Shown here piece after piece: positions 1 to 64,000 of a stretch of DNA of 64,000 nucleotides (position 1 is its first letter; every line of letters begins with the position of its first letter). Both the position numbers and the translations under genes were made by a program. Under the pieces are notes generated by a model. That model ran no database searches. It was not told the DNA's origin and was given only the letters and a program-made list of their open reading frames with translations. The stretch is from Candidatus Bathyarchaeia archaeon (GTDB lineage Archaea; Thermoproteota; Bathyarchaeia; Bathyarchaeales; DTEX01). The stretch spans positions 43,540 through 107,539 of the forward strand of contig JAWBXB010000005.1 in the NCBI GenBank assembly GCA_038868075.1, given 5' to 3'.

Positions 1-159
1 CTTTTCGCTGCTGGAATGGCTGTTGCAGCAATAGACCAAACTCCACGCATGGGTCCAATCTTTGGTGGAATGCTCTTAAGCGGAGCAAAGGTGGCGCAGT
101 TAATCGCAAACAAAATTCTAGGAGGAAGCATGCGAAAAATAACACCTATTGACTTCTAA
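1..159 (+). CDS. thi4: Thiazole synthase Thi4, C-terminal fragment (gene begins upstream of the window)
   Basis: Frame 1 is open from base 1 to TAA at 157-159. It reads [35 protein letters not shown], which matches the conserved PRMGPxFGxM C-terminal block of Thi4-family enzymes (recalled, not searched). Confidence 0.6.
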
Positions 160-259
160 GGGGAAATAAGGCGCTGGCAGAACAAATTGTCTCCTAAAAT
201 TTGTTTCCAAGATCCTCTCATCTGTACCTGTTTACCTATGTTTGGGCTAGGGATTAAAT

Positions 260-431
260 TTTTACTACCCAGCCATTTGCAGTAAATGGTTAGAGATATT
301 TACGCAAGGCGAAGTTTTCAAACTTAGTTGAGCTTTCTAACTTTTGGTTCGATACGTCCAAGAAGTAGAATGTTACATCTTTCACTAGGTGTCCATATCT
401 TTTGAGCCATTCTAATGGCTGGGTAGTAAAA
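260..431. repeat. 18-bp perfect inverted repeat pair bracketing about 136 bp (MITE-like or structured element)
   Basis: TTTTACTACCCAGCCATT at 260-277 is the exact reverse complement of AATGGCTGGGTAGTAAAA at 414-431. The region has no convincing ORF. Confidence 0.6.
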
Positions 432-758
432 TTCTCAGGGAATGTTTCCATAAGCGTACATTCAAACTGATGGCCACCATTCTCTCAGGATTTAGCGCAT
501 TTTTTCTACTTAACGGATAAGGTTGAGACAGCCCCTCGTAGAGTTACATTCTCGTATACGCACAATAGATGGTAAATTATTTTTTGTCACTGTTTTCTTT
601 AGTATGGAAGGGAATGTAACCGCCATCTATAGGTTTAATTATCCACCAACAGTATGGATAATACACGGATGTTCCCTATTAATTATCTTCCTATCCATTC
701 TCTCCCTTTCTCGGAAGCAATGAATGGAAAATTCATATCTCACACGGATCAATCCTTC

Positions 759-1201
759 TTATTCCAGGATACTATCAAAGACGATATCGGTTGAAATTAT
801 TGTGTGGTCCGGGACTTGGTTTAGGGCTGTGGCAGTGTAGTGGGCATCAAATATCGATTCTGAGATTATATTACATCACCAATAATATTAGAGCCAATAG
901 ATCTACTTCATATGTTGTCTCTAGGAAAATTAGATTTTGATAGAAGTTAGAGCCGCAAATCTGGTGATAGGTTCACTAGGGGAAACTCCCTCCTCTCTTG
1001 AAATATAGTATATCTCATGAAGACTTTCTGAAACGTAAACCGCGTCAATTTCTCCATTAATAATTTTTTGATATAACCTTTTTTTGACAACTAGCTTAAG
1101 CCAGTATCCCTCTTAATATAGGCATAAAGGATAGCGGTTTCTCCGGCAGCCTTCTCCGCTGAAATCTTCGCTCTCTCCTATCCTTCCTAGTTACTAATCA
1201 T
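759..1201 (-). pseudogene. PIN-domain (VapC-like) toxin remnant, broken by several frameshifts and stops
   Basis: Minus-strand pieces in different frames read GETAILYAYIKRDTGL, KKRLYQKIINGEIDAVYVSESLHEIYYISREEG and SIFDAHYTATALNQVPDHTIISTDIVFDSILE. They follow the PIN pattern (N-terminal acidic strand, central S/E, C-terminal D..A.A...T.D.F). The ATG overlaps the upstream stop as ATGA. Confidence 0.45.
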
Positions 1202-1345
1202 TTTCCTGCTTCTTCCTGAGACTTTTTAGGAAGTGGAACCAGGAAGAAAGAACCAGCTGGTATAATTGCCGCCTTAGTCTTCCTAACGCCTATTTTCTTT
1301 CGGAATAGTCATTCTCCCTCTTCTATCAACTTTAACTATTGCTAT
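1198..1345 (-). pseudogene. AbrB/SpoVT-type antitoxin (VapB-like) with one frameshift in an A-run
   Basis: The minus strand reads AIVKVDRRGRMTIPKE. After a +1 shift in AAAGAAAATA it continues KIGVRKTKAAIIPAGSFFLVPLPKKSQEEAGK*. The xVKVDxxGRxTIPKE motif is the AbrB swapped-hairpin signature. No canonical start codon is present (the frame opens at ATA). Confidence 0.45.
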
Positions 1346-1382
1346 ATTCTTTCATTATCCCATATATAGCATGATCAAAATT

Positions 1383-2180
1383 TTATTGTTTAATGTTGAG
1401 TTGAGCCCACTCCTCTATCCTATGTTGTGAGGTATAAATGTTCAAGCGTTTTCCCCTAGCAAATCCTATAAGGGTTAGGCCGAAAGCCTCTGCTATCCTC
1501 AAACCCATGCTTGTTGGGGCAGAAAGGGAGACTAAAACCGGTATTCCAATCTGAACAACCTTAATGACAACTTCCGAGGTGAGCCTACCAGTAGATGCAA
1601 GAAGCAATTCGCTGAAGCCCGCGCCTTTAATGGCGGCCTCACCAATCACTTTATCGATAGCATTATGTCTACCAATATCTTCAGCGAATGCTATAATCTC
1701 GCAATCTTCATTTATTAGGGCAGCAGAGTGTGTTCCTCCCGAAGCCCTAAAGATTGAGGCCCTAGAGTTTAATATTTCAACTGATTCAAAAATAGTTTTA
1801 ACACTAAATCTAATGTTGTTAAATCTAAGTTTTTGAGCAGCCTTAAATATGCTTGGCGAAGTAATTTTGCCGCTACAGAATGTTGTTATCAACTGAGTTT
1901 TATCTGGAGCATTAAAATACTTATCCTCGGATAACCTGACATGGACGTCTCTCCCAGAAAATTTCATTTCCAAAACGTCTTCAACTCTCTCAATTAAGCC
2001 CTCAGTTAAGAGGTATCCTACAACAAGCTCCTTAACCTGTGATGGGAGATGATGGAAAACCGCATAAAGACTTCCATTAATATGAAGCCTTGTTATTTCT
2101 TCGATGACTATAGAATCCCTTAAGCTCTCAAACTTTCCCTTAAGCTGATCGAACCTCAAGACCTCATGCTCAATGAGCAT
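1383..2180 (-). CDS. fdhD: FdhD sulfurtransferase (formate dehydrogenase accessory protein family)
   Basis: 265-aa ORF with the FdhD signature EDIGRHNAIDKVIG and a C-terminal SGRxSxE-like segment (STGRLTSEVV). Confidence 0.85.
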   Translation of the reverse strand: MLIEHEVLRFDQLKGKFESLRDSIVIEEITRLHINGSLYAVFHHLPSQVKELVVGYLLTEGLIERVEDVLEMKFSGRDVHVRLSEDKYFNAPDKTQLITTFCSGKITSPSIFKAAQKLRFNNIRFSVKTIFESVEILNSRASIFRASGGTHSAALINEDCEIIAFAEDIGRHNAIDKVIGEAAIKGAGFSELLLASTGRLTSEVVIKVVQIGIPVLVSLSAPTSMGLRIAEAFGLTLIGFARGKRLNIYTSQHRIEEWAQLNIKQ

Positions 2181-2246
2181 ATGTAGATCTCTCCATACTT
2201 TTCTACGTTAATTTTAATTGAATTTGGTCCGACTTATAACTTTGTT

Positions 2247-3290
2247 ATGTTTATAAAAGTCATCTTTATAAATAGTATTGATGAGATGGAGATGGAGACT
2301 GATAAACAGAGACCTAAGGCTTTAGTGCTGCTTTCAGGCGGCTTAGATAGCTTACTTGCTACAAGAATAATTTTAGACCAAGATGTTGATGTTGAGGCAG
2401 TCCACTTTATAACACCATTTTGTAGGTGTAGCCGCGACTCTGTAAGCAGAGCATCCAAAGATTTTGGCATAAAACTTCATACTATTTTCTTAGGTCAGGA
2501 GTTTCTTGATATTGTTGCTAATCCACCACATGGTTATGGAAGCCAAATGAATCCATGCATAGACTGTCGACTACTCATGTTTAGAAAGGCTAAGGAGCTA
2601 GCCGATAAGATAGGCGCTAGTTTTCTTGTAACCGGTGAGGTACTTGATGAGAGGCCGTTCTCCCAGAGATTTAAGACTATGCTTTTGATAGAGCGGAAGG
2701 CTGGGTTGGAGGGTAAAATCCTAAGGCCACTATCGGCTAAGCTGCTGCCGCCCACGGAGGCTGAAAGGATGGGCTGGGTTGATAGGAAGAAGCTATTGGC
2801 TATTAGAGGTAGAAGGAGAACACCGCAGATTGAGTTAGCCGTAAAATATGGTATAAAAGATTATCCGACCCCCTCGGGAGGGTGCCTACTAACTGACCCA
2901 GCATTCGCCCGCAGGATAAGAGACCATCTGAAACATGAAGGAAAATTAACACTGAAAGATGCTATTCTCCTAATGATTGGACGGCACTTCAGAATTAACG
3001 GTGTGAAAATTATAGTGGGAAGGAACATAGATGAGAACAATAGGCTTCTTTCAATAGCTGAGCAAAATCAAATACCATACTTAATGGTTAAGGAGTATAA
3101 GGGTCCAACCACCCTAATCATAGGTGAGGTAAACTCAGATATTGCAGAGAAAGCCGCGGCAATAACAATACGGTATTCTGATGCCCCGAAAAATGTTCCG
3201 GTAAATGTGCTTTATAAGGGGAAGGATAAGGAAATTGAGATTACCGCGATGGCTTTAGATGAGGAACAAATAAGCCGTCTCAGAATATGA
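2247..3290 (+). CDS. PP-loop ATP pyrophosphatase, ThiI/MnmA-like tRNA thiolation family
   Basis: Carries the SGGLDS PP-loop (LVLLSGGLDSLLA) and conserved Cys motifs (PFCRC, NPCIDCR). The likely true start is ATG 2286 (MEMETDKQRPKALVLLSGG). Confidence 0.65.
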   Translation: MFIKVIFINSIDEMEMETDKQRPKALVLLSGGLDSLLATRIILDQDVDVEAVHFITPFCRCSRDSVSRASKDFGIKLHTIFLGQEFLDIVANPPHGYGSQMNPCIDCRLLMFRKAKELADKIGASFLVTGEVLDERPFSQRFKTMLLIERKAGLEGKILRPLSAKLLPPTEAERMGWVDRKKLLAIRGRRRTPQIELAVKYGIKDYPTPSGGCLLTDPAFARRIRDHLKHEGKLTLKDAILLMIGRHFRINGVKIIVGRNIDENNRLLSIAEQNQIPYLMVKEYKGPTTLIIGEVNSDIAEKAAAITIRYSDAPKNVPVNVLYKGKDKEIEITAMALDEEQISRLRI

Positions 3291-3602
3291 GTTAAAACCA
3301 CATAGAATATGTAACTGTGTGATTAAAAAGAAAAAATTTGTTTGAAGAGCATCTAGTTCGGAGGACCGCAATCAGTTATTTTGTTCTCAGTCATTTTCAG
3401 TGTTACTGTTTTTCCAATCAATATTGTACGATTGAAAACAATCTATAGATGGCACGTTGAATAATATGGCAATATCCTAATTTATACGCCTTATAAAAAT
3501 GATCAATTATTTGCTGGCTTCCGAATATATTTCACATAAAAAGATTTAAGGCTAATTAATCTTTTTACCTAAGAGAGATAGCATTAAGGAGGAAGAACCG
3601 CG

Positions 3603-4535
3603 ATCTCCCAGCTAAATTTAGTTGAGAAAATTAAGAGACTAAAGCATGAGAAGAAAGCAATTATATTGGCGCACAATTACCAGCGCCCTGAAGTTCAAGA
3701 TATTGCTGACTTCGTTGGTGATAGCTTAGAATTATCTCTTTATGCAACACAAGTGGATGCGAAAATCATAGTCTTTTGCGGCGTTAATTTTATGGCTGAA
3801 ACCGCTGCGATAATGAATCCAGATAAAACTGTTCTCATACCAGATGCTAACGCATTATGCCCAATGGCGTCAATGCTTCCAGCAGATTTAGTGAAACTTT
3901 ATAAAAGGAAATATCCAAGGGCTAAAGTAGTTCTTTACATAAACAGTTTAGCGGAAGCTAAAGCTTACTGCGATGCTATATGTACATCCGCTAACGCTGC
4001 TGAAATCGTGAATAGGATGGATTCAGAAATTATACTGTTCGGCCCAGATGCAAATCTAGCTATGTATGCTCAAACAAAATCTGATAAAAAAGTGATACCT
4101 ATACCTCAATTTGGCTTCTGCCCAGTACACAAGCTGTTCAGCAGAGACAATATTATGCGCCTTAAACAAATACATCCAGACGCTGAGGTCATGGCTCATC
4201 CAGAGTGTGACCCAGAAATTTGGAGCGTATCTGATTTCATTGGAAGCACATCTAAAATGTATAGGGAGGCATTAACCTCTAAGGCGGGTAAGTTTATTGT
4301 TGCAACTGAAATAGGGCTATTGCACAGATTGAAGAGAGATAGAAAAGATGCAATCTTCATACCAGCCTACGATGAAGCCATATGTGTAAATATGAGGCTA
4401 CATACGCTCGAGAAAATCTACTTATGTTTGAGAGATGAGAAGTATAAAGTTAATTTACCGCAAAAAATAGTCTCAAAAGCTCGTAAGCCAATAGAATTCA
4501 TGTACATTTTAAAAACACGTGAAACTCAAAAATGA
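3603..4535 (+). CDS. nadA: Quinolinate synthase NadA
   Basis: Reads AIILAHNYQRPEVQDIADFVGDSLELS and has three spaced Cys (ALCPMA, GFCPVH, AICVNM), typical of NadA. The ORF-track start TTG 3666 would remove a conserved N-terminal helix. The frame is open from 3588, so I place the start at ATC 3603, 10 nt after GGAGG (see finding). Confidence 0.85.
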   Translation: MSQLNLVEKIKRLKHEKKAIILAHNYQRPEVQDIADFVGDSLELSLYATQVDAKIIVFCGVNFMAETAAIMNPDKTVLIPDANALCPMASMLPADLVKLYKRKYPRAKVVLYINSLAEAKAYCDAICTSANAAEIVNRMDSEIILFGPDANLAMYAQTKSDKKVIPIPQFGFCPVHKLFSRDNIMRLKQIHPDAEVMAHPECDPEIWSVSDFIGSTSKMYREALTSKAGKFIVATEIGLLHRLKRDRKDAIFIPAYDEAICVNMRLHTLEKIYLCLRDEKYKVNLPQKIVSKARKPIEFMYILKTRETQK

Positions 4536-4739
4536 ATTGATTTATTTGGGGAAAATACTATTTATAAGGCTGTTTTCTTAAATCAAGGTATGTTTTGGTC
4601 ATCGATTGTTTTGAGTACCCCTCAGTATCATGTGTGGAGCGAAACACTATTTTGTTTCAAGCATGTAAAAGTTTGCCATATTTATGAGTTTCAGAATTGT
4701 CTATCTCAAATGTGGAGAAGCCTTTGCTCTCACTAAATA

Positions 4740-4783
4740 ACTCATCAACAGTTTAATGGTTCAAAACAGAAATGTTGATGAGT
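4740..4783. repeat. 11-bp perfect inverted repeat (hairpin) in the nadA-downstream intergenic region
   Basis: ACTCATCAACA at 4740-4750 and TGTTGATGAGT at 4773-4783 are separated by a 22-nt loop. Confidence 0.6.
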
Positions 4784-4965
4784 AAAAGGTAAATATATGC
4801 CAGACATAGTTATCGCCACCTATACATCTTAAACGCTTGAACTTCAAGTCTCAGTAATTATGAGTAAAATTCTTCATATAATCTTTCGTGGAATCTTTCC
4901 ATTTAATATGAAACTTAACATATTTATATGCCTTAAATTAATATTATTTATCTTAGGGGATATAT

Positions 4966-5364
4966 ATGGCTATTCAAAGATTCAGGATAACACCTACAAG
5001 TAAGAGTGCACTATTTAGAGCTAAGAGATGGTTTTACTCAACGTTCTATACAAATGTTCCAGCTGATGTTAGAGAGGAGAATAAAAAGGTCTGGGTTGAT
5101 TTAGCCGCTAAGCTCGTTGAGGAAATAAATAGGCGTGGCGCTACCGATAAACCAGCGAGACTTACAATAAATTACGAAACTGGGCCACGTGGCGAGTTTA
5201 AGCCCCTTTCAGCAACCGTAGAACTAATGGAGATAAGGCCATTAGAAACCTTTATAATCTTCACTTCTAAGGAGGAGGAGAAAAAGAAATTAAAGACGGA
5301 GCTTGAGGAGCTGCTTAAGAGGGCAAGAGAACTTGGGATAAGTCTCGAGGAACTTGGAAAATAA
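4966..5364 (+). CDS. Hypothetical protein with a charged coiled-coil C-terminus
   Basis: 132-aa ORF with an ATG start preceded by GGGGA. I recognised no family. Confidence 0.55.
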   Translation: MAIQRFRITPTSKSALFRAKRWFYSTFYTNVPADVREENKKVWVDLAAKLVEEINRRGATDKPARLTINYETGPRGEFKPLSATVELMEIRPLETFIIFTSKEEEKKKLKTELEELLKRARELGISLEELGK

Positions 5365-5467
5365 ATTCAAATCTTGAATTTCCCCACCTTTATTTATAGT
5401 GTTGCTCTTAAAAATTATTTGAGACATAGTAAACCATTTAAATATAATCAGCGTTTATTTTAATCCG

Positions 5468-5743
5468 TTGGGTGAAAATATGTCCGAAAGGGAATTGAAA
5501 GAAGTTGGAAAAGTGACGCATTACTTTACTAAGATAGGTGTAGCTGTTGTTAGCCTAACAGATACTCTATCAGTTGGCGACAGAATTCTAATAAGAGGTT
5601 CATCAACCAATTTTGAACAAAATGTTGAGTCAATGCAAATAGAGCACAAAAATGTAAATGTTGCATATAGTGGGCAAAGCATAGGGCTTAAGGTAAATCA
5701 AAGGGTTAGAGAAGGTGACAGAGTCTACAAAATAATTCAATAA
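5468..5743 (+). CDS. Translation elongation factor-like small beta-barrel protein (EF-Tu domain 2-like)
   Basis: KVTHYFTKIGVAVVSLTDTLSVGDRILIRGSSTNFEQNVESMQIEHKNV matches the roughly 85-aa 'translation elongation factor-like protein' family as I recall it. The probable start is ATG 5480. Confidence 0.65.
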   Translation: MGENMSERELKEVGKVTHYFTKIGVAVVSLTDTLSVGDRILIRGSSTNFEQNVESMQIEHKNVNVAYSGQSIGLKVNQRVREGDRVYKIIQ

Positions 5744-5867
5744 AAACGATATCCTTATAGAAACTGGGAAAAACTTAGATAAGGTCTTTTGAATCATTAG
5801 ATTACTTTATAAGTATATTTTTTACCTTAACCACTATAATATAAGATGGGGTTTTTGCTGGGAGAAG

Positions 5868-7217
5868 ATGTTAATGAGCGAAAAATTACCCGGTTATAGA
5901 GGCTTGGCTTTAAGAACTCTTCTTGATATTGGAGCTGAGATTGGAGATCTAATACGCATAATTAAGGGGGATGTTATCTTAGAGGGAATTTTAATCCCCA
6001 GATCTAAATATGGTGATGATAGGCACATCGTGATAAAAATAAAATCTGGCTATAATATTGGAGTGGAAATTACGCCGACAACTAAAATAGAGCGGATTGG
6101 AGCAGAGACTAAGCCAGCATTTATTTCACCACCTCTACCCGAGCAAAAATCGAATCTACCGGTAGTTACTATTTTAGGTACTGGTGGAACAATAGCTAGC
6201 AGGGTTGATTACAGGACTGGTGCTGTTAGACCAGTCATTTCAGCCAGCGACTTATATAGTATTGTCCCAGAGCTATCTGACATAGCCGTTATCGAGACCG
6301 AGATACTCTTCAACATATTTAGTGAAGATTTAACACCAAAGCATTGGTCAGCTATGGCTGAGACTGTTGCTAAACATATTGCTAGAGGCGTTCAGGGCGT
6401 TGTCATAACTCATGGAACCGATATGATGGGATACTCTGCTGCGGCCCTAAGTTTTGCATTACAGAATCTGTCGGTTCCAGTGGTCTTTGTCGGCGCCCAA
6501 AGATCCGAAGATAGGCCTAGTTCTGATGCGGCTATGAATCTTATAGGTGCTGTTTTAGCTGCTTCAAGGGCACCCTTCGCTGAGGTTGTTGTAGCAATGC
6601 ATGAAACCCCATCAGATGATGCGATAGTTTTGCATAGGGGAACAAAGGTTAGGAAGTGTCACACGAGCCGTAGAGATGCCTTTAAAACTATAAATGCTAA
6701 GCCGCTTGCAAGAGTGCTTGATAATAATATTCAAATGTTGATAGATGATTATAGACCTAGAGACCCATCACGTAGTCTGATTTTGAAACCGTATTTTAGT
6801 GAAATGGCGACACTAATAAAATTTTATCCCGGCATGAACCCAAAGGTTATTGACTGGTATGTTTCTGAAGGTTATAGAGGTATTGTTTTAGAGGGTTCTG
6901 GTTTAGGGCATGTTCGTCGGGAATGTTTCCCAGCTATTAAGAGAGCTATTGAAAGTGGCGTAGTAGTTGCTATGACATCACAGTGTATTTGGGGGCGTGT
7001 TAACATGAACGTGTACTCTAATGGTAGAGATCTTTTAGCGATGGGCGTGATTCCGTTAGGTGATATGCTTGCTGAAACAGCCCTTGTCAAAATGATGTGG
7101 GCTTTAGCCCAAACTAAAGACCCTGAAGAAGTTAAAAGACTCTTATTAACAAATGTTGCGAATGAGTTCTCGGAGAGAACCGTTGAAAGCATCGAATTGC
7201 CAAGAATTATTAAGTAG
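5868..7217 (+). CDS. gatD: Glutamyl-tRNA(Gln) amidotransferase subunit D
   Basis: Asparaginase-type motif LGTGGTIASRVDYRTGAV and HGTDTM-like THGTDMMGY. It lies immediately upstream of gatE. Confidence 0.92.
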   Translation: MLMSEKLPGYRGLALRTLLDIGAEIGDLIRIIKGDVILEGILIPRSKYGDDRHIVIKIKSGYNIGVEITPTTKIERIGAETKPAFISPPLPEQKSNLPVVTILGTGGTIASRVDYRTGAVRPVISASDLYSIVPELSDIAVIETEILFNIFSEDLTPKHWSAMAETVAKHIARGVQGVVITHGTDMMGYSAAALSFALQNLSVPVVFVGAQRSEDRPSSDAAMNLIGAVLAASRAPFAEVVVAMHETPSDDAIVLHRGTKVRKCHTSRRDAFKTINAKPLARVLDNNIQMLIDDYRPRDPSRSLILKPYFSEMATLIKFYPGMNPKVIDWYVSEGYRGIVLEGSGLGHVRRECFPAIKRAIESGVVVAMTSQCIWGRVNMNVYSNGRDLLAMGVIPLGDMLAETALVKMMWALAQTKDPEEVKRLLLTNVANEFSERTVESIELPRIIK

Positions 7218-7229
7218 GAGGAAGGCATT

Positions 7230-9137
7230 TTGGGACTAAATTATTATGAGTTGGGGCTTAAAGTTGGCTTAGAATGCCACCAGCAGCTCGCAACACGTGA
7301 GAAACTTTTCTGTAAATGTAGGCCAGAACTCTTTAAGGGTGAGCCTGAAATACTATTCTTACGTAGATTAAGGCCGACGCAAAGTGAACTTGGTCAAATA
7401 GATCCGGCGGCATACTTTGAATTCCAGAAGGGTGTGAAGATACTTTATGAAGCAAATAGTGATACATCATGCCTTGTTGAAATGGATGAGGAGCCACCTC
7501 ATGAGCTTAATCCTGAAGCCTTGGAAATAGCACTGATGATAGCGTTAATGATGAATGCTAAACCAGTTAATGAAGTTTACGTTATGCGCAAAATAGTTAT
7601 AGATGGCTCAAATACAACTGGTTTTCAGAGGACATGCGTAGTTGCCTTAAATGGTTCAATAATTGTTGATGGAAAAATTGTGCCAATACAACATATAAGC
7701 CTTGAAGAGGATGCTGCAAGAAAGATGGGTGAAGAAGGTTCCATAATACGCTACAGGATTGACAGATTGGGTATACCATTAGTTGAAGTTACAACGGGAC
7801 CTGTAATAAATACGCCGGAAGAGGCTGAAAAAGTTGCTCTTGCCATAGGTAGAATATTGAGGTCTACGAGAAGGGTTAAGCGTGGAATTGGAACGATTAG
7901 GCAGGACTTAAATATATCCATTAAAGATGGAGCCTTAATTGAAATAAAGGGTGTGCAAGAGCTGGAGCTCGTATCCAAAGTTATTGAATATGAGGTTCAA
8001 AGACAATTGAACCTTCTGAAAATCCGTGATGAATTAAAGAGGCGTGGACTCAAAGATGAAGAATTGAAGGAAGAATTTGTTGATGTCACATCAATATTTA
8101 GGGAAACTAAATGTCACGTGCTTCAGAGGGCTATAAGCCAAGGAAAACCAGTATTAGCTGTCAAGTTGCCTAAATTCGCTGGTTTACTAGGCTTCGAAAT
8201 TATACCAGGTTTAAGATTCGGGAGCGAGCTTTCTGATAGAGCAAAATTTTGGGGTAGGGTTGGAGGCGTAATTCACAGCGATGAATTCCAGTTTTATAGT
8301 ATATCACGTGAGGAAATAGTTAAGTTAAAAAGCACAATGAATGCGACCGATGAAGATGCAATTGTTTTAGTTGCGGATAAAATTGAGAATGCAACTGATG
8401 CCTTAAAAGCTGTCGTTGAAAGAGCACGTGAAGCACTTAAAGGTGTTCCTGAGGAGACCCGTGCAGCAAACCCTGATGGAACAACAAGATATATGAGACC
8501 TAGGCCTGGAGCCGCTAGGATGTATCCTGAAACAGACGTCCCTCCAATAAAAATTACCGAGGAATATTTAAGGAGACTTAAGGAGAATTTGCCAGAGCAG
8601 CCTGAGGAGAGGATTAAGAATTTAATGAAAAAATATGGCATAAATGAGAAGCTTGCTAAGCAGCTTCTGGATTCTGAATATGATGAACTTTTTGAGACTA
8701 TTGTTAAAGAGACGGGCGTCATCCCAACGGTTGTTGCTGCAACGCTCACAGAAACATTTAAGGCTTTAAAACGTGAAGGTGTGAATATCGATGCTTTAAC
8801 TGATGGGCAAATAATTGATACTTTTAGGCTTGTGGGATCCGAGAAAACATCCAAAGAGGCTATACCTGAAATCATAAAGTGGTTAGCGAGGCATGAGGGT
8901 GCTGAGCCTATAGATGCTGTGAAGGAGCTCGGTTTAATGATGATCTCGGAGGAGGATCTTAAGATAATAGTAAATGAATATGCAAACAAGAATAGAGACT
9001 TAATCATAGAGAGAGGATTAGGTGCGCTTGGCGCTTTAATGGGCATAATTATGAAGGATCTTAGGGGGAGAGTTAAACCAGAAGTCGTAAATAGGATGCT
9101 AAAGGAAAAAATAATTGAGATCTCCAGAAAAGGCTAA
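7230..9137 (+). CDS. gatE: Glutamyl-tRNA(Gln) amidotransferase subunit E
   Basis: 635 aa with a GatB/E-like N-terminus (GLKVGLECHQQL) and a C-terminal YqeY-like tail. TTG start, 12 nt after gatD. Confidence 0.92.
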   Translation: MGLNYYELGLKVGLECHQQLATREKLFCKCRPELFKGEPEILFLRRLRPTQSELGQIDPAAYFEFQKGVKILYEANSDTSCLVEMDEEPPHELNPEALEIALMIALMMNAKPVNEVYVMRKIVIDGSNTTGFQRTCVVALNGSIIVDGKIVPIQHISLEEDAARKMGEEGSIIRYRIDRLGIPLVEVTTGPVINTPEEAEKVALAIGRILRSTRRVKRGIGTIRQDLNISIKDGALIEIKGVQELELVSKVIEYEVQRQLNLLKIRDELKRRGLKDEELKEEFVDVTSIFRETKCHVLQRAISQGKPVLAVKLPKFAGLLGFEIIPGLRFGSELSDRAKFWGRVGGVIHSDEFQFYSISREEIVKLKSTMNATDEDAIVLVADKIENATDALKAVVERAREALKGVPEETRAANPDGTTRYMRPRPGAARMYPETDVPPIKITEEYLRRLKENLPEQPEERIKNLMKKYGINEKLAKQLLDSEYDELFETIVKETGVIPTVVAATLTETFKALKREGVNIDALTDGQIIDTFRLVGSEKTSKEAIPEIIKWLARHEGAEPIDAVKELGLMMISEEDLKIIVNEYANKNRDLIIERGLGALGALMGIIMKDLRGRVKPEVVNRMLKEKIIEISRKG

Positions 9138-9235
9138 AAACAATGATCTTTTCTTAAAAATATCGAGTTAAAAAATAGCAGATTCTTATCACAAATGTTA
9201 TAAGGTTGAGATGGTAGAGAAAAATGGGATGACTC

Positions 9236-9712
9236 TTGGGGAAGATTCAAGCTGAGATAAGAACATCTTTCGGCAAAATAATTGTTGAGGGTGCAACAGC
9301 TAGCGACCTCCTCGAAACATTAAGATCTTTACCTAAGGATTTTATTAATGAATTAGAAAACGTTATTTCTGAGGCTACCACATTCAGTAAGAATAAAGAA
9401 TTTAATGATTTGGTAAAGTTTACAGAAAACGGCCCAATTTTAATTCTAAAGGACCCCGGAATTATTACACATTACGAGGCAGTCGGCTTAATTCTGTATT
9501 TTTCTGAGAATAGAAGTAATAGGCCATCCCAAATAAGATATCTTCTTGAGTACTCCGGGATAAAAACTCATGTTTCCTCAAGGCTAAATGAAATGGCTAA
9601 ACGCGGACTAGTCTTTAAATTAACAGTTGATGAGGCAAAGTGGACTTTGAGCCCAAGAGGTGAACGTTGGATTGAAGAAGAAGTATTACCGAAGTTAAAG
9701 AGGCTTCTGTGA
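9236..9712 (+). CDS. Hypothetical winged-helix protein, paralog family member 1
   Basis: 158 aa. The C-terminal wHTH-like segment SSRLNEMAKRGLVFKL...WTLSPRGERWIEEEVLPKLK aligns with the products of 10570..11106 and 11099..11617. Confidence 0.6.
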   Translation: MGKIQAEIRTSFGKIIVEGATASDLLETLRSLPKDFINELENVISEATTFSKNKEFNDLVKFTENGPILILKDPGIITHYEAVGLILYFSENRSNRPSQIRYLLEYSGIKTHVSSRLNEMAKRGLVFKLTVDEAKWTLSPRGERWIEEEVLPKLKRLL

Positions 9713-9715
9713 TTA

Positions 9716-10453
9716 TTACTCCTTCTCTTTAGCATACTCATCATAGGCTTTGAGCATAGCTTTAATATATTCCTTCAGCATATCAGGTGTTATTTCCGAG
9801 CTTATTGTTAGGTTTACTGAAATATTTGCTCTAGGTTCAAGAGGTATTCCGGAGGGGAAAACCTGTTTTTCTTTAATCTTTTCAGCAGGCTTAACCGCCC
9901 TAACTTCACCTGGTATAGCAACTTTCTTAGTTAACTTAGCGGGCTTTGTAGGCGTATATAACCAATCTATTTGAAAGGCATATGCTATTAAATCTAGGAA
10001 GGCACTTAATCCAACTTTGTCAGCTCTAAGATCTCCAACCACTCTTGGTAGTTCAACTAAAATGGAATCCCTATCCATGCTACTACTTCTTATGCGCTCA
10101 ACAAACTTTGTTAAGACCTCATCCTTAGACAGAATGTCTCTCAGTAACTGTTTAGTTAAGCTACTTTCAGGGTCTATTCGATACGCATATGCAAATTCCG
10201 CAGCCTCACGTGTCAATCTATATTTTCCCTGTTCCTTCTCGCTTTCTTCTATAAAACCCCAGCTTTTAAGAAAGCCATTATTACGACTAATATTATGCAA
10301 TGTGACAGTAGATCTTTCCGCTACATCGCTAACACCCACATACTCTTTATCTGCGCCAGCATTCAAGTATGCGACAAGAATGTCACATATTTTAGAGAAG
10401 CTTAAGCGCCTAGGAAGAATTTTAGATGTACACAAAATGGATCCCTCAACCAC
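9716..10453 (-). CDS. Hypothetical protein with an N-terminal winged-helix domain
   Basis: 245 aa. Reads ICDILVAYLNAGADKEYVGVSDVAERSTVTLHNISRNNGFLKSWGFIEESEKEQGKYRLT (HTH plus wing). Convergent with 9236..9712 and divergent from 10570..11106. Confidence 0.6.
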   Translation of the reverse strand: MVEGSILCTSKILPRRLSFSKICDILVAYLNAGADKEYVGVSDVAERSTVTLHNISRNNGFLKSWGFIEESEKEQGKYRLTREAAEFAYAYRIDPESSLTKQLLRDILSKDEVLTKFVERIRSSSMDRDSILVELPRVVGDLRADKVGLSAFLDLIAYAFQIDWLYTPTKPAKLTKKVAIPGEVRAVKPAEKIKEKQVFPSGIPLEPRANISVNLTISSEITPDMLKEYIKAMLKAYDEYAKEKE

Positions 10454-10569
10454 ATAAACCTATATGTTTGGGCATAATATTATATTTTTGTTTTCCAATA
10501 TCTTATTCATTTTCATTGGCGAAAAATCTTTAAATCAAAAGTTCCCATATATCTTGAAAACATAAGGAT

Positions 10570-11106
10570 TTGTGGATAACAATGTGTAACGGGGAAGCAA
10601 ACTTAGAGTTAATTGTTAAATATAAGGATATTGAGGCAAAATTCACCGGGAGCCCTGAGGATGTTATAAGAGCTTTCTTTGGTTTCATGAGTAAAGTTCT
10701 TCCAGCATATGATTTCGCTTCCAACCTAATTCTTACAGTAGACTTGGAAGATCTCTTAAAGAGGATTAAAGGGTTAATAGCGTTTACACCGGAGGGACCT
10801 GTGATAACAATCCCCCGTGAAAGACTTGGTGGAGATAGGAATGTAATAATATTGAATCTTATTAAGGCGTATGTTGGGTATAAAACTGGACGTTTAGAAA
10901 AAGATTCGCTTTCGATGTCTGAGATAATGGCTTTAACTGGCGGCAAAAGTGGAACCATTGCCGCTCGTTTAAGCGAGCTAACGGATATTGGTTTAGTTGA
11001 GAGAGTTGGACGTGGGGAGTATAGAATTACAACACTAGGTGTTAAGTTCTTTTTAGAGGAGGTTCTTCCGAAAATTAAGTTAGAGGGCGGATCTGGATTT
11101 GAGTGA
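10570..11106 (+). CDS. Hypothetical winged-helix protein, paralog family member 2
   Basis: 178 aa. Reads IAARLSELTDIGLVERVGRGEYRITTLGVKFFLEEVLPKIK. The likely start is ATG 10582. Confidence 0.65.
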   Translation: MWITMCNGEANLELIVKYKDIEAKFTGSPEDVIRAFFGFMSKVLPAYDFASNLILTVDLEDLLKRIKGLIAFTPEGPVITIPRERLGGDRNVIILNLIKAYVGYKTGRLEKDSLSMSEIMALTGGKSGTIAARLSELTDIGLVERVGRGEYRITTLGVKFFLEEVLPKIKLEGGSGFE

Positions 11107-11617
11107 AAAAGGAAAAGGAGTTGTTAAAGTTCATTTAGAATTTAACGATATTAAAGCTGATTTTGAGGGGGATTCTGACCAGGTTTTTGAGTCTGTACTA
11201 CGATTCCTATCACAAATAAATCCAAATATCGAGGTTCTCCGGAGGATAATTTATACGCCAGACATTGTAAAACTGATGAATTCTATCGCCGGATTAGTGG
11301 AGATAACACCAGGTGGACCAACAATAACACCAAGCGCCAATCTACCTACTAAAAGCTCTATATGCCTAGTTCTTTTAGGCGCATACATTGGCAATAAGAT
11401 TGGAAAGATGCAGAAGGATACTTTATCCGTAAATGAGATATCAATGTTAATAGGGAAGGCCAGAAAAACCGTGAGCAATGAGATTCCAAATCTTGTTGAA
11501 AGCGGATTAGTTGAGAAGGTATCTGAGGGAGAATATCGAATAACACAGCTGGGAATAAGGAGAACCGAAGAACTAGTTAAATCGATAAAGCAGGGCAGCA
11601 CATTACCTACCAAGTAG
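11099..11617 (+). CDS. Hypothetical winged-helix protein, paralog family member 3
   Basis: 172 aa. It overlaps the previous gene by 8 nt. VSNEIPNLVESGLVEKVSEGEYRITQLGIRRTEELV is collinear with 10570..11106 along its whole length. Confidence 0.65.
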   Translation: MSEKGKGVVKVHLEFNDIKADFEGDSDQVFESVLRFLSQINPNIEVLRRIIYTPDIVKLMNSIAGLVEITPGGPTITPSANLPTKSSICLVLLGAYIGNKIGKMQKDTLSVNEISMLIGKARKTVSNEIPNLVESGLVEKVSEGEYRITQLGIRRTEELVKSIKQGSTLPTK

Positions 11618-11624
11618 ATCGGTT

Positions 11625-12890
11625 ATGGAAAAATCCAATTTTTACGTTAGTGATATATACATCTTTTTAATTTCTCGTAATTGCTTATCTTCTGTTTTAG
11701 GGAGCCGTGAGGAGGTCTTGAGGGGTAAGCCTTTAGCCGCTGTAGTTTCAGCTGGATTATCAAAGTTTGGTAAAAGAGATGGCTTTTCAGGTAGAGAGAT
11801 GTTTATTGAAGCCGCTAAAGAGGCATTTGAAAGATGCCCTAACATTGATCCGAAAAGGGATATTAAGGCGCTCATAGTTGGCAATATGAGTGAATCCTTT
11901 GAGCATCAATGCCACTCGGCTCCAATAATGTCAGACTGGGCTGGCTTATTGCCTATACCATCAGTTAGAGTTGAGGTTGCATGCGCATCTTCAGGAGCCG
12001 CTATTAGGTATGGATTAATTTCAATACTCTCAGGCATGTACGATGTTGTTATGGTCGGCGGCTTCGAAAAGATGACTCATAGAACAACGCTTGATGCAAC
12101 TGAATACTTAGCTATGGCATCTGACTTCCCATTTGAGCAATGGAATGGAGCAACATTTCCGGGATTATTTGCGCTTATGGCAACAGCACATATGAATGAC
12201 TATGGGACAAGTGAGGAGCAAATGGCTCTTGTTGCAGTTAAAAATCATCATAATGGCACGTTAAATCCAAAAGCCCATATACAGAAAGAGGTTACTGTTG
12301 AGCAGGTTTTAAGCTCAAGAGTGATAGCTAAACCATTAAAGCTTTTTGACTGCTCCCTAATCTCTGATGGAGCTAGCTGTGCGATTTTAACTAGACCGGA
12401 TATGGCGAGAAAATATACTGATACACCCGTTTATATAATAGGTTCAGGACATGGGACGGATGCGATAGGACTTTATGAGAGAGAAAGCCTAACAAGTCTT
12501 AAAGCGACGAGGCTTGCCGCTAAAGAAGCTTACGAGATGGCTGGTTTAGAAGCCAAAGATATTGATATCGCTGAGGTCCATGATTGCTTCACAATAGCCG
12601 AGATAATTGCCTATGAAGATTTAGGTTTTTGTAAACCTGGAGAGGGTGGAAAATTTATTGAGGAAGGCATTCCAACACTGGATGGTGAACTACCAGTGAA
12701 CACTAGTGGGGGTCTTAAAGCGAAAGGACACCCCGTTGGCGCAACGGGTACGGCGCAGTTATACGAAATCTTCCTGCAACTGACTGGTCAAGCTGGTGAA
12801 AGGCAGGCTGATGGATGCAATATTGGTTTGACACAGAATTTAGGTGGAAGTGGTGCAACATGCATAGTTCATATATATTGTAGGGGGTGA
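11625..12890 (+). CDS. Archaeal acetyl-CoA acetyltransferase (thiolase)
   Basis: Thiolase motifs VACASSGAAI, HDCFTIAE and GHPVGATG. The first roughly 30 codons look non-homologous, so the alternative in-frame TTG at 11718 (LRGKPLAAVVSAG) is plausible. Confidence 0.88.
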   Translation: MEKSNFYVSDIYIFLISRNCLSSVLGSREEVLRGKPLAAVVSAGLSKFGKRDGFSGREMFIEAAKEAFERCPNIDPKRDIKALIVGNMSESFEHQCHSAPIMSDWAGLLPIPSVRVEVACASSGAAIRYGLISILSGMYDVVMVGGFEKMTHRTTLDATEYLAMASDFPFEQWNGATFPGLFALMATAHMNDYGTSEEQMALVAVKNHHNGTLNPKAHIQKEVTVEQVLSSRVIAKPLKLFDCSLISDGASCAILTRPDMARKYTDTPVYIIGSGHGTDAIGLYERESLTSLKATRLAAKEAYEMAGLEAKDIDIAEVHDCFTIAEIIAYEDLGFCKPGEGGKFIEEGIPTLDGELPVNTSGGLKAKGHPVGATGTAQLYEIFLQLTGQAGERQADGCNIGLTQNLGGSGATCIVHIYCRG

Positions 12891-12894
12891 CATC

Positions 12895-13299
12895 TTGAGC
12901 GGTGAAGAATACCCGCTTACAATTGAGCAATTCTACAAGTTTATAGGTGAAAAGAAACTTATGGGCGCAAAATGTAACAAGTGTGGAAATATTCTTGTTC
13001 CACCCAGACCAATATGTCCAAAATGCTTTTCAAACAATTTAAGCTGGATCCAGCTGGAGAATAGGGGTAAACTTTTAACGTATACTGTTATTCATGTTGC
13101 GCCAGGAATGTTTCAGCAAATGGTTCCTTACGCCATGGGAATAATTGAGCTAAAGAATGGTGTCCGATTACCAGGAATAATCCAAGGAGTAAAGCATGAA
13201 GATCTAAAGATAGGTATGGAACTAGAAGTAGACTTTGACACAAAAATTCCCTCAACGTGGCCTCAATGGCCAAGATACTTCTTTAGGCCATCATCATAA
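12895..13299 (+). CDS. DUF35 OB-fold/Zn-ribbon protein (thiolase/HMG-CoA synthase scaffold family)
   Basis: Zn-ribbon CNKCGNILVPPRPICPKCFS followed by an OB-fold region. Canonical position directly downstream of the thiolase. Confidence 0.85.
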   Translation: MSGEEYPLTIEQFYKFIGEKKLMGAKCNKCGNILVPPRPICPKCFSNNLSWIQLENRGKLLTYTVIHVAPGMFQQMVPYAMGIIELKNGVRLPGIIQGVKHEDLKIGMELEVDFDTKIPSTWPQWPRYFFRPSS

Positions 13300-13350
13300 A
13301 TTAATTTACTAAGATTCGTTTTTCGCAGTATTTCATTTGGTGCATTCTCT

Positions 13351-13614
13351 ATGAGCGAGGACGAATTCAGTAAATATGTGAATGACCCTCTCTGGCCAAT
13401 TCTAGTAGAGACTGTCCATGCAATAGTTATGTATAGACATCATAAGGCTTATGTCAGAGAAAAAGTGTTGCGTGAGCAACCAAATATATCGCCTAGAAAA
13501 CTTGCTGCGGATATGGGCATACCACTTGGCGAAGCAATAGTCATTTTATATGAGATTAGGAGCGAGTTGGGGGAGAAGGCAAAATTCAGCGTCTCTCAGC
13601 CTTCAACAACATAA
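13351..13614 (+). CDS. Hypothetical small HTH-like protein
   Basis: 87 aa. Reads [24 protein letters not shown] (HTH-like). Its 3' end overlaps the convergent rpoH by 19 nt. Confidence 0.5.
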
Positions 13615-14138
13615 CGGTAATAGACGTGTTCCCCAGCTGTTGGGCTGCGTCTCGTTATCTTAATTATATCTCCAGGTTTAGCTCCAATAACTCGTACAAT
13701 TGGGTCAGATGTCTTTATGCGGGGTAGTTTATATGGTTCAACACGATATTTCTCCAGAACCTCTTTTCTCTCCTCAGGAGAGAGAATTTCATGCTTTGGA
13801 ACAAGATAGTGCCTAAATATATTGAATGAAGGGAAGTCTTGTGGTATCAGCTCAATATTCTTCCTCCGAGCTAAGGATTTGGCTGACTGAGTATATTTTC
13901 CGCTCACAATTATGCCGTTCTCAACATTCTTAGAACTCATATATTTTGCCATTTGATTAATATATTTCACGCCTATAGCTTCATCTGTTGAAATAACCCA
14001 AATAAGAATCTTCTTACCTTCAGAATCCTCAACAGTGATTAAGGCGCCCTCTTTGGCATTCTCCCTTTCTAGTAACTTATAATTTCTAAGTTCAATTAGC
14101 ACCTGCGTTTTCCTTTCAAGTATAGGGTCAAGAGCCAA
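13596..14138 (-). CDS. rpoH: RNA polymerase subunit H (Rpo5) with an Rpb5-like N-terminal extension
   Basis: The C-terminal 70 aa, [66 protein letters not shown], form the RpoH/Rpb5 C-domain. About 105 additional N-terminal residues sit in the same ORF (TTG start 14138). Confidence 0.9.
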
Positions 14139-14496
14139 AAACCTGAAGCACCCCTTAACCTCAAATATTGTTTGTTATAATCCAGAATAACTCAACTTTT
14201 AAACTTTACGTTATTATTTAGGGTTACTTGAAGAACTACCTCTCTCAGAAAATTAACCATAGCCGCTATGACACCAATAGTCTGTGAAACTATACTAAAA
14301 ATCCTGCTACAACATCTTCTACATTTGACTCACATAAGAGTTTCTAAGGTTTGAATCTGCTGCTTCGGCTGGAACTATGCCTATTGATCTGCCAACATTT
14401 CGCTAACCTGAAAAGGAAAGAGCTTAAATGTTAATTTCGAATTTTCTATGGATTAATGCTGAGATAAATAGGATTTGAGTTCATTTAGGGGATTAG

Positions 14497-14979
14497 GTGG
14501 AATTGAAGTTTAAGGTTGTTGCTATTGGCGGAACATTCGATGAGTTACATAAGGGACACAAAACCCTGCTGAAGACCGCATTTGCGTATGGTGAGAATGT
14601 TTGGATAGGCTTGTGCACGGATGAGTTTGCAAAAAAACTCCGTAAAAATCATGAGATCGCTCCCTATGAAGAGAGGGTTAACGAGTTAAAGCGTTTTCTC
14701 AATGATTTGGGTGCATCTAATAGGGCTAAAATAATCCCGCTCTCGGACTCTTATGGTCCAGCAGCAATAAGCACTGAGATAGATGCTATAGTGGTTAGTA
14801 AGGAGACTGAGCCTAGGGCTAGAGAAATAAATGTTTTAAGAGTGAGGAATGGGCTTAAACCTCTTGAAATAATTGTTATAGATATGGTTCCAGCCGAAGA
14901 TCAGATTCCAATATCAACCACGAGGATTAGGCGTGGTGAAATAGATAGGGAAGGAAAAATAATAAAGAGGGAAAAATAG
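14497..14979 (+). CDS. coaD: Archaeal phosphopantetheine adenylyltransferase (cytidylyltransferase fold)
   Basis: VVAIGGTFDELHKGHKTLL (the (H/T)xGH nucleotidyltransferase motif) and C-terminal ISTTRIRRGEID. Confidence 0.85.
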   Translation: MELKFKVVAIGGTFDELHKGHKTLLKTAFAYGENVWIGLCTDEFAKKLRKNHEIAPYEERVNELKRFLNDLGASNRAKIIPLSDSYGPAAISTEIDAIVVSKETEPRAREINVLRVRNGLKPLEIIVIDMVPAEDQIPISTTRIRRGEIDREGKIIKREK

Positions 14980-15065
14980 ATTTAATGCGGAAAGTTTAAG
15001 TTCAAAATTAGTTATTTATTTTGTGGGGTAATATAATATTCTGATTCGCGTGTGTAGTGATTTAG

Positions 15066-16202
15066 TTGAGAAGAACTGGTCTAGCCGAGCTACCGCTTCA
15101 TGATGGTAAAGCTCCTCAGTGGCTAGTTGAGCGCATGATAAAGTTAGCTAGAGAGATAGTCGCAATAATTATTGACGAGTATGGGCATGAAATTTTCCTA
15201 CAGAGGATTTCAGACCCCTATTGGTTTCAGGCTTTTGGTTGTGTTCTAGGCTATGACTGGCATTCATCTGGTGTTACAACCGTTGTTACTGGAGTACTCA
15301 AGACAGCCTTAAAAAGCGAGGATCTAGGCGTAGCAGTCTGTGGGGGTAAGGGTAAAGCCTCTAAGGAGACGCTCTCTGAGATAATTAAGGTTGGAGAAAC
15401 ATTTAATCTATCAACTAACAAAATAGAGAGTCTCCGATATGCCAGTAGAATGAGTGCAAAGGTTGATAATACAGCGATACAAGCTGGCTACCCACTCTAC
15501 CACCACGCATTCTTTGTCACCGAACATGGAAAGTGGGCTGTAATACAGCAGGGCATGAATATAAATGATAGGACAGCGCGGAGATACCATTGGCTCTCAG
15601 ACCACGTGGAAAGCTTCGTTGTTGAGCCACATAAGGCCATAGTTGGGGACGTAAGGCGACCAATAGCCCTAGACATGACAGCTAAGGAGAGCGAGGAATG
15701 CCGGAAAACATCCGTTGATATAGCCAAGGAGAGAACGGAGAAAGTTGCCAGAATGTTTGAGATGATAAGATCAGCATGCCAGAGATCCCTCCAAGAGTGG
15801 ATTCCGGAGATACCGGCTAAAGAGTGGAAAGAATATGTTGCAGAGTTCCTTAAGATGCCCTTCACAATAAACTGGAAAGCCCTAAAAAGAGCCTACGAGA
15901 TACAGCCAAGAAACTATGAGGAGCTGCTGGGCATTAAGGGCATAGGTCCCTCAACGGTTAGAGGCCTAGCCTTAGTAGCCGAGATAATATATGGCAATAA
16001 GCCAAGCTGGAGAGACCCAGTCAAATACTCCTTCGCATACGGTGGCAAAGACGGGGTTCCATACCCCGTAGATAGAAAAGCAATGGACGAATCAATAAGC
16101 ATACTAAGGGAAGCTGTTGAAAAGGCGCGACTAGGAGACAGAGAACGCCTAAACATACTCCAAAAACTAAGAAAATTCGTACCACCAGACGTTAAAACCT
16201 AG
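15066..16202 (+). CDS. DUF763 family protein with a helix-hairpin-helix motif
   Basis: 378 aa. The N-terminus RRTGLAELPLHDGKAPQWLVERM is typical of DUF763 as I recall it. HhH-like LLGIKGIGPSTVRGLALVAE. Confidence 0.7.
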   Translation: MRRTGLAELPLHDGKAPQWLVERMIKLAREIVAIIIDEYGHEIFLQRISDPYWFQAFGCVLGYDWHSSGVTTVVTGVLKTALKSEDLGVAVCGGKGKASKETLSEIIKVGETFNLSTNKIESLRYASRMSAKVDNTAIQAGYPLYHHAFFVTEHGKWAVIQQGMNINDRTARRYHWLSDHVESFVVEPHKAIVGDVRRPIALDMTAKESEECRKTSVDIAKERTEKVARMFEMIRSACQRSLQEWIPEIPAKEWKEYVAEFLKMPFTINWKALKRAYEIQPRNYEELLGIKGIGPSTVRGLALVAEIIYGNKPSWRDPVKYSFAYGGKDGVPYPVDRKAMDESISILREAVEKARLGDRERLNILQKLRKFVPPDVKT

Positions 16203-16477
16203 ATCTCAAAGAATCATTTTTATGGCAGCAGGTATTCTTCCATCCCTTCTCCCAAAACCAATTTTATATATACTTCTCGCTAAATTTTCTGGGATCTCCC
16301 TTCAACAATTCTCCCTATTTATGAAAATCGAATATTTAAGGACTAGGCTGCCCAGTGAATCGTTTCAATATGACCCGCATTCCTCTGGCTGAACTTATCC
16401 AAATCAAACAATGATTACCGCTCTGTAAGAGATCTTTTATGAGATTACCTAATATTAAACTAAAATAAAAAAGAGGG

Positions 16478-16884
16478 TTACTTAGGTCTTCTGAGTAGAG
16501 CGAGGGTTGCCATGACGATAGCTACAACTGAGAGGACTATTGAGACAATAAGATATTCTATGGGAGCGGGCGTTCCAGGATCGCCTTTTGGACCTTGTGG
16601 ACCCTGCGGACCTTGTGGACCTCTCATATCAATAACTTTAAATGATGCACTCGCACTTTCACCTACATTATTCATTACAGTAATAGTATAAATTCCAGGT
16701 TCTGATTGCGCCGGAATACTAATTATGGCGGTAAACTCACCATTCTCATCAACAATTACCTTGTTTGGAACAGTAGGTACAATTATTCCTTTCCAAGTAA
16801 CAGTTATTATAGAGTCATGAGGAACAAAAGACTTAACATTATAGCTGAAAAGACGCTTCTCTCCATTTTAATGCCCCTTTTCAT
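16478..16884 (-). pseudogene. Frame-split small surface protein: signal-like N-terminus, Ig-like domain, collagen-like G-X-Y repeats, C-terminal TM anchor
   Basis: ATG 16884 opens MKRGIKMERSVFSAIMLSLLFLMTL and stops at TAA 16809-16807. A second frame, open over 16867..16478 with no canonical start before Met 16675, reads ...SFVPHDSIITVTWKGIIVPTVPNKVIVDENGEFTAIISIPAQSEPGIYTITVMNNVGESASASFKVIDMRGPQGPQGPQGPKGDPGTPAPIEYLIVSIVLSVVAIVMATLALLRRPK. Confidence 0.5.
16568..16621 (-). repeat. Collagen-like triplet repeat (GPQ GPQ GPQ GPK GDP GTP)
   Basis: Six consecutive G-X-Y codon triplets. At nucleotide level this is GGTCCACAAGGTCCGCAGGGTCCACAAGGTCCAAAAGGCGATCCTGGAACGCCC on the minus strand. Confidence 0.85.
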
Positions 16885-16891
16885 TAAATTC

Positions 16892-17158
16892 TCAAAAATT
16901 ATTTGACACTTTAGATATATATGTTTTTACATTATTTTTACTTTTAAGTGACTTATTTCTGAAGTGATTAAGACTCCTTATAATAGCCCAGATAAAAATA
17001 AAGATTATCAGGGCAATAACTAACAGAGAAGGAAATAGAACTAATATTATATAAAAGATTATGAGAGGCAATAAAATCATCATAAGCAATAAGAGGAAAA
17101 TTAACCAGAACCATTTTTGCCTTAAAGGCCAAGAATATTTTTGGAATATTCCAAACAT
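16892..17158 (-). CDS. Small hydrophobic membrane protein (hypothetical)
   Basis: I prefer the internal ATG 17158 (MFGIFQKYSWPLRQKWFWLIFLLLLMM...). It keeps two predicted TM helices and avoids overlap with the divergent gene at 17226. The region is very AT-rich. Confidence 0.45.
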   Translation of the reverse strand: MFGIFQKYSWPLRQKWFWLIFLLLLMMILLPLIIFYIILVLFPSLLVIALIIFIFIWAIIRSLNHFRNKSLKSKNNVKTYISKVSNNF

Positions 17159-17225
17159 AATATAATTTTGTAAAGTTACATATTTTAGCTTTTTCTTTAT
17201 AAGATAAGAAATTGTAGAAGAGATT

Positions 17226-17735
17226 ATGCAAAGAAAATCTTCACGAAAGAATCCGAAGATTTCGAGGAGAAAGAGAAGGGAGAAGACTATCTTTAAATTC
17301 TCAATCATTCTCGCTTTTATTATAATAGTTGCTATAGTGATTTTAATTATTTTAAAGCAACCCTCACAAACACAAAAGTCTAAGATGGATCCAAGTGAAT
17401 ACTTTATGTTCTTAGATGTATCTGCAGTTGGTTACCACCCTCAAAATGCTCCAAATATAATAAGAATAAGAATGTTACACTTTAAAATAATGCCGATTTG
17501 TGGTAATGCAAATAATGTTGTAATCTTCATGGAAGGAATGGTCAATCCTGCTGACTACTATTATCCTCAAATAAAGAATGGAACTGAACAGATAGTTGAG
17601 ATTACTTTCTCTAATGAGCTTCAAATAAGAAAGGAAGGAGAGAGATATCCAATAAAAATTAGAATACGCGCTGATGAGGCAGAGGGTTATGTGACCATTT
17701 GGTTAGGGGAGGAAGATATACTCTTAACACCATGA
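17226..17735 (+). CDS. Hypothetical single-pass membrane protein with a basic N-terminus
   Basis: 169 aa. A KR-rich N-terminus is followed by the TM helix FSIILAFIIIVAIVILIIL and a roughly 120-aa domain of unknown family. Confidence 0.55.
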   Translation: MQRKSSRKNPKISRRKRREKTIFKFSIILAFIIIVAIVILIILKQPSQTQKSKMDPSEYFMFLDVSAVGYHPQNAPNIIRIRMLHFKIMPICGNANNVVIFMEGMVNPADYYYPQIKNGTEQIVEITFSNELQIRKEGERYPIKIRIRADEAEGYVTIWLGEEDILLTP

Positions 17736-17742
17736 CCCTACT

Positions 17743-18306
17743 TTATAAGGAAGATTTTTCTAGACTTTTCATAATAACCTCTAATACTTTTTTCACACAT
17801 TCCTCAGGACTAAGTTTGTCTGTTTCAACAATAACTTCCGGGTTTAATGGCTCCTCATATGGAGCTCCTAAACCTGGAACCGTTTTACTCTCACCTTTAA
17901 GGGCTTTAGCGTATATATCTTTCGGCGCACCATAAAAATTTATGCCACGTTTCTTTTCTCTTTCAATGCAAACCTCTAATGGACATTTAACATAAACCTC
18001 CATAAACCTTGAGATTGCTTGTCTGGCGTGATCACGATATTTGCGCCTATTACCGGTCGCATCAATAATTACGTTCACACCATTATCCGTTAGCAATTTA
18101 GCAATATAAACAAGCGTTCCATAAACTATATCACGTTCCTCCTCAGTATACTTGGGATTAGGAGTTATGATCTTACGTAAAGCATCCGAAGAAACAATTT
18201 GAACGTTAATTCCCATTAACTTAAGCTTATCGGCTAATAAATATGCGATAGTTGACTTACCACTACCAGGTAAACCAGTGATCCAAATGCACCAGCCAAT
18301 CCTCAT
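17743..18306 (-). CDS. Adenylylsulfate (APS) kinase-like P-loop kinase
   Basis: The Walker A motif ITGLPGSGKSTIA, plus IDATGNRRKYRDHAR and PGLGAPYEEPLNPEV, parallels the CysC family layout. Confidence 0.75.
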   Translation of the reverse strand: MRIGWCIWITGLPGSGKSTIAYLLADKLKLMGINVQIVSSDALRKIITPNPKYTEEERDIVYGTLVYIAKLLTDNGVNVIIDATGNRRKYRDHARQAISRFMEVYVKCPLEVCIEREKKRGINFYGAPKDIYAKALKGESKTVPGLGAPYEEPLNPEVIVETDKLSPEECVKKVLEVIMKSLEKSSL

Positions 18307-18342
18307 AACGAACCCGTCTAGAGTAGCAGCATATGCTCCTGT

Positions 18343-19455
18343 TTAAAAATAGATGTTGATGTCTTTTATGCTTAATTTCTCCAGTCTAAGAACATTCATT
18401 ATGAAGTTAAATATTTTTGTTCTTGTTTCTTTTGTTAGGTTTGGGTACCATATTGGTGATGCTATTACTAGTCCTCTCCATGCGTAGTATGGTTGTATGA
18501 CTGTTAGGATTTCTTCGTCTCCAGTTTTGTTTAGGTAGTTTTCCCAGAATATCTCAAATAGCTTCCTGAAGGGATCTTTTATTTCACCGTATGCCTGCAG
18601 CGAGTAGAATAGGTAGTTTATTGTCATGGCTGCTAGGTCGTCTGCCGGCTCACCCCATTCGCCGCGACTGCGGTCTAGGGCTGTGAAGTCCGTTCCCTCG
18701 CGGAATAGTATGTTCCATGGGTGGAAGTCTCCGTGGACCCTAGCGCATCTATAGGCTTTCTTCTTTAGCTTCCAGCGCCACTCAACACATTTTCGTTCAA
18801 TCTCCATCAGGGTCTTCTCGTCAGCGTAATCTAGTCCAGCTGGATAGCTGTCTATTAATCCCATTATGCATTCTCCATGCCCAATTAAGTCTCTAACTCG
18901 TCGAATATAAAGTGATTCCAGCCCAGCGCCCTTAACCGAATGGATTTCAACGAGATAGTTTGATAGAGCTAGGCAACGCTCAATATCTAGGCTTGTTAAT
19001 TCGCCCCTAGCCTTTATCGCCTCTAAATCCAAGTAGTAAGGTTTACCCTCAACAAACTCTGTTAATATAAAGAATTCTCTGCAGTCTCCAAGCGATTTTA
19101 ATGTTCCATTAGCCGTGAATGCTCCAACATCAATAGATCTGACGTGTTTTGGAAGTTTGTTGAATGCTGAGTGCTGCCATAAAAGTATCTGAGCCCTATC
19201 AGAGAAGTGTTCATGCCCAAATCCACTTGGCCTAATTGTCTCTAAAACAACTCTCTTAACCTCGTCGTTAACGGTTACCTCAATTAAGTATGGAATGCCG
19301 TAACCGAACCCCTTAAGCTCCTCACCACTCTTCTCCTTTCCAGAAACAATCTCTAAAACCCTTAGGACATCGGCTTTGGGACCGTAAACTTCATGAAAAT
19401 ACTTTCTTAAACTCTCTGAGCCTGATAAGGCTATCTCCATTAAAATATCCTCCAT
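18343..19455 (-). CDS. Aminoglycoside/choline kinase-like phosphotransferase (APH family)
   Basis: Catalytic-loop motif VHGDFHPWNILF and a downstream D-containing segment. 370 aa, 36 nt upstream of the P-loop kinase on the same strand. Confidence 0.75.
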   Translation of the reverse strand: MEDILMEIALSGSESLRKYFHEVYGPKADVLRVLEIVSGKEKSGEELKGFGYGIPYLIEVTVNDEVKRVVLETIRPSGFGHEHFSDRAQILLWQHSAFNKLPKHVRSIDVGAFTANGTLKSLGDCREFFILTEFVEGKPYYLDLEAIKARGELTSLDIERCLALSNYLVEIHSVKGAGLESLYIRRVRDLIGHGECIMGLIDSYPAGLDYADEKTLMEIERKCVEWRWKLKKKAYRCARVHGDFHPWNILFREGTDFTALDRSRGEWGEPADDLAAMTINYLFYSLQAYGEIKDPFRKLFEIFWENYLNKTGDEEILTVIQPYYAWRGLVIASPIWYPNLTKETRTKIFNFIMNVLRLEKLSIKDINIYF

Positions 19456-19515
19456 AAACTATTTATGGTAACATTCAGGTTAAATTTAAAAATCCTGTTG
19501 TAGATGAGGCTATAA

Positions 19516-20397
19516 GTGTTCACGATGCCTAAAATAATGAGTCCAAAGGCTATAGGTATTCTTTTTGGGATCTTAGCCGGAGCCATGTGGTCTATTGAAG
19601 CCATTATCGGAAAAACCCTCCTACCATCACTAAGCTTCATGCAGGTTGCAGCTTCAGAAGCATTCTTTGCATCTATAACATCGCTGGCATATGTCCTATT
19701 AAGTAGGAAGCCGCTACTATATAAGGATCTCTCTAAAAGACATATTAATTGTTGGAATTGTTGGTTCAGTAATAGCTCCAGCAGCCTACTTTCTAGGGCT
19801 CTCATGGACATTTACGATAAACGCCGCCCTACTTGCACATATACAGCCTCTCTTCGTTTCAATTCTAGGCTTAGTCTTACTAAATGAGAAGGTACGTAAG
19901 ATGATATTATTAGTGGATTAATGATAGGTTTAGCAGCCATCTTAATAACTAGCAGGAGAATTGAGAATTTAGCAACCTTAAGACTTGGAAATCTGGGCGA
20001 CATAATGGTTTTGCTTGCAACATTAGGCTGGGCTATCGTGGCTATACCCGGCAAACGCCTAGCTGGATCTATTGATAGCTTTCTAATAGTTAGCTACAGG
20101 TTTCTAATTGCATCAGCAACCTTCTTACCCATAATGGTTATCTTAAATCAGCTAACAATAGAGTCTGTTTACCAAATAATTCTTGGAGTAGTTGCAGGCT
20201 TAGGATACATATTCTATTATGAGGGGCTTAAGAGGATAAAGGCTGGGCAAGTCGCACTTACAGAACTCTAATCACCCCTCTTCACAGCTGTTCTAGCATG
20301 GCTAATCCTTAATGAACACTTAACGATGATACAGGTCCTTGGGTCAATATTGCTTATTGCAGGGCTAATTTTGCTAGCGCGAAAGGAGCAGGAATAA
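19516..20397 (+). pseudogene. EamA/DMT-family transporter, disrupted by two frameshifts and one in-frame TAA
   Basis: EamA-like sequence runs through frame A (19516 to about 19735) and frame B (about 19739-19918: DILIVGIVGSVIAPAAYFLGLSWTFTINAALLAHIQPLFVSILGLVLLNEK). It then returns to frame A (19900 onward: DDIISGLMIGLAAILI...GQVALTEL), hits TAA at 20269-20271, and continues SPLFTAVLAWLILNEHLTMIQVLGSILLIAGLILLARKEQE* to 20397. Confidence 0.75.
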
Positions 20398-20509
20398 ATT
20401 TTAGGCTCTAGACCGAAAGGAAAAATGAAGATGGAGGCTGTTAATCTCAGGTTTCGGCAACTTTTATTTATGTTAACGATTTAAAAGTAATTGTTTTGGA
20501 GGGTGTTTT

Positions 20510-21856
20510 ATGGATCTCGTAATATTTGGCGGGACAATTATTACAATGGGAAATAAGGGTATTGTACGTAATGGCGCTATCGTGGTGGAGGATAATATTA
20601 TAGTTGATATTGGGAAGAGTGATGAAATTAAGCATAAGTATCCAAGGTATGAGAAGATCGATGCAGGCGGGAAGGTTGTGATGCCCGGACTTATCAATAC
20701 GCATCAACATGCGGCTATGAGCCTACTGAGAGGGTATGCCGACGATTATCCTCTTAAGGAGTGGCTTGAGAGGTGGGTTTGGCCCTTAGAGAGACATATG
20801 ACTGGCTATGATATCTATGTTGGCGCGCTTCTGACTGCTGTTGAATCAGTTATGAGTGGAACAACAACTATTAATACAATGTACCATTACGCTGAGGATT
20901 ATAATGAGGCTATGGCTCTAGCCGAAGTTGGATTACGTGGAGTTGTTGGACATGTATGCTTCTCATGGCGCAAGGAGCAGGACGTAAAAGCCCTAGAGGA
21001 TTCCGCAAGAAGATGGCATAAGGGAGCTAATGGGAGAATACGTGTTAGTGTTGACCCCCACGCCCCATACACTGTTGATCCAGAGTACATGAGGGAGCTA
21101 AGAGCCATAACACGTGAATTAAATGAGAAATACGCTTCAACAGATGCTCCGATAATGTGGCACATACATTTAGCTGAAACTGAAGATGAAGCGCAGAAGA
21201 TTAAGGACTCATTTGGCATCTCCATATCTAATGGCGTCGTAGATTATGTAGATTCGTTGGGCGTCTTAGGCGGAGACGTTATTGCAGCACACTGCGTCCA
21301 CCTAACGCCAAGGGACATAGAGATCTTAAGCCTGAGGGGAGTTAAGGTTGCCCACAACCCCATCTCAAACATGAAACTGGCTTCCGGAGTTAGTCCCGTT
21401 CCTAAACTTTTGAGGGCTGGTGTAACGGTAGCTCTTGGAACAGATAGTCCCTGCTCAAATAATTCAGCGGACATGTTTGAGGTTATGAAGTTTGCCGCGC
21501 TCATACATAAAGGCGTTAATAGGGATCCAACTTTACTACCAGCTGAAACTGTTCTTGGGATGGCGACGATCGACGGTGCTAAAGCTCTCCTATGGGATAG
21601 GGAAATAGGATCCATTGAGATAGGCAAAAAAGCCGACATAATCATAGCTGACTTTCAGAGACCACATTTATGGCCACTCTACAGCGAGATAAGCCACATA
21701 GTTTATGCTGCCAAGGCATCGGATGTTGAGATGGTTATGGTTGATGGACGTATAATCATGGAGAACAGAGAGCTAAAAACTGTTAGGATTGAGAAGGTTA
21801 TGGAGAAAGCTAGGAAAGTTCAAGAGAGACTGCTTGAATGCGTAAGTGCGAGATAA
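20510..21856 (+). CDS. mtaD: Amidohydrolase, 5'-methylthioadenosine/S-adenosylhomocysteine deaminase family
   Basis: PGLINTHQHAAMSLLRGYADD, HLAET and GTDS motifs typical of the MtaD/chlorohydrolase subgroup. Confidence 0.8.
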   Translation: MDLVIFGGTIITMGNKGIVRNGAIVVEDNIIVDIGKSDEIKHKYPRYEKIDAGGKVVMPGLINTHQHAAMSLLRGYADDYPLKEWLERWVWPLERHMTGYDIYVGALLTAVESVMSGTTTINTMYHYAEDYNEAMALAEVGLRGVVGHVCFSWRKEQDVKALEDSARRWHKGANGRIRVSVDPHAPYTVDPEYMRELRAITRELNEKYASTDAPIMWHIHLAETEDEAQKIKDSFGISISNGVVDYVDSLGVLGGDVIAAHCVHLTPRDIEILSLRGVKVAHNPISNMKLASGVSPVPKLLRAGVTVALGTDSPCSNNSADMFEVMKFAALIHKGVNRDPTLLPAETVLGMATIDGAKALLWDREIGSIEIGKKADIIIADFQRPHLWPLYSEISHIVYAAKASDVEMVMVDGRIIMENRELKTVRIEKVMEKARKVQERLLECVSAR

Positions 21857-22028
21857 TTTTCCCTTTTAGGAGAATTTACTATTCAGGCAAGTCCATTTAG
21901 ATTGATTAGGTCAGGGGTTACGCCGATATACGTATATACCTAAATCTTTGAACTCTAAAAATGAGATTTTATCTGAAATTTTTAACAGTAGTTTAGATAA
22001 TTCTAGGGAAGATATAAGCCCTCATCCT

Positions 22029-23225
22029 CTACTTATACTGAAATTTACCATACTGGCTCTTTATAGTCAATTTGTTCTCTCCATCGCTCTCTTCGCATCT
22101 TCCAATGACCTTTGCCCCTAAATTAAATTTTTCAGAGAGGCTGATCACATCATCGGCAGCTTCTGGTTTCACTATTACTTCGAAACCAACGCCCATATTA
22201 TAGTTCTCAAACATTGCCCTCCAGGATTCGCCTGATTCGCGCTGTATTAGAATAAAGATTGGGTCTGGATCAAAAAGATCATCCTTAATATAATGGATAT
22301 TTCGGCCTATACGTAAACACTTTGTCTGTCCACCGCCAGTATTATGAATTAACCCGGAAATATACGTGCCAAATCTCTCCATAATTTTTAGGACAACTGG
22401 CGCATAGAATCTTGTTGGCGAAAGTATCGCCTCACCAACTGTCATACCGAGATCATCCAAGTAATCATCAAACCTGAATCTGCCATAGTAGGATCTTTTG
22501 CCTCCATGAGGTTCACATATTTCCGGATACTTTTCTTGGTAGATTTTATGCATTAGGCATAGTCGCGCCAGAGTTAAACCATTACACATTATACCGCTGT
22601 TATCCTTCCGCTCATAAATCGTTCTCCCACCGCTCCTAAGTCCTATAATTAAATCTTTTGGCTCGATTTTTCCACCATCCAAAACCTTAGATAAATTCAC
22701 ACGTCCGTTCATTGTCGCCGCTAAATCAAGTGTCCTTAACTGATCTGGTAAGTCAGCTGTTTCACCGCCAGAGAAGAGAATCTTTACACCTAAGCTGCTT
22801 AAAACATCAATGCTCTCTTTAAAGCCAGCGCTTAAAGCCTTCAAAACCCCAGTTTTATCAACCTTAAGCGGATTTAGAGATATATAATCCACGAAATTTA
22901 TTGGCGATGCCCCCACACAAATAATATCATCTAGGTTCATAGCTAACGCATCCTGCGCTAAACCCTTAAACCAATTTATATCCCCCGTTTCCTTCCAATG
23001 TAGGTATGCTTGAACTGGTTTGCTACCAACACCATCAGTATGAGTCACTAATCCGTATCCTGAAAAATCCGGATCTTCATTAATAACGCAGAAAGCGTTA
23101 GGGAAAAGATTGCTTAAAACCTTCCTAAAATATTCTATACCTCTCTTCCTAACGTCTACACCGGACTCAGCATATTTTGTTTCCATGGGATCACCAATGC
23201 TACCTCTGATAAATTTTAGTGGCAT
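22029..23225 (-). CDS. PurM-like (AIR synthase superfamily) protein
   Basis: YAESGVD, THTDGVGSK, GGETADLP, HNTGGG and YNMGVGF are collinear with the E. coli PurM blocks (recalled). It is longer and more divergent than typical PurM. Confidence 0.6.
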   Translation of the reverse strand: MPLKFIRGSIGDPMETKYAESGVDVRKRGIEYFRKVLSNLFPNAFCVINEDPDFSGYGLVTHTDGVGSKPVQAYLHWKETGDINWFKGLAQDALAMNLDDIICVGASPINFVDYISLNPLKVDKTGVLKALSAGFKESIDVLSSLGVKILFSGGETADLPDQLRTLDLAATMNGRVNLSKVLDGGKIEPKDLIIGLRSGGRTIYERKDNSGIMCNGLTLARLCLMHKIYQEKYPEICEPHGGKRSYYGRFRFDDYLDDLGMTVGEAILSPTRFYAPVVLKIMERFGTYISGLIHNTGGGQTKCLRIGRNIHYIKDDLFDPDPIFILIQRESGESWRAMFENYNMGVGFEVIVKPEAADDVISLSEKFNLGAKVIGRCEESDGENKLTIKSQYGKFQYK

Positions 23226-23295
23226 AAAAATATAAATTTAGAAGCTGAAGTTTATGTTTAAGCCAAAAATAATAGGGTAAGTATTTAACCAAAAT

Positions 23296-23964
23296 TCACT
23301 TATATAGTTCCTCTACGATCTTCATTCTCCATTTCTCACTTTCAAGAGTTCTAAGCTTATATACTTCTTCCTCAGAAAGCAATATTGGTCCACCTAAAAT
23401 CTTTGCTATTAACACCATTCTAGCGAAGTCTTCTAGGAGCTCGGCTCTCTGGAATGCTTGCTCAAGATTTGCTCCTAAAGTTATTATTCCATGATTCTTC
23501 ATTAGTAGAGCATTTACATCTTTTAATGATTCAGCAACCTTCCTAGCATACTCCATAGTTGTTGGCGTCGCATATTCCATAAGGGGAATTCTACCAATTT
23601 GTATTATAACCTCGGTGAATGTCGGTATATTTAGTGAAACCCCAGCGCATGCAAAACCACCACATATTGGTGGATGAGCATGAACTATTGCATTAACATC
23701 GGATCTCATTTCATAAATCATGAGATGCCAAGGCGCATCCGTGGAGGGAGGATATTTCCCTTCAAGAACCTCGCCCTTCAAGTTCAGTTTAACGATGTGT
23801 TCCGGCATCATATCAGCCAAGGAGAAACCGCTTGGCTTAATTAAAATCTCACTTTTAGATGTTCTAGCACTTATGCTTCCACCAGCACCGCTAGTTAAAT
23901 GCCTCTCATAGAGTCTTCTTCCAATTTTGCAGAGCTCTTCACGTAATTTTGCTTCCTCACTCAA
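23296..23964 (-). CDS. Class II aldolase/adducin-family protein (fuculose-P aldolase / ribulose-5-P 4-epimerase-like)
   Basis: GAGGSISAR, the metal-binding HAHPP motif and the NHGIITLG block. Confidence 0.8.
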   Translation of the reverse strand: MSEEAKLREELCKIGRRLYERHLTSGAGGSISARTSKSEILIKPSGFSLADMMPEHIVKLNLKGEVLEGKYPPSTDAPWHLMIYEMRSDVNAIVHAHPPICGGFACAGVSLNIPTFTEVIIQIGRIPLMEYATPTTMEYARKVAESLKDVNALLMKNHGIITLGANLEQAFQRAELLEDFARMVLIAKILGGPILLSEEEVYKLRTLESEKWRMKIVEELYK

Positions 23965-24001
23965 AACTGCTCACCATATAAGAAAAATAAAGAAGCTAGA
24001 T

Positions 24002-25552
24002 TTAAACGAGATTATAAAGCTCTCTATAGAATTCTTTAACTCTCTCATAGAGCTTTAAGTACAATTCATAGTATTTATCGTAAATCTTAGATGTCTCCGG
24101 ATCGGGCTCCTGTATACCAGCCGCTTTAATCCAGTCCCTTATAACCTCATAACCCTTAAGAACACCTGTTCCGACACCGCTTAAGAGCGCATCTCCAAGT
24201 GGCGTTCCAGGATGCTCAGCAACATACACAAGCGGGAACTTTGTTACATCAGCAAATATCTTCCTCCAGAGTGGAGATTTGGCTCCGCCGTCCACTATAC
24301 CCATTCTAGGCTTTAATGGAATATTAGCAGCTCTAGCCGTATCATTATTGTGCCGTAAAGCGTAAGCAGCTCCCTCCATTAGCGCCCTAAATATATGAGC
24401 TCTTGTATGGGTTAATGTTAAGCCTATTATAAGCCCCTTTGAGTATGGATCCCATATAGGTGTCCGCTCACCCATGAAGTATGGTAGAATAATCAAACCC
24501 TCTGAACCAGGCGGAACCTTCTCAGCTTCCATGTCTAAAATTTTGTATGGGCTTAATCCAATCTGCTTTCCAAGTGATACCTCAATCTGTCCAAATTGAT
24601 CCCTAAACCATCTCAGCATACCGCCGGATGTCGCCGATCCACCAAATGTATAGAGTTTTCGTGTATCATATGCCACATGTGGATAATTAACCAATTTAGG
24701 AGTTAATCTTAACTCATCTTGAATTACACTCCAGCATGTTGATGTTCCAACCATAGCTGAGTGTTCACCTTCATCGATGCATCCAAGACTTAGGGCTGCA
24801 ACAGGAGCATCTATGCCACCAGCGCATACTGGAGTCCCCTTCTTTAGCCCACATAGCTTACTTCCCTCCTCAGTTATTTCCCCTACAATTGTTTTTGCCT
24901 CAACAATTTTTTCTGGGAAGAAGCTTCTGGGTATACCCATTTCATCCATTAGCTTTTCAGACCAATCTCTCTTATGTATATCAAATATTCCACCGTAATT
25001 TCCAGCTGAAGAATAATCTATGCAAACTACGCCAGTTAATCGATATACACAGTAACCATTAATTGTCATAAGCTGCCTCGTCTTTTCCCACGTCTTAGGC
25101 TCTTTAAACTTGAGCCAAAGCATTTTAGTGAAACCAAAGTACGTGTCTATTGTGTTGCCAGTAATCTTAAAGATCTCCTCCTCACCTATATTCTTCCTAA
25201 CCCATTCAACCTCCTCAACAGCCCTTCTATCCATCCATATAAGACAAGGCCTTATAGGCTCCATATTCTCATCACAAGGTATACCGGAACCACTGTAAAG
25301 CCCACTAATAGATAATCCACCTATCTCCGAGGGATCAACCTTAGATTTAGCGAGAACCTCCCGAATAGTATTACATACCGCGTCAAGCCAAACTTGAGGC
25401 CACTGTTCAGCCCAAAGAGGCCTCGGAGATATAATATCAGTTTCCTGAAAAGCCTCGGCTAATATTTTCCCTTCAGCGTCAACAAGCACCGTTTTAGTAC
25501 CAAAGGTTCCAATATCGGTACCTATAAGAAAATTCCCCTCAGCCAAAAACAT
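24002..25552 (-). CDS. FGGY-family carbohydrate kinase (xylulokinase/pentulose kinase-like)
   Basis: N-terminal GTDIGTFGTK, plus GGSATSGGMLRW and GGGAKSPLW motifs. 516 aa. Confidence 0.85.
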   Translation of the reverse strand: MFLAEGNFLIGTDIGTFGTKTVLVDAEGKILAEAFQETDIISPRPLWAEQWPQVWLDAVCNTIREVLAKSKVDPSEIGGLSISGLYSGSGIPCDENMEPIRPCLIWMDRRAVEEVEWVRKNIGEEEIFKITGNTIDTYFGFTKMLWLKFKEPKTWEKTRQLMTINGYCVYRLTGVVCIDYSSAGNYGGIFDIHKRDWSEKLMDEMGIPRSFFPEKIVEAKTIVGEITEEGSKLCGLKKGTPVCAGGIDAPVAALSLGCIDEGEHSAMVGTSTCWSVIQDELRLTPKLVNYPHVAYDTRKLYTFGGSATSGGMLRWFRDQFGQIEVSLGKQIGLSPYKILDMEAEKVPPGSEGLIILPYFMGERTPIWDPYSKGLIIGLTLTHTRAHIFRALMEGAAYALRHNNDTARAANIPLKPRMGIVDGGAKSPLWRKIFADVTKFPLVYVAEHPGTPLGDALLSGVGTGVLKGYEVIRDWIKAAGIQEPDPETSKIYDKYYELYLKLYERVKEFYRELYNLV

Positions 25553-25749
25553 TCACCTCTACATGTGAATATATTTGAAGTATCACATGGTTAAAAAGAT
25601 TATCGGAAAAATAAGGAGGAAACCTTAAAACAAAAATAAAAATACCGACCTACCTGCAGAGATAAATTTTTAAATCAGAGAAGTATTCATAATACCTCGA
25701 AATAAACTAAATAATATGTTAGAAGGATAATTTAAATTTGTGAGAATGA

Positions 25750-25827
25750 AGCGGGGTGGGGTAGCCAGGTTAACCCGCTGGGCTCATAACCCAGAGATCG
25801 GTCGTTCAAATCGACCCCCCGCTACCA
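25750..25827 (+). tRNA. Initiator tRNA-Met (anticodon CAU) with genomically encoded CCA
   Basis: Hand-folded cloverleaf. Acceptor AGCGGGG/CCCCGCT with A1:U72. D-stem GGGT/ACCC. Anticodon stem CTGGG/CCCAG with three G:C pairs next to loop CTCATAA. T-arm GGTCG-TTCAAAT-CGACC. Discriminator A followed by CCA. Confidence 0.9.
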
Positions 25828-25828
25828 T
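25816..25828 (+). repeat. Direct repeat copy A (the tRNA 3' end, CCCCCGCTACCAT)
   Basis: Identical 13-mer to 25893-25905. Confidence 0.8.
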
Positions 25829-25892
25829 ATAAATAAAATTTAACGACCGACCACAACCAAGCACACATTCTTCCAGAGACAAAAACATTGTT

Positions 25893-25905
25893 CCCCCGCT
25901 ACCAT
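25893..25905 (+). repeat. Direct repeat copy B (duplicate of the tRNA-Met 3' end, CCCCCGCTACCAT); putative att remnant
   Basis: Exact 13-nt copy 64 bp downstream of the tRNA. My visual scan for CCCCCGCT / AGCGGGGG found no further copy in the window. Confidence 0.7.
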
Positions 25906-26199
25906 CATTCTTGCGAGAGGCTCTATGAGGCTGATTCGATTCTAAACCCTGCCTCCTCTTAACCTCAATGAAGACCTGCGCAACCTGCTTAGCTAGTAAG
26001 ACAATCTCCCTTGTGCTTTTCATCCTCTCCTCAAAATTGTCTCGCTCTATAGATCTCTCCCTACCTGAAATTTATGCTCAAATAAAAGTATAGGATTATC
26101 ATATTCTCAACAAGAATATTAAGGGGATTTTAAGGATACCTTTATTTTTAGTTAAAATAATTTTGGTGTGAAGAGTGGTTTATTCGGAGGTTATGCCAG

Positions 26200-26751
26200 T
26201 TGCCTTTGACGCCGCTTCATTATCCTTTAGTCTACCTTATTTATAAGGTTGATAGGAAACTTGTTTTGCCGGGTTTAATTGTAGGTTCAATGTTTCCAGA
26301 CATTGAAGTCCCAATTCTATTGATTATTTTTGGATTCGAAGGAAGGTCTAGACTCGTACTTCATAGCTTAATTGGGGCGGCAACTGTTGGAACCCTAGTT
26401 TCTTTGGCAGTAACAATTTATTTTTATCCTCTTTTAATCAGCGCATTTTTCCCTCTTAAACTAAATAAAATTAGAGAGAAATGTAGATTTTCGTACTCAC
26501 TTGTTGCATCATGTCTGCTTGGCAACATCTCTCACATATTATTGGATTATATAAATCACGATTATAACCCACTATTCTGGCCGCTTATAACACCAAGTGA
26601 AATTTCATCAAGTCCGATATGCTATTTTCTAGGAGGGACGGGGAGGACCACCTTAATAATTCAAACAATATTAGTCGCCATTCTCATAATTATATTTGTA
26701 AGTAAACGTGATAAAATTTGGGAGAAACTCTTAATTGGCGACGATCTTTAG
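26200..26751 (+). CDS. DUF4184-like polytopic membrane protein (putative metal-dependent hydrolase fold)
   Basis: The N-terminal (M)PLTPLHYP...GSMFPDIEV and later HSLIGA / HILLDYINHD His-rich motifs resemble DUF4184. There are several TM helices. Confidence 0.5.
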   Translation: MPLTPLHYPLVYLIYKVDRKLVLPGLIVGSMFPDIEVPILLIIFGFEGRSRLVLHSLIGAATVGTLVSLAVTIYFYPLLISAFFPLKLNKIREKCRFSYSLVASCLLGNISHILLDYINHDYNPLFWPLITPSEISSSPICYFLGGTGRTTLIIQTILVAILIIIFVSKRDKIWEKLLIGDDL

Positions 26752-26757
26752 GCGTTT

Positions 26758-27633
26758 CTAAAGTGTTAGATGGGCATTATTTATTTCTGGCGCTTTTGGA
26801 TAGGAGCCTAAAATTTTAACGAAGAGAGCATTAGACTTTAACCCTTCTAGGGCTTCAGCGCATCTAGCTTCGGTTCTATGCCCTTCAAAATCTAGGTAGA
26901 AATTGTATTCCCAGGGTCTCTGTCTAGTTGGTCTAGATTCAATTTTTGTCAGATTTATGCCTCTCAAAGCGAACTCTCCCAGAGCCCTATAAAGTGCCCC
27001 TGGAACATGCCTTGTTGAAAATATTATTGAAGTTTTATCATTACCAGTTGGTGGCGCATCAGATTTTGATAGAACAAAGAAGCGTGTATAATTATTTGGG
27101 TTGTCCGATATATCTTTAGCGAGAATACTCATATTATATATTTTTGCAGCCCTTTCGCTGGCTACTGCAGCAGCATCAACCATATTCTTCTCTTTGATCA
27201 TCTTAACGCTTCCAGCAGTATCATACGTGGATATCAGCTCACAATTTAATCTCTCAAGGAAGTTTCTACACTGCCCAAGTGCTTGTGGATGTGAAAAAAT
27301 GACTCTCACCGATTCCAATTTTGTACCAGGGTTCGCTATTAAGCAGTGAACTATTTTCAGGACAATTTCACCACAGACCTTAAGATCATACTCTAAGAAT
27401 AGATCGTAAACCTGCGTCACGCTTCCCTCAATAGAATTCTCTATAGGAACAACACCAAAGTCCACCTCATTATCTTCGACGCTCCTAAAAACATCCGAGA
27501 AACGTTTACATGGAATAGGTTGAACGTACGAGCCGAAAAATTCATAGATTGCACTTTCACTATACGCACCTATTTCACCCTGAAAGGCAACTTTCAGCGG
27601 ATCTCTAGATCTTTTAATTCCTTTAATATCCAT
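26758..27633 (-). CDS. pheA: Prephenate dehydratase with a C-terminal ACT domain
   Basis: VAFQGEIGAYSE, the TRF motif (NYTRFFVL) and ESRP (TKIESRPTRQ) are classical PheA signatures. Confidence 0.9.
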   Translation of the reverse strand: MDIKGIKRSRDPLKVAFQGEIGAYSESAIYEFFGSYVQPIPCKRFSDVFRSVEDNEVDFGVVPIENSIEGSVTQVYDLFLEYDLKVCGEIVLKIVHCLIANPGTKLESVRVIFSHPQALGQCRNFLERLNCELISTYDTAGSVKMIKEKNMVDAAAVASERAAKIYNMSILAKDISDNPNNYTRFFVLSKSDAPPTGNDKTSIIFSTRHVPGALYRALGEFALRGINLTKIESRPTRQRPWEYNFYLDFEGHRTEARCAEALEGLKSNALFVKILGSYPKAPEINNAHLTL

Positions 27634-27852
27634 ATACTACAACCGTATCTCATATTGAAGTTTAGTTATAGATTATTTAAGCGATTAATTTTTCATCGAT
27701 TAAAGAGGTAAATAAGCATTATTATTCATGAACATTCATGTCTAAGATAGGCAGATTATTTAAAAATAATGGATGGCGATTACCTATTGGTGACAAAAAG
27801 GTTAAATTTAGGCTAGCTATTAGCATAGCCATAAAAAGCGAGGCTAAATAAG

Positions 27853-28353
27853 TTGGCATACAAGTACATGGCTGAGGCTTGGAGAAAACCGAGCGAATCC
27901 TATGTAGAGGAGATTATGCGTGAAAGAGTAATTTTGTGGCGAAAGCAGCCAGCAGTTTACAGAATTGATAAGCCAACGCGTATTGACAGGGCTAGGAGAC
28001 TTGGATACAAGGATAAGCCTGGATACGTAATTGTGAGAGTTAGGGTTAGGAAAAGCGGGTTTAGAAAAACTAGACCTAGATCTGGAAGAAGGCAAAAGCG
28101 CATGGGTGTTACAAAGTATAAGCTGACAAAAAGTCTGAGACTTATAGCCGAGGAGAGAGCCGCAAGGAAGTTCCCGAATCTTGAGGTTCTCAATTCTTAT
28201 TGGGTTTGGGAAGATGGACGCTACAAGTGGTTTGAGGTTATAATGGTGGATAGAATGCTTTTGCCGGAACTTAAAATTGGAAAGGGCAGAGGTAGAGTTT
28301 TTAGAGGATTAACAAGTGCTGGAAGAAAAGTTCGGGGATTACTCTCTAAATAA
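27853..28353 (+). CDS. rpl15e: Ribosomal protein eL15 (L15e)
   Basis: YMAEAWRKP...[42 protein letters not shown] matches eL15. TTG start. Confidence 0.92.
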
Positions 28354-28384
28354 CTTGGATATTTTTTAAAATTCTGAGGAATTT

Positions 28385-28933
28385 TTATGGTAAGAAGACT
28401 GCTGCGGCAATAACCGTCGTCCATAATCCATTTTTATCTCCCTTAGCTGATTGGCATATATGGGTTGTCTTAAAAATCTTACCGCTAGCCTTATACACTT
28501 TCTTTCTCTCATCCCATGCCGTCTCCGGATCAAATTCTATGCCGAGGGTCATCGCAAGCATTGTTGCAGCAATATCCTCAGCGTATTCACCAGCTTTTTT
28601 AGCAGTTTCACCAAAAGAATGATGCTCAGCCAAATAACCATAGCCATCATTATCTTTTGGCAAGGCTAACCCTATAGCTGCTGAAATGAGCCGATTAGGT
28701 TCATTAGTTTCATTTCGAGCCATGACAACATATGTTATTTGTCCGGGCTTAAGTAACTTAAGACCCTCCTCTCTGGGAATTATCTTGCAGCCTGGCGGGA
28801 AGATGCTTGAAACGCAAACTAAGTTACACTTCTCTATTCCAGCCTTTCTTAACGCTAACTCGAAGGAAGCAAGTCTATCTTTATGTGCGCCGACGCCCTT
28901 AGTAAAGAACATTTTGGTTGGAATCATGCTCAT
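28385..28933 (-). CDS. pdaD: Pyruvoyl-dependent arginine decarboxylase
   Basis: [43 protein letters not shown] includes the VSS self-cleavage site region. Confidence 0.88.
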
Positions 28934-29132
28934 GAAATTTATATGAATAAAATGGCTTTTTAAAATCTTTCTATTAAAAAATGCCTAACATATACTTTCA
29001 CTAATTTAAAAAATAATAAAATTTATCTTTTTGATAAAAAAGAAGAAAAATTTAGCCAATTTTTGATAATCATTCAAATAATTTTAAATTTCGGTTACTT
29101 TTATAATAAATTTTTGAAGTGGTGAAAATATT

Positions 29133-29348
29133 ATGATTAAAGCTATAGTTTATAGAGGAATGAGGAGGCGGGCCGGTAAAGGTTTCAGTAAAGAAGAGCT
29201 TAAGGCTGTTAACTTAAGCTTTAAAGAAGCATTGAAATTAGGGCTTCCGATAAATGCTAGAAGAAGAACAGTACATAAGGAGAACATCGAGAGCTTAAAG
29301 AACTATTTAACTCAATTATATAAAGAAGGCTTAAAAGAGAGTAGGTAG
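29133..29348 (+). CDS. rpl13e: Ribosomal protein eL13 (L13e), short archaeal form
   Basis: RRAGKGFSKEELKAVNLSFKEALKLGLPINARRRTVHKENIESLKNYL parallels eukaryotic eL13 RAGRGFSLEEL...RRRN...N(V/I)xxLKxY (recalled). Confidence 0.75.
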   Translation: MIKAIVYRGMRRRAGKGFSKEELKAVNLSFKEALKLGLPINARRRTVHKENIESLKNYLTQLYKEGLKESR

Positions 29349-29368
29349 CTTCTAAAGATTGAAAGTGA

Positions 29369-29815
29369 TTGTTAATGAAGAGTAAAATATCTTATATAGA
29401 TGTGAGCTTCTTTGCCCATGCAACCGAAGATCAAAATAAAGTTCTCAAAGCCGTTAGAAATATTCTTCCCTCCAAATATGTCGATAAAATATCTTTTAGC
29501 AAAAGCAATTTGAAGGGGGAGTATGGAAACCCAATAATATTCTTTAAAACCCAGATAAGGGAACCTGAAATAGCAGAGTCTTTGTTAGCTAACATATCAT
29601 CAAATCTTCCGACAGTTGACAAAGAAGATTTGCTTAAACACTTAGACCTACACTTAAATGGCGGAAGTCTATACATTAGACTCAATAAGCAGGAAGCGTT
29701 CAAAGGTAAACTTAGACTCTGCAGAGCTGACCCAATAAGGATACACATAAAATTTAAAGCATCAAAGTTTGAAGAGATTAGAGAATTATGTCAAGTAATC
29801 GGATTATTGCCATGA
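29369..29815 (+). CDS. RNA-binding protein of the COG1325 'predicted exosome subunit' family
   Basis: The FFAHATEDQNKVLKAV motif (HATED box) and its position upstream of the RNase P protein genes are typical of the archaeal translation/RNA-processing superoperon. Confidence 0.65.
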   Translation: MLMKSKISYIDVSFFAHATEDQNKVLKAVRNILPSKYVDKISFSKSNLKGEYGNPIIFFKTQIREPEIAESLLANISSNLPTVDKEDLLKHLDLHLNGGSLYIRLNKQEAFKGKLRLCRADPIRIHIKFKASKFEEIRELCQVIGLLP

Positions 29816-30546
29816 AGAAGTCATTCATCGATCTTCACCTTTGTCCACAGATAAATCAAATAGATAAAGTAAAGTCGTTGTTGGAGAAATCCGCTGAATT
29901 AGGATATAGTGCTGTGGGATTAACATTTCAATATGATGCTAAAAGGGATAATATGGATCAGGCGACAAGAATCTGCAGAGATCTAGGTTTAGATCCAATT
30001 GTGAGAGCTGACTTAGCGCCCAAAAACGCTAGGGATCTCCTAGACACCCTAAGTAAAATTAGGAGAAAATTTGAGGTAATCGCTGTTTACTGCAACACTA
30101 GGGAGGTTGCTCTACAAGCCGCTAAAGATCAAAGAGTTGACCTACTCTTTTTCTCCCAAAATGATCCAAGAAAGCATTATTTCGGAGTCTCTGAAGCTAA
30201 GCTCGCTTCTAAGAAAAATGCGGCTTTAGAAGTTAATTTATCTCCGTTAATTTACCTAGATAGTTATTCCAGAATTAGAATTTTGAGCGTTCTTAGAAGG
30301 GAGATTTTGATAGCAACTAAATTTGGCGTGCCAATAATTCTATCAAGTGGAGCGAGCAGTCCACAAATGTTAAGAGGACCGAGAGATTATGTTTCCCTTG
30401 CTTGTTTGATAGGTTTAGATACGTATAATGCTAAGCGATCTCTTTCAGATAATCCAAGGAGCATAGTCGAACGCAACCGAAGAAAATTAAGTCAAAATTA
30501 TGTATGTCCAGGGGTTTATTTGGTGAAGAGGGGTGAAGATTGTTAG
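29812..30546 (+). CDS. rnp3: RNase P protein component 3 (Rpp30)
   Basis: TIM-barrel/PHP-like Rpp30 pattern (FIDLHL..., VIAVYCNTREV, VDLLF, ALEVNLSPL, PIILSSGA). The preferred start ATG 29812 overlaps the upstream stop as ATGA. Confidence 0.85.
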   Translation: MKKSFIDLHLCPQINQIDKVKSLLEKSAELGYSAVGLTFQYDAKRDNMDQATRICRDLGLDPIVRADLAPKNARDLLDTLSKIRRKFEVIAVYCNTREVALQAAKDQRVDLLFFSQNDPRKHYFGVSEAKLASKKNAALEVNLSPLIYLDSYSRIRILSVLRREILIATKFGVPIILSSGASSPQMLRGPRDYVSLACLIGLDTYNAKRSLSDNPRSIVERNRRKLSQNYVCPGVYLVKRGEDC

Positions 30547-30881
30547 AGAGAGTTAGACGACGTTATATTCTAGTGAAGATTAATAGTGACCAGATCCCCA
30601 AGGATAGGGACTTTCAAAGTGCTTTATTATCCAGCATTATTCGCTTATTTGGTGAGTATGGTGCTAGCCAAACAGATGTATCTCTGGTTAAGTATGATCG
30701 GAAGATGAAGTACGCTATTGTACGCTGCTCTCATAAGGCTTTACCCATGGTTCAAGCAGCAATAGCGGCTATAACTAAAATCGGAGAACATGAGACTTCT
30801 GCGCATACCATTCTTGTTTCAGGAACATTAAAGGCTTTAAAGAGAAAGATTAATGCAATATCCATGAGTGAAAAAGAATAA
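30540..30881 (+). CDS. rnp2: RNase P protein component 2 (Pop5)
   Basis: 113 aa, RRRYILVKI... N-terminus. It overlaps rnp3 by 7 nt, the conserved Rpp30-Pop5 gene order. Confidence 0.8.
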   Translation: MLERVRRRYILVKINSDQIPKDRDFQSALLSSIIRLFGEYGASQTDVSLVKYDRKMKYAIVRCSHKALPMVQAAIAAITKIGEHETSAHTILVSGTLKALKRKINAISMSEKE

Positions 30882-30935
30882 AAAGTAGTAGTGTTGAAAA
30901 ATGTTCTTAATTTGACCTAGAAAAGAGGTGCATTA

Positions 30936-31640
30936 ATGAGCAAAATTAAGAGGTCATTAATGACTGACAAGGAAAACTCAAAAGATTTTTTCATGCTCTA
31001 TAAATTAGCTGAAATAGGGGCATATAATCAGACGATAAAGATTTCAACAACAACCCTTGCAAAAGAGATTGGATTATCCCAGCAAAGTACCTCCAGATAT
31101 TTAATCAATTTGGAACGAAAGGGATTAATACAGCGAATTGCAACTAGAGAGGGAAGTTATATCAGAATTTCTAAGGCAGGAGAAGACTATCTTAAAAAAA
31201 TTTATTTCGGTTTAAGTGCGATCTTTGAGGGAAAACCGCGCTCAATAGTTATTGAGGGAAGAGTTTTCAGCGGTCTTGGAGAAGGCGCCTACTATGTTTC
31301 TAAAGAAGCATATAGGAAGCAATTTATTGAGAAACTAGGTTTTGATCCATATCCGGGAACACTTAATCTGAAAATAGTTGGTGAGCAAAATGCCAAATTA
31401 AGGGCGGAGCTGGACGCTTATTCAGGGATAGAAATTGAGGGATTTAGAGATGAGAATAGAACTTATGGACCTGTTAAATGCTTTCATGCCATAATAAACG
31501 GAAAGGAGAAGGGGGCTGTTGTTTTTGCCCTTAGAAGTCATTATAACAAAAATGTTTTAGAGATTATAGCTCCGGTATATTTGAGGGAGCAATTGAGACT
31601 TAAGGATGGAGATAAAGTTAAAGTGGAAATACTTCTCTAA
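30936..31640 (+). CDS. ribK: CTP-dependent riboflavin kinase fused to an N-terminal winged-helix domain (RbkR-like)
   Basis: wHTH (TLAKEIGLSQQSTSRYLINLERKGLIQR) followed by the archaeal RibK core GRVFSGLGEGAYYV...LGFDPYPGTLNLKI. Confidence 0.85.
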   Translation: MSKIKRSLMTDKENSKDFFMLYKLAEIGAYNQTIKISTTTLAKEIGLSQQSTSRYLINLERKGLIQRIATREGSYIRISKAGEDYLKKIYFGLSAIFEGKPRSIVIEGRVFSGLGEGAYYVSKEAYRKQFIEKLGFDPYPGTLNLKIVGEQNAKLRAELDAYSGIEIEGFRDENRTYGPVKCFHAIINGKEKGAVVFALRSHYNKNVLEIIAPVYLREQLRLKDGDKVKVEILL

Positions 31641-31654
31641 ATCCTTAAAGAAAA

Positions 31655-31897
31655 TTATTTTTTGTTCAGTTGTACAAGCCTTTTTCCTTTTGTTAGGGAC
31701 GAAACGAAGATTAATCCAGATATCTCCATCTTCATTAAAACCTTATTAAGATCATTAAAGCTTAAGTCCTTAAACGTTGGGGAAGATTTTAATAGCTCAA
31801 TTAATTCGATATCGCTGAGTGAACCTTTTTTCTCGAGAGATTCAATTATGGCTGTATAAAGTGGCTGAGATCTCCATGTTTTAACAGACATTAACAT
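31655..31897 (-). CDS. Hypothetical small winged-helix-like protein
   Basis: 80-aa ORF 10 nt downstream of cdc48 on the same strand. LYTAIIESLEKKGSLSDIELIELL resembles an HTH. Confidence 0.5.
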   Translation of the reverse strand: MLMSVKTWRSQPLYTAIIESLEKKGSLSDIELIELLKSSPTFKDLSFNDLNKVLMKMEISGLIFVSSLTKGKRLVQLNKK

Positions 31898-31907
31898 TCA
31901 CCATCAT

Positions 31908-34085
31908 TTACGCAACTAATGGCAGGGTAACCTTCTGCATTCTCTTGAACTGCTGACCCCAGTTCCTATACCAGTTCTCCATATCCGGCGTTATGCTTGG
32001 ACCAACCTTTTTCATAGCCTCTTGGAAGTCAGCTATGGTAACCTCCTTAGCGTTCATGTCACGTCTCAGGGCTATTAAGGCTGCCTCGCGACATAAGGCT
32101 TCAATATCTGCACCAGAATAACCTTTAGTCATGCTTGCCAGCAACCTCAGATCTACATCTTTCGCTAAGGGCATATTTTTTGTGTGTATCTTAAAGATGG
32201 ACAGTCTTCCCTCCTCATTTGGTTCAGGAACATATATCAGACGATCAAATCTACCGGGTCTCAAAATAGCTGGATCAATCAAATCGGGCCTATTTGTAGC
32301 CGCTAAAACCACGACATCTTCAAGGGTCGATATTCCATCAATCTCCGTTAACAATTGGCTGATAACTCGCTCTGTTACCCCGCTATCTCCGTATCCTAAG
32401 CCCCTTCTTGGGACAAGTGAATCAATCTCATCGAAGAATATTATTGCTGGAGACGACATTCTAGCCTTTCTGAAAACCTCCCGAACAGCCTTCTCTGATT
32501 CACCAACCCATTTAGATAGAACCTCCGGACCCTTAACGCTGATGAAGTTTGCCTCACTTTCTGTTGCAACAGCTTTAGCTAATAGAGTTTTACCACAGCC
32601 AGGCGGACCATAAAGCAATATACCCTTCGGAGGCTTAATACCCATTCTCTTAAATACTTCCGGATTCTTAATTGGCCATTCAACAGCCTCCTTTAGCTCT
32701 TGCTTAACTTCTTCCAAGTCTCCAATATCATCCCAATAGACTGTTGGAACCTCTATGGCAACCTCCCTCAGCGCTGTTGGCGTAATTTCTTTGAAGGCGT
32801 TTAAGAAGTCCTCCATCCTAACTTCCATCTTTTCAAGGACCTCTGGCGGAATCCTCTCCTGCTCTAAATCAATCTCGGGAAGATATCTTCTCAAAGCTTT
32901 CATAGCTGTTTCACGACATAAAGCTGCTAAATCCGCTCCAGTAAAACCATGCGTCATTTCAGCTAATTTCTTTAAGTCAACGTTTTCAGCTAAAGGCATT
33001 CCTCTCGTATGAATTAAAAGTATTTCGTAACGCCCTTGCTTATCTGGTATACCTATTTCTATTTCTCGATCAAATCTGCCCGGTCTTCTGAGAGCTGGAT
33101 CGAGGGCATTAGGTCTATTTGTTGCACCAATAACTATCACGTTCCCCCTTTCTGTTAAGCCGTCCATAAGAGCTAACAGTTGCGCAACAACTCTACGTTC
33201 AACCTCACCAGTAACTTCTTCCCTCTTCGGGGCTATTGCATCCAACTCATCTATGAAGATTATACTCGGGGCGTTCTGCTGAGCTTGCTGGAATATTTCA
33301 CGAAGCCTAGCCTCAGATTCTCCATAAAACTTATTCATTATTTCTGGACCATTTATTGAAATGAAATATGCATCTGACTCATTGGCAACAGCTTTAGCTA
33401 ATAGAGTTTTACCACAGCCAGGCGGACCATAAAGCAATACGCCTTTAGGTGGCTCTATTCCAAGTCTCTGGAATAGCTCCGGGTGTCTAAGCGGTAGCTC
33501 GACCATTTCTCTTAGCCGCTGGATTTCCTCCTTTAATCCGCCAATATCTTCATATGTTATTCTCGGCAGCCCTTTAACCTCTGAAACTGGTTCTGAAAGT
33601 ATTTGTAGATTTGTATCATAGGTTAATCTGACAATGCCATGTGGTCTAGTTTTAGTGACAACAAACTGTACTGGATGACCTAGCATCATAACAAGCGTTG
33701 TATCCCCCTCAACAAATGTTCTCTCTAAGAGTCTGTTCTTTACAAAGCTCGTGAAGTCCTCATCGACATTTAGGTGCATGTCTACTGGTGCAAGTACTAC
33801 ACTTAGAGCGTCGACAACTTCGGCTCTCCGAACAATAACGTATTCATTTATTGAGACACCAGCATTTTTTCGTGTTATACCATCTATTCTTATTATACCC
33901 TTACCCTGATCTTCAGCGTAAGCTGGCCATGCTATAGCTGATGTCCTTCTTTTACCAATTATTTCAATAACATCCCCAGCTGAAACCCCTATCTTCTCCA
34001 TCGTTTTCTGATCGATTCTAGCGATACCTCTATAAACATCCCTTTGCTTAGCATCGCCCACTCTAAGTTGTACCTCATTTACCAT
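31908..34085 (-). CDS. cdc48: CDC48/VCP-type AAA+ ATPase (double-psi barrel N-domain plus D1 and D2)
   Basis: The N-domain begins RLRVGDA... and contains RIDG. Two Walker A motifs ([15 protein letters not shown]), two Walker B motifs ([16 protein letters not shown]), and SRH regions. Confidence 0.95.
32566..32620. repeat. 55-nt perfect intragenic repeat, copy 1 (cdc48 D2 P-loop coding segment)
   Basis: GCAACAGCTTTAGCTAATAGAGTTTTACCACAGCCAGGCGGACCATAAAGCAATA is identical to 33385-33439. Confidence 0.85.
33385..33439. repeat. 55-nt perfect intragenic repeat, copy 2 (cdc48 D1 P-loop coding segment)
   Basis: Identical to 32566-32620. The flanking codons on both sides are diverged. Confidence 0.85.
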
Positions 34086-34171
34086 CTGATGAGACTCTCC
34101 TCCCCCACGGATTCCTTTCTCAATTAATATGAGTGAGTGAAGTTCTCAGATATAAATGTGGTGTAAGGATT

Positions 34172-34441
34172 TTAAGTTCTTCTTACCATAATTGCTTGTA
34201 TGTCACTTACATCTTCTATACTTAGTATGCTCCTCTCGATCTCGTCCAACCCGCCGGATTGATTCTCAGGTAGAACAATATGGGCTATAAGCGCCATTAA
34301 ACCAAAGGCAATTGGTTCTTCTTCAAATTTGTAAATCGATGCGTAGCTAGGTAAAGAAACCCTGATCTTCTCCTTTAAGGAATCCATGTTGACGTTTATA
34401 TCTGCCGGAAATATTTTTAAGGAGACTACAACTTTAGCCAA
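34172..34441 (-). CDS. ef1b: Translation elongation factor aEF-1 beta
   Basis: 89 aa, (M)AKVVVSLKIFPADINVNMDSLKEKI...EEPIAFGLMALIAHIVLPE is typical of aEF-1beta. TTG start. Confidence 0.85.
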   Translation of the reverse strand: MAKVVVSLKIFPADINVNMDSLKEKIRVSLPSYASIYKFEEEPIAFGLMALIAHIVLPENQSGGLDEIERSILSIEDVSDIQAIMVRRT

Positions 34442-34533
34442 CCGATATCCTCCTAGCAGATGCTCAATAAATGGTACATCAAATATTTTAAAGTTATGCT
34501 TTTCAACACATAATCCTTATATTATTACAGTAT

Positions 34534-35775
34534 TTGAGTGTCTGTTCTAGATTCAAGATAGAGAGAATGAACATTATGAGTATTGAGGAAGTGGAAGTAG
34601 CAGTAGTTGGAGCCGGACCCTCCGGGCTAATTACAGCCCGTGAATCGGCTTTAAGAGGAGCTAAGGTCCTCGTTTTAGAGGAACACAAAGAAATTGGTTT
34701 ACCCAACCATTGCGCTGGACTTCTAAGCATAAACGGGCTAGGTAGAATCGGTATTCCGCTTAATGAGTCTTATGTGCAAAATAAGGTCAAAGGAGCACGC
34801 TTCTTCTCCCCATCAAATCTCTCATTTACAATTGAAAGAAAAGAGGCTGTCGCATGCGTTGTTGATCGCCATCTACTTGATAATTTTCTAGCGAAACAAG
34901 CCTTAAAGAATGGAGCACTCATAAAATTGAACTCGAAGGTTAAATCAGTGAAACGCTGTAATAATAGATGGGTTCTAGAAGCTGAAAATTACGGCAAGGT
35001 AAAGACTAAGATTCTGATAGATGCCGAGGGCGCATCGCCAAGAATATTAGGTATGACTGGTTTAAAAACTCTGGGAGTAAAAAGGTTATTAAGAGGGTTT
35101 CAGGCGGATTTAGAGGGGGTTAACGTAGATCCAGACTACGTTGAAGTTCACTTTAGTAGAGAGATAGCTCCAGGCTTTTTCGCTTGGGTAATACCACTGA
35201 ACAAAGATGTTGCCAGGGTAGGTTTAGCATGCAAATATTTTAATCCGAGGGAAAGACTGTTCAGGTTTATAAAGAAACGCTTTAAAAAGGCCGTTAATGA
35301 AAAATTAAAGATCCTTAGGTTTTATTCAGGCTTAATTATTACATGTGGTCCAATTGAGAAGACATACGATGATAACCTTTTAGTAGTTGGGGACTCTGCT
35401 GGGCAAGTTAAGCCTATAACTGGCGGCGGGGTTATTTTCGGTGGAACCTGTGCTATAATAGCTGGTAAAATAGCATCTGAAGCTATTAAGAGTGGTAAAA
35501 CTGAAAGAGAATTCCTTAAAAGGTACGAGGATGAGTGGAAAGCAAGGATTGGGAAGGAGATTAAGATTTCACTTTTAATCAGGAGGATCCTGAATAAGAT
35601 TTCTGATAAGAGTATAGATAGAGTATTCTCAGTAATTATTGAGGAGGAAATTCATAGGGATATCTCGGAGGGAGGAGATATGGATCTTCAAGGAAGCTCA
35701 ATTATAAAGATCTTTAGGAGGAGAGGAGATATGAAATCTTTGTTCATGATTCTCAAAGCAATATTATTTCACTAA
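34534..35775 (+). CDS. Geranylgeranyl reductase family FAD-dependent oxidoreductase
   Basis: Dinucleotide-binding [29 protein letters not shown] and the GD motif [16 protein letters not shown]. The likely start is ATG 34567. Confidence 0.85.
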
Positions 35776-35813
35776 AATATATAAGTAAGCGCGAGATATT
35801 ATGCAAACTAAAA

Positions 35814-36008
35814 GTGGGTGTCGTGAGATTGAGCAAAAGAATAACGATGCCAGTTTGCACATCATGTAACAGGATAATCCCGCCTAGAACGAATGCAACC
35901 TCATTTCCATGTCCAAATTGCGGTGAAATAATAATATGGCGTTGCTCTAAATGCCGGCTATTCAGACGTCAATATAAATGCCCAAAATGTGGGTTTCAGG
36001 GACCTTAG
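35814..36008 (+). CDS. Double Zn-ribbon protein (COG2888/DUF1610 family)
   Basis: Four CxxC pairs: CTSC...CPNC...CSKC...CPKCGFQGP. Confidence 0.75.
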
Positions 36009-36105
36009 AGAATACAGAAACTTGCTAAATAAAGAATAATATGAAAAGTCTTATGTTTTAGTTTATTGAAAGATTTTGTCTTTACGGGGGAAGAAGAGAA
36101 GAAAA

Positions 36106-36552
36106 TTACTGGATTTTAGATTCATGATCTATTATTTTCCTTATATTGCCGATTTGGTTCTCGTCAGGTTTTTCTACCGATAACCAAGCATTCAAGATTT
36201 CCCTCCCAATGTATGGCGTAGTTAGTCTCCCACTTAATGCTAAAACATTTGCATCATTCCATAGTCTGGCCCCTTTCGCTGACTCAGCATCAAAACATAA
36301 TGCTGCCCTAACACCTTTAACCTTATTCGCGGCGATCGTAACCCCTGTTCCAGTGTAGCATATCACTATTCTAAAGTTAGCTTTACCCTCAGCCACATCC
36401 GCAGCTACTGAAGAGGCTACATCGGGCCAAGGCTCAATCTTTCCAGATTCTAGAGCACTATAAGCTTTAACCTCAAATCCCCTCTTTCTCAATTCTTCAT
36501 GAAGCATTATTGCTACAGGATATAGGTCATCCGACCCTATCGAAACCTTCAT
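36106..36552 (-). CDS. rpiB: Ribose-5-phosphate isomerase B (RpiB/LacAB family)
   Basis: CYTGTGVTIAANKVKGVRAALCFD...NDANVLALSGR matches RpiB blocks. Confidence 0.85.
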   Translation of the reverse strand: MKVSIGSDDLYPVAIMLHEELRKRGFEVKAYSALESGKIEPWPDVASSVAADVAEGKANFRIVICYTGTGVTIAANKVKGVRAALCFDAESAKGARLWNDANVLALSGRLTTPYIGREILNAWLSVEKPDENQIGNIRKIIDHESKIQ

Positions 36553-36773
36553 CTCTCCGTCACCACATGTCTAAGTGCAGGGCTCCAATTTCATAGCTTT
36601 AAAATAACCTTAAATCTATTTCCTTTAGATTAGTTTTAAAGGAATGGATTTAGCTGTTGAAGCAATAGCGTGGCAGCATCATATTATGCTTTAAAGCACG
36701 TTCAAATTCTTGAGTAGAAGTTGCACAAAAATTCCATGATGAAAATTAATTTTTCAAAGTGAATTCGATCATA

Positions 36774-38420
36774 TTATGCCCTCTCAATGAGCACTCTCAT
36801 ACCATTATATTTTCTAGTTATCTCTTGAAGAACGCCAATAATGTCCCTATTAACTATTATCTCAATATGATAGATCCACGAGTATAAGCCTACATCAAAT
36901 GTTATTGTCCCCCTAAGAGTAATAGATCTTTCCCTAATGTATGGTTCACGGCTTAGATCCTGTCCTTCATAACATAATTTTCCCTCAGGTATACCAGCTA
37001 TAGCAACATAGTCGGTCCATACATCTTCATCTCGGGCACCTGGCTCAGGTGCGCTTACAATGCTAAATGGCCATCTTCTTACGGTTATATGCCAATACTC
37101 CATTGGAAGAACCGGATCATCAGCAACCTTTGTTACTGCAACGCCATAAGTAGCATTCACGCATGCTGCAATAGAATGTTTAGCCCATAAATCTTCCCCA
37201 GGCCAGTCTGGAAAGTAAACCTCAGCGCTCTCCGTCGAAAAGAATGATGCATGCCTAATCGCGAGGAATGGAAAACCTGTATATCCCGTGCCATATACAT
37301 TATAATATGCCCAGCCGCCAGTTGGATCTGGTCCGGGACCTACATCCCATTTTCCAGAAACATGGAAAACTGTCTTATATAGGATTAAGGAGGCATTTTG
37401 AGGAATAGCGTAAAATTCATAAACCCATCCAAAATCACTTTGTAGCTTCCATTTCCTAGCATACGTAGCTAGGAAGGGACCATTTGACTCCACGTACGTG
37501 ATGTAATTATCTGATGTTAAAATGCTCATTTGATAAGCTCTTTTTTCACCAGTATAAGATACTATATAAGTATTAACAGATGTTTGTAAGAAACCATGCT
37601 GCCAAACATGCGTTGATCCCTTATATATTCCAAAAACCTTCGCATAATTTATTTTTCCATCAACATCAGTAACTTGATCTATTTCACCCCTATAATCCTC
37701 ATTAAATCTCACTTTAATTACTCCATTATTGATAATTGTTCGGTTATCTATCCTTTCAATATTGAGATTAGTTACTTCCATCCGTGGCGGCTCATTAAGT
37801 TTTATTACATATGTTTTTTCTTCTCCAGGATCTATAACCGTTATAAAACTCACCGAGGCACTTTCAACACTACCATCCTCATATTTTACTACTCCCCATA
37901 TTTGACATGCTATCGGATTATTATCCTCATAAACTGATAATTTCGGCTCCTGAAGCTCGTTAGGGGCGAATGTGAAATCAAATGTTACTAAATTCTTCCA
38001 TATTTCACCGCTAGGATTTTGTATAGTGACTTTAACGCCATTAAACTCCGGCGCTGAAACGTCAATGCTTCTCTCCTCTTTATCGGTTTCAATTGTTATT
38101 TTGTAATTGCCACCGTTCCATGGATAAAATACCTTAAGTTTCCCAACACTATTTGGAGGGATAAGTAAACTTTTAGGTGACCATAGATTCCATTTTTCAC
38201 CATTTAGCTTCACGCCAATTATTGTGACATTTTCGCTTCCTATATTCTTCAAGTTTAACTCTATGACCCTACTGACCCTCCAACCATAAGTCTCAACAAT
38301 GAAGTTAACGCTTGAAAATTCTAGATAAATCCGCTGAGATGGAAGCAGCATATAAATTACTATAGGAACTACAACGATTACAGCTATGATTAAAATAAAG
38401 TATTTTTGGATAGACTTCAT
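36774..38420 (-). CDS. N-terminally anchored extracellular protein of unknown function (CARDB-like first domain, aromatic-rich remainder)
   Basis: 548 aa. TM helix ILIIAVIVVVPIVIYML, then ELNLKNIGSENVTIIGVKLNG (CARDB-like). The rest is W/Y-rich and I recognised no family. It is the last gene of the ABC/CARDB cluster on the minus strand. Confidence 0.65.
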   Translation of the reverse strand: MKSIQKYFILIIAVIVVVPIVIYMLLPSQRIYLEFSSVNFIVETYGWRVSRVIELNLKNIGSENVTIIGVKLNGEKWNLWSPKSLLIPPNSVGKLKVFYPWNGGNYKITIETDKEERSIDVSAPEFNGVKVTIQNPSGEIWKNLVTFDFTFAPNELQEPKLSVYEDNNPIACQIWGVVKYEDGSVESASVSFITVIDPGEEKTYVIKLNEPPRMEVTNLNIERIDNRTIINNGVIKVRFNEDYRGEIDQVTDVDGKINYAKVFGIYKGSTHVWQHGFLQTSVNTYIVSYTGEKRAYQMSILTSDNYITYVESNGPFLATYARKWKLQSDFGWVYEFYAIPQNASLILYKTVFHVSGKWDVGPGPDPTGGWAYYNVYGTGYTGFPFLAIRHASFFSTESAEVYFPDWPGEDLWAKHSIAACVNATYGVAVTKVADDPVLPMEYWHITVRRWPFSIVSAPEPGARDEDVWTDYVAIAGIPEGKLCYEGQDLSREPYIRERSITLRGTITFDVGLYSWIYHIEIIVNRDIIGVLQEITRKYNGMRVLIERA

Positions 38421-38521
38421 CGGTAAGTCACCAATATTTAAATAGCTACTGTTAAAAATTTAATGATTACTTTTTAAAATGCTGTTTTCTATAGTATGAG
38501 AAATCAGTTTTCAGGGTATGC

Positions 38522-39745
38522 CTACTCATATCTTAAAGCTACTACAGGAGGTATTTTTGAGGCTCTATACGCTGGCAACGCGCCTCCAATCAAGCCCACC
38601 ATTATTGTTAGTGAGAGCGTTTGCACCATTAAGTCAAGGGTTATCTTTGGGCTTAGCATAAAGGTTAATCCTATACCGCCTATTGTTAGACCCCTAGAGG
38701 ATAATATGTACGCTCCAATTATACCTAGAGTTATACCTATTGAGCCCCCAACCAAGCTCATAACTATGGATTCTAAGAGAATTAGCGATAGAATCTGGTT
38801 ACTAGTATAGCCTATAGCCTTCATTACGCCTATCTCACGAGTTCTCTCCATAACCGATGTTATCATAGTAGCAGCCACACCTGCAACAGCAACTGCAAAA
38901 GCTGAGAGGGATGTTGAGAAGTTTATGAAGTTTATTGCGCCAGTAACGCTTGAGATCGCTTCGGCTATAGCGCTGAAGGCTATAACCTGCAGCCTATCCT
39001 CATACTTCGCCCTTAAACTTGAAACAATGCCTTTAACGAGCGATGGGTCTCGCGCAAGCACGAATATTCCGGACCAATCCTTCAGCCCCAAAAGCTTTTT
39101 GCCAGCCTCCGGATTAAGGAAGACTGTTGAGTCTGGGTCAACTATCAAGGCTCCGCCATACTCCTCGAGTATTGCGCCAACCTTAACGTTTATGTTCTTT
39201 TTGCCGACAATCTTTTCGCCCTCAATTTTAGGAATGATTATTGTTACGACATCGTTTGGGACAAAATATTGTTCGCCACCACCCCTATAGGCAACTTTCT
39301 TGCCAACTATACAATAGAGGGTTTCAGAGGGCATCTCTCCCTCGCCTATCTTTAGGCTTCCTATAGCCTCGAAGAGCAGAGCATAGTCTATTGCGAATAT
39401 TGAAACCCTAACCTCCTCAGAACCTCTCTTAACAATTCCCTGCACCGAGTAGAACGGCTCAGCCCTCAAAACCTCTTGTAGAGACCTAATATAATTTAGC
39501 TCCTCATCGCTCAGCTTATGGTTCTCGGCTGGGAAAACCGCTATCGCATTCTGCCCAAGAGACGTTATCCTCTCAACAATATAGTCTGAATAGCTTCTAA
39601 CAACGGAGCTCATCATTACTAAAACCAGCGGACCTATAGCAATACCGATGATCGTTAGGGTAGCCCTTATCTTCCTCTCACTCAATGCCCTTAAAGCCAA
39701 CCTGAAGAAGCCCATGAGGAGCGCAGAGAAGCCCATAGCAACCAC
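38522..39745 (-). CDS. ABC transporter permease, MacB/FtsX-like (4 TM helices with a large extracytoplasmic domain)
   Basis: An N-terminal TM helix, a roughly 220-aa loop, and a C-terminal FtsX-type 3-TM bundle (REIGVMKAIGYTSNQIL...). Confidence 0.85.
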   Translation of the reverse strand: MVAMGFSALLMGFFRLALRALSERKIRATLTIIGIAIGPLVLVMMSSVVRSYSDYIVERITSLGQNAIAVFPAENHKLSDEELNYIRSLQEVLRAEPFYSVQGIVKRGSEEVRVSIFAIDYALLFEAIGSLKIGEGEMPSETLYCIVGKKVAYRGGGEQYFVPNDVVTIIIPKIEGEKIVGKKNINVKVGAILEEYGGALIVDPDSTVFLNPEAGKKLLGLKDWSGIFVLARDPSLVKGIVSSLRAKYEDRLQVIAFSAIAEAISSVTGAINFINFSTSLSAFAVAVAGVAATMITSVMERTREIGVMKAIGYTSNQILSLILLESIVMSLVGGSIGITLGIIGAYILSSRGLTIGGIGLTFMLSPKITLDLMVQTLSLTIMVGLIGGALPAYRASKIPPVVALRYE

Positions 39746-39746
39746 A

Positions 39747-42700
39747 CTAAACCCTATTCATGGAGCGCGCCCTCAAAGCCCTATAAATTAGGAATGCCGC
39801 AAAGGATAAAAATGCTATGACGGCTACAATGACAATCCACATCTCAAGTCCAATGCCTTCCCTCGGTGTCGGTGCAGTGGGCGTCTCAATTGGTTGCTCC
39901 ACTATGCTAACCTGCATCTCCCTAACCATGAGCTCATCAAAAATATTATAATATTCTATTCTTAATGTGCCGCTCTCATCATAATCTGGAACCTCAACCT
40001 TAAAGATAACCTCGTCACCCGGCGCGATATCACCGACAAGTGCCGAACCAGTTGTTCCACCAACCTGAAATACCGCCCTAACCCTATAGGCTGTGGCTGA
40101 ACCATAGTTCGCTATGATCCCCGAAACTGTTGAAGAGGTTCTTCCGATCGCGCTGACATCCTTTATCAGAAGGTCTATGAAGGGCTCAACGACAACTGTT
40201 AGGGTGTTATTGAAGCTCTTAAGTGAACCGCTAGCATCCCTATAAACCATGGATATCATTAGTGGAACCGGCCCGTAAGTCATTACTGTTGTGCCGCCAA
40301 TCTGCGACATAAAGCCTATCGGATTATATGCTAAGGTGACTGGAACCCTAATGGTTTCATCGGCACTAATCACACCAATATATGTGACTGTGGGGGAAGC
40401 TATTAAAATTGGCATACTCTGGTGTGGTGAAACAATTAGGTAAACATCGTATATCGGTGAGCTCCCAACATTCCTTATTGCCAAGGAAATATTTGTGAAT
40501 CTACTCCTAACACTTATGCTTCCTTCAGTTGATATGTTAATATATTTTGTTCCACCCAATATTGGAACAGAGACCACTACTTTCACGGTTCTTCTTGTGC
40601 CCCACTGGTCAATATAGGAGAGCATACCATCAACATCATGTATGCCAATGCTCACATTTAGAATGTTAATGTTCGCAATAAACGTTAACAAATCACCCCT
40701 ACTATAAGCTTGAACGGGACTTACTTGGGAGGCGCTAAGATAGGCGTTTATGAGCGCGCTTAAATCCCGAATCTGAGCTGGCCCCTCAACTCCGGGTATG
40801 CTGGCGGATAATGGTGAAACCCTAACATATGATGTGTTATCTAAAGCATTCAGCATCCCCTCTGGCAGATTCAGCTCTAAGACGACGCCTCTCATACTGT
40901 CTACATAATTGTTCCTTATGGATATTATGAGGTGAGCTCCATAGGTGTTAGGTCCAACTGAACCCTCATACCAGCGCGCACTAATATATTCCACGGCTTG
41001 GCTGTCATCATTAACGCCTAATGTTAAATTAAACTCCTCGATGCATCTAATCCCCGGCCCGCCGCTCAGAAGTATGAAGTCAGCGGTTAAGGTTGCATTA
41101 TATTTTCCCGGTTGAACATCCCCAACAGAAACCATAAATGATGATGTGAATGTTCCTAGACTTCTAATTGGCCCCTCAATATACGCGCTTGCGCTTCTAC
41201 CCCTGCTGGAAGAGAAGTTCTCTGGCAGATATAGGGTGAGTAGAATTCCGCCGACAGAGAAGGGCGACCTATTAGTGAGGGTCACCTGATATGTTGCATT
41301 CTCCGTCCTCGGAAAGACATTATAGTTATTCTGCCACCCTGAATCAACAACCATGAGGTTGCTTGCCATAGCTGAGTATGATTCAACTGGCAGATAAACT
41401 TCAAAATCTCTAGTCACATTTAAGCTGGTTCCAAACTCCTCGAAAGTGTATTTGGCTAGAATATTGAGGGGGATTTCTTTAGCACTAGCATTAACATCAA
41501 AGTAAAGGGTGACAGAAGAATAGGAGCCAGGTGTAAGCCTAGCCGCCAAAACTTCAGAATTTTTTATAGGCCTCAGAAGAGATGAGACAGCCCTAATGGT
41601 ACATCCAATAATATCATATCGCCCATCATTAATGAAACGCAGAGTCAGCGGAACATACTGTGAACCATTATATACCGGCGTTGGGTTTGGTGAACCCCAA
41701 TATGCTGTGGCAAGCCGAAGTTCGGGCACGTAGCTATGATAGCTTTCAACGACTACTGAAACAATTAGGCTCTGCTCACCTATATAGGAGACTCCGGAAA
41801 CAATCCTAACATATGTTATGTTCAGCGGGATCAGTATCTTGCCAATCTCAATATCTGGGTTAACATCCACATTAATGTCTATGAAGCATGAGCCACCTGG
41901 AGCCATCCCGCTAACATATATTCCAGAGAGGGCGCGCACAATTATGCCATTTGGAGGGGTTGGCGTTATAATCATGCCGCTTACGGCGTCAGGAAGCCTG
42001 TTAATGAGCGTTACTCTAATGTTTATTCCATTCGCTGAAGGAAGCAGGGGTGCTGGTGAACCCTGATATAAAACTGCAATGGATGAAATTATTATTGGCT
42101 CCTCCTTAGGCGGACCCGTAACATAAAATGGTACCTCAATTACTGCGGTATCATCATAGACTACGTTGTCTTCTGTCCTCATAGTAGCATCCACATGAAT
42201 CTCCGCATCATATAAGCCCACACGGGCATCTACTGGCACAGATAAACCGGGGAACACTACCGTGAATCTTTCGTTAACATTAACGGCGCCAATCCTAGTC
42301 CTAGAATTGCTAATGGTGAAGCCATTAGGCAGGCTGATTACCTCAAGGTCAGCCGAGCTTATGCTGGACTCGCCAATATTCTCCATTAAAACATAGAGGT
42401 TTGTGTTAACGGAGCCAGGTGATGATGCCGGAGATAAGTATGCATCAATAACTCTCAACTCTATGTTCGGGTAGCTTGAGATTGTTATCGAGATATTATG
42501 CGCCTCAGATAATAATGTTGGATTAAGTTCTAGACGGTAGGTTATGTTGAGGGTTAAAGTATACGTTTTGGGCTGAAATGTTTCAGAAATGTCCAGATAG
42601 TAATCGAAGGTTACGTGGTCACCCGCTTCAACTTTCAGTATAACAGAGCCATTAAGCGATCTCGCTGGCGCGGATGGACCGCTCCCAGCACTAAAATCTA

Positions 42701-42956
42701 TACCATTAACCATCTTCAAATGCCCGGTAACAGACCTTGCCGTTTCATTGCCGAGATAAGCTGCTTCAATCCTCAAGCTAACCCTTCTACTTCCAGGATA
42801 AATTTTCTGTGAGCCTGAAGATGACCTAGCTACAACGCCAACTACGCTGAAGTTCTTTTGGTTGCAGAGTGCATTATTCATGATGAAGAGGGGCAACTCT
42901 ATTAAGAGGATTGTTAAGATTAATATTAGGCTGAATAGCCTCCTCCTATCAACCAT
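39747..42956 (-). CDS. Giant surface protein with repeated CARDB/COG1361 S-layer-like domains, an N-terminal signal/anchor and a C-terminal TM anchor
   Basis: 1069 aa. Recurrent xNxGxxxaxxVxVxL strands (LENIGESSISSADLEV, IRNVGSSPIYDVYLIV, IANYGSATAYRVRAVF, FINDGRYDIIGCTIRAV). C-terminal TM helix MWIVIVAVIAFLSFAAFLIY plus basic tail. 1-nt gap to the permease gene. Confidence 0.75.
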   Translation of the reverse strand: MVDRRRLFSLILILTILLIELPLFIMNNALCNQKNFSVVGVVARSSSGSQKIYPGSRRVSLRIEAAYLGNETARSVTGHLKMVNGIDFSAGSGPSAPARSLNGSVILKVEAGDHVTFDYYLDISETFQPKTYTLTLNITYRLELNPTLLSEAHNISITISSYPNIELRVIDAYLSPASSPGSVNTNLYVLMENIGESSISSADLEVISLPNGFTISNSRTRIGAVNVNERFTVVFPGLSVPVDARVGLYDAEIHVDATMRTEDNVVYDDTAVIEVPFYVTGPPKEEPIIISSIAVLYQGSPAPLLPSANGINIRVTLINRLPDAVSGMIITPTPPNGIIVRALSGIYVSGMAPGGSCFIDINVDVNPDIEIGKILIPLNITYVRIVSGVSYIGEQSLIVSVVVESYHSYVPELRLATAYWGSPNPTPVYNGSQYVPLTLRFINDGRYDIIGCTIRAVSSLLRPIKNSEVLAARLTPGSYSSVTLYFDVNASAKEIPLNILAKYTFEEFGTSLNVTRDFEVYLPVESYSAMASNLMVVDSGWQNNYNVFPRTENATYQVTLTNRSPFSVGGILLTLYLPENFSSSRGRSASAYIEGPIRSLGTFTSSFMVSVGDVQPGKYNATLTADFILLSGGPGIRCIEEFNLTLGVNDDSQAVEYISARWYEGSVGPNTYGAHLIISIRNNYVDSMRGVVLELNLPEGMLNALDNTSYVRVSPLSASIPGVEGPAQIRDLSALINAYLSASQVSPVQAYSRGDLLTFIANINILNVSIGIHDVDGMLSYIDQWGTRRTVKVVVSVPILGGTKYINISTEGSISVRSRFTNISLAIRNVGSSPIYDVYLIVSPHQSMPILIASPTVTYIGVISADETIRVPVTLAYNPIGFMSQIGGTTVMTYGPVPLMISMVYRDASGSLKSFNNTLTVVVEPFIDLLIKDVSAIGRTSSTVSGIIANYGSATAYRVRAVFQVGGTTGSALVGDIAPGDEVIFKVEVPDYDESGTLRIEYYNIFDELMVREMQVSIVEQPIETPTAPTPREGIGLEMWIVIVAVIAFLSFAAFLIYRALRARSMNRV

Positions 42957-42987
42957 TAAACTTCACGCCCAAACTTCTTTAGCATCT

Positions 42988-43719
42988 TTAAGACACTCTG
43001 CTAATAAGCGACTCACTTAGGTTAGCCCTATACTCACCAACTATGCTACCATCCCTAATCACATAAATTTTTTCAGTGCAATTTGCGACCTCCGGGTCAT
43101 GGGTTACGATGACTACGGAATGTCCCTCCTTATTTAAGTTAAGGAATGTCTCGACAACAATCCTCGCCGAAGCCCTATCAAGATTTCCAGTAGGCTCATC
43201 AGCCAAAATTATGGGCGGATTTCCAACAATAGCCCTTGCAATAGCAACGCGCTGCTGCTGACCGCCAGAAAGCTGATTAGGCTTTTTTCTAAGCCACTCA
43301 ATTTCACCACCAACCTTCAATATTGCCTCCCTAACCATCTCGGTCCTAGCACTTCTGGGAAGACCTCTGGGTATTAGGGGCATCTCAATATTCTCAAAAA
43401 CCGTTAATCTATTAATTAGATTGAATGTTTGGAAGACGAAACCAAGCTTCCTATTCCTCAAATCCGCAAGCTCCCTATCACTGAGCCTAGAAACATCCCT
43501 CCCCTCAAAAATAATCTTACCTTTAGTTGGCCTATCAAGAAGCCCGAGCATATTAAGCAAGGTTGTCTTCCCAGAGCCAGATGGTCCCATTATGGCAACC
43601 AGATCGCCACTGCGGACTGTAAAATTGACTTCTTTAAGAGCCACTGTAGATATCTCACCAACTTTATACTCTTTGCTAACGCCTACTAGCTCGATCAGGG
43701 GCTTTTCTGAAATTCCCAT
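42988..43719 (-). CDS. ABC transporter ATPase, MacB/LolD-like
   Basis: Walker A GPSGSGKTT, signature LSGGQQQR, Walker B ILADEPTGNLD. Confidence 0.92.
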   Translation of the reverse strand: MGISEKPLIELVGVSKEYKVGEISTVALKEVNFTVRSGDLVAIMGPSGSGKTTLLNMLGLLDRPTKGKIIFEGRDVSRLSDRELADLRNRKLGFVFQTFNLINRLTVFENIEMPLIPRGLPRSARTEMVREAILKVGGEIEWLRKKPNQLSGGQQQRVAIARAIVGNPPIILADEPTGNLDRASARIVVETFLNLNKEGHSVVIVTHDPEVANCTEKIYVIRDGSIVGEYRANLSESLISRVS

Positions 43720-43744
43720 AGGACTTCATCGCATTTATAGATAT

Positions 43745-43762
43745 TATATTGGAATCTTATAT
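43745..43762. promoter_or_regulatory. Putative operator, copy 1 (TATATTGGAATCTTATAT)
   Basis: 17 of 18 positions match copy 2. It lies in the 83-bp divergent intergenic region between the ABC ATPase gene and the PadR gene. Confidence 0.45.
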
Positions 43763-43782
43763 GTCTAAAACCAAAATATTGA

Positions 43783-43801
43783 TATATTGGAATCCTATAT
43801 A
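43783..43801. promoter_or_regulatory. Putative operator, copy 2 (near-perfect 19-bp palindrome TATATTGGAATCCTATATA)
   Basis: 8 of 9 arm positions are self-complementary around a central A. It abuts the PadR ORF start. Confidence 0.45.
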
Positions 43802-43802
43802 A

Positions 43803-44381
43803 ATGTTATGTTTGAAAATGGAGAGAGAAAGCACAGAAATAATGAAGGAACAGCTAAAGAAGGGCTATCTCAAGCTGGCAATATTGTACACGCTGTTAAG
43901 GGGTCCATTGCACGGCTATGAAATGATCAAGCGAATAAAAGAGAGCACATTCGACCTTTTAACTCCAACAGCTGGCTCCCTCTACCCCGCATTAAAGGAG
44001 CTGGAGTCTGATGGTTTTATTACTGGAAGATGGATTCAGCAGAAGAGAAAGATAAAGGTTTACATGATAACTGAAAAGGGTAAGGAGGCATTTAGGGAGG
44101 TTATCGATAATCATTTTAAATTGGCTTCAGCTATTAGAGGGTGGCTGCTTACTCGGCTTGCACCAATCCACCCAATTGAAGAAGAACCAACAGCGCCGGC
44201 GCTCATGCAACAAGCGGTAAAGATAATTCTGTTAGGTGATAATGTTAAGGTGGAAGAGAGAATCGAGTTTCTAAAGGAGTTTAAGAGAATACTCCAGCGG
44301 GTAAATGAGACTATAGGTAAGCTCATAGTAAGCATTGATAAGAGAATAAGGGATTTAGAGGCGGAAATCAACCCCAAATAG
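43803..44381 (+). CDS. PadR-family transcriptional regulator with a long C-terminal extension
   Basis: LKLAILYTLLRGPLHGYEMIKRIKE...GSLYPALKELESDGFITGRW is a canonical PadR wHTH. ATG 43818 is also a possible start. Confidence 0.85.
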   Translation: MLCLKMERESTEIMKEQLKKGYLKLAILYTLLRGPLHGYEMIKRIKESTFDLLTPTAGSLYPALKELESDGFITGRWIQQKRKIKVYMITEKGKEAFREVIDNHFKLASAIRGWLLTRLAPIHPIEEEPTAPALMQQAVKIILLGDNVKVEERIEFLKEFKRILQRVNETIGKLIVSIDKRIRDLEAEINPK

Positions 44382-44468
44382 ATACTTCTGCATCGCAGAA
44401 TAGACAATTTAATATTGCACTATCAAGTTTAATTCTCTTGAGCTAAATAAAATGAGGTTTCCTTAGAT

Positions 44469-45428
44469 ATGGAGGGCGCTATTGTTCAGCCGATTACGCC
44501 GGAAATAAGAAGCCTATATTATAAGCAGGGTTATAGGCTTGCTGGTAAGCATCTCCACAGCGCTGTCAAGATATGCCAGTGGACTAAGGAAAGCTTAAGG
44601 TCGGGCAGAGTCTGCTATAAGGAGCTCTGGTATCCGCCAGTCCAAAGCCATAGATGCATGCAGATGACACCCTACATAGGATGCAACTGCCACTGCCTCT
44701 ACTGCTGGAGAATACACTCCGGGGATAGAGAGGGATTAATCTGGAGGGAGTTTCCCCTAAACCTGGATGAATTCGATGAACCAGCCGAAATAATAGATGA
44801 ACTAATTGAAAAGAGGAAAGAACTGCTCTCTGGATGGAGGGGGAACCCGAGAGTTGATAAAAGGAAGCTTGAGGAGGCTCTTAGGCCAACAATGATGACC
44901 ATGAGCTTAACTGGTGAGCCGACGCTTTATCCGAGAATTTCGGAGCTTATAGCTGAGGCTGGCAAGAGGGATATGATAACATTCCTAGTGACTAATGGAA
45001 CATTACCAGAGGTATTAGAGAGAATGAATCCGCTACCGTTCCAGCTTTATGTAAGCGTTCCAGCGCCGGATAAAAACACATACATTGGAGTTGTTAGACC
45101 CCTCATTAAGGATGCTTGGGAACGTTTAAATAAAACATTAGAGTTGCTTCCAAGTCTAGGGACAAGAAGAGTTCTAAGATTCACGATGATTAAGGGCTGG
45201 AATACGCTAAATATTGAGGGATACGCGAAAATCGTTGAAAAATCTAAACCAGACTTTATTGAGGTTAAAGCATATGAGTGGGTTGGGCAAAGTAGGGAGA
45301 GGTTGCCAAGGGGAGCTATGCCTTATATGGAGGATGTGGAGGAGTTCTCAATTAAATTAGCGAACTTAACAGGATATAGTATTAAAGGGAAAAATGAGCC
45401 GAGCGGCGCCGTTCTTCTCTCAGCATGA
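44469..45428 (+). CDS. taw1: tRNA 4-demethylwyosine synthase Taw1 (radical SAM, TYW1 homolog)
   Basis: HSAVKICQWTKESL...CYK and the radical-SAM cluster CNCHCLYCWR. The size and layout match Taw1. Confidence 0.85.
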   Translation: MEGAIVQPITPEIRSLYYKQGYRLAGKHLHSAVKICQWTKESLRSGRVCYKELWYPPVQSHRCMQMTPYIGCNCHCLYCWRIHSGDREGLIWREFPLNLDEFDEPAEIIDELIEKRKELLSGWRGNPRVDKRKLEEALRPTMMTMSLTGEPTLYPRISELIAEAGKRDMITFLVTNGTLPEVLERMNPLPFQLYVSVPAPDKNTYIGVVRPLIKDAWERLNKTLELLPSLGTRRVLRFTMIKGWNTLNIEGYAKIVEKSKPDFIEVKAYEWVGQSRERLPRGAMPYMEDVEEFSIKLANLTGYSIKGKNEPSGAVLLSA

Positions 45429-45568
45429 ATAGAGATTTCTCAGGAATTATTTGAGTTTCAGCAAAAATTCATGAGCAAAAGCATAATAAGTTATGGAGTA
45501 GTAATAATTCTTGAATTAAATGGAGCTTAACGTTTCAGTGAATGATTGGCTTAGGTGGAAAATAATAT

Positions 45569-45862
45569 TTGGGGGTATTAGTGTTGGTTAGTAAGAAGAG
45601 AATTCAGGAATATGAAGAGAAAATTAAGCAGGCATTAGCAATATTAGGACAGGTCTCAGAGGATGCAACAACACCAAGAAATATAAGGAGGACAGCTAAA
45701 GAGGCTATGGAGGTTTTACAGTCAACGCAATATACGCTTGGTGTCAGGGCTTCAAACGCCATATCCGTTATAGATGAGATATTGCAAGACCCTAATATGC
45801 CACCATACACCCGTGTGAGATTATGGAATGTCATAAGTTTGCTCGAGGGTATAAAAGATTGA
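45569..45862 (+). CDS. UPF0147 family protein
   Basis: TTPRNIRRTAKEAMEVL...VRASNAISVIDEILQDPNMPPYTRVRLWNVISLLEGI matches the UPF0147 pattern (recalled). Confidence 0.7.
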   Translation: MGVLVLVSKKRIQEYEEKIKQALAILGQVSEDATTPRNIRRTAKEAMEVLQSTQYTLGVRASNAISVIDEILQDPNMPPYTRVRLWNVISLLEGIKD

Positions 45863-46050
45863 TACTGAGGAACTTCAAGTTTAGCGGGGTCAAATAGCAG
45901 ATGCTATATGTGTTCATAGATTCCATTCTAAAATCGTTTTAGTAGGGTACTTCCTACTTTGAATATCATCTTATTTCAAAGGAAACATTAAATTAGGCTT
46001 TAAACTATATTAAATGGAAGATTATATTAGATACGGAAGGAATTTACTCG

Positions 46051-47106
46051 ATGTTTAAACGTGAAGCAATGCTTTATGAGAAGCTGCAAAACAATAGGGT
46101 TAGATGTAATCTTTGCGCACGTAGGTGTCTAATATCTGATGGTGGATTCGGTTTCTGTGGTGTCAGAAAGAATGAGAATGGAAATCTCTATTCGCTTAAT
46201 TACGCTAAAGCATGCGCAGCTAATGTTGATCCAATAGGTAAGAAACCTCTTTCACACTTCCATCCAGGAGCTTTAGTAATGTCAATAGCGACTGTTGGAT
46301 GTAACTTCCGATGTCAGTTCTGCGATAATTGGAGCATAAGTCAGGAAAGAGATATCATTGGCAAAGATTTTCCACCCGAAGATGTTATTAAATCTACAAT
46401 TGATTATGGATGCCATGGGATAAGCTATACCTATACTGAGCCAACGATATTTTTTGAGTACGCATATGATACTGCAGTTTTAGCTCATAAGCATGGATTA
46501 TTTAATACATTTGTCACAAACGGATATATGACCATTGAAGCTGTTGAAACTATTGCTCCATACTTGGATGCTGCAACGGTTGATTTTAAGGGTGGAGGAG
46601 ACCCTGAATTCTATAAGAAGTTTTCCATGGTTCCATTGGTTGAGCCAATATTTGAAGCTCTCAAGGAGATGAGGAGGAGGAATATACATATAGAAGTGAC
46701 GAATCTTGTTGTGCCGAAGATTGGTGATTCGCTTGAAAAAATAAAGGAACTCGCATTATGGATTAAAGAGAATTTAGGTGAGGATACTCCATTCCATTTG
46801 CTGAGGTTCCATCCAGACTATAAGCTAACTGATATACCATCCACTGAGATCAGAACTCTTGAGAAAGCTTACGAGACTGCTAAGGAGACTGGATTAAACT
46901 ATGTTTATTTGGGAAATGTTCCGGGACACAGATATGAAAACACATATTGTCCGAACTGTCAAGAGCTATTGATAAGGAGATACGGATTTGATATAATAAA
47001 ATGGAACTTAACGGCCGATATGCGATGCCCAAACTGTGGAAGACAAATCGCTATAAAGGGAAAATTCCATAGGACTGGGCTTTCATTTCCGTATTCCGTC
47101 ATATAA
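46051..47106 (+). CDS. AmmeMemoRadiSam-system radical SAM enzyme (PFL-activase-like)
   Basis: VRCNLCARRCLISDGGFGFCGVRKN, the radical-SAM CNFRCQFCDNW motif, and a C-terminal CPNC...CPNCG pair. Confidence 0.8.
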   Translation: MFKREAMLYEKLQNNRVRCNLCARRCLISDGGFGFCGVRKNENGNLYSLNYAKACAANVDPIGKKPLSHFHPGALVMSIATVGCNFRCQFCDNWSISQERDIIGKDFPPEDVIKSTIDYGCHGISYTYTEPTIFFEYAYDTAVLAHKHGLFNTFVTNGYMTIEAVETIAPYLDAATVDFKGGGDPEFYKKFSMVPLVEPIFEALKEMRRRNIHIEVTNLVVPKIGDSLEKIKELALWIKENLGEDTPFHLLRFHPDYKLTDIPSTEIRTLEKAYETAKETGLNYVYLGNVPGHRYENTYCPNCQELLIRRYGFDIIKWNLTADMRCPNCGRQIAIKGKFHRTGLSFPYSVI

Positions 47107-47159
47107 TCACCAATAATCTAATGATAAATGGATAGGTGCTATTCGGATTCTTTCAATCC

Positions 47160-47504
47160 TCATAATGTTGCTTCAATCATTAGGAAGATTAGTAATAGGA
47201 AGGTTATTGTGGTGATTAATGCTGTTCTAATGATATTTTTGAGGACTTCTTTTCTTAGACGCCTCTCAACTACAATTATTATGCCGCCTAAAGCATGCAA
47301 ATAGGTAAGAAGTATTGTTAAAATTCTTAAGAATCTGTCAGTGTGAATTTTTCTGGATTCAGGAATTATTCGTAATTCTGGAACTAACATTTGATACCCA
47401 CTAAGCAAGTATATTGAGGCTAGCATTAATAGGGGTAAAGAAGTGAACTCAATAATTAGTAGGGATAATCTTATCAGCGCCGCTCTCCTACTCATAAGTC
47501 TCAT
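47160..47504 (-). CDS. Small 3-TM membrane protein (hypothetical)
   Basis: 114 aa with three hydrophobic helices. Its start overlaps the stop of the upstream nitroreductase gene by 4 nt. Confidence 0.55.
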   Translation of the reverse strand: MRLMSRRAALIRLSLLIIEFTSLPLLMLASIYLLSGYQMLVPELRIIPESRKIHTDRFLRILTILLTYLHALGGIIIVVERRLRKEVLKNIIRTALITTITFLLLIFLMIEATL

Positions 47505-48307
47505 CTCCTAGATTTAATATATTCCCAAATGTCTTCAAAGGACGTTTTAGGCGGGCTTCTTGGAACACCTATGGGAATTATATAAAGCGGCTTCTCCTCA
47601 GGTTTGGAGCCAATAGTTTTAGCAACTTGGTCATCGTTAAAGGCTCCAACAACCACGGCGCCGTATTTGAGAGCCGTAGCCATAAGATATATGTTCTGTC
47701 CAGCATGTCCAGCCTCCATTGGAACATACCTAACTCTTCCCCTCTCACCATAAACTTGGGCGGTTCTCTCAAAAACCGCGCAGATAACAATGTTTAATGG
47801 AGCTTCACCAACCCAGTTCTGTCCCAAGGCTGCATCCATAAGCTCTCTCCGATTATCTCCCCTCTTAACTAGCAGTAGGGTGTGACTATGCGGCTCATAT
47901 TTATAAACCCCCTCGCCGACGAAGTCTTCGGGATATTTCACGCCTCTTTCACCTATCACGACGTAGATTTCTAGGGGGTATGTGGCACCTGCGCTGGGTG
48001 ATGCCCTAAAACCCCATTTAGGCTCGGTTATGCCATATGCAGCCCAGAGTATCATCGCTAGGTCACTTAGGTTTACTGGCTCGCTAGTATACTCTCTAAT
48101 GCTCCTCCTCAATAGTATTACCTCCTCAACTGTTAATTCGCTAACCTTTCTAGGCAATGGTAGAAGAATTCTATCATCAAGTAGTATTGGCATATCAGTG
48201 ATAGTTGTGCGCTCAGCTGGAACAGTGATACGCCAAGTATACACTATGATGGATGCTGTTAGGGCTAATGAGAATACCCAAGTCATCTTTTCAAATAATT
48301 TAACCAA
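47501..48307 (-). CDS. SagB-type nitroreductase-fold dehydrogenase with an N-terminal TM anchor
   Basis: RRSIREYTSEPV...ILWAAYGIT...SPSAGATYPLEIY...EAGHAGQNIYL are SagB/ThcOx-type nitroreductase blocks. N-terminal helix WVFSLALTASIIVY. Confidence 0.75.
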   Translation of the reverse strand: MVKLFEKMTWVFSLALTASIIVYTWRITVPAERTTITDMPILLDDRILLPLPRKVSELTVEEVILLRRSIREYTSEPVNLSDLAMILWAAYGITEPKWGFRASPSAGATYPLEIYVVIGERGVKYPEDFVGEGVYKYEPHSHTLLLVKRGDNRRELMDAALGQNWVGEAPLNIVICAVFERTAQVYGERGRVRYVPMEAGHAGQNIYLMATALKYGAVVVGAFNDDQVAKTIGSKPEEKPLYIIPIGVPRSPPKTSFEDIWEYIKSRR

Positions 48308-48418
48308 TGTATAAACCCCTAAACAAATTTTCTTTCACCAGCAATATAAATATGTTATAGGTCTCTTCCGGCTAAACCCTTAATAACTTCTTTTAAAAGA
48401 AGTCTTTCTTAGATATTT

Positions 48419-51130
48419 ATGTGGCGCATCTTTAGGAGAGACGCAATAGAAGTCCTATATAATGAAAGGGTTAGGTCTAGCCTAGCAAGATACTTCGTTG
48501 TCATGAATGATGAGAAGCCAGCAAAATTTATGATAGCAAAGAGGATTCCGGCGGAGTTTAATGTAGATGAGCCGCTTGAAAGTTTATGGGCTAAGCATGA
48601 GAAGCTAACTGAGGATTTCTATAAAATTCAGAGCGAGATAGATTCTGGAAAAATGAAGTTAGAAGATATGGATGTTCCAGAGAGTTCCTATCTAGACCTA
48701 AAAATAGCCATAGCAAAAAGAATTCTTGAGCGCTGCCACTTCTGCAATAGGCGGTGTGGGGTAAATCGATTAAGGGGCGAATTAGGCTACTGCAGATGTG
48801 GGACTCAAATAATGGTTTCATCAATCTTTGAGCATATAGGCGAGGAGCCGGAACTAGTCCCCTCTGGAACAATATTCACCATGGGATGCACAATAAGATG
48901 CCTACACTGCCAGAACTGGACTATATGTATGACGGGAGATAGTCTAGTTTTGCTCTCTGATGGCACATTAACTGAAATCGCTAAAATTTTCAACGAATAT
49001 GCTACCGGTGAACCGAAGGAAACTTGCAGAAGCCTTTGTGCACTAACAAACTTAAACGTTTTCTCAATAAATGAGGAAGCAAAAGTTATAGTAGATCTTT
49101 GTAACGGTGTGTCACGAAGGTTAGCTGATGACCTTATAGAGATAGTGACGTGGACTGGAAGAAAAATCGTAGTCACATCGAATCACTTACTATACACCTG
49201 CCACAATGGACTTATTATTCCAGTTCCAGCCAAAAAATTGAGGGAAGGTGATTATATAGCCGCTCTCAAGTCTATACCCGAAATTAAGGGATTCACAAAA
49301 ATAAATATTGGGAACCCTACCCCTAAAGCTTTTTATAGAGTTGCTCCACCCATCACTATTACATCAGAGCTATGCCGAGTTATTGGATACTTACTTGGTG
49401 ATGGGTACCTCTATAAATACAAGAGGAAGAACCACTATAACATAGTATTTACCAACACTAATCAATCCCTAATTGAGGATTATGTTAACTGCTTTAAGAA
49501 GGCCTTCGGTTTAACACCAAAAGTGTTGGAGTATAAAGGAATTTTTCGAGCCGTAGTTAGATCTGCTGACGTCTTTAATTTTCTAAGCGATGTTGCTCCG
49601 CACCTGTTATCTCGCTCGAAATTTAGGGAGGTACCGCCGATAATTATGCGAGCTGACAATAATATGGTTTCATCATTTTTAAGGGGGTTCTTTGATTGCG
49701 AGGCTACAGTCCATAGTAAAAATAGGGAAATAGTGTTGTATTCAGCGAGTGAGAGATTGCTATTACAGATGCAAATTTTATTATGCCGCTATGGAATAAT
49801 ATCGCAACTTCATCCAATATTCCGTAAGAGAAATGAGCGGGTTGAAAGAACATTTAAGCTCTCAATTACAGGCGAAAATGTGGGTCGCTATAAGATTTTT
49901 GTAGGCTTCTCGTCTCCTGAAAAGATTGAGAAGCTGGAGAAAGTGCTGAAGATAAAAGCTTCCCCTAGGCAGCATGTGGATGTTATTCCAAATATTGGTG
50001 ATCTGTTAAAAGATATAAGAAGTAGATTACGACTTACACAGCGTGACGTAAGATTAGTTTTAAAAGGATATGGTTACTTGGAGTCTAAAAATAGACCATT
50101 TCCAAGATTTAAGCTCGAAAAAGTGGTGTCATTCTTTGGGGATAGATTGAGAAATATTGAGATGTTATCCCAGAAACTTGCAGAGTCCACGTGGAAAGTG
50201 ATAAGGGAAGGTATGAGAATGCTAAATATTTCTCAGCGGGAGTTAGCTGAGATGCTTAATGTTTCCCGTAGCCTAATAAGGTATTACATGAATATGGGCA
50301 GTAATGATTTACACGTTAAAAAATTTTTGAATAAAGTTTCTGCTGCAATAAGACTCCTATGCTCAGAAATTCTATCTGACAAAATATTGCTAGAGGATCT
50401 ATTTAGGCTGAAGATGTTAATAAACGCTGATATTTTCTGGGATAAAGTGGAGAGAACATCAAAGTTAACTGGCGAAACGTTTGTTTTTGACATTAGAGTA
50501 CAGAATACAAATAGGTTTATTGCAAATGGTCTGCTCGTACATAACAGTCAGTGGTTTGAGAGTGGGGAGGTTTATTCTCCTAGGCGTTTGGCTTTGGCTG
50601 TTGAGGGGTTGCGTAGGAGCGGCTGTAGAAATGCCAATCTTGTTGGCGGCGAACCTACTCCTTGGCTTGAGCAGTGGCTTGAGACTTTCAAGCACGTGAA
50701 TGTTAATATTCCGGTTGTCTGGAACTCAAACTCCTATTATAGTGAGGAAACTGCTAAGCTGCTTGCCGGCTTCGTTGACGTTTATCTGCTCGACTTCAAG
50801 TATGGTCCCTTTGACTGCGCCAAGAGGATTTCGGATGCACCCAATTATTGGGATGTCTGCGCAAGGAATCACCTCTATGGCAATAAGTACGGTGAACTTA
50901 TAATACGGGTTCTTGTCTTGCCAAACCACCTAGAATGCTGCACTAAGCATATTCTCAAGTGGATTGCCGATAACCTCGGAAGAAACACTAGGACCAATGT
51001 TATGTTCCAGTATAGGCCTGAGTGGAGAGCCTATGAGGTGCCTGAGCTACGTAGGAGATTAACCGCTAAGGAGATGGAGCGGGCTATAGAGTTAGCTAAG
51101 GAGGTTGGATTAACAAACTTCATAACATAA
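48419..51130 (+). CDS. PflX-like (COG1313) radical SAM enzyme interrupted by an intein
   Basis: Extein residues 1-169 plus 710-903. They carry CHFCNRRCGVNR...GYCRCG, the radical-SAM motif GCTIRCLHCQNWTI | SQWFESG, and a C-terminal TIM-barrel region. Confidence 0.85.
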   Translation: MWRIFRRDAIEVLYNERVRSSLARYFVVMNDEKPAKFMIAKRIPAEFNVDEPLESLWAKHEKLTEDFYKIQSEIDSGKMKLEDMDVPESSYLDLKIAIAKRILERCHFCNRRCGVNRLRGELGYCRCGTQIMVSSIFEHIGEEPELVPSGTIFTMGCTIRCLHCQNWTICMTGDSLVLLSDGTLTEIAKIFNEYATGEPKETCRSLCALTNLNVFSINEEAKVIVDLCNGVSRRLADDLIEIVTWTGRKIVVTSNHLLYTCHNGLIIPVPAKKLREGDYIAALKSIPEIKGFTKINIGNPTPKAFYRVAPPITITSELCRVIGYLLGDGYLYKYKRKNHYNIVFTNTNQSLIEDYVNCFKKAFGLTPKVLEYKGIFRAVVRSADVFNFLSDVAPHLLSRSKFREVPPIIMRADNNMVSSFLRGFFDCEATVHSKNREIVLYSASERLLLQMQILLCRYGIISQLHPIFRKRNERVERTFKLSITGENVGRYKIFVGFSSPEKIEKLEKVLKIKASPRQHVDVIPNIGDLLKDIRSRLRLTQRDVRLVLKGYGYLESKNRPFPRFKLEKVVSFFGDRLRNIEMLSQKLAESTWKVIREGMRMLNISQRELAEMLNVSRSLIRYYMNMGSNDLHVKKFLNKVSAAIRLLCSEILSDKILLEDLFRLKMLINADIFWDKVERTSKLTGETFVFDIRVQNTNRFIANGLLVHNSQWFESGEVYSPRRLALAVEGLRRSGCRNANLVGGEPTPWLEQWLETFKHVNVNIPVVWNSNSYYSEETAKLLAGFVDVYLLDFKYGPFDCAKRISDAPNYWDVCARNHLYGNKYGELIIRVLVLPNHLECCTKHILKWIADNLGRNTRTNVMFQYRPEWRAYEVPELRRRLTAKEMERAIELAKEVGLTNFIT
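48926..50545 (+). mobile_element. Intein (540 aa) with a LAGLIDADG homing endonuclease domain
   Basis: Block A CMTGDSLVLLSDG. Block B VVTSNHLLY. LAGLIDADG motifs VIGYLLGDGYLY and FLRGFFDCEATVH. Block G FIANGLLVHN followed by the +1 Ser. Length is 1620 nt and it is in frame. Confidence 0.88.
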
Positions 51131-51135
51131 GAGGT

Positions 51136-52101
51136 TTAGAGAGATAGTATCTCAGCAAGCCTATATCGGCTTAAGTCTATCTCTTTTTCAGTCATCCATG
51201 AATAGTCTAGGTCAACTGATGTTATCTCGCTCCCCTTTATGCCAACCATCCTCTTAGACTCTCCCGTAAGCAGCAGCTCAACAGCCTTATACCCAAACTC
51301 GCATGCTAGTATTCGGCTTCTAGCCGTGGGAACACCACCCCTCTGTATATGTCCAAGAACCGCTAACCTCACATTCTGCCCGGTTTCTCTAGCGATATAT
51401 TCAGTTATTTGGCGGCTGTCTCCCGCACCCTCGGCCATAACAATTATCTCGGAGACTTTCCCCTCCTCCCTATCGCGCTTTATCCTTTCACAAACTCTCT
51501 CCAAGTCCACTTTAATCTCTGGTATTAGTATTATTTCTGCGCCGCCAGCTAAGCCGACTTCTAGGGCTAGAAAACCCCTACGCCTACCCATAACCTCAAC
51601 CACGAATATTCTCTCGTGGGATGTAGCCGTATCCCTTATCTTGTCTATTGCATCTAGGGCTGTATTCACTGCTGTATCGAAGCCTATTGTTGTATCTGTT
51701 CCAGCCACATCATTATCGATTGTCGCCGGAACCCCAATCATTGGTATGCCGCTAGCCTTATAAAGTCTGCTTGCACCCCTAAATGTTCCATCACCGCCAA
51801 TTGTTATGAGCCCATCGATTCGAATGCTCTTTAGGAAATCAGCAGCCCTCTCTATACCCTCATCAGTCTTAATCTCCTCACAACGTATTGTCCTAAGTAT
51901 TGTTCCACCCAAATTTATTATTCCGCTAACTGAGCGCCTATCTAGAATTCGGTATCTGCCCTCAAGAAGCCCGGCATAACCCCTCTCAATGCCAATAACC
52001 TCCAGACCATTGTATATTGCTGAACGGACAATCGCACGTATGGCTGCATTCATGCCAGGGGCATCTCCACCAGCCGTTACAACACCTATTTTCTTACCCA
52101 A
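51136..52101 (-). CDS. pfkA: 6-phosphofructokinase, PfkA family (probably ATP-dependent)
   Basis: GVVTAGGDAPGMNAAIRAIVR, TIGGDGTFRGA, PATIDNDV and MGRRRGFLA motifs. Confidence 0.88.
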   Translation of the reverse strand: MGKKIGVVTAGGDAPGMNAAIRAIVRSAIYNGLEVIGIERGYAGLLEGRYRILDRRSVSGIINLGGTILRTIRCEEIKTDEGIERAADFLKSIRIDGLITIGGDGTFRGASRLYKASGIPMIGVPATIDNDVAGTDTTIGFDTAVNTALDAIDKIRDTATSHERIFVVEVMGRRRGFLALEVGLAGGAEIILIPEIKVDLERVCERIKRDREEGKVSEIIVMAEGAGDSRQITEYIARETGQNVRLAVLGHIQRGGVPTARSRILACEFGYKAVELLLTGESKRMVGIKGSEITSVDLDYSWMTEKEIDLSRYRLAEILSL

Positions 52102-52193
52102 TTCGAGACGCTTCTCCTTTTTACTTTAAAGACTAACTAAGCCCTTCAAGGTATATGTTAGGGATAATTTAGAAATAGGATGTGTAAAAGAAA

Positions 52194-53777
52194 TTACTTA
52201 ATTATTGGTTTTAGTATTCGTACCGGTAGAGGCGTCTCAACTTTTAGACGCCCACTTCTAAAATCGTTTATCATAGCCTTCAAATCGTAATTATAGTCCT
52301 TTTCACATACGCTCATGTATTTTAGAGTTTGCTTAACTCCATAAGAGATCACCATTTTTAAGCCCTTCCGCACCATTCTACTCTTTATACTTCTTTCACT
52401 CCAATCTCTAAATATGTTTTCTATCCAGTCAAAATTATGTTTCCAACATTTAAAGAGTAACTCAGTATGTCTAGGCGTTAAATCATTTAATGTAAATGAG
52501 TTGACTCTATCTTTTAAGCTACCCATTGATACGAAAAATAATGGGACAATTATGCTCTTAAAGGGACGTAGCTTCTCAATAAGTGAGATGGTTAGCTCCA
52601 CGTCTTTTTCGGTTTCTCCTGGGAGACCTAGTATTAACGTTGCACATGGAACCCAATTGTTCTCGCTTAAAATTTCAAAGGCTCTAATAACAATGTCAGG
52701 CCAATCCTCTGGTGAATAAGGCTTACACTTACCCTTCATATGCATATCCATGATCCTGGGGCTACCTGTTTCAATACCTGTTTGTCCACTTAACCAATTT
52801 CTGCTATCAACATTCAATATATTAGATATTTCTTCAACTAAATCTGGCGCAGTCACAGCTGATACTAGTGCGAAATGGCTTATTCCAACACTCTTAACCC
52901 CAGGATAATTCTTAACGCTCCTGAAGAGATTCACCACAGCCTCTTTATTGATCTCCAATCCTCTAGCCTTATATCTTAGTATGTCTTCAGCGTGGAGTAA
53001 TGGTTGCCTACCAGCTCTAAGATTAACCTCAACCTCCTTAAGGATATGGTCTATTGGGAGACATCTGAAACGCTGCAATGTTGGAACGCAGAAATCGCAT
53101 CCACGCCCACATCCTCTTGCAACCTCAATTATTCCATCTATTGTTGCACCCCTAATAACTGGTATCTCATCTACCTCAACAACTTCGCCGTAGACCACTC
53201 CTGGAAGATTATCACCATTAATTGCCTTCTCAAATAGCGGACCAGCTACCTTCTCACCCTCACCTATAACAACAGTGTCTATTCCAAGATCCCTTCTAAT
53301 ACTCTCATCCTCTAATTGCCAAGCACCAGCCCCTCCAACAATTATTTTGGGCTTATACTTCTTAACTAATGGATGATTTAAGATTTCCCTAAACTTAATT
53401 GCCATGTAAGCTTCTCCACCAAAGATCTCCGTGAATGTTGTTGTCGCTGGACCTATTCCCAACGGATCATTTTCAGTTATTCCTAAGGCCTTTGTTTCTG
53501 GACCGATAACCTTGTGTAATCGCTCTGGATGAGCGACAACAACATCTTCTCTCCTGAAGCCGTAATCTAATAGGGCAGCCTCAATTTTCCTAGTTCCATT
53601 TGGCGCTACAACAGCTGTTCCATCGCTATTAGCTTCAACTGGTGGGCAAAATAATCTAAAATAAATGCTATCTGGAACTAAACCCTTAGGTACACATGCG
53701 CTGAAACCAAGAAATATTGCACCACCATACTCGCTCATTAATGTCCTATCAGCCGTTAGAACTATTGAATAGCCCAT
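52194..53777 (-). CDS. B12-binding-domain radical SAM protein
   Basis: An N-terminal Rossmann-like domain followed by the radical-SAM cluster ARGCGRGCDFCVP. 527 aa. Confidence 0.75.
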   Translation of the reverse strand: MGYSIVLTADRTLMSEYGGAIFLGFSACVPKGLVPDSIYFRLFCPPVEANSDGTAVVAPNGTRKIEAALLDYGFRREDVVVAHPERLHKVIGPETKALGITENDPLGIGPATTTFTEIFGGEAYMAIKFREILNHPLVKKYKPKIIVGGAGAWQLEDESIRRDLGIDTVVIGEGEKVAGPLFEKAINGDNLPGVVYGEVVEVDEIPVIRGATIDGIIEVARGCGRGCDFCVPTLQRFRCLPIDHILKEVEVNLRAGRQPLLHAEDILRYKARGLEINKEAVVNLFRSVKNYPGVKSVGISHFALVSAVTAPDLVEEISNILNVDSRNWLSGQTGIETGSPRIMDMHMKGKCKPYSPEDWPDIVIRAFEILSENNWVPCATLILGLPGETEKDVELTISLIEKLRPFKSIIVPLFFVSMGSLKDRVNSFTLNDLTPRHTELLFKCWKHNFDWIENIFRDWSERSIKSRMVRKGLKMVISYGVKQTLKYMSVCEKDYNYDLKAMINDFRSGRLKVETPLPVRILKPIIK

Positions 53778-53925
53778 ATGCCTCGCCGTAATATTACACT
53801 AATGCTTGATTTTTATTCTTTCATTCTTTTATTATCCTGCAAAAAGGATATTTAAATTTTGCAAGCCCAACAATAAAGAAATTAAATTGAAGGCGGCAAA
53901 TTAATGATTAAAGGTTGATAGACAT

Positions 53926-54846
53926 ATGTTACATACCCCTGGCAATATGGAAGATGAACTTGAAAAATATATTCGTGCCGGTAAGATTGCTGCAAGAGTT
54001 AGAGAGGAGGTTAGGAGAATAATTAAGGAGGGGATGCCACTTATTGAAATATGCGAGATAGTTGAGGATAAAATTAGAAGTCTCGGTGGAGAACCAGCTT
54101 TTCCATGCAATATCTCAATTAACGAGATTGCAGCACATTACACTTCTCCACCAAATGATAAGAGAGTTATTCCAGAGGGCTCTCTAGTTAAAATCGATAT
54201 TGGAGTTCATATTGACGGATATATTGCTGATACCGCTAAAACCGTATGTTTTAACCCCAAATATGAGGATATGGTTTATACCGCTGAGAAAGCACTTGAA
54301 GCCGCCATAGGAATCATACGTCCAGGCATATTTGTTTCGAAAGTCAGCTCCGAAATACAGGCAACTATTGAGCGCTATGGTTTTAAGCCAGTGTCAAACC
54401 TTACAGGGCATGAAATAAACCGATACATGATACATGCTGGCAAATCCATACCCAATATATCTCATATCTCTTTAGAGAGGCTACGCTTGGGGGGAGTTTA
54501 CGCAATTGAACCATTTGTCACCCTTAAGGAGGCCGCCGGGAGAGTTGAGGATAGCCCTGAAAAATATATTTTTAGATTAATAAAACGTAAACCATCCCTA
54601 AAGAACTCTGGATCACGGAATCTTCTAAAATTTATTGAGGAGAACTTTAAAACATTGCCATTTGCCGAAAGATGGCTGAAAAGAAGTTATGGGAGCGAAG
54701 AATTGTATAAACAATCGCTTATGGAGCTTTTGTCACTAAAGTATTTGATGACTTATCCCGTCTTCGTTGAATCGAGTCTAAAGCCAGTTGCGCAAGCTGA
54801 GCATACCGTTTATATCAGTGAAGAAGGCGCTATTGTTCTCACTTAG
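53926..54846 (+). CDS. map: Methionine aminopeptidase, type 2 (archaeal)
   Basis: AFPCNISINEIAAHYTS, DIGVHIDGYIADTA, GHEI and AQAEHTV metal-ligand blocks. Confidence 0.9.
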   Translation: MLHTPGNMEDELEKYIRAGKIAARVREEVRRIIKEGMPLIEICEIVEDKIRSLGGEPAFPCNISINEIAAHYTSPPNDKRVIPEGSLVKIDIGVHIDGYIADTAKTVCFNPKYEDMVYTAEKALEAAIGIIRPGIFVSKVSSEIQATIERYGFKPVSNLTGHEINRYMIHAGKSIPNISHISLERLRLGGVYAIEPFVTLKEAAGRVEDSPEKYIFRLIKRKPSLKNSGSRNLLKFIEENFKTLPFAERWLKRSYGSEELYKQSLMELLSLKYLMTYPVFVESSLKPVAQAEHTVYISEEGAIVLT

Positions 54847-54860
54847 AGTATTAACGTTAA

Positions 54861-55253
54861 TTAACCCTTCTCTTTCTTCTCCGGTTCCCTAAATATTGAG
54901 TAAATTAGAAGCGTTTCATTACATTTCGGGCATGATCCAACCTCTTTAAGGACATAGTCTCCTTTGTTAAAATTCCTTATGCTCTTATAGTCACATTTCG
55001 TACATTGAATCACCGTTAAAACCTTCAATGTTTCGAAACCTAGAGTTATAGGTTTTCTCCTCATTTGTAAAAGAAGATATATGGATAGCGCTATTGCACT
55101 TATACTCAAAATCACGTTTAGAGTTTCAAAGGTTCCCTGAGTTATATAAGTTTTTATCAGTAGAACCAATGATGCTAAAGACATTATCAACATAATAAGA
55201 ACGACTGCTATGAAAAATATCGGTGCTCTTTTAATCTCACTTTTCTCCTCCAT
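54861..55253 (-). CDS. Membrane protein with a C-terminal Zn-ribbon (hypothetical)
   Basis: Two TM helices followed by CTKCDY...CPKCNE. It lies 16 nt downstream of the DUF1512-like gene. Confidence 0.55.
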   Translation of the reverse strand: MEEKSEIKRAPIFFIAVVLIMLIMSLASLVLLIKTYITQGTFETLNVILSISAIALSIYLLLQMRRKPITLGFETLKVLTVIQCTKCDYKSIRNFNKGDYVLKEVGSCPKCNETLLIYSIFREPEKKEKG

Positions 55254-55269
55254 AATTTAGATCACCACT

Positions 55270-56400
55270 TTACTGGGCTATTCCAATGGTGTTTCCCACT
55301 CCGGCAACAATAACTATGTCTCCCTCTTTCGTGTTCTCACAAATTAATCTCTTGACTCTTTCTATAGCTTCTTCAACCCCATCAACTATCTCCTTCCTCA
55401 TGGTTGAAACAACATCTTCTATACCCTCTTTAATCAGTACAGCCCCCAATGGAACCCTATATTTAGCGGCAACCTCCTCAACCTTATATTTATCGACGCC
55501 TGGACCGCCAATAGCCACGCCGACTCCCTCAGCAACTTCTCCTGGTTTCTCGCCTTCTAGCTTCTGGGCCGCATCAATAATTATTATTAACGCAACTTTT
55601 CCCTCCTTCTCTTCAAGTATCTGTCTTATCGCTTCTCCCGGTTTACCGACATTTCCACCCGGACCCTTAGCCTTTACAACATATACTTTCCGCCCTTCTA
55701 TATCCACTTCACTTACGAGGGTATCTTGAGCTATCAGTCTCTTCTCTTTACCATACATCAATCTTGCCGCCACAAGCGCTCCAGCCCCATCACCTATTGG
55801 CTGGCCTAGTGTAAAGGCTTTGATGGCACTTGCAAATGCTTCAGATTCCCTCATTATAAGTGGAAGAAGCATCTGAAGCTGAAGAATTATATAGAAGCTT
55901 AGGGTCTTCTTTCCCATCAAATAATAGTGTCTCACAATCTTGTAGATTTGGTTTAATGCTAACGCAGCCTCTAGAACATTTGTTAAATTATTTACTTGTG
56001 CCTCATCAGCGTATGGAGCCATCCGTCTAACTTCATCCTTCAGCCTAAGATCTCTAACATCAATTATATGCTCCAGTCTTCTAATTATGCCAGTTGGATC
56101 AAGACTGACTGGCTCTATATCCACATGCTCTAACAGACGGTCAACTCTCACCGTTGGATCCTCTGGGGGCTTACCTATCTCCTTAATAGTTGATATAGCT
56201 ACCTGACGCCCCCTATCCCTCATAACCTTAAGTTTATAAAGTGAGCCCTCGATTTCCCTAAGCATGAAGGCTGTCTGTATGCGTTGACCGTAAATCCATA
56301 TAATTATAAAGGCAAGTATCCATATTAATTGAATGACCCAGCCAATCGTATCCTGCGCGGCTGGTTGCTGAATGATGGACATTAAAGCTTCAATAGACAT
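55270..56400 (-). CDS. DUF1512-like archaeal membrane-anchored protein
   Basis: 376 aa. An N-terminal TM helix (IGWVIQLIWILAFIIIWIYG) and a conserved-looking soluble domain. The family assignment is from memory only. Confidence 0.45.
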   Translation of the reverse strand: MSIEALMSIIQQPAAQDTIGWVIQLIWILAFIIIWIYGQRIQTAFMLREIEGSLYKLKVMRDRGRQVAISTIKEIGKPPEDPTVRVDRLLEHVDIEPVSLDPTGIIRRLEHIIDVRDLRLKDEVRRMAPYADEAQVNNLTNVLEAALALNQIYKIVRHYYLMGKKTLSFYIILQLQMLLPLIMRESEAFASAIKAFTLGQPIGDGAGALVAARLMYGKEKRLIAQDTLVSEVDIEGRKVYVVKAKGPGGNVGKPGEAIRQILEEKEGKVALIIIIDAAQKLEGEKPGEVAEGVGVAIGGPGVDKYKVEEVAAKYRVPLGAVLIKEGIEDVVSTMRKEIVDGVEEAIERVKRLICENTKEGDIVIVAGVGNTIGIAQ

Positions 56401-56534
56401 ACAGCGGGACCGACCTCTAAAAAAATAAGATTACTAAGTAATAAATTTTAGGTGAAGAAAGTTTCCCCTTAAATACGTTTATTATTACTGAATCGCTGAA
56501 GACCTATGAAAACGATTTTAGGATACCATATAGA

Positions 56535-56867
56535 TTATTTTTCGTATCTCTTCTCTCTTTCCATCCTACGCAGTTGGCTGCGCCATTCGCTTTTACTTTG
56601 CGTCTTTATATTTGACCTATATTGGCATTGAGATTCATCAATCTGGCGATACTGACTTATATTTTTGTAGAATGTCTGATAGTCTATTTTATTCTGCCTA
56701 AGATTAATAATCATCTGATTCAGGTATTTCCTAATTTCTGGATCAGTCGCCTTATCATAAGCATCTGAATATGCGAGATAAGCTGCATGAAACTGGAAGT
56801 TGCTTGGATCATCTATGAGAAGTTTTTTCTGTGAAACTGAAATATCCCCACCAACTTCTTCACTCAT
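56535..56867 (-). CDS. Hypothetical protein
   Basis: 110-aa ORF with an ATG start. I recognised no family. Confidence 0.45.
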   Translation of the reverse strand: MSEEVGGDISVSQKKLLIDDPSNFQFHAAYLAYSDAYDKATDPEIRKYLNQMIINLRQNKIDYQTFYKNISQYRQIDESQCQYRSNIKTQSKSEWRSQLRRMEREKRYEK

Positions 56868-56981
56868 ACTCCTTAAACGAGGTACAAACTTCCTTTTAAA
56901 GTTAGCGCTAAAATATCTTTTCTATTAATACTGTAGCTATCATATTTCGCTAACCCAATTACATTCTGAATTGACTTATCT

Positions 56982-57635
56982 TTACTTCGGAACCGTTAAA
57001 ACCCTTATGTAGTCTCCAACATCGGCGCAGCTATCTGCAGCATCCTCCATATAATCTGCTAAGTCTTTCAGTATCATTAGGGTTGCTGGATTTATCTTGT
57101 TTCCATATTTTAGTAGGAGGGATTTTATCTCTAGATGATACTTATCAACCTTATTTTCCTCTTCCTCAATCTTTAATGATAGATTTCTAGCCTCTGAAGG
57201 ATTTTCACCAAGGAACTTTAGGCTCTCTTTAAGCGTTGCAGCACATCTAACAACACTGATAGCCATTTCGGAATAAGCCCTCCAAATATCTTCCGGAACT
57301 TCACTATTCAGCAAGATAAGTATGCTTCTAGCAGAGTCCTTAATGAAGTCGGCCATAACGTCAAGTCGCTTAACGAGATGCATAATATCCTCTCTATCCC
57401 TAGGGGGTAAACTTCCCTTGGTCAGCTCTTCAAATACAGTTCTTCTAAGGTTATCTATCTCTTCCTCGATTAGGAAGAGGCGCTCAATAGTGGTTTTAGC
57501 ACCAGACTTGTCACCTGAAAAAATAGATTTCACAGCCCTCTCCAAATCGTTTACTGTGTCGAGAGCTAACGTCATCTGTCTATATGCTATATCAAGAACC
57601 TTATTTTTATGTCTTTTTTCAAACCATCGCTCCAT
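56982..57635 (-). CDS. DUF47/PhoU-like protein (TIGR00153-type)
   Basis: Helical repeat protein with the PhoU-like E..D/D...D motifs (EEEIDNLRR, EDAADSCADVGD). Confidence 0.65.
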   Translation of the reverse strand: MERWFEKRHKNKVLDIAYRQMTLALDTVNDLERAVKSIFSGDKSGAKTTIERLFLIEEEIDNLRRTVFEELTKGSLPPRDREDIMHLVKRLDVMADFIKDSARSILILLNSEVPEDIWRAYSEMAISVVRCAATLKESLKFLGENPSEARNLSLKIEEEENKVDKYHLEIKSLLLKYGNKINPATLMILKDLADYMEDAADSCADVGDYIRVLTVPK

Positions 57636-57700
57636 GAATGAAGGACTCCTTTAAACCAAAAATAACACTAATATAATATTATTTAATCTTTTCTTATTTT

Positions 57701-58801
57701 CTACTCTATGGATATAGCCTTCTTTAAACCCTCTTTAGGATAGGGATAGATTAGTAGAAATTCACGTGGCAGAATTAAAGCCACCTCATCTCCAATCTCA
57801 AATTTAAGAGCCTCAGATGAAAGGGGTTTCTTCACGGCTACCATAATATCATTCTCTGTTCGAACCTCAAAGCGGATGGAACCGCTCAAAAAGGCTCTTC
57901 CCTCAATAACCCCCCTCCAAACCTCCCTAGGCGGGCCAGTTCTTCTCATGATCACGAATTCAGGTCTTATGGCCACGACAACCCTTCCTTCTTCCGGGTT
58001 AATTTTACATTTACTATAAAGCGTTTTTCCGCCAACATCTATTTTTACGCAGTCATCCTCCTCACCAATAAAGTTGCCTACAAGAAAGTTTGCTTCACCA
58101 ACAAAGTTTGCTGTAAAGAGGTTTTTTGGGCGCATGTAAAGCTCAATTGGGGTTCCAATCTCAACTATCTCTCCAGCTCTCATAACAACAATTCTATCAG
58201 CAATCGACATAGCCTCCTCCTGGTCATGTGTAACATGAATTGCCGTTAACCCAAGGTCCTTAACGAGCCTCCTCAATTCATGTCTAAGGATCCTCCTAAC
58301 CTTAGCATCTAATGAGCCTAGGGGCTCATCGAGCAATAGCAATTTTGAGCCTGAGACTAACGCTCTTGCAACAGCGGTTTTCTGTTTTGCGCCACCGCTA
58401 AGCGCGTCAGGTTTATCTCTAACCCTATCATATAAGCCCATCATGTTAAGAATCTCCCTAATGAGGTTTTCAGCTTTAGAGATGCTCCAGCCTTTAACGA
58501 AGGGACCATAACAAATATTCTCATAAACATTCATGTGAGGGAAGAGCGCAATCTCCTGAAAAACATATCCGATCTCCCTATCCTCTATTGGCAGATTATT
58601 TACAAGCCTACCTCCTATGTATATTTCTCCTTCATCAGGCTTAATAATCCCAGCTATACATTTTATTAGCGTGGTTTTCCCACATCCGCTTGGGCCAATT
58701 ATACACAGATACTCTTTATCCTCAACTTGGAGATTAACGTTCTTCACTGCGAAGATATTGCCATACTTCTTTGTAATGTTAATTAAGCGGACTGTTGGAA
58801 T
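57701..58801 (-). CDS. ABC transporter ATPase with a C-terminal TOBE-like domain (second of two)
   Basis: Walker A GPSGCGKTT, LSGGAKQKTAVARAL, LLLDEPLGSLD. The ORF track starts at GTG 58747, but alignment to the paralog upstream (MPSIKMVNVTKRYGNVTAIKDLSL) requires (M)PTVRLINITKKYGNIFAVKNVNL, which means an ATT start at 58801. Confidence 0.85.
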   Translation of the reverse strand: MPTVRLINITKKYGNIFAVKNVNLQVEDKEYLCIIGPSGCGKTTLIKCIAGIIKPDEGEIYIGGRLVNNLPIEDREIGYVFQEIALFPHMNVYENICYGPFVKGWSISKAENLIREILNMMGLYDRVRDKPDALSGGAKQKTAVARALVSGSKLLLLDEPLGSLDAKVRRILRHELRRLVKDLGLTAIHVTHDQEEAMSIADRIVVMRAGEIVEIGTPIELYMRPKNLFTANFVGEANFLVGNFIGEEDDCVKIDVGGKTLYSKCKINPEEGRVVVAIRPEFVIMRRTGPPREVWRGVIEGRAFLSGSIRFEVRTENDIMVAVKKPLSSEALKFEIGDEVALILPREFLLIYPYPKEGLKKAISIE

Positions 58802-58802
58802 A

Positions 58803-59915
58803 TTATATCACCTCCAGCTCCTTATAGAGCCCATGAGGCGGATACTGGTATACCTTTAAATCCTCCGGTCTTAGGCGAACATAAACCCTTTCTCCAATCC
58901 TGAACTTTTCTAAGCCAAGGATGCTCGGCATCTTAGAGTTAACTTTATCCCCATTATCAAGCATGATAGAGTAAGATATGAAATCTCCTAGAAAACTAAC
59001 TTCCGATACGACTCCAGGAAAAAGGTTAATCTCCTCCCTCCTACGCACCCCCTTAATAACCTCAACCTTCTCCTCCCTAACCATGACAACAACCCTCTCG
59101 CCAACAACCCTACTGATGTCATTAACCCGCAGGAGAAAGCCGTTCCTAAGCTGAATCCAAGAGCCGTACTGATCAACCTCAGCGATAAAACCCTCGAAAA
59201 AGTTTGCTCCACCAACAAAGTGGGCTACAAATATGCTTCTAGGCTCATTATAAACTTGTGATGGCGGCCCCTCCTGCTGTATCTCACCATTTCTCAAAAC
59301 AACAATTCTGTCGGCAACAACCATGGCTTCCTCCTGGTCATGTGTAACATGAATTGTTGTCAAATTATTTTCCTTAGCCATATTCCTAAGCTTATACCTT
59401 AACTCAACCCTCAATCTGGCATCTAAAGCGCCAAGCGGCTCATCCAAAAGTAGAATCTTTGCACCGGACGCAAGCCCCCTCGCTAAAGCCAAGCGCTGCT
59501 GCATTCCACCGCTAAGTTCATGCGGGAAGGAATTGGCTCTCCACGTAAGTCTAGTTATCTCGAGCATCTGCATCGATACTTTATAGGCTTCTTCCTTACT
59601 AAAGCCTCTAGAGATGGGTCCGAACGCAACGTTATCAATTACGCTCATATGTGGAAAAAGGGCGTAATATTGTGGAACATAAGCTACGTTCCTCTCCTGA
59701 GGTGGAAACTCATTCACGAGTTTTCCATCAATATATATTTCTCCGCCATCGGGCTTAACAATCCCAGCTATGAGCTTAAGCAAGGTTGTCTTTCCACTTC
59801 CAGTTGGGCCGAGAACACATATGTATTCGCCATCATTTATCGTCAAGCTTAAATCCTTAATCGCCGTTACATTGCCGTATCTTTTTGTAACGTTCACCAT
59901 CTTTATTGACGGCAC
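58803..59915 (-). CDS. ABC transporter ATPase with a C-terminal TOBE-like domain (first of two)
   Basis: Walker A GPTGSGKTT, LSGGMQQRLALARGL, LLLDEPLGALD. CysA/PotA/FbpC-like layout. Confidence 0.9.
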   Translation of the reverse strand: MPSIKMVNVTKRYGNVTAIKDLSLTINDGEYICVLGPTGSGKTTLLKLIAGIVKPDGGEIYIDGKLVNEFPPQERNVAYVPQYYALFPHMSVIDNVAFGPISRGFSKEEAYKVSMQMLEITRLTWRANSFPHELSGGMQQRLALARGLASGAKILLLDEPLGALDARLRVELRYKLRNMAKENNLTTIHVTHDQEEAMVVADRIVVLRNGEIQQEGPPSQVYNEPRSIFVAHFVGGANFFEGFIAEVDQYGSWIQLRNGFLLRVNDISRVVGERVVVMVREEKVEVIKGVRRREEINLFPGVVSEVSFLGDFISYSIMLDNGDKVNSKMPSILGLEKFRIGERVYVRLRPEDLKVYQYPPHGLYKELEVI

Positions 59916-59920
59916 CTCTG

Positions 59921-61606
59921 CTACTTCCTCCTCCTAGTCAGTGTCCTTAGGGCTAATAGGACTATAAATGACGATATTATGTAAATTCCCACACTCAAAG
60001 CCTTTTGCGAGCCAGTTATCCCTCCATCCATAATCCAGTTAACGAGTAAAATTGGCGTCGTCCAGAACTCCTTTGTTCTCGCAGCAGCCTTAGCTGCACC
60101 AGTCTCGCCTAAAGCCCTAGTGAATACTAAGACGGCTCCGGAGAAAATTGAATATTTTGTGAGTGGAAGGGTTATTTCACGGAATATCGTGAACGGTTTT
60201 GCGCCCAGTGTGCTGGCAACCTCCTCAACTTCTAAAGGTATGCTTTCCATGGCAGCAGCCATAGACTCAACAAAATAAGTGTAGGTTATGGTCGTATGGG
60301 AAAGTAATAGAACCCAGAATTCATGAATGAAAGGATATCTTCCCCAGAAAAGCCTTAAGGATGTTCCAAGCGCAATTGAGGGGACAATTATCGGCACATT
60401 AACTAATGCCTTAAATATTGGTGTTGCACCACTAAGCTTCCTTCTAGCAATAACTATAGCTGCTGGAAGGCCTAAAATAATATTTATTATTGTCGATAGC
60501 AAGCCAATAGTGTAAGAGATTGCCATGCTACGCCAAAATTCGCCCCAGGAGCCTGAGCCTATTAGAGCCTCACTTAAAGTTCCATCTATAAGCGCGCCAA
60601 TCATTGGTAGGGCAATAAATAGAGAGGGAGATAAAACCACGAGAAGAAATACTAGGAGTGTTAAGCCATCTCTAAATCTAATGGCTTCAGAGTAACTGAG
60701 TCTTTTTTCTATTGATGGAAAGGCTCGCCTAACTGGAAATCTGAATTTAGGTGCCAGCAAACTTATTAGAAAGAATAATATTGTTGATGCAAATATTAAA
60801 ATGGAGCTCACGTAGACTAAAACGCTATTCTTTAGGTGCTCCGGAAGACCAGCCATATCCATAATTCTAAATAGGAAGACTGGTCCGTTCTCCCATTGCC
60901 CAGCCACCATGACCGTTGCACCAGTCTCCGAAAGTGAGCGGGCGAATGCTAGTAGGAAAGATGCTATTATACCTGGCTTAAGTAGTGGCAGGGTTATTGT
61001 TCTAACTGCTGTTAATGGCTGTGCGCCTAGAGTTCTGGCAGCAATCTCGTAAACCTCCTTATAGTTTAGTAGCTCGCCTACCATAACTCTCACAATAACT
61101 GGGTATGAGAAGGAGAAGTGTAAGAGAAAAACTAGGAGGAGTCCCTCTGGGATAAGCGATTCTACTCCAAAAATCCTTGAGATTCCATTAGGTTTACTCC
61201 AGAATAGGAGCGCTGAGTATCCTAGAGCTGCTGTTGGTATGAGGAATGGTATGTCCACCATGGTATCTATAATGTGTGCAAGCTCGATCCTGCTTCTAAC
61301 TATAAACCATGCGAGGGGTAGCGCCGCTATTAAATCCAGAGTTGCAACAATAAAAGCCATAAGGAACGATCGGGTTATTGCCGCATTAGCTCTAGCCAAT
61401 AGATTAGGCTCATGTAATATGATCTCTATCTGACCAATATTCTGAAGTATTCCGATGATTGGGGGGATGAGGATGAATACAAAGAAGAATATGATTGAGA
61501 ATGCATAAATCAAATATTTAATTGAATTTATCGAGGAGAGGGAGTCAAGTTTTCTAACCAGACCGCGCATGCTACCATAATCCTTTAGGGAAACACTGTT
61601 TCTCAT
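59921..61606 (-). CDS. ABC importer permease, fused double-domain type (FbpB/ThiP-like, about 12 TM helices)
   Basis: Two EAA-loop motifs (EIAARTLGAQPLTAVRTITLPLLKPG and EVASTLGAKPFTIFREITLPLTKYS) in one 561-aa polypeptide. Confidence 0.85.
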   Translation of the reverse strand: MRNSVSLKDYGSMRGLVRKLDSLSSINSIKYLIYAFSIIFFFVFILIPPIIGILQNIGQIEIILHEPNLLARANAAITRSFLMAFIVATLDLIAALPLAWFIVRSRIELAHIIDTMVDIPFLIPTAALGYSALLFWSKPNGISRIFGVESLIPEGLLLVFLLHFSFSYPVIVRVMVGELLNYKEVYEIAARTLGAQPLTAVRTITLPLLKPGIIASFLLAFARSLSETGATVMVAGQWENGPVFLFRIMDMAGLPEHLKNSVLVYVSSILIFASTILFFLISLLAPKFRFPVRRAFPSIEKRLSYSEAIRFRDGLTLLVFLLVVLSPSLFIALPMIGALIDGTLSEALIGSGSWGEFWRSMAISYTIGLLSTIINIILGLPAAIVIARRKLSGATPIFKALVNVPIIVPSIALGTSLRLFWGRYPFIHEFWVLLLSHTTITYTYFVESMAAAMESIPLEVEEVASTLGAKPFTIFREITLPLTKYSIFSGAVLVFTRALGETGAAKAAARTKEFWTTPILLVNWIMDGGITGSQKALSVGIYIISSFIVLLALRTLTRRRK

Positions 61607-61663
61607 CTTCTTGACTCTTTAATTGAGACATCACATATATATTTTATCAATCTTAATCTCATA

Positions 61664-62098
61664 TTGCTTATGAAAACTAAAGAAATGGATGGATGTGGCA
61701 GCCGTAGGGAAATAACTGTAAGGGGGATAGTGAGAACTGGAATTAATGAGGGAAGCAGATTCACAGCACTGCCGTGGTTTAAGAGGCAGGTTAAGGAGAT
61801 ACTGGGCTTCGAGCCCTATCCTGGAACACTAAACCTACTTCTAGCAAATGAGGATTATGATAACCTAATGGTCCTCTTGAGTAAAAATGCTGGGTTTGAA
61901 ATAGTTCCCGAGAACGGTTATTTACCGGGTAGGCTTTATAGGGCACTTATAATGTCAAGTGTTTTAGGGGCTGTTGTCAGACCTAATGTTCCAAATTATC
62001 CAAGGAACCTTCTGGAGATTATTGCTCCAATTAATTTAAGGAGACTTCTGAACCTTAGGGATGGAGATGAAGTTGAGGTTAAAGTGCTGCTTGAATAA
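61664..62098 (+). CDS. ribK: CTP-dependent riboflavin kinase (stand-alone, no HTH)
   Basis: GIVRTGINEGSRFTALPWFKRQVKEILGFEPYPGTLNLLL and LEIIAPINLR parallel the kinase domain of 30936..31640. Confidence 0.8.
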   Translation: MLMKTKEMDGCGSRREITVRGIVRTGINEGSRFTALPWFKRQVKEILGFEPYPGTLNLLLANEDYDNLMVLLSKNAGFEIVPENGYLPGRLYRALIMSSVLGAVVRPNVPNYPRNLLEIIAPINLRRLLNLRDGDEVEVKVLLE

Positions 62099-62738
62099 TG
62101 AGCTCGGTACATTCTCCATGGTTGCCAGATGTCCAAAAACACTTACTTTGGGTGTTTGCGTTGCCTCCGCATCCCTAGCTGTTGGAAGCGCTGTTCCACA
62201 TGTAGAGCCTGGTGTTGGCGCCATAGCTGTTCAAGGGTACACATGCTTCTCCCATGGGGTTAATGGGCTGAAGCTTCTCAAAAATGGGCTTAAGCCAATT
62301 GATGTCTTAAAAACCCTGCTTGGAAATGATTATTTAAGAGAAATGAGACAAATATCTATAATTGATGTATTCGGTGAGAGAGCAGCGTTTACTGGCAGGG
62401 AAACGTTAAAGTGGAGTGGGCACATCATCGGTGAAGATTATGTTGCAGCGGGTAACGCCCTAGCATCTGGAAAAGTCCTTGAATCTATGATTGAAGCATT
62501 CGAGAATTCTGAGGGTGAATGGCTCGCTGAGAGACTTCTAAAAGCCCTAGAAGCTGGGCAGGAGACTGGAGGAGACTGGAGAGGGACACGTTCAGCAGCG
62601 CTAGTTATGGTTGAGAGGGAGCCTATACATGAGCCCCGTCCAAAAATAGATTTGAGGGTTGACTTGCATAATGAGCCAGTTAAGGAGCTACGCCGTATAT
62701 TTGAGTCTTATAAAAGGTGGATGCAAATTACACGCTAA
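62061..62738 (+). CDS. DUF1028 family protein (Ntn-hydrolase fold)
   Basis: TFSMVARCPKTLTLGVCVASASLAVGSAVPHVEPGVGAIAVQGYT matches the DUF1028 N-terminus (usually MTFSIVAR...). The start is uncertain (ATG 62061, ATG 62067, TTG 62091). Confidence 0.75.
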   Translation: MEMKLRLKCCLNNELGTFSMVARCPKTLTLGVCVASASLAVGSAVPHVEPGVGAIAVQGYTCFSHGVNGLKLLKNGLKPIDVLKTLLGNDYLREMRQISIIDVFGERAAFTGRETLKWSGHIIGEDYVAAGNALASGKVLESMIEAFENSEGEWLAERLLKALEAGQETGGDWRGTRSAALVMVEREPIHEPRPKIDLRVDLHNEPVKELRRIFESYKRWMQITR

Positions 62739-62740
62739 AA

Positions 62741-63823
62741 TTATCTGTCCCGCTTCCCCTCTATAAACTCCTCAACCCACCTCTTCGCTACTGGATCCTC
62801 AACCTGGATTGGCGGGTGCTTAAAGGCGTATGCTGATATGCTAATTAGCGGTCCAGCGATTCCTCTGTCGAGCGCTATTTTAGTCGCCCTTATAACATCT
62901 ATCACTACGCCAGCGCTGTTAGGTGCATCCTCAACCTCAAGTTTAACCCACACCTTCACCGGCTGGTCCCCAAAGTTTCTACCTCTAACATAGATATAGC
63001 ATATTTTCTTATTCTCCAGGAAAGGTACGAAGTCGGATGGACCTATCCTTGTGGGCACATCGTATGGAACTAGACTTGTGACAGCCTCAGTCTTACTTAT
63101 GCGTTTAGACTTAAGTCTCTGCTCTAACGTCATATTCTGGAAGTCGGTGTCTCCGCCGATATTCAGTTGATATGTCTCATCGATCTTAACGCCCCTATCA
63201 ACGAAAAGCCTAATTATTTCCCTATGGAGTATTGTTGCACCTAGCTGGCTTTTGATATCATCGCCAGCAACTGGTAGCCCAGCCTTCTCAAATTTAGCGC
63301 CCCATTCTTTATCGCTTGCAATAAACTCTGGAATGCAATTAACGAATGCGCATCCAGCATCTATGGCTGCCTGAGCGTAGAAACGCGTTGCCTCGAAGCT
63401 GCCAACTGGCATGTAATTCACGAGTACGTCTGCCCTAGTCTCTCTTAGAACTTCGGCGACATCCACTGGCTTAATTTCATCCTCCGAGTATACTCTGAAT
63501 GCCTCTCTCATATGAGGCCCAACACCGTCTAATATTGGCGCTGGCATGACTTCAACCCCTAATTTAGGTAGCGACTTAACAAACCTTGGGCAGCAGTTTG
63601 GCTCGGTAAATACTGCCTCGCTAAGGTCTCTTCCAATTTTTAGTCTATTAACCTCGAAGGCTGCAACAAACTTTATGTCTCGAACATGATAATCGCCAAA
63701 TTTAACATGCATTAAGCCTGGAACGAAATCCGTCTCTTTAGCATCCCTATAGTAATGGACGCCTTGAACTAAGGCTGACGCGCCATTTCCGACGCCAGCT
63801 ATTGCAACCCTAATTTCAGCCAA
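62741..63823 (-). CDS. ino1: myo-Inositol-1-phosphate synthase (short bacterial/archaeal Ino1 type)
   Basis: IRVAIAGVGNGASALVQGVHYY, VPGLMHVKFGDYHVRDIKFVAAF, GDDIKSQLGATILHR and SPNSAG-like DAPNSAGVVID blocks closely parallel mycobacterial-type Ino1 (recalled). TTG start. Confidence 0.9.
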   Translation of the reverse strand: MAEIRVAIAGVGNGASALVQGVHYYRDAKETDFVPGLMHVKFGDYHVRDIKFVAAFEVNRLKIGRDLSEAVFTEPNCCPRFVKSLPKLGVEVMPAPILDGVGPHMREAFRVYSEDEIKPVDVAEVLRETRADVLVNYMPVGSFEATRFYAQAAIDAGCAFVNCIPEFIASDKEWGAKFEKAGLPVAGDDIKSQLGATILHREIIRLFVDRGVKIDETYQLNIGGDTDFQNMTLEQRLKSKRISKTEAVTSLVPYDVPTRIGPSDFVPFLENKKICYIYVRGRNFGDQPVKVWVKLEVEDAPNSAGVVIDVIRATKIALDRGIAGPLISISAYAFKHPPIQVEDPVAKRWVEEFIEGKRDR

Positions 63824-63960
63824 AAATTATCACCGCCAATCTAAAAATTCATCTTGCAAATTTATAAAATTAATTTCTTTCAGACATAACTCTTCAAAAA
63901 TCTTTTTATTAGAGGAGGAATTAATGTCCTATAGGTTTTCAGATGTTTGGAGAGGCTGGC

Positions 63961-64000
63961 ATGAGCGGAGAGGAAGATAAGGAGCTTGAAAGAATTAGGC
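63961..64000 (+). CDS. 5' end of a gene running out of the window (possibly a PDCD5/TFAR19-like DNA-binding protein)
   Basis: ATG 63961 followed by MSGEEDKELERIR, reminiscent of the archaeal PDCD5-homolog N-terminus. Only 13 codons are visible. Confidence 0.3.
   Translation, partial: MSGEEDKELERIR

Follow-up and report, generated by a model that had tools for sequence, protein, structure and literature searches.

The window analysed here, a stretch of 64,000 nucleotides (64 kb) from a Bathyarchaeia archaeon, carries beside gatD and gatE three collinear paralogs, A, C and D, and a fourth gene, B, on the opposite strand. In related archaea the C-D pair is partnered with a small winged-helix (wH) protein, S, and with an operon encoding a non-canonical NurA-like nuclease and a HerA-like ATPase. 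This partnership is what is new here. We tentatively suggest that the A-D cluster encodes a DNA-binding hetero-oligomer associated with a DNA-processing machine of the NurA/HerA kind.

The Bathyarchaeia rank with the most abundant archaea not yet in culture, and a large part of the genes conserved in them lacks an assigned function. The present cluster, which literature searches found described nowhere, probably encodes a core function, since it evolves nearly as slowly as the essential tRNA amidotransferase and matches no curated family.

Organisation of the cluster

The cluster is flanked to the left by gatD/gatE and to the right by genes for a thiolase and a DUF35-type OB/zinc-ribbon protein (Table 1). 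An earlier note, made from the DNA letters alone, had placed all four open reading frames correctly with the exception of the start of C, which we move from TTG 10570, a readable alternative, to ATG 10582, as supported by the orthologs and by the NCBI protein (174 aa). The 8-nt overlap between C and D (11099-11106) was confirmed, while the three N-terminal peptides quoted in that note had been listed in an order that differs from that of their coordinates. Orthologs of A begin at the same MGK position as A itself, and an Rfam scan of the region returned no RNA genes.

Table 1. Features of the gatDE-linked winged-helix cluster (positions in the window)
Feature	Coordinates	Strand	Description
gatD	5868..7217	+	Conserved left flank, not of the wH family; GatD_N/Asparaginase Pfam domains on orthologs; syntenic in related loci
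gatE	7230..9137	+	3' end invariably adjoins B, or A together with B
A	9236..9712	+	158 aa, TTG start; paralogous to C and D over its full length, but diverged
B	9716..10453	-	245 aa, N-terminal wHTH; not a paralog of A/C/D
B/C-D intergenic region	10454..10581	.	Divergent spacer with BRE/TATA-like element
C	10582..11106	+	174 aa; most conserved paralog
D	11099..11617	+	172-aa paralog; partner of C at every locus

A, C and D belong to one unnamed family

Sequence comparison places A, C and D in a single, unnamed protein family, as the earlier note had proposed from their common architecture. By BLASTP, C and D share 37% identity over 163 aa (E=3e-33) and A and C 24% over 109 aa (E=3e-6); A and D gave no significant match by this method, and hhalign of their family profiles aligned A3-156 to D8-165 with a probability of 97.5% (E=6.7e-12; E=1.1e-10 for A against C). 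All organism-named members of the family come from Bathyarchaeia, Caldarchaeales/Wolframiiraptor or Geothermarchaeota.

The AlphaFold2 model of C (pLDDT 85) comprises a beta-hairpin (residues 8-23), helices (25-61), a second beta-hairpin (66-75), a winged helix-turn-helix (wHTH, 85-149) and a final helix (151-167). Each family protein has an acidic N-terminal module of a beta-hairpin, three helices and a second beta-hairpin bearing GL[IV]xxTPxGP, whose modelled topology recalls a degenerate winged helix, and a basic wHTH (wH2) with a K-T-x-S-x-R-L-S-E-L recognition-helix pattern, followed by the C-terminal helix. The difference in charge is pronounced, with a pI of about 4.8-4.9 for the N-modules versus 9.1-9.6 for the wH2 domains. 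The motifs G-L-[IV]-x-x-T-x-x-G-P and GEY(R/K)IT..LG, which had been picked out in the window's proteins, are conserved throughout the family. An internal duplication of N-module and wH2 was considered and rejected: the two halves match over just 11 columns, at the helix3-wing junction, where both carry GL[IV]E..xG. Fusions are rare, and their partners, a PD-(D/E)xK-looking domain and DUF488, are consistent with DNA-directed roles.

Protein B

As predicted beforehand, B begins with a wHTH (residues 19-80 of the AlphaFold2 model, pLDDT 82), which gave Rrf2/IclR-type matches, all of them sub-threshold. It is followed by a five-helix domain (82-160), a disordered linker (172-205) that is variable and basic (pI 10.1), and a confidently modelled C-terminal helix (223-244). 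In an alignment of 72 sequences the C-terminal segment, ANISxNLTISPEIxPExLKEYIKAxLEAY, is nearly invariant. The earlier note had likened this segment to the N-terminal unit of the paralogs, as if domain-swapped, an idea that found no support: an HMM built from 121 N-units misses B, with scores of about 0 bits that lie near those of reversed or shuffled controls and best domains located elsewhere in the protein, and the best hhalign comparison reached only E=0.02.

Conservation and synteny

Synteny was counted in 46 species-level genomes, taking as informative those loci with enough flanking sequence; the broad family alignment (A4) was too divergent to serve as a seed for a genome scan. Co-occurrence of the genes extends to many other genomes, as the reading in the earlier note required, but they do not behave as one fixed unit of four. 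B adjoins gatE in 40 of 41 informative species loci and C-D adjoins B in 34 of 39, whereas A, found in just 23 of 41, is specific to the clade of the window; A and S are mutually exclusive across loci. C and D, on the other hand, occur together at every locus that has either one, and the junction between them ranges from -14 to +21 nt across eight independent loci. C-D can occur without B, and B stays beside gatE in lineages where C-D is absent nearby, so that B may fall outside the C-D functional unit. The largest clusters unite up to four paralogs and B (L001, L039, L044 and L047).

Conservation of the proteins is almost as high as that of GatDE. Mean identity across species loci is 69% for C, 64% for B, 61% for A and 57% for D, against 74% for GatE; for C, over 120 clusters lie at 62-80% identity. 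The divergence of B, C and D parallels that of GatDE; from species to species, the identity of B to its counterpart in the window follows that of GatD/GatE (r=0.9). This parallel divergence, together with the fixed genomic position, indicates vertical inheritance.

A NurA-like/HerA-like operon adjoins C-D in related archaea

In other Bathyarchaeia and in Caldarchaeales, C-D is followed by S and the operon for the NurA-like nuclease and HerA-like ATPase, in the gene order C> D> <S NurA> HerA>, with S transcribed divergently from nurA-herA. We found this order at three Caldarchaeales loci (L051-L053), in no fewer than eight species of Bathyarchaeia as well as at L054, and at L056, which has neither B nor gatDE in the vicinity. 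Protein identity between the lineages that share it is about 25-40%. Other genes near the pair are a DUF523-like gene and Ogg. The two proteins match the Pfam NurA and DUF87 models above threshold and, on reading their sequences, retain catalytic-type motifs (IDAS/CDMS, LxDG[AS]L, a GKS Walker A and EEAH), with the ATPase scoring 44-47 bits versus cut-offs of 800-970 bits for the HerA equivalogs. Because the C-D core pair adjoins a nuclease/motor gene pair in these archaea, a DNA-handling assembly is probable. The 64-kb window itself contains no S, NurA-like or HerA-like gene.

That the cluster is a mobile or defence module, for instance an AbiE-like toxin-antitoxin or an anti-phage system built on HerA, which came to lie beside gatDE by chance, we consider hardly credible. 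Such a module would accommodate the rare cases of fusion to a nuclease-like or a DUF488 domain, the weak AbiEi and Csa3/CARF wHTH matches in PADLOC, and the weak matches of the HerA-like ATPase to the PADLOC mad8 and anti-phage HerA models. Against it stands the vertical inheritance that position and divergence indicate. In addition, the PADLOC matches of the cluster proteins cover only the generic wHTH, the matches to AbiEi reach 14-24 bits within the first ~70 positions of the profile, the neighbourhood contains neither a toxin nor a nucleotidyltransferase partner such as AbiEii, and IMG/VR, PLSDB and INPHARED, which cover viruses, plasmids and phages, yielded zero homologs.

Promoter elements and similarity to known regulators

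The spacer between B and C-D holds a BRE/TATA-like element, GCGAAAAATCTTTAAAT, with its core at 10523-10533 on the + strand. Its motif, RAA(A/G)TCTTT or a close variant, is present in 33 of 34 orthologous intergenic regions, compared to 0.7 expected from shuffles, and occurs once in the 64-kb window. A search for a conserved palindrome in this spacer found none; of the shared motifs that the earlier note had suggested looking for in the divergent region, we recovered a promoter-like element and not a palindromic operator. In related loci a palindrome, TGTTCAAGTTGAACA, is conserved between the S and nurA promoters, and it was not found in the window.

Divergent arrangements of this kind, B facing C-D and S facing nurA-herA, are classic for a regulator and its target, and the strongly conserved promoter elements and the S/nurA palindrome fit the same picture. 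It is possible, if on the whole doubtful, that the genes encode four or more ordinary one-component wH transcription factors, each a homodimer, with the paralogs a product of tandem expansion, B regulating itself and C-D from the spacer that they share, and S regulating nurA-herA in other lineages. Their basic wHTH resembles those of Csa3, MarR, ArsR, CooA and IdeR, and the automatic JGI annotation lists some family members as ArsR-family regulators. Yet the conserved motif of the B/C region reads as a promoter rather than an operator, C and D are never apart and always tightly juxtaposed, and conservation close to that of GatDE across the whole class would be unusual for local regulators.

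The database comparisons also speak against ordinary regulators. In agreement with the earlier statement that no known family could be recognised, A-D gave zero matches above threshold to curated families: Pfam, NCBIfam and PADLOC returned only sub-threshold generic wHTH matches, the best reaching 13-22 bits in Pfam (cut-offs 21-35) and 19 bits for NCBIfam HTH_metalloreg (cut-off 55). PDB sequence searches with single proteins and the family profile gave only generic wHTH regulators, and Foldseek, run with the C and B models against the PDB and with C against BFVD, gave no E<1e-3 and no whole-chain match, for C aligning the wHTH alone (TM on query <=0.39). The closest sequence matches to the basic C-terminal ~70 residues of A/C/D are the wHTH domains of Csa3/CARF, MarR, ArsR and CooA proteins, all below family cut-offs. 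We rejected membership in ArsR/MarR/TrmB-type families, whose dimerisation or sensor elements (the flanking dimerisation helices of MarR, the metal site of ArsR, the sugar domain of TrmB) are replaced in A/C/D by the ~80-residue acidic beta-hairpin/three-helix/beta-hairpin module, itself unmatched to any known sensor or dimerisation domain; A/C/D also differ in forming an obligate heterologous pair or trio. Membership in Csa3 was likewise rejected, as the matches are confined to profile positions ~140-215 (the wHTH), a CARF domain is lacking and no cas genes adjoin the cluster.

A model for the cluster

From the paralogy, domain layout, conservation, synteny and charge we infer, tentatively, a hetero-oligomer that would bind DNA and be coupled to NurA/HerA. 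C and D would be co-transcribed, their abutting or overlapping ORFs suggesting translational coupling, and would associate through their N-modules as a heterodimer or hetero-oligomer, thereby placing two non-identical wHTH domains on DNA. Accessory subunits might join this core according to lineage: A in the clade of the window, a second copy resembling A in some genomes and S in others. B, transcribed divergently from C-D, may use its own wHTH to bind DNA and its conserved C-terminal element, carried on the flexible basic linker, to dock to a partner. The unit would then either target the non-canonical NurA-like/HerA-like pair to DNA or control it; in the window's clade, where the pair is not adjacent, it may be encoded elsewhere or have been lost.

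The earlier note had suggested a multi-subunit assembly or a regulatory module. As judged from the sequences, an assembly is plausible, given the invariant, tightly abutting C-D pair, the near-GatDE conservation, the combination of acidic N-modules with basic wHTH domains, and the conserved end of B behind a disordered linker; the wider partnership, with the small wH protein and the NurA-like/HerA-like operon of the relatives, was not part of that suggestion. We believe that the link to a divergent NurA/HerA pair provides a testable hypothesis, namely a DNA-targeting wH complex for a nuclease/translocase, and defines six or seven genes as a set that could be reconstituted in vitro.

Comparison with known systems

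Among single wH proteins, AspA, the centromere-binding protein of pNOB8, is one of the better structural fits to the wHTH of B and C (TM-score on target 0.61-0.77) and is matched by the A/C/D family profile (E=3e-4). AspA, however, is a single-domain homodimer of 90 aa that acts with ParA/ParB, whereas the cluster has no linked ParA/ParB and the match comprises the generic wHTH alone.

The secondary-structure order in the model of C, three helices, a beta-hairpin and then a canonical wHTH, is compatible with two consecutive winged-helix domains and brings to mind ESCRT-II (EAP30/Vps22, Vps36, Vps25), whose small paralogous subunits consist of two wH-like units, with several paralogs encoded together here. 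One could imagine a tandem-wH protein scaffold, analogous or distantly homologous to ESCRT-II or to SMC kite/kleisin subunits, in which the wH domains serve protein-protein contacts, although we regard this as quite improbable. The junction motif shared by both halves would suit it, as would a collinear match of one Caldarchaeum protein (1 of 34 members) to Pfam EAP30/Vps36 (PF04157) over both halves (E=1.2e-3, 19 bits versus 26.8) and an hhalign match of family columns 47-149 to residues 134-237 of human SNF8 (P=0.009, probability 4.5%). Human VPS25 gave no significant hhalign match; the VPS25 and SNF8 queries had been checked against PDB 3cuq and 2zme. All these similarities fall below significance, and we did not assign the family to ESCRT-II: the Foldseek matches are those of a generic single wHTH, the family has an extra N-terminal beta-hairpin, and wH2, with its basic charge and the pattern of its recognition helix, looks more like a binder of nucleic acid. 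No ESCRT-III (Snf7) or Vps4 genes occur in the annotated neighbourhoods examined, and the cluster is not described in a survey of archaeal ESCRT systems (PMC10936438).

Kite/kleisin systems (ScpB/ScpA, MksE/MksF) offer a similar likeness, in that their tandem-wH subunits act as dimers; B, in which a flexible linker connects the wH and the helical parts, recalls a kleisin, and the ATPase plus nuclease of the related loci recall Wadjet. Here the associated ATPase is of the HerA/FtsK and not the SMC type, and membership was rejected, the single hit being MksE for A (E=0.12) and the neighbourhoods examined containing no SMC or kleisin genes.

The canonical archaeal HerA-NurA end-resection machine resembles the related loci in its adjacent NurA-domain and HerA (DUF87) genes, whose motifs seem intact in these loci. 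It differs in that mre11/rad50 are not adjacent to our pair, their place being taken by the dedicated wH proteins S, C and D, and in that the pair belongs to the related loci, with none of it in the window. A bolder form of the reading that we favour, which we consider rather unlikely, would see in A/C/D (and S elsewhere) an undescribed heteromeric tandem-wH complex that loads, orients or gates the non-canonical HerA-type translocase and NurA-type nuclease, with B as a tether. ESCRT-II-type assemblies arose from the same archaeal lineage, and such a complex might have a common origin with its tandem-wH subunits; if so built, it would add a data point on how small wH paralogs were recruited into heteromeric machines in this lineage. 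In its design it would be an archaeal counterpart to the kite/kleisin-SMC or FtsK-gamma/KOPS systems.

Architecture of the four-gene cluster

The ORFs of the four winged-helix (wHTH) proteins described in the earlier note are all present (Table), and its reading of A, C and D as three collinear paralogs is correct, since profile-profile comparison of ortholog alignments revealed full-length, collinear homology (E=6.7e-12 for A and D, 1.1e-10 for A and C, 4.8e-39 for C and D). C is 37% identical to D (E=3e-33), and A is the far more distant paralog, with 24% identity to C across 109 aa (E=3e-6) and no significant BLASTP match to D. The flanks were likewise borne out, with gatD and gatE on the left and genes for a thiolase and a DUF35-type protein on the right. 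This thiolase/DUF35 pair separates D from rpoH solely in the window's subclade. Because rpoH directly follows D in sister lineages, the pair appears to have been inserted locally into a more ancient arrangement. The protein encoded by rpoH, a homolog of RNA polymerase subunit H/Rpb5, has at its N-terminus a domain resembling restriction endonucleases (Pfam Mrr_cat exceeds its threshold at 29 bits, NA-iREase1 is weak), followed by Rpb5_C. This two-domain layout differs from the usual short archaeal RpoH. In many related loci rpoH and D converge.

Coordinates of the features discussed (L numbers, related loci; positions in C and B are AlphaFold2 residues)
Feature	Position	Strand	Length	Remark
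A	9236-9712	+	158 aa	
B	9716-10453	-	245 aa	
C	10570/10582-11106	+		two candidate starts
D	11099-11617	+	172 aa	8-nt overlap with C
B-C spacer element, core	10523-10533			GCGAAAAATCTTTAAAT
Thiolase/DUF35 pair	11625-13299			
Rpb5 homolog	13596-14138	-	180 aa	
Small flanking ORF	4966-5364	+	132 aa	no Pfam match
Small flanking ORF	13351-13614	+	87 aa	no Pfam match
C, beta-hairpin	8-23			
C, helices	25-39, 41-49, 55-61			41-49 low confidence
C, beta-hairpin	66-75			GL[IV]xxTPxGP
C, canonical wHTH	85-149			
C, C-terminal helix	151-167			
B, wHTH	19-80			
B, five helices	82-160			
B, disordered stretch	172-205			
B, C-terminal helix	223-244			confident
S (Caldarchaeales)		convergent	135 aa	beta-hairpin/helix unit, low-complexity linker, one wH
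NurA-domain protein (Caldarchaeales)			341 aa	
HerA/DUF87 ATPase (Caldarchaeales)			488 aa	
S-nurA spacer elements	L033:715-729; L050:3040-3054			
DUF523-like gene	L021:3240-3782; L054:8800-9381; L056:9521-9958; L032:109-762			
Second A-like gene	L001:5515-5988			
Insertion between C and B	L035:2670-4689		~2.3 kb	ORFs of 157, 315 and 114 aa
Glycosylase gene	L052:9685-10308; L053:8022-8645			Caldarchaeales

The earlier note had recognised no known family, and the searches agree. Pfam and NCBIfam gave only sub-threshold wHTH matches in the C-terminal ~50 residues of the paralogs (HVO_A0261_N, MarR_2, HTH_5, TrmB and Csa3) and a weak Rrf2/KdgR-type match at the N-terminus of B, PDB sequence searches with B and with C returned nothing, and Foldseek against PDB and BFVD found generic single-wHTH matches (AspA, MarR, ArsR and methyltransferase wH domains, E of at least 2e-3) and no whole-chain match. 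AlphaFold2 models were obtained for C (pLDDT 85; 96 C- and D-family sequences plus the window's single A sequence) and for B (pLDDT 82). A, C and D each combine an acidic N-terminal module (pI 4.8-4.9) with a basic wHTH half (pI 9.1-9.6); the linker of B is also basic (pI 10.1). A conserved alternating-hydrophobic segment just before the C-terminal helix of B looks like a strand from its sequence pattern, without a DSSP strand in the monomer. The suggestion that the C-terminus of B copies the paralogs' strand-helix N-unit was not supported: an HMM of 121 N-units gave no hit there, the lone hint of likeness being an hhalign match to S, a small winged-helix protein of related loci (E=0.02).

Conservation and distribution

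Scanning species-representative genomes with a B profile yielded 46 loci, assigned to Bathyarchaeia/Bathyarchaeota by title save two short or generically labelled records. B adjoins gatE in 40 of the 41 loci with enough flank. Co-occurrence of the cluster outside the window holds for C and D, which lie on the other side of B in 34/39 loci (29 of them at most 400 nt away), but only partly for A, found in just 23/41 loci, those of the window's closer relatives. In four lineages (L001, L039, L044 and L047), among them the B26-1 and B26-2 genomes, another A-like gene stands between B and C and brings the cluster to four paralogs plus B; in five loci B stands beside gatDE with unrelated upstream genes. 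The C-D junction varies from -14 to +21 nt across eight independent loci; one species has an insertion between C and B.

Across species, B and GatD/GatE show correlated identities to their window counterparts (r=0.89-0.90) and this, together with mean identities of 69% for C, 64% for B, 61% for A and 57% for D (GatE 74%, GatD 75%), indicates that the cluster has descended vertically under strong constraint. For C there are >120 clusters at 62-80% identity, and an exhaustive profile search retrieved 588 representatives with E up to 1e-3, of which 185 reached 1e-10 or better, the named ones coming from Bathyarchaeia, Caldarchaeum, Wolframiiraptor and Geothermarchaeota; IMG/VR, plasmid and phage collections yielded no homolog. 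Fusions of a C/D-type protein are rare among representative-library matches (proteins P0379, P0384, P0404 and P0324): in two, the family part is preceded by a domain of ~200 aa that shows a PD...E.K pattern but lacks any Pfam match, one ends in a C-terminal DUF488, and one, of 535 aa, has an N-terminal Ser/Thr kinase ahead of truncated parts resembling C and D. This last fusion may be an artefact of assembly or gene calling.

Partnership with S, NurA-like and HerA-like genes

Caldarchaeales contigs carry two adjacent family members followed by S, NurA-domain and HerA/DUF87 genes. Orthologs of this trio, at 30-40% identity, lie beyond D in Bathyarchaeia (L021, L026, L028, L030, L032 as a fragment, L033, L042, L050 and L054), often with a DUF523/2-thiouracil-desulfurase-like gene (Pfam 2-thiour_desulf, sub-threshold) between D and S. 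In L056, where B and gatDE are both missing from the vicinity, the order is C> D> <DUF523-like <S NurA> HerA>. Given this recurrence, S/NurA/HerA is the most widely conserved partnership of C-D, B-gatDE makes up another block, in most cases next to C-D, and A is a clade-specific third paralog. S and A are mutually exclusive (A in 0/6 loci with S, in 21/27 without), and no S, NurA-like or HerA-like gene occurs within the 64-kb window. In two Caldarchaeales loci an 8-oxoguanine DNA glycosylase gene (Ogg-HhH, E=7e-50) directly follows the HerA-like gene, which adds a DNA-repair flavour to the neighbourhood.

Regulators or an assembly

The search for shared motifs in the divergent B-C spacer succeeded for a BRE/TATA-like element but not for a conserved palindrome. 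The element, GCGAAAAATCTTTAAAT in the window, where it occurs once, was found in 33/34 orthologous spacers against 0.7 expected, and reads as a BRE/TATA promoter for C-D. Aligned S-nurA spacers (L021, L028, L030, L054, L056, L052 and L053) contain a similar BRE/TATA, GCGCAAYATTTAWATA, invariant between Bathyarchaeia and Caldarchaeales, and in Bathyarchaeia the divergent promoters flank a 7-1-7 palindrome, TGTTCAAGTTGAACA. This candidate operator, absent from the window, makes a fair argument that S at least behaves as a conventional regulator. It fits the main rival explanation, that all these proteins are ordinary regulators, unusually well conserved, which we consider somewhat less likely than the reading we favour. 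Because C and D are invariantly paired, several paralogs share one cluster, conservation is near the GatDE level and the acidic module is split from the basic wHTH, we tentatively favour a hetero-oligomeric DNA-binding unit, close to the multi-subunit assembly of the earlier note, whose function would be coupled to that of a non-canonical NurA/HerA machine. C-D would form the core of such a unit, with A as accessory subunit in the window's organism and S elsewhere, and B might be a tethered partner.

Comparison with known systems

Canonical HerA is a distant relative of the HerA-like protein, which scores 44-47 bits where the equivalog models demand 800-970 and matches PDB 4d2i at E=2e-12. A defence or toxin-antitoxin module is improbable, as all matches are generic wHTH ones and the inheritance pattern speaks against it. 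For kite/kleisin systems the sole signal is an MksE match of A (E=0.12). Regarding ESCRT-II, the published archaeal ESCRT survey (PMC10936438) does not mention this cluster, no ESCRT-III/Vps4 genes were seen among the neighbours of family loci, and hhalign of the family was not significant against VPS25 and gave P=0.009 (probability 4.5%) against human SNF8. One Caldarchaeum member matches Pfam EAP30 over both halves (E=1.2e-3), and we regard a possible kinship with ESCRT-II as a lead rather than a result.

Follow-up and report, generated by a model that had tools for sequence, protein, structure and literature searches.

Eukaryotic Rpb5 consists of an N-terminal module followed by a globe related to the archaeal RNA polymerase subunit H (RpoH, Rpo5), and the locus described here raises the question of whether this two-part architecture also exists in archaea. 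The locus lies in a 64,000-nt window of contig JAWBXB010000005.1 from Candidatus Bathyarchaeia archaeon, and all coordinates given are positions within this window (Table 1). The initial annotation had recognised an ORF of 180 amino acids with a TTG start at position 14138, and its extent and exact protein sequence were confirmed; a homologue with 97% identity (P0001) was also found. The N-terminal module of Rpb5 (Rpb5_N) has the PD-(D/E)XK fold, and a 2012 census of that fold assigned it to Eukaryota only (PMC3424549). No description of a long form of RpoH was found in the literature searched, which states that the domain is absent from archaea. The explanation that we favour, and consider reasonably probable as a whole, is that of a working two-domain RpoH with a dead Mrr-type N-domain at the polymerase jaw, derived from a single fusion in common with Rpb5.

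Table 1. Features of the long rpoH locus, in window coordinates
Feature	Position	Strand	Remarks
Complete long RpoH/Rpo5 ORF	13596..14138	minus	180 codons plus TGA stop at 13596-13598
TTG start codon	14136..14138	minus	first possible start past an in-frame TAA
N-terminal domain, residues 1-102	13833..14138	minus	predicted inactive Mrr-type PD-(D/E)XK domain
Internal ATG (M67)	13938..13940	minus	false start in shortened entries, e.g. P0059, P0074 (MSSKN...)
Linker QDFPS, residues 100-104	13827..13841	minus	connects I95-E96-L97-I98-P99, the final strand of the N-domain, to the RpoH motif
C-terminal RpoH/Rpb5_C globe, residues 105-177	13608..13826	minus	includes R163 (13650-13652) and R175 (13614-13616)
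Purine-rich GAGGT / GGGGTG stretch	14149..14162	minus	11-24 nt upstream of TTG; putative ribosome-binding site, by eye
TATA-box-like A/T element AAAGTTTAAAAG	14196..14207	minus	58 nt upstream of the start; putative archaeal promoter, by eye

Domain composition and distribution of the long form

The identification of the C-terminal part as RpoH/Rpb5_C, proposed in the initial annotation, was borne out. A profile search matched residues 105-177 to Pfam PF01191 (RNA_pol_Rpb5_C; E 3.5e-33, 113.6 bits, cut-off 23.5), and residues 104-179 passed the NCBIfam RpoH equivalog NF007129 with 116.7 bits (cut-off 83). R163 does not vary among 62 homologues, and conservation of R175 is at least 90%; these residues correspond to R200 and R212 of yeast Rpb5, the Rpb1-binding arginine pair that forms salt bridges to the largest subunit (PMC1802627). 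The C-domain had a mean identity of 59% to the short RpoH chains of known structure (Thermococcus, Pyrococcus, Sulfolobus), higher than the 51% at which the operon-linked short RpoH of Nitrososphaeria matched the same chains, and identity to eukaryotic Rpb5 was only 43%. In a group-by-group identity matrix of the C-domain, the Bathyarchaeia long forms were approximately 50% identical to every other archaeal group, values that do not discriminate between a single clade and several.

Residues 1 to approximately 100 are predicted, on the basis of profile matches and modelling, to be an Mrr_cat-type PD-(D/E)XK domain in which the catalytic motif has been lost. The AF2 model of this domain (pLDDT 94.1) contains helices at residues 5-17, 57-69 and 84-92 and strands at 21-28, 31-37, 43-49, 74-79 and 95-99. 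The best sequence-family matches were Mrr_cat (PF04471) and NA-iREase1 (PF22722), a family of NACHT-associated inactive restriction endonucleases. Mrr_cat was matched by the N-domain from the window with an E-value of 3e-7 and 30.9 bits (range 29.2-31.3; cut-off 21) and by all 33 Bathyarchaeia N-domains; NA-iREase1 was matched by 32 of the 33 (best E-value 1.2e-10), with the window protein itself at 20.1-21.6 bits, under the 27-bit cut-off. HHalign comparison of the Bathyarchaeia N-domain with bacterial Mrr-type nucleases gave a probability of 99.4% and a score of 115. The position of the nuclease (E/Q)xK motif is occupied by W47-V48-I49, and the main Bathyarchaeia group shows no conservation of the upstream catalytic Asp, suggesting that the N-domain serves as a scaffold or DNA binder rather than as a nuclease. 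No NACHT or other defence context was present around the long-form genes in the loci inspected. Foldseek matched the N-domain to EndoMS and to Rpb5 at TM 0.62-0.70, and on structure alone NucS/EndoMS was a slightly better match than Rpb5. This neighbour ranked first by structure only and not by HMM, the window protein scoring 15.8-17.4 bits against the NucS/EndoMS C-terminal nuclease family PF01939, under its 24-bit cut-off.

The two domains are joined in a fixed register. E96 and H110 are 14 positions apart, the same spacing as in Rpb5, and the position 14 residues ahead of the His in the H-x-LVP-x-H motif holds E in all 62 Bathyarchaeia sequences, E, D or Q in all 34 Asgard sequences and E or Q in all 13 eukaryotic Rpb5. 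The 10-residue junction block has the lowest pLDDT of the model (64). With a pTM of 0.63, the full-length AF2 model does not fix the mutual orientation of the two domains; of the structural comparison with Rpb5 proposed in the initial annotation, the agreement within the N-domain held (TM as given above), but superposition across both domains did not, with an rmsd of about 16 Å for the AF2 monomer model. Foldseek with the full-length model aligned both domains to Rpb5 of eukaryotes and giant viruses, with Rpb5 matches over ~200 columns at E ~1e-14.

The long form is not specific to this genome and is widespread in databases. All 80 best species-level genome loci of long rpoH belonged to Bathyarchaeia, and related long forms carried the labels Heimdallarchaeota/Kariarchaeaceae, Promethearchaeota and Helarchaeota. 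The RpoH sequences examined from Nitrososphaeria, Caldarchaeum, Thermococcus and Sulfolobus were short. Other N-terminal additions to RpoH were also seen, including SAP-like domains and triple N-domains.

Proposed position in the polymerase and the question of a second copy

We propose that the product of the ORF is a two-domain form of subunit H (Rpo5) in the RNA polymerase of a Bathyarchaeia archaeon. By homology, the C-terminal 75 residues, including the two arginines, would be the canonical globe clamping onto the largest subunit, and the N-terminal 100 residues, judged from sequence and predicted structure to be a dead Mrr-family domain, would be tethered to it by a short linker of fixed length. 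The N-domain may occupy the site taken by the Rpb5 N-module in Pol I, II and III and by Rpo13 in Sulfolobus, in the lower jaw at the distal end of the downstream-DNA channel. Rpo13 fills the void between Rpo5 and Rpo1N, where eukaryotic Rpb5-N is located, and binds downstream dsDNA (PMC3479171); in archaea without Rpo13, the N-domain of long RpoH is a candidate occupant of this void. It could act there as a mostly basic 'guard rail' for incoming DNA, as a factor-docking surface, or as both.

The genomic context leaves scope for a different role, in which the long protein would be an extra paralogue, acting as an alternative or accessory subunit or as an RNA polymerase-associated factor under particular conditions, with a short rpoH kept in front of rpoB. 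The classical gene order is rpoH-rpoB-rpoA (PMC10833476), and in Nitrososphaeria a short rpoH either adjoins rpoB or is fused to it (P0389). No rpoB or rpoA motifs were found in the flanking regions of the window and of over 90 long-form loci, and a scan of 940 kb of long-form loci for these motifs likewise found none. A protein search for a Bathyarchaeia rpoB, with the RpoB part of P0389 as the query, yielded Nitrososphaeria fragments only, and none of the short RpoH clusters looked up carried a Bathyarchaeia label. The lack of an rpoB or rpoA neighbour is atypical for rpoH and would be compatible with an additional short copy in the operon. In a 2026 paper the accessions given for Bathyarchaeota Rpo5 and Rpo1, MEM2791772.1 and MEM2791770.1, are two numbers apart, which points to rpoH being operonic in one or more Bathyarchaeota MAGs. 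One lineage contains two tandem long paralogues, and two long copies (L058 and L061) come from one MAG.

Several observations weigh against a spare copy. The C-domain is conserved at least as well as that of bona fide single-copy RpoH and passes the equivalog cut-off. The 940 kb of flanking sequence, which represents local regions only, contained no second PF01191 match. The 2026 paper gives Rpo5 accessions for Helarchaeota and Thorarchaeota that are distant from those of Rpo1, the part of the Asgard str cluster that forms its conserved core begins at rpoA1, and in eukaryotes the long form occurs alone. On balance, these archaea most likely use the long protein as their functional RpoH and not as a spare copy; the paralogue reading is doubtful, although it is the alternative that survives best.

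An S12 match in long-form loci was an alternative-frame false positive. Large ORFs in these loci were identified by sequence inspection as SMC (L044, L061) or appeared surface-protein-like (L052, L057). A divergent CTP_transf_like gene lies beside rpoH both in the window and on a Promethearchaeota contig, as if in cross-phylum synteny, and tblastn did not support kinship of the two genes.

Relation to Rpb5 and possible origin of the two-part subunit

The initial annotation described the N-terminal part as an Rpb5 N-domain of eukaryote type. In the corresponding profile check the window protein had no match to Pfam PF03871 (RNA_pol_Rpb5_N; gathering cut-off 27 bits), nor did any of the 33 Bathyarchaeia N-domains at E<=10; sub-threshold matches occurred in 3 of 15 divergent or Asgard long forms, the best with an E-value of 0.0053. 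More sensitive comparisons gave a signal: a profile of the N-domain alone, searched against 177,635 PDB sequences, found only eukaryotic Rpb5 (best 9mu7_E, E 2.4e-5), the next, unrelated match having an E-value of 0.67. Using HHalign, Rpb5_N was matched by the Bathyarchaeia N-domain with a probability of 96.6% and a score of 58.6 and by the Asgard N-domain with 98.4% and a score of 85.3 over 100 columns; the control comparison of Mrr nucleases with Rpb5_N scored 57.5. The alignments contained a gap of about 20-25 residues in the N-domain opposite the insertion of eukaryotic Rpb5_N. A fusion of RpoH to a domain related to Rpb5_N is thus upheld as remote homology, with the same fold, order and junction, but not as a match to PF03871, and the term 'eukaryote-type' does not apply, since Mrr_cat is far closer (115 vs 59 for Rpb5_N) and ~40 eukaryotic residues are missing. 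These comparisons support a position of the N-domain between Mrr nucleases and Rpb5_N, and its probable homology to the N-terminal module of Rpb5. The N-domain is basic, with a pI of 8.9 in the window protein and means of 9.3 in Bathyarchaeia, 9.8 in the Promethearchaeota-labelled and 9.7 in the Helarchaeota-labelled group; the N-module of eukaryotic Rpb5 is acidic (mean pI 5.7).

A single event that joined an Mrr-like domain to RpoH may lie behind both the archaeal long form and eukaryotic Rpb5, after which the eukaryotic module would have diverged by gaining its insertion and acidic charge and losing its Mrr-like sequence signal. The two-part design of Rpb5 is probably an inheritance of eukaryotes from archaea, because the long form is common in Bathyarchaeia and is also present in Asgard lineages. 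The fuller scenario, in which the dead Mrr domain was joined to RpoH a single time, in archaea that predate eukaryotes, and the product persists as the working subunit in Asgard and Bathyarchaeia and is the direct ancestor of the Rpb5 'jaw', is one for which we see the chances as evenly balanced. If it is true, the two-part Rpb5 would not be a eukaryotic invention, the downstream-DNA guard rail would be an archaeal heritage elaborated in eukaryotes, and another polymerase feature held to be "eukaryotic" would be relocated to archaea. Rpb5_N would also receive a concrete origin in an inactivated Mrr-type nuclease.

Convergence would account for the same architecture without descent of Rpb5_N from the archaeal domain, an inactive Mrr-like domain having been fused to RpoH independently in archaea and in the eukaryotic stem, or the archaeal long form having spread by horizontal transfer among sediment archaea. 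The motifs common to the N-domain and Rpb5_N (RGY, hGVK, T-x-x-A, IE-h) are all typical of Mrr as well and, together with the closer Mrr_cat match, they make two independent recruitments of an Mrr-like domain conceivable. The RpoH N-terminus is prone to fusion, as the SAP-like and triple N-domains illustrate, and the distribution of the long form is patchy, given the short sequences in the four archaeal groups mentioned above. However, the domain order is identical, the acidic or amide residue 14 positions before the His was found in every Bathyarchaeia, Asgard and eukaryotic sequence counted, and Rpb5_N is closer to the Asgard RpoH N-domain than to Mrr by the HHalign scores given above. Two minimal eukaryote- or virus-type Rpb5 of 166-170 aa, P0367 and P0369, are also without the insertion, and P0367 matches both PF03871 and NA-iREase1 in precomputed Pfam annotation. 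We regard convergence or such a transfer as unlikely.

Translated extent of the protein and comparison with known systems

An in-frame TAA lies 13 codons upstream of the TTG, with no ATG, GTG or TTG in between. In 19 orthologous loci TTG is also the codon aligned to the start, and in most of the remaining loci a TTG is found 1-3 codons further upstream. The next possible start of the gene is V13 (GTG), which lies past residues 6-12 and thus past K10, a position at least 90% conserved. Upstream of the gene, the purine-rich stretch is a possible ribosome-binding site and AAAGTTTAAAAG a possible archaeal promoter element. NCBI records in the same 90% clusters are only 72-118 aa long, and long rpoH is frequently truncated in NCBI annotation because its conserved start is TTG; in practical terms, the conserved TTG leads to a systematic shortening of these genes.

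The short records, together with the weakness of TTG as a start codon, could be taken to mean that the N-terminal part is an annotation artefact, not co-translated with the C-domain, and that the real start is internal, for example at M63 or M67. This is very improbable: M67 falls mid-helix in the predicted fold of the N-domain, TTG is kept throughout the family, and the spacing between the N- and C-domains is fixed. The N-terminal ~100 residues are kept in more than 100 homologues, with a dN/dS for the N-domain of 0.04-0.13 against the closest orthologues, synonymous sites being saturated, and every one of the 80 best species-level genome loci has an uninterrupted two-domain ORF, which recurs across phyla. 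The 180-aa ORF is real and under strong purifying selection over its whole length.

The best full-length structural matches of the long form were Rpb5 of giant viruses and eukaryotes, but acquisition of the gene from either source is scarcely credible, given a C-domain 59% identical to archaeal RpoH vs 43% to eukaryotic Rpb5, an Mrr-like N-domain without the eukaryotic insertion, and a long-form family that is deep and diverse in Bathyarchaeia and Asgard. The Rpb5 proteins of NCLDV are likewise two-domain proteins of 160-260 aa and were matched to the full model with E-values from 1e-14 to 1e-9; they differ in their viral or eukaryote-like sequence and lower C-domain identity.

Compared with Mrr_cat and NA-iREase1 domains, the N-domain has hydrophobic residues in place of the catalytic (E/Q)xK and is joined to a polymerase subunit. 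Rpo13 of Sulfolobales would be a functional analogue only, the N-domain being a candidate filler of the same void; Rpo13 is small and helical, is unrelated to the N-domain and has a gene of its own, in contrast to the N-domain, which is part of RpoH. Canonical archaeal RpoH/Rpo5 (75-90 aa; PDB 4qiw_H, 8cro_H, 7ok0_H) has the same fold as the C-terminal part, with 54-63% identity over the C-terminal 76 residues, and its equivalog model is passed by the long form. The long form differs from it by 100 additional N-terminal residues that make up a domain, by its conserved TTG start, and by a gene that is not the first of an rpoH-rpoB-rpoA operon.

Eukaryotic Rpb5 (RPABC1 of Pol I, II and III; RNA_pol_Rpb5_N plus RNA_pol_Rpb5_C) has the same domain order as long RpoH, with a PD-(D/E)XK N-module that is without catalytic residues followed by an RpoH-like globe, and both have E/Q 14 positions before the His and the arginine pair for the largest subunit. 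The archaeal N-module is shorter (~100 aa vs ~140 in eukaryotic Rpb5), is without the insertion after helix 1, is basic instead of acidic, and is still clearly Mrr_cat in sequence.

The long rpoH gene and its C-terminal globe

The long rpoH open reading frame (ORF) opens with TTG, and its translation is identical to the protein sequence quoted in the initial annotation. Upstream, the reading frame is closed 13 codons away by a TAA, with no other start codon in between. Among loci L001-L080, which carry long rpoH, TTG stands at the codon aligned to residue 1 in 19 and, in most of the remainder, 1-3 codons upstream of it, usually without any ATG option; the TTG start is a conserved feature of the Bathyarchaeia family. 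The next codon that could serve as a start is the GTG of V13, and residues 6-12, which precede it, are also conserved (K10 in at least 90%). Against eight close orthologues the N-domain (residues 1 to about 100) gave dN of 0.12-0.22 and, where dS could be estimated (>1.2), dN/dS of 0.04-0.13. These observations show that the N-domain is translated, and agree with the start at TTG 14138 proposed initially. Because the gene starts with TTG, NCBI records from the same 90%-identity clusters (P0059, P0074, P0282-P0284 and P0292) have been shortened to 72-118 aa, starting at internal Met codons, which is a systematic annotation error. The short RpoH P0368 was called at 133 aa, but this call seems to read through a tRNA-like sequence upstream, and the true length is probably ~76 aa.

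The C-terminal part had been described as a textbook RpoH/Rpb5-C domain, and database matches bore this out: residues 105-177 match Pfam RNA_pol_Rpb5_C (E 3.5e-33, 113.6 bits) and residues 104-179 the NCBIfam RpoH equivalog (116.7 bits, cut-off 83). This C-domain is 54-63% identical to the RpoH chains of solved archaeal polymerases. R163 and R175 are the counterparts of yeast Rpb5 R200 and R212, which form salt bridges to Rpb1 (PMC1802627); across 62 homologues R163 is invariant and R175 nearly so. Group-averaged identity to solved short RpoH chains is 59% for the long-form C-domain versus 51% for operon-linked Nitrososphaeria short RpoH, so the C-domain is constrained as expected for a core subunit.

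Coordinates of long rpoH, other window features and variant loci
Feature	Location	Strand	Remarks
Tandem paralogous ORFs, 178 and 172 aa	window 10570..11106, 11099..11617	+	overlapping; weak winged-helix-like matches
Thiolase	window 11625..12890		directly downstream of the tandem ORFs
ChsH2-type zinc-ribbon/OB protein	window 12895..13299		
ORF, 87 aa	window 13351..13614	+	no Pfam match; convergent with rpoH, 19-nt overlap at rpoH 3' end
Long rpoH, 180 codons	window 13596..14138	-	TTG start 14136-14138; TGA stop 13596-13598
ORF, 65 aa	window 16478..16675	-	collagen-like
Radical-SAM protein, 903 aa	window 48419..51130	+	intein-interrupted
Tandem long rpoH genes, 187 and 184 aa	L087/L088 7001-7564, 7639-8193		both with Rpb5_C
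RpoH with SAP-like N-terminus	L091 6001-6429		

The N-terminal domain and its relation to eukaryotic Rpb5

Residues 1-111 alone match the nuclease family Mrr_cat above threshold (30.9 bits, cut-off 21), and NA-iREase1 and NucS_C below threshold. In a diverse homologue set, Mrr_cat was matched by 33/33 N-domains and NA-iREase1 by 32/33. The AlphaFold2 model of the N-domain is a compact alpha-beta-beta-beta-alpha-beta-alpha-beta fold (pLDDT 94, pTM 0.86). Its nearest solved structure is the EndoMS/NucS nuclease domain (E 3e-6, TM 0.70), with Rpb5 chains next, in a long series (E from 2.6e-4, TM 0.62-0.70), and, below these, the nucleases LlaBIII, AspBHI and MspJI, and AF1548 (1y88). In an alignment with bacterial Mrr-type nucleases, W47-V48-I49 stand in place of the motif Q-x-K, and the main Bathyarchaeia group has not kept the catalytic Asp upstream of it; the N-domain is therefore a dead nuclease.

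The N-domain had been assigned to the eukaryotic Rpb5 N-module (Rpb5_N, Pfam PF03871), itself a PD-(D/E)XK-fold domain found only in Eukaryota in a 2012 superfamily census (PMC3424549). No Pfam match supports this assignment, as RNA_pol_Rpb5_N was matched neither by residues 1-111 nor by any of the 33 diverse N-domains, but profile comparisons uphold a relation. When an N-domain-only profile was searched against all 177,635 distinct PDB sequences, eukaryotic Rpb5 chains were the sole matches, the best being 9mu7_E (Drosophila Pol II entry family, E 2.4e-5), with plant and mammalian chains at ~5e-3 and the first non-Rpb5 match, a nucleoporin, at E 0.67. HHalign was run with an Rpb5_N alignment of PDB-verified yeast, K. 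phaffii, S. pombe and mammalian sequences, seven PF03871-carrying database proteins and the Rpb5-like P0250. Against it, the Bathyarchaeia N-domain scored 58.6 (96.6%, 48 columns), the Asgard N-domain 85.3 (98.4%, 100 columns) and Mrr nucleases, as a control, 57.5 (96.4%, 93 columns); against Mrr, the Bathyarchaeia and Asgard domains scored 115.4 (99.4%, 95 columns) and 87.8 (98.6%, 91 columns), respectively. On these scores, the archaeal RpoH N-domain is intermediate between Mrr nucleases and Rpb5_N, for which the Asgard form is the best partner. Sub-threshold PF03871 matches (E 0.005-0.11) were seen in 3/15 divergent long forms and one triple-domain form. The full-length model aligns over ~200 columns, through both domains, to eukaryotic, ASFV and giant-virus Rpb5 (E ~1e-14), while short archaeal RpoH aligns with its C-domain alone. 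The rmsd of the full-length model to Rpb5 was ~16 Å, because its inter-domain orientation is unreliable (linker pLDDT 64, pTM 0.63).

Distribution, gene neighbourhood and copy number

The first homologue search gave 179 matches, of which ~115 of the best 120 were 175-214 aa. The source organism belongs to Bathyarchaeia, the label borne by the closest proteins (97-84% identity). The full two-domain ORF is present in 80/80 best loci, drawn from GTDB genomes with one genome per species, all labelled Bathyarchaeia save two 'uncultured archaeon' MAGs and one mislabelled bacterial bin. That bin, labelled Candidatus Acidoferrum sp. (L076, DASPTR010000162.1), carries an archaeal long rpoH with a Bathyarchaeia-type thiolase block and is probably contaminated. 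Two different long rpoH genes (L058 and L061) come from one MAG (CSMAG_1099), as paralogues or from a mixed bin. When 1.84 billion cluster representatives were searched exhaustively with the N-domain profile, 702 matched at E<=1e-3; 30 of the best 150, very diverse, also carry the RpoH C-domain. Long forms bear the labels Bathyarchaeia (several clusters, 175-214 aa), Candidatus Heimdallarchaeota (P0163 cluster, 188 aa), Candidatus Kariarchaeaceae (P0317, 188 aa), Promethearchaeota (P0324, 184 aa) and Candidatus Helarchaeota (P0348, 186 aa), and occur in several further groups, one of them marine with two tandem long genes (metagenome assemblies, contigs up to 591 kb). The Nitrososphaeria and Caldarchaeum RpoH examined are short. 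Two-domain RpoH is therefore a widespread archaeal form, the closest relatives of eukaryotes included.

Other architectures were also observed. P0179, P0211, P0361 and P0364 are RpoH of 331-481 aa with up to three tandem inactive nuclease domains before the C-terminal globe, the last copy in P0179 giving a sub-threshold Rpb5_N match. In P0373, P0380, P0386 and locus L091, an N-terminal SAP-like helix-turn-helix replaces the nuclease-fold domain. The same inactive domain occurs with no RpoH globe in P0161, P0164, P0171, P0175, P0178, P0181, P0182, P0190, P0198, P0216 and P0231; this family has instead a Cys-rich C-terminal domain (CG-x-IP...C-x-G...C-x-x-R-L-I-S-D-N-A-x-F-H).

The window (G+C 37-44%) holds ordinary archaeal housekeeping genes. 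The block of tandem ORFs, thiolase and ChsH2-type protein is syntenic with rpoH in many Bathyarchaeia loci, and a homologue of the 87-aa ORF, HTH-like by eye, lies just downstream of long rpoH on the opposite strand in 48 loci, as a conserved partner. Elsewhere, an intein that contains a LAGLIDADG homing-endonuclease domain splits the radical-SAM protein, and the 65-aa ORF encodes a collagen-like GPQGPQGPQGPKGDPGTP stretch (sub-threshold Pfam Collagen match) followed by a hydrophobic C-terminal helix.

The classical gene order is rpoH-rpoB-rpoA (PMC10833476), and short rpoH of Nitrososphaeria P0389 runs directly into rpoB. No other RNA polymerase gene was found in the 64-kb window, nor rpoB or rpoA within 6-10 kb of long rpoH in any of >90 loci examined; the SAP-like P0380 gene likewise does not adjoin rpoB. 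In Asgard genomes the reported conserved core of the cluster starts at rpoA1, and a 2026 paper lists Helarchaeota and Thorarchaeota Rpo5 accessions far from Rpo1, with that of Bathyarchaeota two numbers away. We somewhat favour the long form as the sole RpoH subunit; that it is an additional paralogue coexisting with a short operonic copy seems less likely.

Proposed placement in the polymerase, and the domain junction

Public databases already contain the long-form sequences, along with their Pfam architecture of Mrr_cat + Rpb5_C. Within the full-text literature, subscription-only papers aside, no description of an archaeal RpoH with an N-terminal domain was found; papers discussing such a domain state the opposite (PMC3479171, PMC1802627, PMC3906176), and a 2026 survey of small-subunit evolution, with Bathyarchaeota and Asgard Rpo5 models, is silent on it. 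The long form bears on the fields of transcription and eukaryogenesis.

In Sulfolobus, Rpo13 occupies the place of the Rpb5 N-module (PMC3479171). The N-domain is basic (pI 9.3-9.8) in the Bathyarchaeia, Promethearchaeota-labelled and Helarchaeota-labelled groups, close to neutral in the Heimdall group and, in eukaryotes, acidic. Tethered to the RpoH globe by an 8-residue linker, a dead-nuclease domain of such charge would be a natural candidate to occupy the Rpb5-N/Rpo13 void. The SAP-like and triple-N-domain variants support the idea that the polymerase corner at RpoH may repeatedly gain DNA-facing modules.

Short RpoH chains begin just ahead of the motif (F)NIF-x-H-x-LVP-x-H, and in long forms the last N-domain strand, I-E-L-I-P, lies at a fixed distance ahead of it. 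Counting back 14 residues from the motif His, all 62 Bathyarchaeia sequences have Glu, all 34 Asgard sequences have Glu, Asp or Gln, and all 13 eukaryotic Rpb5 sequences, those of yeast, S. pombe, human and Arabidopsis among them, have Glu or Gln. Independent fusions would not be expected to yield an identical short linker, which is the strongest argument, although not proof, for a single origin. The invariant Gly of the hGV motif and the motif His are spaced 54-56 positions apart in almost every archaeal long form, whichever the group, and the minimal eukaryote-type or virus-type Rpb5 proteins P0367, P0369 and P0384 have the same spacing.

Follow-up and report, generated by a model that had tools for sequence, protein, structure and literature searches.

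Intein hosts in the main published survey are mostly replication, repair and nucleotide-metabolism proteins (PMC4760082). Among endonuclease-bearing archaeal inteins an HTH accessory domain has already been described (PMC8966425). The archaeal VMA inteins (TliVMA, 7qss and 7qsu; PhoVMA, 7qst) combine three parts, a Hint domain, a LAGLIDADG endonuclease of two motifs and, lying between the endonuclease and the C-terminal portion of Hint, an accessory domain that in TliVMA is HTH-like (Beyer et al. 2022, PMC8966425); their host site is the P-loop of the V-ATPase A subunit. PI-PfuI (1dq3) and PI-TkoII (2cw7) are likewise solved archaeal LAGLIDADG inteins with additional DNA-binding domains, hosted by ribonucleotide reductase and DNA polymerase respectively. 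The initial annotation had not counted radical SAM activases among the classical archaeal intein hosts; a radical SAM host is nevertheless already recognised by curators in NCBIfam model NF045703, the intein-containing form of the tetraether lipid synthase Tes.

We analysed a 64,000-nucleotide stretch of a Bathyarchaeia genome (hereafter the window), in which a radical SAM gene carries an intein of this general type. We put at about 0.9 the probability that it is a class-1 intein with a LAGLIDADG endonuclease and an Xre-type HTH that splices and spreads by homing. The locus displays the anatomy of such an element, a precise empty site in a relative, a patchy distribution and population-genetic traces of recent transfer. 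The intein itself is of textbook type; its host gene is not described in the literature. Searches on inteins together with radical SAM, Bathyarchaeota, pyruvate formate lyase activating and tetraether lipid synthase returned no description of this allele, and the apparent matches were unrelated. No further intein was found within the window. The parts of the locus are as follows.

48419..51130, + strand: radical SAM precursor ORF, 903 aa, a 2712-nt frame without interruption
48419..48925, + strand: N-extein (aa 1-169), gapless in alignment, with a Cys-rich N-terminal region (C106, C109, C113, C125, C127)
48887..48910, + strand: CX3CX2C cluster motif CTIRCLHC, within the N-extein
48926..50545, + strand: complete in-frame intein of 1620 nt (540 aa), with profile, PDB and model matches
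48926..49300, + strand: N-terminal part of the Hint domain (intein aa 1-125), where block A opens with Cys1
49169..49195, + strand: block B, VVTSNHLLY, containing T84-S-N86-H87, with T84, N86 and H87 the same in 13 homologs
49361..49960, + strand: LAGLIDADG homing endonuclease domain (intein aa 146-345), with Pfam LAGLIDADG_3 and fold matches
49379..49414, + strand: LAGLIDADG motif 1, catalytic Asp159 in GDG (GAT codon 49400..49402)
49676..49714, + strand: LAGLIDADG motif 2, catalytic Glu259 in FDCEA (GAG codon 49700..49702)
49961..50431, + strand: accessory domain (intein aa 346-502), 157 aa and nine helices, between the endonuclease and block F
50015..50083, + strand: divergent HTH-like unit IRSRLRLTQRDVRLVLKGYGYLE, the first unit, upstream of the Xre-type HTH
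50222..50287, + strand: Xre-type HTH LNISQRELAEMLNVSRSLIRYY, the second unit, Pfam HTH_3
50432..50545, + strand: C-terminal segment belonging to the Hint domain (intein aa 503-540), blocks F and G
50474..50530, + strand: block F, D522 invariant
50531..50545, + strand: block G, LLVHN, H539 and N540 invariant
50546..51130, + strand: C-extein with the stop codon, residues 170-363 once spliced, Ser+1 encoded by AGT at 50546..50548

Judged by its sequence, the insert of 1620 nt belongs to the canonical class-1 inteins, with Cys1, T-x-N-H, a terminal His-Asn and Ser+1, and is predicted to splice. Its translation runs CMTGDSLVLLSDG ... VVTSNHLLY ... VIGYLLGDGYLY ... FLRGFFDCEATVH ... LNISQRELAEMLNVSRSLIRYY ... 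FIANGLLVHN, then SQWFESG; the strings quoted in the initial annotation are all present where it had placed them. Cys1 is intein residue 1 in 13/13 homologs, C1, T84, N86, H87, D522, H539 and N540 are unchanged across these 13, which share 39-90% identity, and the Ser+1 following the His-Asn terminus is invariant. Chance resemblance can be set aside because Pfam and NCBIfam profiles, PDB sequences and the AlphaFold model with its Foldseek matches all agree. The profile hits comprise Pfam Intein_splicing (E 1.5e-18), NCBIfam intein_Nterm (E 5.7e-11) and NCBIfam intein_Cterm (E 1e-3 and 19.2 bits on the full protein, cutoff 15.6; for the insert by itself, E 3.8e-3 with 17.5 bits). With LAGLIDADG_3, profiles recognise the N-terminal, endonuclease and C-terminal parts, as had been anticipated. 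Among PDB sequences the archaeal VMA inteins 7qsu (E 2.6e-19) and 7qss (E 1.3e-18) were matched. The intein model (pLDDT 87, pTM 0.85) superposes on the Hint fold of the mini-inteins 6rpq, 5o9i and 4o1s with rmsd 1.5-2.4 over approximately 120 columns; Foldseek matches it best to the TliVMA intein 7qss (E 2e-25, target-normalised TM 0.79), PI-PfuI (E 4e-20), PI-TkoII (E 2e-17) and I-DmoI.

Identity to the VMA inteins is only ~15-17%, and the accessory domain here is much larger, with a clear Pfam HTH_3 match; the extra domains of PI-PfuI and PI-TkoII are of a different fold or module. Tes belongs to an unrelated radical SAM family with its intein at another site, and its model matches the endonuclease region only (48.6 bits versus a cutoff of 1700). 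The closest non-allelic relatives found in genomes are inteins of archaeal MCM (CDC21) and of a type II/IV secretion ATPase, sharing 24-33% identity with the window's intein across aa 1-540. These too run from Hint through LAGLIDADG and HTH_3 to Hint-C, and the accessory-domain profile from this work matches them, but they occupy other hosts and sites, most match the first HTH unit only, and their sources are DPANN, Micrarchaeota, Thermococci and further archaea, not Bathyarchaeia. On these profile matches the HTH accessory domain is not unique, since it recurs in archaeal MCM and ATPase inteins.

With the 1620 nt conceptually removed, the gene encodes a radical SAM protein of 363 aa in which ...CQNWTI-SQW... 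is restored. The insertion falls between Ile169 and Ser170, five residues past the third cluster cysteine, and Ser+1 occupies the sixth position past the last cluster Cys, which bears out the site originally claimed. The Radical_SAM PF04055 score rises on splicing from 36.7 to 52.6 bits (cutoff 29.5), with residues 152-308 covered, spanning the junction. Alignment to intein-free Bathyarchaeia homologs, with up to 94% identity, is without gaps and passes seamlessly across I169 and S170, as the proposal of an intein had required. I169, S170, Q171 and W172 are invariant in the homolog alignment, and 363 aa is the length of nearly all of the best 120 homologs. The intein-free 363-aa Bathyarchaeia proteins (e.g. 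P0001) share gene, spliced length and neighbourhood with the window at no more than 94% identity; they differ in lacking the insert and in having a TCN rather than an AGY codon for Ser170. One of them, L001, is a syntenic locus (nitroreductase / radical SAM / PFK / radical SAM / M24 peptidase) whose precisely empty site reads ...CACTGCCAGAACTGGACTATA directly joined to TCCCAGTGGTTTGAGAGT...; BLAST colinearity with it stops at 48926 and restarts at 50549. GC content of the intein is 37.7%, versus 42-47% in the exteins.

Behind the original label ‘PflX-like’ stand only the JGI source names of homologs (‘putative pyruvate formate lyase activating enzyme’), and the curated NCBIfam activase models (PflA TIGR02493, PFLE_PFLC TIGR02494, NrdG TIGR02491/TIGR02495) all score far under cutoff, the best activase score being that of NrdG2 (41.9 bits versus 131) and that of PflA being 18.8 versus 232. 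A profile search of PDB sequences with the spliced extein gave nothing at E <= 0.01 and a single-sequence search gave chance antibody matches only, so the insertion site could not be mapped on a solved activase structure. The neighbouring gene at 46051..47106, offered as a paralog-like intein-free activase, does contain CDNWSISQ; it is not a close paralog, being the radical SAM enzyme of the AmmeMemoRadiSam system (TIGR04337, E 2.6e-96).

The endonuclease is, by its motifs and predicted fold, of the monomeric two-motif LAGLIDADG type and is predicted to cleave. Pfam LAGLIDADG_3 matches in two stretches (E 8.6e-20), model secondary structure agrees with a pseudo-dimeric alpha-beta-beta-alpha-beta-beta-alpha fold, and Foldseek aligns the domain to I-DmoI with target-normalised TM ~0.74 and rmsd ~3.2. 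Asp159 and Glu259 are both intact in the window's allele, and Glu259 lines up with the second-motif acidic residue of the TliVMA intein. Of 15 alleles examined, namely 14 having both junctions and the partial P0128, six lack the catalytic Glu: Lys stands in its place in P0122, P0126, P0127, P0131 and P0133, and Val in L006, an allele that is apparently the same as partial P0128. Homing cannot be active everywhere.

The Xre-like HTH reported between the endonuclease core and block F is present, with HTH_3 above its gathering threshold of 23 bits on the isolated second unit (26.4) and within the whole intein (24.1), and slightly under it on the 157-aa segment (22.8). HTH_3 is matched in 13/13 homologs, with a best E of 2e-7. 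The first HTH-like unit has no direct Pfam match; in alignment it falls on the segment of MCM inteins recognised by Pfam as HTH_3. The accessory-domain model has pLDDT 90. Searched whole with Foldseek it gave no significant match, and local matches to MBF1/EDF1, HipB, SinR and Aca1 had E-values that are not significant.

Purifying selection extends across the Hint, endonuclease and accessory domains (dN/dS 0.03-0.26), with 0.11-0.23 for the endonuclease and 0.15-0.26 for the accessory domain. The latter value, and the persistence of full-length inteins, their HTH units conserved, in alleles that have Lys or Val in place of the catalytic Glu, would suit an intein co-opted as a regulator, either through redox- or Fe-S-gated splicing or through the excised, HTH-bearing intein acting as a DNA-binding protein after nuclease inactivation. 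Cys1 is six residues away from the cluster-motif cysteine C164, and other inteins are documented to splice conditionally (cited in PMC4760082). We nevertheless consider co-option unlikely: most homologs have no intein, and a selfish element that was recently active would be just as much expected to show purifying selection on its endonuclease and accessory domain. Similarly doubtful is the specific form in which the intein gates enzyme maturation, with Cys1 in the precursor serving as fourth [4Fe-4S] ligand or forming a disulfide with a cluster cysteine, and release depending on redox state or Fe-S supply. It is a related possibility that lineages with Lys or Val for the catalytic Glu retain the intein for HTH DNA binding and not for homing.

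An intein mobile by homing is better supported by its distribution. The same intein at the same site occurs in 13 further protein clusters, scattered among intein-free relatives (13 intein-bearing clusters versus 2783 homologs in the set), and in a neighbour-joining extein tree, built without bootstrap values, these clusters form approximately 10 separate groups amid empty alleles. Rarity of this kind, the loss of the catalytic Glu in several lineages and the correlation between pairwise extein and intein identities (r = 0.86) could also be read as an old, vertically inherited and no longer mobile intein whose patchiness reflects repeated losses. Synonymous divergence speaks against that reading, with intein dS, at 0.2-0.5, lying 3-6 times below host-gene dS, at 0.9 to saturation, in the same genome pairs, although dS here is from simple Nei-Gojobori counts over short segments and some extein values are saturated; for the WIN-L004 and WIN-L005 pairs it is 0.20-0.47 in the intein versus 0.95-2.8 in the extein. 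The extein flanks are mosaic as well. Three of four intein-bearing pairs have an extein dS of 0.47-0.71 close to the junction, versus 1.3 to saturation distally; in the WIN-L009 pair proximal dS hardly drops. Approximately 210 nt around the junction cluster with other intein-bearing alleles, and the window's allele is a mosaic (permutation p ~0.002), although the junction region is the protein's most conserved part, which could distort site patterns. The two flanks are:

48775..48925, + strand: putative upstream co-conversion tract (CDS 357-507), which groups with intein-bearing alleles and not with the otherwise closest, empty relative (19 of 30 informative sites)
50546..50608, + strand: putative downstream co-conversion tract (CDS 508-570), with Ser+1 and its AGY codon inside it

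The Ser+1 codon is AGY in 8/8 occupied alleles and TCN in 76/76 empty alleles. Because even distant empty alleles have TCN, it is TCN that is ancestral, and AGY moves with the intein. Precise deletion would leave AGY behind, and no empty allele (0/76) has it; together with the divergence, the mosaic flanks and the purifying selection on the endonuclease, this makes vertical inheritance with repeated loss quite improbable, and the observations point to recent homing between lineages. TCN at Ser170 was also considered as a mark of endonuclease resistance and rejected as the main explanation, given that all 76 empty alleles have it, very distant ones included. Separately, a patch at 50721..51095 is 96-97% identical to L001, which hints at a separate exchange and is, taken alone, not separable from local constraint.

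For the homing intein preferred here, the course of events would begin with translation of the 903-aa precursor. An N-S acyl shift at Cys1 would then be followed by attack of Ser+1, and cyclisation of Asn540 aided by His539 would free the native 363-aa enzyme. The excised intein would recognise and cut, in intein-free alleles, the uninterrupted site ...AACTGGACNATH followed across the insertion point by TCNCARTGG..., with the HTH accessory domain probably adding DNA contacts there. Repair would copy from the occupied allele the intein together with ~150 nt upstream and ~60 nt downstream.

Splicing would be obligatory for enzyme activity; in support of this, exteins in occupied alleles are under strong purifying selection (dN/dS 0.02-0.10). 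A decayed, non-splicing remnant in a pseudogene or inactive fusion protein, to which the public naming of the product as a homing endonuclease alone might lend itself, is most improbable given such values, unexpected for a dead gene, the uninterrupted 2712-nt frame and the invariance of all splicing residues over 39-90% identity.

Public records call the protein only ‘LAGLIDADG family homing endonuclease’, and in the BA1 genome it is named ‘Replication factor C small subunit’. Automatic annotation thus masks the host enzyme and may mislead attempts to reconstruct the metabolism of Bathyarchaeia. Alleles with and without the intein at syntenic loci of uncultured archaea form an unusually clean natural data set on homing, in which the co-conversion tract can be measured and the +1 codon, AGY or TCN, is a perfect marker. 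The intein, like its large HTH accessory domain, is a candidate tool for thermostable splicing or as a meganuclease, and the position of Cys1 near the cluster cysteines makes redox-gated splicing straightforward to probe. With this allele the intein host range gains an anaerobic metabolic Fe-S enzyme.

The 903-aa precursor ORF carries a 540-aa (1620-nt) in-frame insert, with features placed as follows.

48419..51130, + strand: precursor ORF, 903 aa
48887..48910, + strand: cluster motif CTIRCLHC (translated)
48926..50545, + strand: intein insert, 540 aa, N-terminus CMTGDSLVLLSDG, C-terminus FIANGLLVHN, then SQWFESG
49169..49195, + strand: block B, VVTSNHLLY (translated)
49379..49414, + strand: LAGLIDADG motif 1, VIGYLLGDGYLY (translated)
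49676..49714, + strand: LAGLIDADG motif 2, FLRGFFDCEATVH (translated)
50222..50287, + strand: HTH-like stretch, LNISQRELAEMLNVSRSLIRYY (translated)

The motifs quoted in the initial annotation (block B, both LAGLIDADG motifs and the HTH-like stretch) were all found. Its placement of the insertion six residues past the last cluster Cys holds for Ser+1, the first C-extein residue; given the position of CTIRCLHC, the insertion itself lies five residues past. At 37.7% GC, the intein lies below the N-extein (42.2%), the C-extein (47.0%) and the window average (40.3%).

Profiles recognise the N-terminal, endonuclease and C-terminal parts of the insert, as expected of the intein originally proposed. 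The Pfam search returned Intein_splicing (E 1.5e-18) and LAGLIDADG_3 (E 8.6e-20, two stretches); the NCBIfam search returned intein_Nterm (E 5.7e-11), intein_Cterm (19.2 bits with the full protein and 17.5 bits with the insert alone, both exceeding the cutoff of 15.6), and partial matches of the precursor to many models of intein-containing archaeal proteins. The top PDB relatives by sequence are archaeal VMA inteins (7qsu, E 2.6e-19; 7qss, E 1.3e-18). An AlphaFold model of the intein (input, 13 homologs; pLDDT 87; pTM 0.85) matched the TliVMA intein best in Foldseek (E 2e-25), with PI-PfuI, the PhoVMA intein, PI-TkoII, PI-SceI, several mini-inteins and I-DmoI also among the best matches. Residues C1, T84, N86, H87, D522, H539 and N540 are invariant among 13 homologous inteins of 39–90% identity. 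We classify the insert as a canonical class-1 intein, equipped with both a LAGLIDADG endonuclease and an HTH accessory domain.

The Xre-like HTH noted between the endonuclease core and block F is real. Intein residues 346–502 form nine helices in the model (pLDDT 90). The second HTH unit matches Pfam HTH_3 at 26.4 bits (cutoff 23), as do 13 of 13 homologs (best E 2e-7); the first unit has no direct Pfam match. With the whole module as query Foldseek found no match, giving only local, non-significant matches to Xre-type MBF1/EDF1, HipB, SinR, Aca1 and C.Esp1396I. A profile built from the module picked up numerous non-allelic archaeal inteins that contain all of it or just the first unit; in those checked, in MCM and type II/IV secretion ATPase, Pfam places HTH_3 in the segment that corresponds by homology to the first unit here. 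An HTH-like accessory domain at exactly the same intein position has been described in the TliVMA intein and PI-TkoII, where it modulates DNA cleavage (PMC8966425). Given these occurrences and that description, the HTH belongs to a module type already known, although in this intein the module is unusually large and has probably been duplicated. Module-bearing inteins in MCM helicase and secretion-type ATPase occupy loci L011–L082 (e.g. L011:1966-6813, L017:1671-7028, L055:1540-4596 and L042:1576-5967), in Micrarchaeota, Woesearchaeota, Nanoarchaeota, Thermococci and other archaea; some of the MCM genes hold two or three each.

Once the 1620 nt are excised, the reading frame encodes a 363-aa protein with 2783 homologs at E <= 1e-5; the best 120 of these are nearly all exactly 363 aa and from Bathyarchaeia, with identity up to 94%. 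An 11-sequence alignment of the spliced protein with intein-free homologs is gapless, including across I169/S170, and C157, C161, C164, Q165, N166, W167, I169, S170, Q171 and W172 are invariant. Before splicing, the Radical_SAM Pfam match is limited to the C-extein and scores 36.7 bits; in the spliced protein it covers 152–308 and scores 52.6 bits. The initial label ‘PflX-like radical SAM’ stands as to radical SAM; its PflX-like part derives only from JGI names of homologs. Curated activase models score the spliced protein far under their cutoffs and PDB sequence searches with it found no relative, so the host is assigned only broadly, as an activase-like radical SAM enzyme. The gene at 46051..47106, first taken for a paralog-like activase, instead encodes an AmmeMemoRadiSam radical SAM enzyme (E 2.6e-96), not a close paralog.

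Two further observations concern the host gene and its surroundings. In the N-extein, C106, C109, C113, C125 and C127 (aa 106–127, 48734..48799) are also invariant in the 11-sequence alignment, suggesting that a further metal or Fe-S site may precede the radical SAM motif. Within ~10 kb there are four radical SAM genes: a TYW1-like gene with a Wyosine_form domain (44469..45428), the AmmeMemoRadiSam-system enzyme (46051..47106), the intein host (48419..51130) and a gene for 527 aa that weakly matches a B12-binding domain (52194..53777).

The closest intein-free homolog is protein cluster P0001, in loci L001–L003, whose gene order is that of the window: nitroreductase (-), radical SAM (+), phosphofructokinase (-), radical SAM (-), M24 peptidase (+). 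BLAST colinearity with this empty allele stops at 48926 and restarts at 50549, and the spliced and empty coding sequences (1092 nt each) are 90.6% identical. Querying with the full precursor yielded 13 more clusters (P0121–P0133, 49–91% identity). In 12 of the 13 the intein lies between I169 and S170; the remaining one, P0128, is incomplete at its N-terminus and shows only the C-terminal junction. The intein is present in seven species-representative genomes, which are Bathyarchaeota/Bathyarchaeia MAGs and one ‘Hecatellales’ MAG. Most occupied alleles have an intein-free allele as their closest relative in extein sequence, and a neighbour-joining tree (no support values) places occupied alleles in ~10 separate groups.

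Between the window and occupied loci L004 and L005, dS is 0.20–0.47 for the intein versus 0.95–2.8 for the exteins of the same genomes. Extein dS near the junction (~150 nt upstream and ~60 nt downstream) is 0.47–0.71 in three of four intein-bearing pairs, against 1.3 to saturation distally; between the window and empty L001 this trend is reversed. At sites that distinguish L004 from L001, the window agrees with empty L001 overall (109 of 149), but within CDS 357–570 it agrees with occupied L004 at 19 of 30 (permutation p ~0.002). The Ser+1 codon (50546..50548) is AGY in all eight occupied and TCN in all 76 empty alleles compared (loci L001–L010 and L083–L161). Since TCN and AGY interconvert only by two substitutions, this codon serves as a marker moving with the intein; at Ser168, near the junction, both classes occur among empty alleles. 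None of the 76 is an empty site with AGY, the product of precise deletion. Together, the dS contrast, the low proximal dS, the mosaic sites and the Ser+1 codons indicate that transfer of the intein between lineages postdates host-gene divergence and carried a short flank along. Separately, in the 3′-terminal 400 nt of the host gene (50721..51095) identity to empty L001 is 96–97%, compared with 70–92% in the surrounding DNA; this patch may stem from a further recent exchange between the window and L001 lineages, or from local constraint.

dN/dS is 0.03–0.26 for the Hint, endonuclease and accessory domains and 0.02–0.10 for exteins of occupied alleles; the low extein values imply that the host gene is still functional and hence that splicing should work in these alleles. 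The endonuclease residues D159 (49400..49402) and E259 (49700..49702) are intact in the window, P0121, P0123, P0124, P0125, P0129, P0130 and P0132 (the last with Asp at 259). E259 is Lys in five clusters (P0122, P0126, P0127, P0131 and P0133) and Val in locus L006, which appears to match the partial P0128; three of these alleles additionally have Asn or Gly in place of D159. Inteins with E259 replaced are still full length and under purifying selection. Such a mixture of intact and altered alleles fits the cycle in which homing elements usually invade, become fixed and then decay.

The public records for P0138, P0129 and P0139 have annotation problems. An exact copy of the window protein is deposited at NCBI (MEM2341023.1 and others) with ‘LAGLIDADG family homing endonuclease’ as its only name, the BA1 homolog is misannotated as ‘Replication factor C small subunit’, and the 90% cluster that contains the window protein is represented by a ‘partial pyruvate formate lyase-activating protein’ of 169 aa, exactly the N-extein length. 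Our literature search turned up no publication describing an intein in this radical SAM enzyme, and the main text of a large archaeal intein survey (PMC4760082) does not mention radical SAM hosts. The initial remark that radical SAM activases fall outside the classical archaeal intein hosts needs the qualification that as a class radical SAM hosts are not unprecedented, since NCBIfam contains an intein-containing model for the tetraether lipid synthase Tes. Cys1 adjoins the cluster cysteines, and redox- or Fe-S-gated splicing through it is a putative mechanism that we consider quite improbable. The host gene appears to be an intein host new to the literature, and the comparative evidence for recent homing of its intein is good.
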